This document shows, one piece after another, positions 1-64,000 of a DNA stretch of 64,000 bases. The DNA comes from the human T2T-CHM13v2.0 reference genome, Homo sapiens: NCBI RefSeq assembly GCF_009914755.1, contig NC_060944.1, one strand, 5' to 3'. The position numbers were made by a program, and so were the translations under genes. The notes below the pieces were generated by a model. That model was not told the DNA's origin and made no database searches. It was given only the letters and a program-made list of their open reading frames with translations. Positions within the stretch are counted from its first letter, which is position 1. Each line of letters starts with the position of its first letter.

Positions 1-2439
1 GAAATTAACCAACAACGGTGGATCTCAGGTGTCTTCATACTTATTACCATGCAAGAGATGGTTGGTGTACAGATCAGGGCTCTGCACTTTATTCCTTCAA
101 AAACTGCATGTCTGTCTCCCTAGAGGAAGGGATCCAGTTAACCTAAGGTTAAAGAAACAAAGTCTGTGGTATGTCATGAGGAAATGCTTTAGGGACCTGG
201 TAAAACAAAAAGAAAAACAGTGCTCGGCATTAAGAAACTGCCATCATGACTACCCATGGAAGAAAACCGGGAATAGAAAAACTGGATTATTAAACTGTGG
301 AACAGAGCTATAAGCAGCTTGGGAAAAGATGTCCCCAAATCACTAGAATCCATCTCCTTTGGTTTAGCATGTTTTGTTACATTTAAGCGTCACACAAAAC
401 TTGGTAGATACTAATGTCAAGTCAGTTTACAGATGAGAAAAAGTGAGTCTCAGAGAAACGTTCCTGTTGCAGATCAGGAGATGGTAGGGTCTTAGATGGA
501 CATGGCAGACGATGCCTGGTTGATCATTACTATGGGAGAGTTTGGTGTCTAAGCCTGGGGTCAGTGGAGAGCACCACTATGAGGACACCTCTGTGGCCCA
601 AACAGAGCAGAGTGCCAGAAAGACCATGAAAGACTCACACTTGATAGCATCACTTCTGGCCTCTGGGACCCTGTGGTCAGCTAGAGAGGCATGACGATGA
701 TACTGGACTCAGGACACTGGGCTGGAATCCCAGCTCTGTCCAATTTGATGTAGAACCTTCCTTTCTCTGGGCCTCAGTTTCCCTATTTGTAAGATCAGTG
801 CATTGGAACAGATGCTCTTTAGAGGCCCCAAGTCTTAGATTCTAGCTGGGTTTTTGCCTTATAGAGGACTCTCAGGACCCAGAGAGCCAACTTTCCTGAA
901 TAAAAAGCCTAGGAATAGACACCATGCATGACCCCGAACTTCACAGTGGACCAAGCACTTTTATATCCCATTTTAAAGAAAAGGAAATGGAACCTCAGAG
1001 AGTAAGCCCACTTGCCCAAGATGACACAGCAAGTCAGAGGTACAGTAAGATTCAAACCCAAGTCTTCAGAATTCAGCCACATACTGCTTCATTATGGTCC
1101 CTCCAAGACTTCTTTAGTCCTAAACCCAGAGTTGGAGATGCCTGGGATAGTAGCACTGTCCAGATAATCCTTCGGCGGAAAGTTAAAAAATGATCTTAAA
1201 GATGCAAGAAGTGAGAGTGCTGAATAAACCAAGGAGAATAGGTGCTATTTTCAGGTGCAATTTGAGCAAGGGCTCAAACTATAGCTCCCACAAGATTCTC
1301 TCCACGGCACTTCTCTTCATGTTGGCTTCATTCTTAGTCAGGCTCCCTCTTAGCATTTATAATATGGCTGTGGCATCTCCTCCCATCTTCCCAAATTCAT
1401 GTCTAGTAAGGGCTTTTTCTGGGCAACTCAACTAACTAGGAGTGGCTAGAATTAAATCTTTAAACCAATGATTGGGACCAGGGAACTGGGATGTACCGAT
1501 TGGTTTAAGCCAAGGCCACAATACTCATCACCATGTGTACTCATCCCCAAATCCAGTGGAATTTTCAGAGTGGGAGAGGGAATGATTCTCCTGGGGTAAA
1601 TTAGGATATAGCTACCAGCAGAAGGGTGAAAGGATGCTCAGTGGTAAAAATAGCAGTGAGTGTTCTCTAAAGTATACCCCTTTTGGTTACTGAAATCTAC
1701 ATAACTAAATTTTTTCAAATACTTTCTAAACCAACATCTACATAAAATGCACTCAACCTCTCTCCCAAAGAAAGACAACAAAATGTCTCTCTGGGTACTA
1801 TATTCATCTCCAGTTCTGCAATGTGGGTGAAAGCAGTTCTGTCAGTTAAATTTATAGTCTTCACAGATTAAGTTTAATAAGCTTAAGTAAATTTAACCAC
1901 TTCAAATGCACCCAATATAGAATGGTAGATTGAGGGCGGAATGACTGCAATAAAAAGTCCTATTTGCAAAAGGGAAATATAGGAAGATATATACAAATTG
2001 TCACTGGCCCGTAATACGGATTGTACATCCTGTAAGACAGGGATGTGAGGACTTCCTACCTAATGTTGGAGTGATTTCCTTACTCAATAAATCTGAAGAA
2101 TCCAGTTCTGCTGTCTGGGAGCCTCTCCTTTGCCTGTCACCTTCCATGGCTACATCTTGGAGGAGTATTGCAGAGGATGCCCTTTTGTTGGGGAAGGAAG
2201 GGCATCTGCACCTTTTCAAGAATTCACTTTATATAGGTGCAGCAGGATGTGGGGATCGACATGAACAATCAGTGGCCATTATGAGGCTTGGTTTTCATGT
2301 TTAGTTGGCTCCTGGTCCATTTGCTTCATATAAAAGCATGAACTAGTAACTATTGTCAGAAATCTCGCCGAGTCATGTTTGCCTTTTATTTATTCTGCTT
2401 TACTCCAAATATGCACTTTTAGTCTGAAGATGCATGTCT

Positions 2440-3250
2440 TAATTTAATCCTAAAAGAAAAAGTCCTTTCTTTATCTCTTTGAATATTACTTCTGTGCCAT
2501 TCTCTCCAGTCTCTTTCTGGAACTTCCACCGGATATTTACTAGACCTTCTATTTTTATTATCGTTGTTTTGCCTTTCTCTTATATTTTTCTCTTCATCTC
2601 TCTGTGCTGGGCTCTGGGTGAATTTCTCAGTACTGGCTAAAAATTCACCAAGTTTTCTTTCAGCTGCATCCAGTCTAAACTCTACTTTATCCAATGTTTT
2701 TCCAACTTTTATTTTAGGTTCAAGGGTACATGTGCAGCTTGTTAACATGGGTAAATTGCATGTTAATATTTGATGTACAGATAACTTTGTCACCCAGGTA
2801 ATACCCAATAGGTACTCTTTCAGTCCTAACCCTCCTCGAACCCTTCACTCTCAAGTAAGCCCCAATGCCTATTGTTCTCTTCTTTGTGTCCACGTGTATT
2901 CAGTGTTTAGCTCACACTTATAAGTGAGATGATGTGATACTCTGTTTTTGGTTTTTCTGTTGCTGCTTTAATTCACTTAGGATAATGGCCTCCGGCTCCA
3001 TCCATGTTGCTACAAAGGACATTATTTCATTCTTTCTTATGCCTGCATAGTATTCCATGGTGTTTATGTATCACAGTTTCTTTATCCAGTCCACCATTGA
3101 TGGGCATCTAGATTAATTCCATGTCTTTGCTATTTTGAATACTGCTGCAATGAATATATGCACGCATGTGTCTTCATGGTAGAACAATTTCTATTCGTTT
3201 GGGTATATATCCAGTAATGAGATTGCTGGGTCGAATGCTAGTTCTATCTA
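2440..3250 (-). mobile_element. L1 fragments (old ORF1 remnant plus an L1P 3' end)
   Basis: RLDAAERKLGE...VEVPE resembles L1 ORF1p; 2700-3250 is typical antisense L1 3' UTR. Confidence 0.75.
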
Positions 3251-5269
3251 GTAAGTAATGAATTTTTATTTCAATAATCATTTATTTCCAGTATTTCTAC
3301 TTGGTTTTTTTTATATGTTCATCTGGTAAATCTAAATAATGTACAGTTGTCTGCCACTTTTTTACCAAATTAGGCAGGACAACCCTTAGGCCAATTGTTA
3401 GGTATCTGCATTCTCTGAAAATTCAGCCTCATTGCTTGTTTTAAAAGACATAGAAAGAGACTTAGCATCAATAAACAATAAGCACCTAACCATAGCTCTC
3501 TTGTTTGATGTTGTTTTTCCTCCCATGAACATAAATCAAATTATCAATCAGCAATGCCTCTATGTGCATTTATGTTTAAGGTCTTCCTCAATTAGACAGC
3601 TAACCAAGGTCATCCCCTACAAAATAAGACATACAAGTTATAAATTGGTGCATGCTGGAAAGGAATTAGCATGATTTGCAAACCTAGAGTGTGCCTTAAG
3701 ATTTTCCCATAGAAAATGGAGGCAATTATATCTCTATTCTGGTGTCTGTAATCCTAGCACTTTGGGAGGCCAAGGTGGGAGGATCGTTTGAGCCCAGTAT
3801 TTCAAGACCAGCCTGGGCAAAATAGCGAGACCCCATCTCTAAAGAAAAATAAAAGAAAAAAATAAAAATTTAAAAGAAAAAAAATCACTTGTGGAGACAG
3901 GGCAAGGAGAAGCTGAGAAAGGAATAAAAACATGGGAGGGGCAGCATGTCCAGTCATCCCTGTTGGTCTAAGAGCAGCAATGCACTTCAAGGGAGAGGCT
4001 GGGTGTCCACCTCCTTCTTTTACCAGAAGGCTTGAATTCCCTTGGCTCGAATTTTGCCATTTGTGCAGGTTGGATTCTTCTTAGCAATTCTGGAGAGACT
4101 GAGAAAGGTGGTTGCCCTCAGAAAAAAACAGTACAAAGAAGAGTTAGAGAACTCATGGATGGGGAGAGCTGGGATCTGGGGCAACAGCAGCAAATGTCTG
4201 AACCAGAAGTAGAAGCCAAGAAAATTCAGTGGTGGCAGGAGCATTCGAAACCTCCCCTCCCAAGAAATGATTTGTGACAGTGTCGGATTGAAGACCAAGA
4301 TGTTTCTCACATTTTTCCCCCACGGGCTGGCATATCTCCCCAAAGGGAGACATCCATTTACTCAAGGACCAACAAAAAAGAAGCCATGACTTGTCACTAA
4401 GGAAGTTGTGGGCCTTGATAAGACATATTAAAAAAAGAACATGGCCTCTGTGGCGGTTGAACATGTGTTTGCTTTGTAATTGTTCATTAAATCTTACTCT
4501 TATTTTATGTGCTTTTCCTAATGCATGTTTTGTTTTACAATTTTAAAGTGTTGGGAGAAAGAATGAGTATTGGAAATTAGGCAATTGTCAGCAATGCTGG
4601 AACCTACAGGGGAGGCCAAGAGGAGAAAGAAAAATGACCTATCAAACTCTAGAACAAGGAGGATGCAGACCCCCAATTCCACAGCCTGGACTAACATCTC
4701 CCAAATTATCCTATATCCTTTCGCTTGATCTCAGTGACATTCATTAAAAGATCACAGACTTTGGAATCAGACTGACCAGCTTTTAAATCCTGTCTTTCCC
4801 ACTTAATAAATATGTTCCCTTTGATAATTCTGATACTTGTGGCTAATAATTACTGAGCATCTTTTTTATGCTGGACACTGTGCTAAAGGCTTTGCATGCT
4901 TTTTCACATTTAAACCTATAACAATGAATAAAGCAGGTAGTACAGTATCCAATTTTACAAACAGGAAAAATAAGGCTCAGAGTCGGCCTCCTATACAAGG
5001 TGACAGGAGGAAGGAATGCTTTGGGTGAATTTGATAGGGGCTGTCTAAGGAATAATGCTTCTTACCCAGGCCTGAAGAGCAGCCATGATTCCCTGTGCCC
5101 AAAGCTGGGGTAAGGAGAGAGAACCACTGAGGGTCAACTCTTCAGTTCATGCAACTGATGTGCCTGCTGTACAGATGGTGCGTGAGCTCCAGATAGAAGC
5201 ATCAGTTAGCATAAACTGTCTCTGGTGTCATCTTGATTAAAAATAGGACAATCTCCAATTTTATAAACA

Positions 5270-6700
5270 CATTTTTAAAGTTGTATTTTCCACATTTAAG
5301 TCGTTAATCCATCTGGAATTTATTTTTGTGAAAGGTTTAAGTAGAGACTTTGTTTGATTTTTTTTCCAATATGGAATGCCAATTGTTCCCTATATCATTG
5401 ATCCCCCTTTTGATCATAAAACTGTATTAATTTTGTACCAGTTTTCATATGTGGATGGATGCACTCTACTAGGTTTTCTTACTCAATTTGTTCACTCCCA
5501 GACCAATACCATACTCCTTTAATTTGCATCTATATTTTTTATAACCTGGTGCTTCGCAGTAGAAGTCTTTTCTGTTTTGCTTGTTTAGAATTGTTTTGGC
5601 TATCCCTGTGCTTTTACTCTACCATGTAAACTTTAGGGTCAATTTGACAAGGTCCTTAAAAACTCTGTTGAATTTTTATTATGATTGCATCCATGCTATA
5701 AATTACCTGGAAGAGCCAAAATATTTACCATAGTAAGTCTTCCCAAGTATAAAAAAATAAGTCTCACTCTATTTATTCAAGGCCTCTTCAAGTCTTTTAA
5801 TAAAATTTTATTTTCATCATATAATTTTTCCAGGTAATCATAAATTTTATGGCTGTTGTGAATAGTTTACCCATTGATTCTCTTGGATTTCATCCTGAGA
5901 CAATCATATCATTTGTAAACACTCACAATTTTATCTCTCCCTTTCCAATCCTTATACCTCTTTATTTTTATGTCCAATTTTATTGCATTGGCCTAAGATC
6001 ACTAATATGAGATTGACTGAAAATGGAGATGGGAGAAATTCTGCCCTTGTACCTGTCTTTAAGGATGCCATTTCTAAAGTGTCATCACTGAGTATATTTG
6101 CTGCGACTGTTGGTAAATACCTTTTACCAGATTAGTTATGTTCACTTTTGTTCCTGGTCTAGGGTGTTTCTATTTTTATTACACATGAATGTAGAATACA
6201 ATATAGAATGATTTTTATGAAACTATTTAGAGACTCATTTGGGTCATCTTTAAACTTTTAATTTGCTTAATCCCCTTGATAGATTTTCTGTTCTTGAACT
6301 ATCTTTGCATATCTGTTTATTTATTTATTTATTATATTTATTATAGGGATACCCTACTATTATAATAAATGTCCTAGCATGTATTATACTTGTCACTTTG
6401 AAATATTTCAAATGTATGGAAAAAAATGGGAAGAACAGTACAAAGAACTACCATATTCCCTTCACCCAGATTCACTAAATGTTAACATTTTGCCACATTT
6501 GTTTTATCATTCTTTCTCTTTTGTGTGTGTGAGAGAATAGAATGTTTTATTCCAACCATTGAGAATAAGTTGTATACATTATGCTCCTCTGTCCATGAAT
6601 ACTTCAGTGTGTATTCGCTATGAATAAGGACACCTTTATATAACCACAGTACAGTTATCAACTTCAAAAAATTCAACACTGACAAAAAATCCCAACATTT
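5270..6700 (-). mobile_element. Old L1M fragments
   Basis: T-rich antisense L1 ORF2/3'-end motifs (ccatctggaatttattttt, gatagattttct). Confidence 0.65.
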
Positions 6701-7587
6701 TGGATTTTCCCATGTATTCTCATAAGAAAAAAGAGTCTAGTTTCTTAAACTCTGATTATGATATAAACACACAATATCAAAGATAAGCACCACAAAAGTT
6801 TCCATCCGTGCTTTCCCTTCTTTTAGTCTCTGAAATCATTTGGGATAGAAATTGTCTTTCTTGTAGGTTTGGTAAAAAATGAATACATTTCATATTATTT
6901 CCCATTTTAAAAGAAGAGATTTAATTACCAAGTGAAAACCTCTTAACTTGTTTTCTTTTATAAAAGGAGAAATTTAATTACCATTTTAAATTCTTTAATG
7001 ATTAGAGGTTTGTTCAGGTTTCAAATTTCTTCCTGGAACCAGAAAGGACAAAGAGAGGAGAGGAAACTGGTCATGCCTGGTAACCACTGAAGCAATTCAT
7101 TTCAGACCTGTGTTACAACTCCTGATAAATGAAATCAAAGAGGATCACACTCATGTGTGTGTGATTTCTGAATAGTGCCCCAAAGAAAGTGCTAAACCTG
7201 ACCAACAACAGCAACATTCTCAATAGGAGGTGGAGTGAGGATTGGTGCCACAAGGAACCTGGAGCTGATCCTAAAGGAAAATAAATATCTACTAGTTGTT
7301 GACCGATGTCACTGTGCACTTCTCTCACAAACAATGCCTTTATTCCTCACCACCATACAAAAAAGGAATTAATATTAACCCCATACATACATGGTAAAAT
7401 TGACGCTCAGAAGGATGAATTCCCGAGCAATTTGGACATAACTCACACAATTATGATTTAAGATATGATCTGTCTCACTCAAAATCCACTATTCTTTCCA
7501 CTCCACATGCTGAGAGCAAGGCCACAAATCCCACCACCTCTCTCACTTCTCTCCTTTCCTCCCATCATCCCCCATGTCCTAGACCAT

Positions 7588-7826
7588 GGGCCAGGTACAG
7601 TGGCTCATGCCTGTAATCCCAATGCTTTGGGAGACCGAGGCGGGAGAATCACTTGAGGCTAGGAGTAACATAGGCTGGTCTTGAACCAGCCTATGAGACC
7701 TCATCTCAAAAAGAAAAAAAGAAAAAGAAAGAAAGGATGGAAGGAAAGAAGGAAGGAAGGGAGGGAGGGAGGGAAAGAAAGAAAGAGAAAAAAGAAAGAA
7801 AGAAAGAAAGAGAAAAAGAAAGAAAG

Positions 7827-7865
<39 letters not shown>

Positions 7866-8140
7866 GAGAAAGAAAGAAAGAGAGAAAGAAAGGGAAAGGA
7901 AAGGAAAGGAAAGGAAAGGAAAGGAAAGGAAAGGAAAGGAAAGGAAAGGAAAGGAAAGGAAAGTCAGGTGTGATTATATGCACCTGTAGTCCTAGCTACT
8001 TGAGAGGCTGAGGCAGGAGACCCCCTTCAACCGAGGAGTTCAAGGTTACAGGGAGCTATGACTGCACCATTGCACTTCAGCATGGGCAACAGAGTAAGAC
8101 TCTGTCTCTTAAAAGTAAACAGATAAATAAATAAATATAT
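7588..8140 (+). mobile_element. AluJ-like element split by a purine microsatellite
   Basis: Left arm 7588-7707, right arm 7963-8135. Confidence 0.8.
7708..7962 (+). repeat. Compound (GGAA)/(GAAA)/(GGAAA)n purine tract
   Basis: Seen directly. Confidence 0.95.
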
Positions 8141-9609
8141 TGAGTCTAACAGGGTGGGAAAACACTTAGATAATCTCTAGAGAGACTCTGACTATACTAG
8201 TCTAGGCTTGACTCGTCAGCCATCTCATGCCCATTCCCAACCCACCCAGAGATCCCGCAAACCTGGGAGATCCTAACAAACCATTTTTTAAATGAAGAGA
8301 AGAGACTATGGCAGAATCTACAGACTGATGCAATCCACATCCATTTCAACCATTTTTTATGTATCTCTCTATAGTGCAGAGGCTACAATGTTAAAAGCTA
8401 CATTCTCCAGACCCCCTGAAGGTAGGGTCGGCTGTCATTTATGTTTCACCAGTCAGATGCACTCTCACAAGGGTTGAACCAAGGCTAAGTTAGAGGAAAG
8501 CAGAGTGTAGGACATATATTCTGCTGGTACAGACCATGGCAGAAGCAGAATGGTTCTCCAGCCGGGAGCTTCCTGAATTGTAGCCAAGGCACCATGACTC
8601 AGGGGGAGGAAATTTTCCTGATACTCAGTGTACCGGCTTCTCCTTCAGCCCTCCAAGTGATTTTGTAGGACATCTAATCCTAATAATAAACTTTCTGTTT
8701 AAACTAGCTAGAGTAGTTCCTGGTTTTGTAACTGATGCTTAACCAATATAGAAGATAAGAGAGATACAGGAGTTTGCCTGAGGTCAATCAGCTAGTTGAT
8801 GCCAGAGCTGAGGTTCGAACTCAAGAATCTTAGGATGTGGCCTTCTGCTCCCAACCTCAAGTAACCTGAACTCTTGGGACACCAATCAGTGGGGCTGGGG
8901 TAAAAGGAATTCTTAGGGAGATCCTGTGTTCCCCGGTTTTAGCTGACTCCTCTTCACCCCATTGGTGAAGGAGGAATTTCTGACCTAGGGTTATAAGGAT
9001 GGCCAACCACATGACACCCATTGCTGAACAGATGAGATCCATAGCTGTTTATTTTTCACATCCCAGCCTGGGGACAAGGACACTGCATGCCACCCAGGGC
9101 CACAGGGAGATTGCACTTGGGAGCCCCGTGTGCCACCGGGGGCTGTGAGAGGCAAGGTTTATAGTGTTATGAGGGTGAGATGTTCTCTGCCTCCCACAGG
9201 AGGGTATGACTGGCTTGCTTGAATAATTCTGCAGGCTGTCAGGAAACTGAAACCCATTCATCAGGAGTAAGCAGGACCTGTAGCTGGTCCCTTAATAAAG
9301 AGGTTGTTTAGCTATGAGACTTTTACCATGGGAATACAGTAAAGAGGGAAACTTGAGATTAGTAAATTCCAGGTCCCTCGTGATTTTATCAGATGTCACG
9401 GTAGCAGATAAGATTGAATTTGAATTTTAAATTTTGGACCACATCTCCTTGAACAAAATTGTTGAGATGATGGGAAAAAAAACAGTGTTGAAGATAGCAG
9501 TGCCAGGCAGCTACTCCCTCAAAGGGATAAATAAGCAGGTGACCTCTTATTAATGGCCCAGGGCACCAGCAGTTGTGGTCATAAGTGAGTTACATGAAGT
9601 CAGCCTCTC

Positions 9610-9757
9610 CTGGATTTTTCACGATGTGAATACATGCTTTTCCATACATGCCCTTACAGTACTAGAATTCATCTTAGCACTGGCCTTTCTTCTCACAGTT
9701 GTTTGGGGGTTTGGGCATCACATACTGGCCTCTGGTACTTCCAGACCTTCGGCATAA
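9610..9757 (-). pseudogene. Fossil SLPI-like WAP-domain exon
   Basis: 9730-9617 translates GQYVMPKPPNNCEKKGQC*DEF*YCKGMYGKACIHIVK, colinear without gaps with SLPI WAP2 (recalled sequence). Two stops; Cys-to-Tyr changes. Confidence 0.85.
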
Positions 9758-10057
9758 CAAGAGAGAGCAAGACCATATGTCATCCCTGTCCCTAGGATTC
9801 TGCCCCACCACTTCCAGTGGATGCAATCAAGCCTGAGAATTGCCTTCAGGAACAAGCAACCACCCTGTTGGCCAGTGTTGAACTTTCCCTGGCAATACAA
9901 CCCGTAATGTTAGTCAGCTTCTGGTCTATTTGCTTCCATGGACTTGTAACCAAAGCCAAGTATCTTGTTGTATAGATGTTAATTAATTCATTATGCTCCA
10001 TATTTCATGTATGCTTTTGAGGTGATCGCTCACATTTTTAATTCTAAAAAAATTTTT

Positions 10058-10360
10058 GGCTGGGCACTGTGGCTCATGCCTGTAATCCCAGCCCTCTGGG
10101 AGGCCAAGATGAGTGGATTGCTTGAGTCCAGGAGTTCAAGACTAGCCTGGGTGACATAGTAAAATCCCGTGTCTACAAAAGATACAAAAAGTAGCCGAGC
10201 GTGGTAGTGTGCACCTGTAGTCCCAGCTACTCCAGAGGCTGAGGTGAGAGGGTCACCTGAGCCCAGGAGGTGGAGGTCACAGTGAGCCAAGATTGTGCCG
10301 CTGCACTCCAGCCTGGGTGACAGAGTGAGACCCCACCTCAAAAATACAAATAAAAATAAA
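10058..10360 (+). mobile_element. Alu
   Basis: Full dimeric Alu consensus. Confidence 0.9.
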
Positions 10361-13300
10361 AATTTTTATCTCCTATTACTTCTCTAAATATCCTCCTCTC
10401 TCTTTTCCCTCATTCTAAAACTTGAATTGGGTGCGTTTACACACTCTTATTTTTTCCATATCCATCTGTTCTTGATTCATATCTACCTGGTTTTATTTCC
10501 TAATGTCTTTTATGGATGTTAAGAAAACATGGGTGGATGGATGTTTATGGAACCTCTTCTCTTTTTATGGATCTTATTCCTTTTATCCCCCTAAAAGTCT
10601 TAAAATTCTTATTTCAAGGTGATTTTGGGGATTAGGCTGTTACTTACATTTTGTCTCGAGTGACAATTGTTAAGTTTGTTGCTGTTTCAAGAGGTCCCTA
10701 ATCAAAATGCCTTTTATAATCCTGGAACCTCCCAACACTAACAACTATTTTTCTCAGTATTGGTTTAAAAGTGAAATTAAATTGAGTATCACAATTAAGC
10801 AAGTTATACCAAGATTGGTGTACATTTCTCAGAAACAAAATTTATGTGTTGCAACAAACAGGACATGAAGTGATTACAAAGTACCTGTGAGAAGTTTCTC
10901 TCTATGGAAACATTGTGCCAGCTGGCTGTTTTGTTTAGTTTCAAAGCACGGTAGGACGTGCCTATGGAACCTGCCTCAAGGGAAGCAGTGGAATTAACAT
11001 AGGTTTTACTACAGCCAATCATTTGTGCATCAAGAGAGATCGGGAAAGACAAAAGAACACTTCCTTTCTTAAAAATAAAATTATAGCTGGGTGGGGTGGC
11101 TCATGCCTGTAATCCCAGCACTTTGGGAGGCTAAGGCAGGCAGATTGCTTGAGTCCAGGAGTTCAAGATCATCCTGGCAAAACCACTGCACTTTGGGCAA
11201 CAGAGCAAGACTCTGTCTCAAAATAAATAAATAAAGTTATGATAAAAACCTTCTATGCTCCTTCCCACCATTACTATCCTACTATTACTAGGACTGGAAT
11301 CAATGTGGTGATGGCTGAATAGTGTTTTGGAAACAGACTTTAGGGCAACAGAAAAACCATTTGATTGGTTTCTAGGTATCTTGGTTTTCTAAAACTTCAG
11401 CCTTGTGGCTTGTATTAAATTAACCAAAATTAGCTCTAACTCAGGAAAAGGTTATCCCTTGGTTTTGTCAACTGTCTGAAATAGCTTGCTTTCCCAGCAT
11501 TATTTTTATGCATATACTTTCCTATTTTTGTTGGCAGACTTACCTAATGGAAGGTTTTTGTTTCCCTTCTCTGTGCCCAGTCTTCCTGGTCCACCTACAA
11601 TTTTGTGGTCACCTCCGTCTAGTCCCCAAGTACCCTCTGGGTCAGAATCAGGTTTTATATTAGTAGCTCAGAGCCATCCTGACCTGGTTCTTGGTTCTAA
11701 ATCCCAAAACCATAGTGTGTTAGCACTGGAAGGCGTCTCGAAGATCATCTAGGCCAAATCAACCATTTCTCAGCAGAAGAAAACTGAGACTTGAGAGGAG
11801 GAGCCCTGCTCAAGTCACCTGCCAGGTAGAGTTACCCCCATGGGCACTCCCTGGGGCCTGTTCCCTGCTGCCACATGCCTCTTGACTCAATCTGGCTTCT
11901 CGAATCCAACTGAGCCTTCTCCAGCCAGCATCCAATACTTCTTCCTAACTCTTGTTTACTCATTCAATCCCTCACAAATGCCTACTGGGAATACAAATGT
12001 GAATAAGAAACACATAGACACAATTACGACTAAGAGGTAAACTGTGGGATTAGCATGACCTGAGTTCAAAGACTAGCTCGACAATTTGTTTCCTGTGTGA
12101 TCTTGGGCAAGTGAAGAGACTTCTGCTGTTTTCATTAACCTATGTGAAGCAGACTTATTCATGCATTCCTAGGGTTACTGGGACAAGTAAATGGCAGAAC
12201 AATCATCAAGCACCCAGCTCAGTGTCTGGCTTGCAGTAAGTCTAAAAGAGTGGTTATTATTATTATCATTACAATGTCCTTCCTGCCAGGTTGGATCTCA
12301 GAGGGGATGTCAGTCTCTTCTGTCACTTCAGACACTCATCTCTGGGGAGATCTAGTTCAGACTAGTTGACCACTAGCCCAACCTGGTTCTGTCTCCTCTG
12401 TCTAAGACTGCAGTTCCCTCTCCACTGCCTTAGCTTTGCTATCTTTAGCTTTGGCTGGAGTCCCTCTACTCTGTGCACCATTCTCTCTGAATGGAAGCTC
12501 AGAGACAAGAATTCTTGGGAACTTGTTTCTGATTCAATGCATAATCTTGAATGGCTTGGGAGGGGTAAGGTATTGCCCTTCCCAAGCCTTAATTTTCCCA
12601 TCTGTATAAAGAGTGTGCTGGGTTGTGTTAAGTCAAGGTGAAGACCCCTCCTAGCACTGACACTCCTGGGCCTCCAGGAAATGCCATGCTTTCTCCATCC
12701 CCCCAGCCCCAGTAGAGGTGAACCCTTAGCCAGCTCCCACCTCCAAGCAGGTTTCTTTGGGAAGGGCAGGGGTTTCTTTCTTAGATGGGGCCATTCTGGC
12801 TGTCCCGATTCCACTCTGAGGCCTTATTTCTCTGTCAGGGCTTCTTTATCTGAGGTCCTTAGATCCCTTCTGGGATCCATAAATCCCAGGAAATGATATG
12901 CCACTGTCATGTGCATTTTTCAGAGGTGTGAGTTCATCAGCTTCTCAAAATGGCTTAGATCCCAAAAAGATTAAGACCCATTGCTGGAAGTCTAGTTCAT
13001 GCCTCTATCACTTAAATTCTGATTTCCTTGTCTGTTGGATGCTCCTCTGATGTTCCCCAACCTTCTCCTTTTTTCTACATTACATCTACCTGTTAATCTG
13101 TATCTTCCTGCACTGGACTGAGAGCCCTTTGAGAGTAGGGACTGTATCAATCTTTTTCACCTCTGTATTCATAGCAAAATAACACATACCCAGTACTCAA
13201 TAACTAGGGATGCTAGCTCTATGAATGTAGGAACCTTTGTGTTTGGTTCATATCTTTGTCTTAGATGCAAGGCATAGGACCTGACACATAGTCAGTGCTC

Positions 13301-14279
13301 AATAAACATCAGATGCAGAAAATAACTTGTGGAATGAACAAGTGAATGCATTCAGAAAGAAGCCACTTCACTCTCCAACTTTGCCCATCCCTGGGGCCCC
13401 TAAACCGTGTCTGGACATTTATGGTTTTCTTTGTTCTTAATTAGAAAAGGTCCTTTAAAAATGCGAACTTATACCAAGCTGGGATAAAGGCACTGGCATA
13501 TCACCCCCAGTCTGGGGTCAGGCAACTGGGTTGGTGGCCAGATGCCCTCATGGTAGTGTTGGCCACAGTGAAAAAAAAACTCTGCTAAGCTGGATGACAA
13601 AGAAAAAGATTGGGAAATTAGGAAAAATAAGGAAAGATCAGATCATTCAAATCCTCCCTGATAATCAATGGGTGACAGATGACAGATGGGACTGCAACAT
13701 CTCCTACACAGATGACAACTGTGTGGTCCAACCATTCCCCAGCTGGGGTTTTCCCACCTAAACCATTCCTGACTTGTACTTGTTAAATGTCCCCCCGCCC
13801 CCAATGATTTCCCAGAATAAAATTCTATGTAGGCTGGTAAGAGGGTGCTTCTCCTCAGTGATGAAATCCCTACAGAGGGGAGCTTGAGGTCTCAGGGAAG
13901 ATGAGACCTGGAATCTGAGGCAAAGGCAGAAAAGGTTTGTGTTAAAAGATAGGGAAATAGACTGATAATGGGAGAGCTTGAATGACTTCCACCAACAGTC
14001 ACCCCAGAAATGATTTTTATCAGAGACATACCGGGGCATTTCTGGCAATCTCTCAAGGGCTTAGAGGAAGGCATCCCATTTATCAAATTGCTAATGAAGG
14101 AAGCTGCAATCTGTCATGAGGAATTGAAGTTTGGAGCTCTGACAAGACCTTGAAAAAAAGAACATTGGAGATTAAGTGTCTGTCAACCAGAGCTGAACAC
14201 TATCCACAAGAGAGGCCTGGGACCAGAGGGGGATTCTCTAAACTATTAAACCTTAAAGCATGAATCATTTTTAGTTCTA

Positions 14280-15320
14280 TCATACATATAATTTACATTT
14301 AATAAAATGCACAGGTTTCAAATGTACTAGTTGATGTGTTTTAATAAATGTATACACACATGTAACCACTGCCCCAGCAAGATACAGAATATTTCCATCA
14401 CTCCGGAATATTTTCTTTGTGTTCCTTTATAATCAACTTTGCTACCCGCTAGGGAATAAATCCCTGCCCTAGGCAGCCACTGATCTGCTTTCTTTCACTA
14501 TTGATTAGTTTTGCGTGTTCTAGAATGTCAGATATATGGAATTATATTGTATGTAATCTTTTGTCTAGTTTTTTTGGTTAAACATAATGTTTTTGAGATT
14601 CATCCACGTTGTTGCCTGTGTTGACAACCTGTTCCTTTTTATTGCTAAGTAATATTCCATTATATGAATATCCACAATCTTTTTATCCATTCTTCTATTG
14701 ACAGGCATTTGGATTTTTTCTAGTTTGGGGCTATTATGAATAGAGCATTTTTAAATATTCTTTTCAAATCTTTATATGGACATATGCTTTCATTTTTCTT
14801 GAGTAAATGCCTAGGAGTAAAATTGCAAGTCATAGGGTAGATGTATATTTAACTTCATCATAAACTACCAAAATTTTCCAAAGTGGTTGTACCATTTTGA
14901 ATTTCCAGCAGCAATGCATATGAATTCTAGTTGCTTCACATCCTCACCATCACTTAATATTGTCAGTCCATTTTGTCTTAGCCACTTTAGTGGATACAAA
15001 GTAATATCTCATTGTGGATTACATTTGCATTTTCTGGTAATTAACAATGTTAAGCATCTTTTCATGTGCCGATAATGACCATTCATGTATCTTCTTTTGT
15101 GAAATAGCTATTTAAGTCTTTGGCCCTTTTTTGTTTTTTGTCTTCGTGTGACTGAGTCATAGGTGCTCTTTATATATCTATATTCTGTTAATATACACAT
15201 ATCCTTTGCACAATGTAATCATCCGTTGTCAGGTACATGTATTGTGAATATTTTCTCCAAGTCCTAGTGACTGACTTTCATTTGCTTAATAGTTTTTTTT
15301 TTGAAGTGCAGAAGTTTTAA
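14280..15320 (-). mobile_element. L1M 3' region
   Basis: Antisense L1 3' motifs (tgagattcatccacgttgttg, ctcattgtggattacatttgcatt). Confidence 0.75.
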
Positions 15321-16745
15321 ATCTAAAAATCAATGGCAGCCTGAAAAAATAACAGCTCCTGAGGCCATCCAACTGGCTGTCTGCCCCAGGTACAAAAAGA
15401 AGATAAGACTCTGTCGTCAGAGTGAGCTGAGGTCCAATTCCACATGCTATCTCTCATTTAACTCTCACAGTAAATTTTATGAATTAGTTAGTTTTATGGT
15501 CTCGTTATACAAATAAGAAAACTGAGGTGTAGGGATGTGTTCCTATGTCACAGTCTAAGAGATATTTCAGACTTGAGGAAAAAGTAAGAGTTTCTGTGGC
15601 CACTTCCATGGTCAAAGGAGAGGACTGCTGGAAGAGGCGCTGCCTGTAGCCTTCCTGAAGCAAATCATGGAGAGCCACACTCGACAGTGGCGTTGTGTGT
15701 CAAAGAACAATGGTAGACAGTACTGACAATCAAGGGCTAAGGAAAAGGCTATTGCTCTGATTTGAAGGGTCCTAATAAACCTTGAGATTCTTGTAGGAGC
15801 CAATGGAAATGGGAGAGAGGCTCAATGATGTAAATGACTTATATACCATACCAGTAGGTGGGGTGGGGTAAGACAAGATTTAATTTAACTTAATTTAGAA
15901 AAAAATCAAACAAAACATTTCTTACATCCAAATATTCTAGAAAAAAAAATCTGTTCCTCACAGGCATTTTCCAATGCTCTTATGAACCCTTCCTAAACAT
16001 CACTTTCTTATCCACATGACATTCCATCCAGTAAAAATGTCCACCACAGTGTACTTAGCCAGTCCCCTACTGCCTGTTCATGTTATTTCTAGTTTTTGCT
16101 ATTATAAAAGCCCTAACGTAAATATCACTCATCATGCACAAAACTTTTTCCTATATTTTATGTATTTCCATTGGTCCATATTTCTTGGGGCAGATGTTCA
16201 GAAGTAAAACTATGATGTCAGTGAACACCAATATTTATAAATTCCTTGGTGTTGATTGCAAGACTATTTTCCAGGAAAACTGTACTAATTTGCAGTCCCA
16301 TCTGCATGTCTGAAAGAGACTCAGCAACATTTTCAGTGACTAACTGGGTTTTCCATGTACCATAATAGAGGGAAGGACAGGGGACAGGCTCCAGACCGCA
16401 TACTTGAGTGTTAAGAACAGTGGCCAGGTAGATACTCCATGGAATAAATTATTAGGTTATGTTCCAGACTCTCTCCAGGAGTGGCAAGAACTCTGGGCTT
16501 GATTTCAGCTGACCTTGATTCTCGGCCCTGCTTTGTCACTTGCTAGTTATGTGTTCCTCAGCAAGTCACTGCTTCCTCTTTCAACCTCCCTTTAAGTTAT
16601 CTGCAAAACGGAGACAATAATGCCTCTATCTGGAGAGGGTCGTGAAGATCAAATGATGCCGTGTATGTTCCCACTGTGTTATAAACCACAAGCTCCTGTG
16701 TAGGCTTGAGTCTTCTCTGTATTTGGTTGATGCACTCCATTCCTA

Positions 16746-17123
<378 letters not shown>

Positions 17124-17532
17124 ATTCCTAGACTCAGGAGTTCCATCAAAAAAGCCCAAAATTTTCTGCCCTTAGCACAAACACGTCAAAAGCCTGAATT
17201 CAATTTTTCCCCTTCCCACCTTCCGGTCTTTTTTTTTTTTTTTTTTTTTTTTTTTTAGGTGTAGAGAGCTCTGAGAACTGCCTACCCTGTACTCCACTCA
17301 GGATGCCCCCCACAGGGTGGGTGTTTCCATGTTAGTGCCTTTCCCCTTTTCAAATAGGGGAATGAGACAAGACTCACTGCTGGACTTTCCATTTTTCCTA
17401 ACACTGCCCCCCTTAACCTTGCTAAGACCCAGGTCAAAGGTTTAAAGTTATTTCTTTCAATGGCACTTCACCTCTATGATCTTCCTTCTAAAACCCATAA
17501 CCCCAGTCTAACCATAAGAAAATATTAGACAA

Positions 17533-17842
<310 letters not shown>

Positions 17843-18364
17843 TTAGACAAACCCCAGTTGAGGGGCATCCTAGAAAACACCTGACTAGTACTCCTCAAAA
17901 ACATCAAGGTCATCAAAAACAAGGAAGGTGTGGGAAATTATTACAGTCCGGAAGAGCTTAACTAGCCATGGTGACTAAATGTGAATCCTGGATGGGGATC
18001 CTGAAGCAAAAATAAAACAAACAAACAAAAAAAAAACATGTTAGGTTAAAAGTATGAAAATATGAATAAAGTCTGGACTTAAGTTATAATAATGATTCAA
18101 CATTTGTTCATTTGTCGTGACAAATATGTCATACTAAAGTAAAACGTTAACAATAGGATGAGGGATATTTGGAAACTCTCTGTATAATCTTCATAAGTTT
18201 TCTGTAAGCCTGAAACTATTCTTTAAAAAAAAAAAGGTGGGGCTATTTTATGTATCTCTTTATAGGCTTAGTTGAATTTCTCAGACAAGGAGAAAAAAAA
18301 TTTGTTTGTAGCAAAACTCCTCAAAGAGATATCCACACGTGGTGTCTCTAATTCCTTTCTGCTT

Positions 18365-19103
<739 letters not shown>

Positions 19104-19109
19104 ACCTCC

Positions 19110-20200
19110 CATCCTCTCTCGCCTATGCCTACTCCAACCAGTCTGCCCCCACCACCACCTTCTCATCACTCCACTGACAATGTCTTTGTCAAAGTTACCA
19201 TTGTTCTCCAGCTTGCTAAGTCCATGGTCAGTTCTCATCTCTAGTCCTAGCTGGCCCACCAGCTGCACTTGCCATGGGTGATTGCTCACTCTTCCTTGAT
19301 TTACTTTCTTCACTTAGCTTCAGGACAGCATGATGTCTTGGTTTTACTCCTTCCTCATGGATTGCTCCCTCAGTCTCCTTTGCTGGTTCCTCCTCTCCTC
19401 CCCAAACACCAAATTCTGTGGATCCCTGGGCTCAGCTCTTGGTCTTCCTTTTTATCCATACTCATTTCCTTCCTTTTTTTAACTATTATTTTAAGTTCAA
19501 GGGTACACGTGCAGGTTTGTAGTATAAGTAAACTCATGGCACGGGGGTTTGTTGTACAGGTTATTTTGTTACCCAGGTATTAAGCCTAATACCCATTAAT
19601 TATACTTCCTAATCCTCCCCCTCCTCTCACCCCTTATCCTCAGGCAGGCCCCAGTGTGTGTTGTTCCCCTCTATGTGTCCATGTGTTCTCATCATTTAGC
19701 TCCCACTTGTAAGTGAGAACATGTGGTATTTGGTTTTCTGGTCCTGCGTTAGTTTGCTAAGGGTAATGGCCTCCAGCTCTATCCATGTTCCTGCAAAGGA
19801 CATGATCTCATTCTTTTTTTTCTCACCAGTATCGTAGCTTCAAGTACTGCTGAATGCTGATGACTCCCATATTTGTATCTCCAGCCCAGCCCTCTCACCT
19901 AAACTCCAAACTCTTATATCCAACTGACTTCCTAATGTCTCAACATAGATGCCTCATATACATCTCAAATTTAGCAGATCTAAAACTGCATTCCTGAGCC
20001 TCAATTTTTTTGAGGCTCATTTGCCTCACCTGAGGTGATCTCACCTGCCAAAACTGCCTTGCCTATCCCATCTCAGTTGATGATGACATCATCCTTTTAG
20101 TCACTCCGACCAAAAATCCTGACATCATCTTTGACTCCTCACTTACTTTTACACTCCATATCCAATCCATTAGGAAATCTAATTCATCCTACCTTCAAAA
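19110..20200. mobile_element. L2 remnant with L1P 3'-end insertion (19475-19820)
   Basis: L2 motifs (tgctgatgactcccatatttgtatctccagccc; tctttgactcctc). Confidence 0.7.
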
Positions 20201-21231
20201 TGTGATTATAAAATTATATATGAAGTACCTGTAATTTCCTAAATTGAAATATTATTAACCCACGCAGCGGGGTAGGGGAAGGGGTCCACCTTTCCCTCCA
20301 TCTCTTAATATTAGGATCTAACACAAAGTGGCCCTGGCGTCCTTCCCCGCTTGAATGCTGCCTGCCCCCAGCACATGGCTGCAGCACATTAGCCTCCAAC
20401 CCTCTGAAGTTCTAGCTCTACCCCGCCTAATTTCTATGTCCTGTACTCACCCTGATGTGTCCTTCATTCCTGCCCCAGCCTGGGCTCCCACCTCCCCTCC
20501 TGCCATTTCCTCCCTGCTCCTTTGCTCTTGGCTACCCTGGCTCCCTCCTGTCCCCACAATGCGTACATCTTCCTATACACTTCACCTCTGAAGTAGGAGG
20601 TGTCCCCAGCTGGCCTCTCATCCCAGATTATATGTCAATCTAGACAAGTCTCCTTGAATTCTTTGCCACTGCCAGGTCCCAGAAAGTCTCTTGCTAAGAC
20701 CTTGCAAGCCAATGAGGTTATCCCAGCTTCTCTTCTATATGGCTCCCATTTATTGAAGCTGCACCAAGAGGTGAGTTCAGGTCCTAGCCTTCCCCTTCCT
20801 GGCTGTTTAATGGGGAAAATAAAAACGCCTACTTCATTTGCCAATTCTGAGGATTAAATAAGATGCCTGGCACATAACAGTCACACAATAAGTGTTTGCT
20901 GTTGTTACCCTGCTGTTACTACTGCCCTCTGCACCACGCTTCACATGCATGCTCTAATTTAATCCCTGCATTGTGGGCTGAGATTTACAAATCAAGATGT
21001 ACTCTCATTTTTTTTTTAAAGAAATTGAGGCTCAGAGGGGTTACAAGTGAGATTTTTTTGAACATGCTGCAGCTAGAAAGTGGCAAAGCAGAGATTCAAA
21101 CTCGGGTGGGCCTGGCCCTAAAGTGTTAGCCCTTGCTATATGATATACTGTATCCTCAAAATGACTTTCTCTGGGGAAGAGCAAATCCATAAAATGTACA
21201 TACATTCACACTCCTTCTAAAAAGTAATAAG

Positions 21232-22008
<777 letters not shown>

Positions 22009-22889
22009 AGATAAAAGACCACTCCTTTCTCTGGGTTGCAGGGCATAAGAAATTACAATGGGTACACAAGACATCAAGGAACAAAGAGACCACAAGTCCT
22101 CTGCACACCTCCCAGGGGCAACATGACTCTTTGAAATAGATGTGACACCCTCTGGAGGAGGGGGACATGAACAGTCTCTGTTGGGGAAAGTAACTAGGGT
22201 CTTAATTTTCTCATTTCTATTGCAAAATGTCATCATCCAGAATTCTTTCCAATAACACATCAGCCCCTTTGAATTTACCTCACACATTTTTTAAAGGTGT
22301 TGTTTGCTTACTGTCTGTTTTTTCCTTTCTACTCTCTCTCCCATCCTGTTGTTTCTATATTTGATACAAATATTTAAATTAAACATAGTAGAAGGATGGT
22401 TTGCATTAGGGCTTATGTTGCACTTGGCCGTGATGCCCAGGGCCCAGGTGCACGTGCCTCCAACAGCAGGGCAGACACCTGTTAGCCAGTGATTTTTTTA
22501 TTAGAAAAATAATACAAGAACTTCTAATTAAAGATGGCAAAATGAAAGTGATGTAGCTCCACTTTCTTCTTGGAAACCCACAGCCTTCCTTCTTTGATGA
22601 AATTAGAAAGCAGTTTCAATCCTGGGCCACAGTTGGTTTTGAAGATGTGGATGGGAGGGTAACAGGGAAACCCACTGGAAAGGGTTAAGGTGCAGCTCAA
22701 GTGAAAACAATAGAGGTGAAAGCTCCAAGCACAGAGCCTGGCACATAGTAGGTGCTCCATGGCCCTTATTCATGAAGGACGCTTGTTTTCTTCAAGCAGA
22801 GGGACTGCTAAGCTTGAGCCAGGAGGAAGGGTGTGGGGAAGAGCCAGCATGAATGAGGGCCACTGCCAGGAGAGGTGTCTCTTTCTCTC

Positions 22890-22892
<3 letters not shown>

Positions 22893-22923
<31 letters not shown>

Positions 22924-23173
22924 CACAAACACACACCAAAACACAAACACACACCAAAACACACATACACATACAAACACACAATATACACACACAAACA
23001 TACAACACAAACACAACACACACACCAACACATACGTATGGAAACACACAGATACACATGTACACACACTCAAATACATACACACACATATACATACACA
23101 GAAACACATATACACAACACACACACGTACACAAACACACAGAAGCACACCACACACGCACACATATACATGG

Positions 23174-23210
<37 letters not shown>
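22893..23210 (+). repeat. Degenerate (CA)n-rich tract
   Basis: Perfect CA runs at both ends with an interrupted middle. Confidence 0.95.
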
Positions 23211-23213
<3 letters not shown>

Positions 23214-24063
23214 TCTCCACGAGAAGGAGCAGAATCCAGGCCAAACCCATGGAATCAGATCCTGGGGCAGAACCAGCCACGAGTCAGCCAGTGGGCGGGG
23301 TCAGGGAGATCTGGAGGACATGTGGATGACTTGGGGGGTGGCCCCCACTCAAACCAGACCCCTCTGTCCTTTGACATCCCCAGCCTTCAGTCCAAACCCT
23401 CTGCCTGGCACCCAACTTGAGGCTGGAGAGAGGGTGTGGCTGAGCTTCAGCCCTGACAAAAGCCGCACCTCTCTGCCAGCCACAGCTGTGGCCCATGGGA
23501 GGGAGCTAGATCCTGGGCTGGGACCTGAAAGGTCTGGCCCCACCCAGCATGGCGATTATCTTGACATGTAAACTTGGGCAAGTTACTCTCCCTCTCCAGT
23601 CCTGAATTTTCCCTTCTGCAAAATGGGAGTAGCCACATTGCCTTGTCTTCCTCCAAGGGGATGGTTGTGTGGCTCTGCTGAACTATTCATAATAGGAAAT
23701 TGCTTTGTGACTCGCCCAAAACATTAGTCACTGTGATTATTAGCATCATCATCATTATTGTTCCTCAATCCACATGCCAACTGTCCTCCACCCTCTCTCT
23801 CCTCTTGCCCTCTGGAAAGCAGCTGAGTTGACAGTGGAAGGCTCCCCAGCACTCCCACGAGTCCTTCCCTGACTTACCTCTCTCCTCCAAGAACCTCTGC
23901 CTTTTGCCAGCTGGTATTGAGTCAAGGGAAGGCCCCCGCTTTCATCCCAAACATTCTCCCCCCGACTGACCACCCTGATGAAGTGGCAAGAGCCCTGCTC
24001 ATCAAGGGGCTCACTGATGGTTTGGGGGCATATCTCATCCTCTCTCTGACCTCAGCTGCCTCA

Positions 24064-26998
<2,935 letters not shown>

Positions 26999-29194
26999 TG
27001 AATGCCAGCTCACAAGCCTTCTCTCCGCCCCAGAACTTCAAGCTTTGTTTATCCCAGAAGGCCCCCACATCTGCACTCTCTCCCCCTGGAACAATGGAAG
27101 GCTGCCTCCCTCTCAGACCTCAGTTCAAATTTCGCCCCCTCAGGGAGTCTCCCTTGACCACCTCACTTAATCACCTCTCCCCTTTCCAGGTGTCCTCTAT
27201 ACCTGTGATGAGTGACGCAGTGGCCACAAATCACATGGGGCTATTTAAATTTAAATTATCTAAAACAGAACTTAAAATTCAGTTTCTTGGTCACATTAGT
27301 CACATTGACTGCTATGTTGGACAGCAAGGATATAGAACCTTTCCACCATCACGGAAATCCTGTGGACAGCGCAGCTCTCTACCCTTACTCAATTTCATCA
27401 TCTTCCCAGCAATGATCACTAGTTGAAACCTTATTCATTTACTGACTTGTTGTCTGCCCTCTCCTAGAACACAAGTTTCTTAAAGACAGTGTAGGACTCT
27501 CTTTTTCACCACTGAATCCCCAGTGTTCAGCACAGTACCTAACATATTCCCAAAGCAGGTATTCAAGAAACATTTACTGGGAGGGTATTTTGGGGGGCAA
27601 CTGCCAAGATTAGGAATTGGAGTCCTGTAATAGGGAACAGGGGTCACTCAGATTATCTTGTTCATCTGGGAGAAAATACACCTCAATTATTATCTGCATA
27701 GTGTAGTTAGTTGTTAGCTTTTTTCTGTCTATATCCTCTATTAATTTCCATCCTCATCTCAGCTGCTGGGAAGAACACGCATGCCCTGGCTGCCTAGAGA
27801 GGGATAAACAGCAGCAGTTCCATTCACCGCTTCAGGAAAAAGAACCATCTTGGACCTGGGAAAGAGCAGAGCAAGGGATGAGGTGGGCTGGAGATGGGAT
27901 TGTCCATGGCAGGAGGAAGAACAGAAAGAAACAGTGGCTCATGGATCCGGGAGTTTTAAATGAGCTTGGGATACCCTAGAATGAAGAATCAGTGCCCAGC
28001 TCTGGACTGACACAGTCTGGACTTAAGTCTCTGCTCCACGGCTTATTTGCTGTGCAAATTACTTTCTGGGACTGGGTTTCTTTGTCTGTAAATTAAGAAT
28101 AACAATATATTTTTCTAATTAAGATGGTTATGGGAATTAAATGGGTTCTTCATAAGTCCTTAGAATTTCAGGCCCTTAGTATATGTTCTTTTTTATCACC
28201 TTTTCCAAAGCCCCAGGGCTGCCACTCACCTCCCGCAACAAAAAAATTGCTTCCCAGCAGTTGCTCCTCATACCTCCCCTTCCAGCCTTCCCTCTCCTCT
28301 CCAGCACATGTCTCTGGACTAAAACCCTTGTGACTGAACCTGCCTTCTCTGCCCAGCCCCTGGTGACTCCTAACAAACTTGTAATGCTTGCCCTGGCATT
28401 CACATTTGCTTTCCCATTTGCTGTTTCTCAGCTTAGCTCCTCACGTCCGCTCATGTGGGGCGCAAGGTCTAGTACACGCCCACACCCAAGATCCTGAGAC
28501 CCTAGTCTGCTCCCCTGCCTGGTGGAGGACACTGAGCCCTTGCCCAGCACTCATGTCCATCACCAGAAGCTTTGTGTCTCCTTTCTTCCTCTGATCACTT
28601 GTGCAGTGTCACCCAGGAGCTGGGAGAAACAAAGATTCCTGGGCCCCACTGCAGGATGCTGCATTTTAACAGACCCTCAGGTGATTCATAAGTCCATGAA
28701 GTCTTGTGGGTTAGAACCACTAACCCACAAGCCCTTGTCATGGGATGCAGCATGATCCACCTGGGGGACTGAGGGCGACTGTCTTCTCCAGCCTCACCCT
28801 CCCCACATGCCCTTGAAAAGCCACTCGAGTCCTGTGCCCAGGAGCCCTCTCCTCCTTTATCATCTGCGGAATGTCTACCCTTCCTTGCTGGTGCAGCTCA
28901 CTTGCCACCTCCTCCAGGAAGCCTTCCTGGGCTCCATAAAGCTGAGCTGCTTATGCCCTCCTCTGTGTATTTAACAGCAATTTGCTTTTCATTGTGTGAT
29001 GTGGCCGAACTTCTTCATTGGGCCTGGGGATCTGAAGCCACGCCACTTCAAATGAGTGGGAGGGTGTGGAAAAAGGGCAAGTAATGGCCTGCAGAGAAAG
29101 GGGCCCTTCCTGATCATCCACTGTGCATGTTCACATTCATCAATGACTTCGCTCTTTCCTTTTAACCTATGAGGTTGGCGTTGCCCACAGGTTT

Positions 29195-29520
29195 TTTTTG
29201 TTGTTGTTATTGTTTTGTTTCTTGGTTTTGTTTGTTTTTGAGACGGAGTCTCCCTCTGTCGCCCAGGCTGGAGTGCAGTGGCGCGATCTTGGCTCACTGA
29301 AACTCTGCCTCCTGGGTTCAAGCGATTCTCCTGCTTCAGCCTCCTGAGTAGCTGGGATTACAGGCACATGCCACCATACCCGGCTAATTTTTGTATTTTT
29401 AGTAGAGACGGGGCTTCACCATGTTGGTCAGGCTGGTCTTGAACTCCTGACCTTGTGATCCGCCCGCCTCAACCTCCCAAAGTGCTTGGCATTACAGGTG
29501 TGAGCCACCATGCCTGGCCT
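29195..29520 (-). mobile_element. AluS
   Basis: Alu consensus. Confidence 0.9.
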
Positions 29521-31593
29521 GCTCACAGGTTTTACAAGAGGGGACACTGAGGCAAAAGTGTCCCATGGAGGCTGTGCTGCTGACAAACGGCAGAGCGGCT
29601 CCTGCCATTCACCTGCACTGTATCTCGGGCTTTGCTTTGGTCTACTCCATAAACTTCCTGAAAAAGGTTTCTTTGAAAAAGTCCAAATTTGTCCCTAATA
29701 ACTGAAGGGTAGAAATGTGAAATGGGCCTACTCTGGGATCAAGACCACCTGGGTTCAAACCCTAACTTGGAAGCTCTGGGCCTTGGGCAACTAACTGGCC
29801 TCTTTCAAGTTCAGTTTTCCCTCCTGTAGGTTGAGAGGTTTCAACGAGACAACACAGATGAAAGGCACAGCCTGGCCCCCAGCATGCAGGCCAGTGTTTG
29901 GTAATTGATAGTTTTCTCTCCTGTTTCACTATCCTAGGTCCAAAGAACCAGAAGAGTAGACAGTCCTTAGAGACAGCAGCTGTGCCGGCTGCAGAAATGG
30001 AGAGAGCTGTGAGCTAGAATAGAAGAAGAGAAAGGCCAAAAACCACGGAGAAACAGAGCCAGACAACACAGAGGTGAAATTCAGAAAGCGAGTCCAGCAC
30101 TTGGCTGAAGTTACAGGCCCTTCCTGCCCTGCCCTTTCCCACCCAAGGCCATGCCTAGTTCATGTTACTAAGTCTAAGAAACAGCTCCAGAAGTGGCATC
30201 TCTGCTAACCACTAGGGAAGATATTGTCGTTTTTTAATGATTCAAACTCTCCAGGGAACCAAGAAGGCTGAGGGCGCTGAGTTCTCTCCACACACCTGGG
30301 CTCAGGACTCCCCCAATATCTACGTGCTTTATTCCTGATCTTAACAGGCTCTGAAAGCCACATAAACCCGTGCTTGCCTGGGTACCAAAAGACCCGGGCC
30401 CGGGGGTCTTTGTTCGGGCTCGGTGCCTTCTCCATCTAAGCTTTCTTGGCAGTGTTACTCTCCTCACACTGTTACTTGGGTTCTCACTTTCTGTTCTTGA
30501 GTTAATGGATGTTTGTTTTCCTGAATTCACGGGTCCTTTGTAAGTCTTCTATCCCATAACGTAAGATGGGGGTATAAACAAAGAAGCAAGCGCTAGCTGA
30601 CCTTATGTGGGGCATGGTTAGGGAACAGGAATTCCCTGTATCCAGCAGGGTTAAGCTGGTAGGAGGAAAGGGAAATGAGAGAAAGGAATCAAGAAGTGAG
30701 AAAGGGAACCAGTACCTGTCAACACCAACACACACCTGGTAAGTAGCAGGGCTGGTCTTCAAATCCAGGACTATGGGGCCACTGCATGGGAACAGAAGCA
30801 GCTTGTAGACTTCGGTGGTGGGGCTGCCAGAGTCGGGGAATTAAGGGAGGACAGGCTCTGCAGCCCAAGTGCCAGATGCCAACGGCCTGCGAAGGCTCTA
30901 GGACCCAGCTCCAAATCAGTGCTCCCGGCGCCATCCAGTGGCCATTAGGGAGATTGCAAGAGAAAAAAGCATGAGAAAAGAAACCCCAGAGAAGCCAGTG
31001 CCTGCCAACTCCAGGGAAGAGGAAGGAAGGAGCCTGGCCTTTGCCCTCAGTGCCCCCTATCAGTTGACTACCCTGCTCCAGTTTGACCTCCCCACTAGGC
31101 TTCTTCCTGGTGCAACTGATGTTTTCTCTCTGTGTGACCTTGGGCAGGCAACTCTGGCCTCTAGGCCTCAGTTTCCCCAACTGTAAAATGAATGGTAAGG
31201 CAAGGTGAGGTCACATGCCAAGTCCATAGGTCTTTAGCTCATCTGATCCTCATGGCCAGGTAAGATGATCATTCCCATCCCCCCATACTCCAGTCCCTCC
31301 TGACCACGCATAGTTCAAGCTTCACTCACCTGTAAAGTCTTCCATGGCCTCCTGCGGAAATTCCAGCCACCGTTTAAGGATCACCTCTCCAGGATTTCTC
31401 CCTCCTCTCATCTGAAGTTCCCTCTTTCTGCAACAGTCAGGTGGACCTCAGCCCTTCTAGCCCGGAGCTTCCTCAGCTCAAGAGTTTTTCTCAATCATCA
31501 GTTTCTCCCTCTTCACCAAGCCTAGCAAGGTGCCCGGCACAGAGTACTTAAGAGCAGCTGCTCTGAAGTCAGTCAGCCTGGCTTCAAGCCCCA

Positions 31594-32330
<737 letters not shown>

Positions 32331-33326
32331 TCCTGGTTCAGCTTCGTACTGGTTATGTTACTGTTGGAAACTTAACCTTTCTGTGTCTCAGTGTCCTCAT
32401 CTGTAAAATGGGGATGATAAAGGCAATAATTCTTATTTCACTGGTTCCAAGTATAAAATGAAAATACCTGCAAATCAGTTACAATAATGCCCAACACTAA
32501 ATATGTTAGCTGTTACTATAAGAACAGTTAATAGCTACCATTAATTGAGGGATAGGTACAAGGCACATGCCTTAGAAGAATGTCCTTGATTCTCCCCATC
32601 ACGCTTGGGGGTAACAATTCCAGTCTCCACTTTGCAGATGAGGAAACAAACACAAAATAATTTTCCCCAAATCACTCTAGGACTGGAAGCATTTTAAACT
32701 TCGTTGTTTCTTACATGCACTCGGGAAATGGTACTGGTTTGTGTTCTTTGCTGATAGAGGTGTTTTGGGAGGGGTTGATAAGATGACAGAAGGAAGGCCA
32801 CAGGCTGGACAGACAGGGGTCCTAGCTGATACCTCCTTCTCTTCCTACCTAGTGCAGGAGAGAGTTAAAATCGGTCAAAGCTCATCTATCCACTCCCACC
32901 CCATCCATTTAGGGGTTCAATTACTGCCTCTCACTTTCCCACCAACGCCACCCCCGCACCCCTTACCAGCGCTCAGTACTAGCAGCTTTTGAGCCAGATT
33001 TGGGGGCATCATGGGATAGGCGTGGCCGGGAGCGAAGCGTTCAGTCCGCTGGGGAATGGAGTGGCGCAGACTTACTCAGACCCCAAGGATTCCTGTTGAG
33101 CCCCCTCCCTTCCCGCAGCCTGCATAAGGAGCCATCTGTTCTCGGCTGAATAAACAAGCAGGGGGAAGCAGCGCCGGGTCTCCTGCCCCCGAGCCCGACC
33201 CCCGCACAATGCGCCTTTCTCCAAGGAGACGCCGCCCGGGCGCCGCCACAGCACGCTCCGTCTGGCTTCCCCTCCCCCAGGCGGCGCAGCAAGACCCAAA
33301 AACGGACCCCGTGGAAATCAGTTTTT

Positions 33327-33332
33327 TTTATT
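33327..33332 (-). terminator. MATN4: MATN4 polyadenylation signal AATAAA
   Basis: tttatt on plus strand ~300 nt past the stop codon. Confidence 0.8.
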
Positions 33333-33628
33333 TTTTTAAGAACACAAACAAGAAATCCAACAAAGAACTGAGCGCAGCACGCGGCGAGGGCGTGCCGGTC
33401 TAGCACGTGCCCCTTCCCTCACCACCCGCTATCCCCCTGACGCCGCAGTCCGCCTAATGGTCCGGGCGAGGCCAACTCAGCTCAATGCCGGAAGCCCGCC
33501 AGCGCCTCCGCCCCGACAGCCCAAGCCGGACGGGCCCAGGTTCTGCCTGGCCCCGGCGCACCGATGGCGCGCAAGGGGCACCGTCCGTGGTGCCGCGCCC
33601 CAGCCCGGGTCTGGGCCGTCCGTGGCCC

Positions 33629-45445
<11,817 letters not shown>

Positions 45446-45666
45446 GGCGCTTGGGGACAGAGAATGGAGGTGTCAGAGCCTGGAGGGAGGAAGGAAAATA
45501 GAAAAGCAACAGTATTTACAGAGCTCTTATTCTGGGTGATAGGCACTTGGAGGGGGAAGACAGTTACAGGTTTATTTTACTAATCTCTCTATTTTTGTGT
45601 ATGTTTGAAATGTTTCAGAATTAAAAAATTCTCATCACAGTGGGATTGCTGGGAAACACAAGAGAT

Positions 45667-45994
<328 letters not shown>

Positions 45995-46597
45995 TAAATA
46001 AGAATAGATACATAGATACAAATATGCAAAATTTAAACAGAAAAAAACAGGTCTTCCTTAAATGTCAGGCACAGTGTTAAATGCTCTTCACGCATTGTGG
46101 CATTTAATCCTCTCTGCAATTGTAAGACTAAGGCTGTGATTGTCCCCCATCATACAGACAATGAAATTGAGGCTCAGAAAAGTTAAGCGCTGGTACCCAA
46201 AGTCATTCGGCCAAAAAGTGGCTGCGGCAGGATACAATCCCACGCCTGCTAGTTTCTGTGAGCCAGCCTGGGCGTTTGGTGCCTCTCCTCCTGCCAGGCG
46301 AACCTCTGCAGACAGAAGCCCTTCCCCACCTCGGCCCACTCCCCTACGCACACAGGCTTCTGTGTGGCTGTCTTTGCAACTCGCCAACCCCCCCAGACCC
46401 CTCCACACACACAAACACAGACATGCACTGCCCAACCGCAGGCGGCAGGGAGGGGCTGCGCCCTGTTGCGGGGCTGAGCGTGGTGGCGTGGCAGCGAGTG
46501 GACCAAAACCCACTGCGCACGAGAACGCGCGGCTTGGCGCCTGTTTCCCGCCTGCTCTCAGGAGCGACCGCCAGGGGGCGCCCGAGATGGCAGGGGG

Positions 46598-46627
46598 CGT
46601 GGGAAGCCCACATCTGCCCAGCAGGTG
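46598..46627. promoter_or_regulatory. RBPJL: PTF1-type composite site: CSL box CGTGGGAA plus E-boxes CATCTG and CAGGTG
   Basis: CGTGGGAA 46598-46605, CATCTG 46611-46616, CAGGTG 46622-46627, about one and two helical turns from the TC-box, in the RBPJL proximal promoter. Confidence 0.8.
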
Positions 46628-46670
46628 CGCCCACCCCGAGCAAACAGGGGGCCGGGGCCCGGGGCCTTGG

Positions 46671-46694
46671 AGATAAGGCCTGGACAGGATATAA
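46671..46694 (+). promoter_or_regulatory. RBPJL: GATA motif (AGATAAG) and TATA-like GATATAA in RBPJL core promoter
   Basis: Motifs ~110-130 nt upstream of the ATG. Confidence 0.5.
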
Positions 46695-46799
46695 CCCGCG
46701 CAAGAGCCGAGGAGCAGGGGTGTGCAGGGTTCCAGCGACAGCAGCACTGGACTCGTCCAGAGGGCGGCGGGTGAGCGGCTGGGGCCCCGTGGAGCCACC

Positions 46800-56836
<10,037 letters not shown>

Positions 56837-57680
56837 GCGCGCCCGGTAGCCCCGGCTGCCCACCCTGGAGGGCTGCGCCCGCGCCAGGCGCGGGGACGTG
56901 TTTCTGGGTTCTAGGCCCTGCTTCCTTGCCCCTTTGCTGCAGAAGGGCAGCTGAAGGCTCACCCTAGAAACCGGGCCTGGTGGGTCTTACCCGGCTCACT
57001 CCCTCCCTTGTCCTTACACATACAGGAAGACAAGACCTGAGTGGTGCTGTCTTTGTGTCCGTCGTGTATGGCTCTCCCTGTCTTCATTTCTTCTCACTCT
57101 GTCTCTAAACCTCTCTCTCTCTCCCTTCCCCCTCAGTACTTAGTCTACAGACCTATGTGCGTGTCCCTATCCTTCTGTCCTTTTCTCTCTTCAGCTCTCC
57201 CTGCCTCTCACACACAATTTTACATGCCCCGAGGAGCCAAGTTTGGGACATTTACCCTCCAGGCATCTGTGTCCCCTCTTGAAGAGAAAACACACAGCTT
57301 CACACATCCAGGCATAGGGGGCAAGCTCTTGGGGCATCAGGACCCTGGAGCACCAGGTCCTTCCTGGAATATTAGATCCACCTGGAGCACCGGGTCTCTC
57401 TAAGTCTCACCTGGGGAATTCGGTCCCACCTGGGGCACCAGTTCCCACCTAGAGCACTGTGTCCTGCCCTAGAGCACAAAGACCTGCTCCTCCCGAGACT
57501 CTCTCTGACTGCAGCCAGGCATAGTACCCTTGCCTGTGTTTGCTCCCTGGTCCACAGATTTGGTGGCTGGGCAGGTGCCTGGACAGTGATGAGGTCTTGC
57601 CGCCTTAACTGTCCCCCCCAGTCACTTCTCCCACAGGCCCAGCAGGACGCAGTCCTGAGGATCAGGGATTCTACAGCTGC

Positions 57681-57686
57681 ATTAAA
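57681..57686 (+). terminator. RBPJL: RBPJL polyadenylation signal ATTAAA
   Basis: First PAS variant I found after the stop, with a GT-rich element downstream. Confidence 0.7.
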
Positions 57687-59658
57687 ATCAATCCTATCCA
57701 AGGCAGAGTTTGGTCTGTATGAGCCACCTCCCCAAGTGTGCCTCCCCCAACCCTCGCACCAACACACAAAAGAGGGGACCTGCACAGAAAGAAAAGAACC
57801 ACAAGTCTGATGGAGCAGAGAGCCTACCTTTTGGACGTTTTCTAGAGGAGGAACAGGGTGCAGAGGCAGCTGGCATCCTGAGTCCCTGTCCCTGCCCTGG
57901 GGTTGTTACCCTACTAGCTATCTCTCCATCCCAAGCAAGGGTGCACCCCAGGCCCAGAGGTGACCACGGGACCCTTTCAAAACAAAGCTTTCCCAGGATA
58001 GCCCTGGGCAGAACTCCTGGGATTGACTGGGCAGTAATGTAGTTGAGAGGGGGGCCTCTCTGCATGGGGCTGATGGACAGAATCACAATCTATTCCCCAC
58101 CAGCCTACCCACCCTAGGTACCACTCTACCCAGTCTGTGCTTTATAGGGAAGGAAAAAAAAACCAGGCAGAACACTGGCTTGGGCTATTGGAATCAAGGA
58201 CACAGATAAGTATCATGGGTGCCAGCTACCTGCACCAGCCTCTGGTGGTGCCTGATGGGAAAACTGGTCTGAAATGTGGGTTCTAGGTTCTAACCCTCTG
58301 GAGAAGAGCTTGCCCTCCTAAGGAAGAGCTCATTTCTTGTAAAACTCCTCCCCCAGGGTATGGAAAGTCCCATGAGAAAAAAGAAACGAACAATACGCAG
58401 AGGAGAGGAAATGGGGTATGTTCTTTAGCCTTCCCAAAGTCTTGACTAAGTTCTGCCATCTGCCATCAGCAGGCTGCAACCCACTGTGAGGGGTGAGGAA
58501 GAAGCCTGTGGCCCCTGAAGGTGAATCTTGGCTGAGGAAGGCAGCAAATGAGTTGAATGGGAAATGTCCCTGAAATGAGCGCCTGACTCACCGTCCATGG
58601 TGGTGTTGAAGCAGGCAGCCAGGAGGGAGGAGGCTGAGAAGAGTGTCATAGCGCACCACATGGGGAATTGGGGCTCAAGCGCTCATCGTCCAGCCCTGCC
58701 CCCAAAGTCTTCCTCCACCACTCCTCAAGGCAGGAGTCCCAGAAGCCAATAATCTAGGTTGGACCAAAAGCCCAGACCCAGCCATACAGCTCTGTCTTAG
58801 TCCTCACCCATCTCAGGGGATCCTATAACCTTTGGTGTCCCCAAGGTATCCATCTGGAAGTCTGTGACCAAAGCTCCAGCCCTGGCCTAGCTTCTGAGTT
58901 CCAGCTGCTGAAACTGTCCTTGGAGGTCTTCCTTGCACTGAGTCTGAAGCCATCTAACATCAAACTCCTTTCCCTCTCCACCTGCCTTGCAGCACCACCT
59001 CTAGCTCCTTCCCCCACACCACCCAGTCACCCAGGCCTAAGGATCCCACCCCCACTTCCACACTACCATATGCCTCCTGTTTTCCTCTCCCTCCACTACT
59101 GCCCTGCCAGGTCCTGTGTCGCCTCTTCCAAAATTTCCCAAACTACTCTAGGTAGAACTAGCTATATAATTTGTGGGCCCCAGTGCAAAATGGCCCGTTG
59201 TTCAAAAATTATTCAAGAATTTCAATTCGACTGAACACGGGATTAAAAAAAAAAAAAGAACTTCAAGACAGCCACAGGAAATGATGAAACCAAGTGCAGG
59301 GGCCTTCCAAGCACAGGCTGCACAACCACGAAGCCAGCCCTGGCCCCAGGCATTTTTCTTGTATTCCCACAGACCCTCAATGGGACCATATCGACTGCCT
59401 GCTTTGGATCAAAGGTTTTACCTACATGCCCATTGTCTCCTCTAGGCTGCCATCTTCATGGGGAAAGGAGCTCTTATCTCTGCATGTCCTAAAGGGTGCA
59501 TCACAATGCCTCGCATGTTGAGTTGGTGCTCAATAAACAGTGAATTGCATTATATGGCATTGGCAGATATTTAGATATTGCTAATGCAAAGTGAAACCGG
59601 CAGGTGGCACTGTTCTCCACCCGAGCATTAAGTTCTCATTTTATTTATATTTAAAAAC

Positions 59659-60680
<1,022 letters not shown>

Positions 60681-61299
60681 ACTAATAATATACCGGCCAC
60701 GCCATGGAACAATTCTATTAACATCTCTGAGTGTGGAGCTCAGGCATCTGTATTGTTTGAAACCCTCCCATGTGAATCTAGTGAGCAGCCAGGGTTAAGA
60801 ATCATGGCCCTAGTCAGTATTTCCTCCTCATTTTATAGATGGGGAAACTGAGGCTCCAAGAGAGGAGGCTAAGGTCACAGCAGATGGCAAAGCCTACAAT
60901 TGATTCAAATCCTGCACTCCTACCACTAAATCTGGGGCTCTGAGTTTCTCTTCATTCTCATTCTACCACGCTGCTGTGTGTAGGTGACATGTGTGTTGCA
61001 GAGGGTGGGGATGGGGCATGTAGTGAGGATAAGGCCCAAATCTCCAATTTACCAGCTCTCATGCTGCCTGGTGTTCCACCATTATTAACAAGCTAGTTCC
61101 CCAGTAAGTACCGACCTTGGGGTTTCTCTCTCTTTCTTTCTTTCTTTTTTTTTTTTAACTTCTATTAAGTTATAACCACAGCATAGGTAAAATTCTCTGA
61201 CAGCTTCCCCCTGGGTAGGGCACAGACCTGTGAAGATGGCAAGGGAAAGAGGAAGTGGTTTTAAGGGAAGTGAAACCCATAATACATCTATAAGGTTGT

Positions 61300-61824
<525 letters not shown>

Positions 61825-62237
61825 CTAGACAGGCTTGGCCCTGTTCCAGACCCTAAGGGACAAAGGCAGGCAGGGTAGCAGTGGCACAATAATGCATTTA
61901 GAGGGCAAAGTGATAAACCCCCACTACAGCTGGCTGCTTGCCACCAGATGGGCACTTTCACCTTTGCTATCTAATGTAAACTAATCATAAACCTTGTGGC
62001 ATCCCATCATATTTACAGGTCCTCAAGGAGAGAGAATTATACAGGTTGTATATATAGGGCAGAAATCTTGCAGGCCATCTTAGAATTCTGTCTACTCCCC
62101 AAACAACATAGCAAATCATAAGTAGGGGAGATGTGTTTCACTTGTAGGCCTTCCCACACCCCATGCAGGCATTGTCCCATGGTTTTGCTACCTCTGAAGA
62201 TTGGCAAGATCATGAACAAAAAGTGGGCCCATGCCTG

Positions 62238-62310
62238 GCTTCTGTAATGTAGTGGTTATCACATTCGCCTCACACATGAAAGGTCACCAGTTTGAGACCG
62301 GGCCAAAACA
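62238..62310 (+). pseudogene. tRNA-Val(CAC) pseudogene
   Basis: 73 nt GCTTCTGTAATGTAGTGGTTATCACATTCGCCTCACACATGAAAGGTCACCAGTTTGAGACCGGGCCAAAACA; A-box intact, B-box GTTTGAGAC, acceptor stem broken. Confidence 0.85.
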
Positions 62311-62369
62311 CGAGATTTTCCCCCTAAATTTAGTGAGTTTAATCGAGGTTGGAAACAAACAGAAAACTA

Positions 62370-62756
<387 letters not shown>

Positions 62757-62904
62757 TTATCAGAAATAACCAGAGTTGGCTCTCCAGACAGATAAAGCCC
62801 TAGTCGAGGTTGACCACTGATGGGGCTATGTCTGCCAGCATTTAGGATGGCTTCCAATGAGTCTTGTATCCAGGTGCTCCTGCCCCTGGGTGGTCTCCTG
62901 TCAC

Positions 62905-63608
<704 letters not shown>

Positions 63609-64000
63609 TAAACTAATACTTTACCCAAAAAGATGGCACTGATGATGAGAACACCATATATTGAGCACTTATTGTGTGCTAAGCTCTGACTTGCCTCCCT
63701 ATAGGCTGTTGGATCACAAGGTAACAGCTGGTAAAAGCTGAAACCCAAACCCAGAGGTCCTGACTCAGTCTCACACCATCCAAAGCAGCCCTAACAGGAA
63801 TTTCTACAACTGGAAATGTTCTGTGTCTGCACCACCTGATACAGTAGCCACTAGCCACATGTGGCTGTTGAGCACTTAAAACAAGGCTAGTGCAACTAAG
63901 AAGCAGAATTTTTATTTTTACAATTATAATTAATTTAAATTTATAATATAGCCACAGTTCCCAGTGGCTACCATAGTGGTCAGCACAGATCTAACAGATG

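What the first reader, a model, noticed from the sequence alone, without database searches (positions are those of the whole stretch)
9610..9771. Fossil SLPI-paralogue WAP exon hidden in the SLPI-MATN4 intergenic region
Seen: minus strand 9730-9617 reads GQYVMPKPPNNCEKKGQC*DEF*YCKGMYGKACIHIVK. It is preceded by AAG TAC CA (K-[C>Y]-P) and a pyrimidine tract lacking its AG, and followed by AAT CCA G|GAGAGG (likely a GT>GA donor loss). Against SLPI WAP2 as I recall it (GQCLMLNPPNFCEMDGQCKRDLKCCMGMCGKSCVSPVK) it aligns without gaps at 19/38 identities. Four of the eight WAP cysteines appear as Tyr (single G>A changes), and there are stops at 9676-9674 and 9664-9662. The ORF track misses it entirely. 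It has the same orientation as SLPI, just upstream of it. Inference: an ancient tandem SLPI duplicate (a lost WFDC gene) whose inhibitory loop had Val-Met at P1-P1' instead of Leu-Met, which would suggest elastase preference. It may still be intact in other mammals. I do not know of an annotation for it.
Basis: partly seen in the sequence, partly recalled or inferred. Interest (0 to 1): 0.85.

Follow-up and report, generated by a model that had tools for sequence, protein, structure and literature searches.

The report
Decayed SLPI-type WAP exon relic
About 15 kb upstream of the human SLPI gene lies the broken, non-functional remnant of an old copy of SLPI's second inhibitor-domain exon; it is an ordinary leftover of gene duplication and loss that RefSeq does not annotate.

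Summary

The similarity to SLPI is real:
- tblastn with SLPI: 20/40 identities, E=1e-6 in the window.
- DNA match to SLPI exon 3: 68% over 131 nt, E=1.5e-12.
- It is the 5th of 15 genome-wide matches to an SLPI-family profile, E=1.1e-4.
- The best score in 40 random windows was 4.9 bits, against 21.8 observed.

Of 30 human WAP loci, only SLPI exon 3 matches it. It falls inside the WAP2-type clade.

It is dead. It has two stops, half of its cysteines are Tyr, its 5' end has frame-breaking indels, and both splice sites are gone. No copy of SLPI exons 1, 2 or 4 exists anywhere between SLPI and MATN4.

Divergence from SLPI (K2P 0.41) points to a duplication roughly 100-200 Myr old. The phylogeny is unresolved.

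A second SLPI-like lineage does exist in bats, carnivores and ungulates, but orthology to this relic is not shown.

This is an unannotated pseudo-exon of a known kind and of modest interest.

The parts
9617..9730 (-). Core of the relic: 38 codons homologous to SLPI residues 94-131 (WAP2 domain, exon 3). They align without gaps. Stops lie at 9676-9674 (TAA) and 9664-9662 (TAG). Cys>Tyr changes lie at 9724-9722, 9661-9659 and 9646-9644.
   Evidence: Translation. tblastn 20/40, E=1e-6. blastn 68-69% identity, E=1.5e-12 and 9e-14. Codon table. Profile hits.
9731..9750 (-). Damaged 5' part of the exon relic, homologous to the SLPI codons for the linker and the first WAP2 cysteine. It is 9 nt shorter than SLPI. 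It is out of frame with the core by one base, and the first Cys codon reads TAC.
   Evidence: Sequence. MAFFT alignment A1, where GAAGGTCTGGAAG...TACCAGAGGCCAG aligns to the SLPI exon 3 start with a 9-nt gap.
9751..9772 (-). Pyrimidine-rich stretch where the acceptor of intron 2 would be. There is no AG at the position aligned to the SLPI acceptor.
   Evidence: This is a short, low-complexity resemblance. The 200-nt upstream flank is not clearly homologous to intron 2: 14 of 300 shuffles reach the observed score.
9600..9616 (-). First bases after the exon relic, which still align to the start of SLPI intron 3. The donor G|GT of SLPI reads A|AT here (9616-9614).
   Evidence: Local alignments run from SLPI sense 2113 to 2242. 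That is 15 nt past the exon end at 2227.

Best explanation
This is the decayed, non-functional relic of one exon. It is a copy of the SLPI exon that encodes the second, protease-inhibiting WAP domain. The copy arose by an old local duplication of SLPI, or of part of it, within the centromeric WFDC cluster. It has since eroded as neutral DNA.

Shown: homology to SLPI exon 3 and to no other human WAP exon; the same strand and neighbourhood as SLPI; two stops; loss of 4 of 8 cysteines; frame-breaking indels; loss of both splice signals; and absence of any partner exon.

Inferred: the age, on the order of 100-200 Myr, at or before the radiation of placental mammals. This rests on K2P 0.41 over 115 nt and on recalled neutral rates. 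Also inferred is that the relic does nothing today. Whether the copy was ever a working gene is not known.
For: - Translation and stops.
- tblastn with SLPI: 20/40, E=1e-6; the next hit has E>=0.022.
- blastn with the SLPI gene: only exon 3 matches, 131 nt at 68% identity, E=1.5e-12.
- Among 30 human WAP-bearing loci, only SLPI exon 3 matches. DNA E=1.1e-13 against a next best of 0.86; tblastx E=2.6e-9 against a next best of 0.35.
- PI3 scores 26.2 bits with 8 gaps, WFDC12 has no significant match (12.3 bits, E=1.3) and SLPI scores 43.1 bits without gaps.
- In the genome-wide SLPI-family profile search the relic ranks 5th of 15, at E=1.1e-4 with 1 TAG and 1 TAA.
- Random control: maximum 4.9 bits in 40 windows against 21.8 observed.
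- In the tree of 129 WAP domains over 38 columns, the relic is inside the WAP2-type clade (support 100/97) and outside the catarrhine SLPI clade (100/92).
- Identities: 21/36 to the eutherian WAP2 consensus and 9 to the WAP1 consensus.
- 36 differences in 115 nt, spread 11/10/15 over the three codon positions, K2P 0.41.
- The relic is single-copy in the genome and lies in unmasked DNA with no RefSeq feature except a lncRNA intron on the other strand.
- A processed copy is unlikely. Exons 2 and 4 are not adjacent to it, and the match runs 15 nt into intron 3.
- SLPI duplicates repeatedly in mammals. There are extra copies in rat, hamster and vole, and in hamster and vole the copy next to Matn4 is probably non-functional (Lundwall 2020, PMC7556508, passages read). 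Several species have multiple 'antileukoproteinase-like' proteins.
Against: - The generic Pfam WAP model did not list the relic among its 33 genome-wide matches at E<=10. That search scores only its best candidates, so this is weak evidence.
- Only about 40 codons survive.
- The relic's place within the eutherian WAP2 radiation is unresolved.
- The AU test does not reject placing it with catarrhine SLPI (p=0.123). On the protein tree alone a recent origin is therefore not excluded; only the DNA divergence argues against it.
- The flanks show no significant homology to SLPI introns. A genomic rather than processed origin therefore rests on the absence of neighbouring exons and on 15 aligned intron bases.
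- No other mammalian genome could be inspected, so the age is not checked by synteny.
- dN/dS against SLPI is 0.34, with a bootstrap 95% range of 0.11-1.06. This neither shows nor excludes a functional phase.
Confidence: 0.85

Rival explanations
1. The relic is the human remnant of the second SLPI-like gene that survives in Scrotifera (bats, pigs and peccaries, ruminants, horses and rhinos, carnivores). The placental ancestor would then have had two SLPI genes and the human lineage lost one.
For: - A strongly supported paralogue clade exists beside ordinary SLPI in the same orders: 27 rows at 100/99, and 26 rows at SH-aLRT 100.
- That clade joins the tree in the same unresolved eutherian polytomy as the relic.
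- The AU test does not reject relic plus this clade (p=0.157). The group was named after the tree had been seen.
- The relic's divergence fits a duplication at or before the placental radiation.
Against: - At 5 diagnostic columns the relic has the ordinary-SLPI residue at 4 and the paralogue residue at 0.
- Identity to the paralogue rows averages 13.3 (n=27), against 17.3 for ordinary rows (n=77).
- The paralogue-only profile gives 14.6 bits, against 27.3 bits for the ordinary-SLPI profile.
- The full-length tree weakly places the clade next to carnivore and rhino SLPI (support 81, branch 0.016). That placement would fit a Laurasiatherian origin.
- The genomic position of those genes could not be seen.
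Confidence: 0.25
2. A recent, primate-specific duplicate of SLPI exon 3 that decayed quickly.
For: The AU test on 38 protein columns does not reject relic plus catarrhine SLPI (p=0.123).
Against: - The 31% nucleotide difference (K2P 0.41) from human SLPI exon 3 is far above what two copies could gather within primates. This is an inference from recalled neutral rates.
- The free tree excludes the relic from the catarrhine clade (100/92).
- At codons 14 and 26 the relic has Lys where human SLPI has Met. For codon 26, Lys is also the commonest residue among the ordinary eutherian rows. For codon 14 the consensus is Thr, with Lys only third (5 of 47 rows), so no ancestral state is shown there.
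- Human SLPI ranks only 23rd of 109 family proteins by score against the relic.
Confidence: 0.03
3. A processed (retrotransposed) SLPI pseudogene fragment.
For: No intron homology can be demonstrated in the flanks.
Against: - In a processed copy, exons 2 and 4 would abut exon 3 and would have decayed equally. Neither is detectable within 200 nt or anywhere in the interval.
- The alignment runs 15 nt into intron 3.
- A pyrimidine tract sits where the acceptor should be.
- The relic lies 15 kb from its parent on the same strand.
Confidence: 0.03
4. A relic of another WFDC gene of the cluster, such as a trappin/PI3-like or WFDC12-like gene, rather than of SLPI.
For: The PI3 WAP domain is the next closest human relative of the SLPI WAP2 profile. 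It gives a weak gapped match to the relic: 26.2 bits, 16/47.
Against: - DNA-level homology is to SLPI exon 3 only.
- SLPI aligns without gaps at 43.1 bits.
- The relic sits inside the SLPI WAP2 radiation in the tree.
Confidence: 0.06
5. Chance similarity.
For: None beyond the short length.
Against: - E=1.5e-12 for DNA.
- E=1.1e-4 genome-wide with the family profile.
- 40 of 40 random windows score at most 4.9 bits, against 21.8 observed.
- The location is next to the parent gene.
Confidence: 0.01

Closest known systems
Human SLPI exon 3 (second WAP domain of antileukoproteinase; solved as PDB 2z7f chain I and 4doq)
   Same: The two are homologous at DNA level (68% over 131 nt) and at protein level (19/38). 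They show the same cysteine spacing and ungapped register. They share the strand and chromosomal neighbourhood. The match continues 15 nt into the following intron.
   Different: The relic has two stops, 4 of 8 cysteines changed to Tyr, a 9-nt shorter frame-shifted 5' end, no acceptor AG and no donor GT. It has no partner exons.
WFDC12 pseudogene inside intron 1 of PI3 (Hurle et al. 2007, as cited in Kato et al. 2010, PMC2831891; passages read)
   Same: Both are an isolated, dead WAP-coding relic in the same centromeric WFDC sub-locus, left by duplication and loss.
   Different: The parent gene and place differ, and that relic is published. I could not read Hurle 2007 itself (not held). I therefore cannot say whether it also lists the relic studied here.
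Extra Slpi copies of rat, hamster and vole, the one nearest Matn4 probably non-functional in hamster and vole (Lundwall 2020, PMC7556508; passages read)
   Same: Both are tandem SLPI duplicates on the Matn4 side of Slpi, some of them inactivated. They show the same birth-and-death process at the same spot.
   Different: The rodent copies are whole genes and look lineage-specific. The hamster 'antileukoproteinase-like' protein P0098 groups with other myomorph rodent SLPIs. The human relic is one exon and much older than such copies.
Second SLPI-like lineage of Scrotifera, found here (26-27 proteins named antileukoproteinase or antileukoproteinase-like in public sources)
   Same: It is an old SLPI paralogue with a WAP2-type second domain. 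Its point of origin in the tree is as unresolved as that of the relic.
   Different: The relic shares none of the 5 diagnostic residues of that lineage. It fits that lineage's profile 12.7 bits worse than the ordinary-SLPI profile. Its synteny is unknown.

Membership tests
WAP / four-disulfide-core domain (Pfam PF00095) | Eight cysteines in the conserved spacing | tested here: not met
   The spacing is kept, but only 4 of 8 positions are still Cys. Three in the core are Tyr. The first is TAC in a shifted frame. This is a relic, not a domain.
WAP / four-disulfide-core domain (Pfam PF00095) | Match to the Pfam model over its gathering score | tested here: inconclusive
   The relic is not among the 33 matches at E<=10 in the genome-wide search with PF00095. 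That search scores only 49 first-look candidates. The translation holds stops, so I did not hand it to the family scanner, and its pieces are shorter than 20 aa.
WAP / four-disulfide-core domain (Pfam PF00095) | Significant sequence similarity to bona fide members | tested here: met
   tblastn E=1e-6. SLPI-family profiles give i-E 4.8e-8 and 6.6e-10. The genome-wide search gives E=1.1e-4.
SLPI lineage, second-domain (WAP2) exon | Closest human relative is SLPI exon 3, at DNA level | tested here: met
   It is the only match among 30 human WAP loci, at E=1.1e-13. It is the only one of the 4 SLPI exons with a match in the interval.
SLPI lineage, second-domain (WAP2) exon | Groups with WAP2-type rather than WAP1-type domains | tested here: met
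   The relic is inside the WAP2-type clade, support 100/97. Identity is 21/36 to the WAP2 consensus and 9 to the WAP1 consensus.
SLPI gene (functional member) | Four-exon gene: signal peptide, WAP1, WAP2, terminal exon | tested here: not met
   No copy of exon 1, 2 or 4 was found in the gap locus L032 plus window 1-33000. The protein profile found none in the whole window or in L032.
SLPI gene (functional member) | Open frame with acceptor AG and donor GT | tested here: not met
   There are two stops, a frame-shifted 5' part and no AG. The donor reads AT.
Processed pseudogene | Neighbouring exons joined without introns | tested here: not met
   The 200-nt flanks show no significant match to exon 2 or exon 4: 33 and 52 of 300 shuffles reach the observed scores. 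The alignment enters intron 3.
Scrotiferan second SLPI-like lineage | Shares the derived residues or profile of that clade | tested here: not met
   0 of 5 diagnostic columns agree. The clade's profile gives 14.6 bits against 27.3 bits for ordinary SLPI. Stem-group orthology is not excluded (AU p=0.157).
Scrotiferan second SLPI-like lineage | Same genomic position (between SLPI and MATN4) | not testable with these tools
   No mammalian genome other than the human reference was available, and the protein search gives no genomic context.

The most novel reading that the evidence does not exclude
The placental ancestor carried two SLPI genes side by side. One survives as the separate SLPI-like lineage of bats, carnivores and ungulates; in bats only that lineage appeared among my hits. 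This pseudo-exon would be all that is left of it in humans. The human single-SLPI state would then be a loss, datable from shared lesions across primates and other mammals.
Probability: 0.25. Interest if true: 0.4.

Novelty: new member of a known kind. Interest (0 to 1): 0.25.

Why it matters
The relic adds one unannotated pseudo-exon to the map of the WFDC cluster. That cluster is already known for rapid gene birth and death, and it matters for innate immunity and reproduction. It shows that SLPI was duplicated on its MATN4 side long before primates. This conflicts mildly with the statement that most eutherians simply have a single SLPI gene (Kato 2010, PMC2831891, passage read).

Its practical value is as a marker. 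Lesions shared between species at this site could date the loss. They could also test whether the second SLPI-like gene of carnivores, ungulates and bats is its living counterpart. It has no evident function or medical consequence in humans.

Tried and rejected
- **Pfam WAP genome scan.** It did not list the relic. I did not take this as evidence against homology, because the scan scores only its best first-look candidates and family-specific profiles find the relic.
- **Search for the other exons.**
  - A tblastn hit of SLPI residues 13-74 at window 13858-13664 (-) had E=0.022 without composition adjustment and 1.0 with it. It looked like a possible WAP1 relic. No profile supports it, so I rejected it as chance.
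  - Weak hits at window 30949-31183 (+) show no cysteine pattern and were rejected.
  - blastn with each of the 4 SLPI exons over the whole SLPI-MATN4 interval found only exon 3.
  - The 200-nt flanks do not match any SLPI exon or intron beyond shuffles.
- **Search for an ortholog among proteins.** 109 family proteins plus human SLPI were run against the relic by tblastn, and none stands out. I saw only the 45 best rows of that output.
- **Trees.** The 38-column trees leave the relic in a polytomy. AU tests reject neither a catarrhine nor a Scrotiferan-paralogue placement. The log-likelihood gaps were large (38.7 and 26.8) while the p-values were not small. This suggests that the constrained searches were poor and the test weak.
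- **dN/dS.** It is too noisy to show a functional phase.
- **Literature.**
  - Hurle 2007, Clauss 2005 and Clauss 2002 are not held.
  - A search for 'SLPI pseudogene', 'SLPI paralog' and 'SLPI duplication' gave 0 occurrences in the listed papers. The 'SLPIP1' hits are tomato aquaporins.
  - The search for SLPI + WFDC + pseudogene led to two relevant papers. The passages I read in them do not mention a human SLPI relic.
  - The figures and supplementary files of Lundwall 2020 and the three unheld papers could bear on whether this relic has been seen before. GENCODE could not be consulted.

Full report
**What is there.** On the minus strand, window 9730-9617 translates as GQYVMPKPPNNCEKKGQC*DEF*YCKGMYGKACIHIVK. 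The stops are TAA at 9676-9674 and TAG at 9664-9662. The window is chr20:46996001-47060000 of T2T-CHM13. SLPI lies just outside it at chr20:46988133-46990454 on the minus strand. The stretch is therefore at chr20:47005617-47005730. That is 15.2 kb upstream of the SLPI start on the same strand, and 23.6 kb from the 3' end of MATN4. It lies in DNA that is not repeat-masked. The only RefSeq feature over it is an intron of the plus-strand lncRNA LOC105372630.

**Is the similarity real?** I built the SLPI protein from RefSeq's coding exons on locus L003.
- tblastn of SLPI against the window gives one clear hit: residues 92-131 to 9736-9617, 20/40 identities, no gaps. E=1e-6 with composition adjustment and 2.6e-8 without. 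The next hit has E=0.022 without adjustment and 1.0 with it.
- At DNA level the whole SLPI gene matches the window significantly only through exon 3: 131 nt at 68% identity, E=1.5e-12. The other listed matches are repeated low-complexity intron sequence.
- A profile of 67 full-length SLPI-family proteins, run on the six-frame translation with X at stops, hits only this site: positions 93-132, 21.8 bits, i-E 4.8e-8. In 40 random windows with the same dinucleotide make-up the best score was 4.9 bits.
- A genome-wide search with a 9-protein SLPI alignment ranks the site 5th of 15 matches: E=1.1e-4 for the whole genome, 33.1 bits, 1 TAG and 1 TAA inside. It comes behind the two SLPI WAP exons, PI3 and WFDC12, and ahead of WFDC5, WFDC8, EPPIN and WFDC2.
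- The generic Pfam WAP model did not list it among 33 matches at E<=10. I weigh that little because that search scores only a first-look shortlist.
- The stretch is single-copy in the genome.

**Which gene is the parent?** Among 30 loci holding the human WAP matches, the relic's DNA matches only SLPI exon 3 (E=1.1e-13, next best 0.86). tblastx agrees (E=2.6e-9, next best 0.35). PI3 gives 26.2 bits with 8 gaps, WFDC12 has no significant match (12.3 bits, E=1.3), and SLPI gives 43.1 bits without gaps. In a maximum-likelihood tree of 129 WAP domains (38 columns), WAP2-type domains are split from WAP1-type domains with support 100/97, and the relic is on the WAP2 side. It matches the eutherian WAP2 consensus at 21 of 36 comparable positions. 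It matches the WAP1 consensus at 9.

**State of decay.**
- The codon table shows 36 differences in the 115-nt core, spread 11/10/15 over the three codon positions.
- Of the seven Cys codons in the core, four are kept and three are Tyr.
- Upstream, the sequence aligned to SLPI's linker and first cysteine is 9 nt shorter and one base out of frame. That cysteine codon reads TAC.
- There is a pyrimidine tract but no AG where the acceptor aligns.
- At the other end the alignment continues 15 nt into intron 3, and the donor G|GT reads A|AT at 9616-9614.
- Differences run about 2:1 in the GC-to-AT direction, and the relic's GC content (0.44) equals its surroundings (0.45), against 0.51 for the SLPI exon. 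This fits neutral decay.

**Partner exons.**
- Neither the mixed family profile nor the profiles of ordinary SLPIs or of the paralogue lineage find a WAP1 or signal-peptide exon anywhere in the window.
- The mixed family profile also finds none in the 5.7 kb between SLPI and the window start.
- blastn with each SLPI exon over that gap plus window 1-33000 finds only exon 3, at E=9e-14.
- The 200-nt flanks match no SLPI exon or intron beyond shuffled controls.
- Exons 2 and 4 would have decayed at the same rate as exon 3. Their absence next to the relic therefore argues against a processed copy.
- Their absence from the whole interval means either deletion, a duplication that took only part of the gene, or a one-domain parent. 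I cannot tell which.

**Age.** K2P distance to human SLPI exon 3 is 0.41 over 115 nt. dS is about 0.7-0.9, with a bootstrap range of 0.32-2.4. With recalled mammalian neutral rates this points to roughly 100-200 Myr, at or before the placental radiation. This is an inference with wide error. Three observations fit it. Human SLPI ranks only 23rd of 109 family proteins by score against the relic. The relic lies outside the catarrhine SLPI clade (100/92). It has Lys where human SLPI has Met at two codons; at codon 26 Lys is also the commonest residue among the ordinary eutherian rows. On the protein columns alone, however, the AU test does not reject a catarrhine placement (p=0.123). dN/dS of 0.34 (95% 0.11-1.06) hints at, but does not show, a period under selection.

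**Relatives in other mammals.** I started from the open frame around SLPI exon 2. I then used a 9-protein alignment. Together these collected 109 family proteins from named public sources. The profile search left out 3313 candidates known from samples alone.
- None is a stand-out match to the relic. The best is 22/39 (golden mole SLPI); the rest of the 45 best rows I saw lie between 39.7 and 48.1 bits.
- The trees revealed a strongly supported second SLPI-like lineage in bats, pigs and peccaries, ruminants, horses and rhinos, and carnivores. It has 27 domain rows at 100/99. It has 26 full-length rows at SH-aLRT 100, where 10 single-domain or partial rows were dropped.
- Ordinary SLPI exists beside it in carnivores, perissodactyls and cetartiodactyls.
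- Its origin falls in the same unresolved polytomy as the relic, and joining the two is not rejected (p=0.157; the group was named after seeing the tree).
- There is no positive link, however. At 5 diagnostic columns the relic has the ordinary residue at 4 and the paralogue residue at 0. The paralogue profile scores 14.6 bits against 27.3 bits for the ordinary profile.
- Rodent extra copies are described by Lundwall 2020 (PMC7556508, passages). They comprise three extra copies in rat and hamster and one in vole. In hamster and vole the copy nearest Matn4 is probably non-functional.
- These copies look lineage-specific, because the hamster-like protein groups with other myomorph rodent SLPIs.

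**The reactive-site inference.** The relic reads Val-Met where SLPI reads Leu-Met. Living SLPIs have mostly Met or Leu at that position. GTG is one step from ATG, TTG or CTG, and 17 of 38 codons have already left the consensus. The letter at one site of a long-dead exon is not evidence for the specificity of a functional ancestor. That this Leu-Met is the SLPI reactive bond is recalled knowledge; no call tested it. Structures of this domain exist as PDB 2z7f and 4doq.

**Is it known?**
- RefSeq has nothing here, according to the annotation given with the task.
- In the held library, the phrases 'SLPI pseudogene', 'SLPI paralog' and 'SLPI duplication' have no occurrences in the listed papers.
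- Kato 2010 (PMC2831891, passages) reports a single SLPI gene in most eutherians. The only pseudogene it mentions in the passages I read is the WFDC12 pseudogene in PI3 intron 1.
- Hurle 2007, Clauss 2005 and Clauss 2002, the papers most likely to list such a relic, are not held. GENCODE could not be checked.
- I therefore call the relic unannotated in RefSeq and not found in print by these searches. I do not call it certainly new.

**Verdict.** This is a genuine, old, dead copy of the SLPI WAP2 exon. It is an ordinary product of birth-and-death evolution in the WFDC cluster. The complete lost gene, the reactive-site reading and a surviving ortholog remain unshown. Its main use would be as a marker to date an ancestral SLPI duplication and to test its link to the second SLPI-like lineage of Scrotifera.

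Noticed in passing
L027:1501-1629 (+) = chr20:46965940-46966068, outside the window, between SEMG2 and SLPI: This is another WAP-like relic. The Pfam WAP match has E=0.107 and 24.8 bits with one TAG. It translates as KPECCPEFSVACPFILLPMCWQDKICKGVKWCCYYERRH*CME. No RefSeq gene other than lncRNA LOC105372630 spans that position in the gene list. It might be the human remnant of WFDC15, a gene present in all the Glires studied by Lundwall 2020. That link is my guess and was not tested.
   Followed up: partly
Proteins P0064-P0097: A distinct second SLPI-like lineage appears in bats, suids, ruminants, perissodactyls and carnivores (support 100/99 and 100). It exists beside ordinary SLPI in most of these orders. 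All bat sequences among my hits belong to it, and none belongs to the ordinary group. I found no paper describing it in the searches made.
   Followed up: partly
Proteins P0011, P0012, P0014 (toothed whales) and P0013 (Sorex): These are SLPI forms with three WAP domains. The whales carry a tandem repeat of the WAP2-type domain, and the shrew has an extra WAP1-type domain.
   Followed up: no
window 9740-9644 (-): All four lost cysteines became Tyr through G>A at the second codon position. G>A is also the commonest difference from SLPI, at 9 of 36. This is probably the ordinary transition and GC-to-AT bias of neutral decay, but four out of four is a little striking.
   Followed up: partly
G000 chr7:45285464-45285604 (-) and chr7:45286383-45286508 (-), loci L023 and L020: These are two neighbouring WAP matches on chromosome 7, one of them with a TAG inside. 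They are possibly the human whey-acidic-protein pseudogene; that identification is recalled and was not checked.
   Followed up: no
window 13664-13858 (-) and 30949-31183 (+): Weak tblastn or blastn resemblances to SLPI's first domain. They are not supported by any profile and show no cysteine pattern, so I judged them chance.
   Followed up: yes
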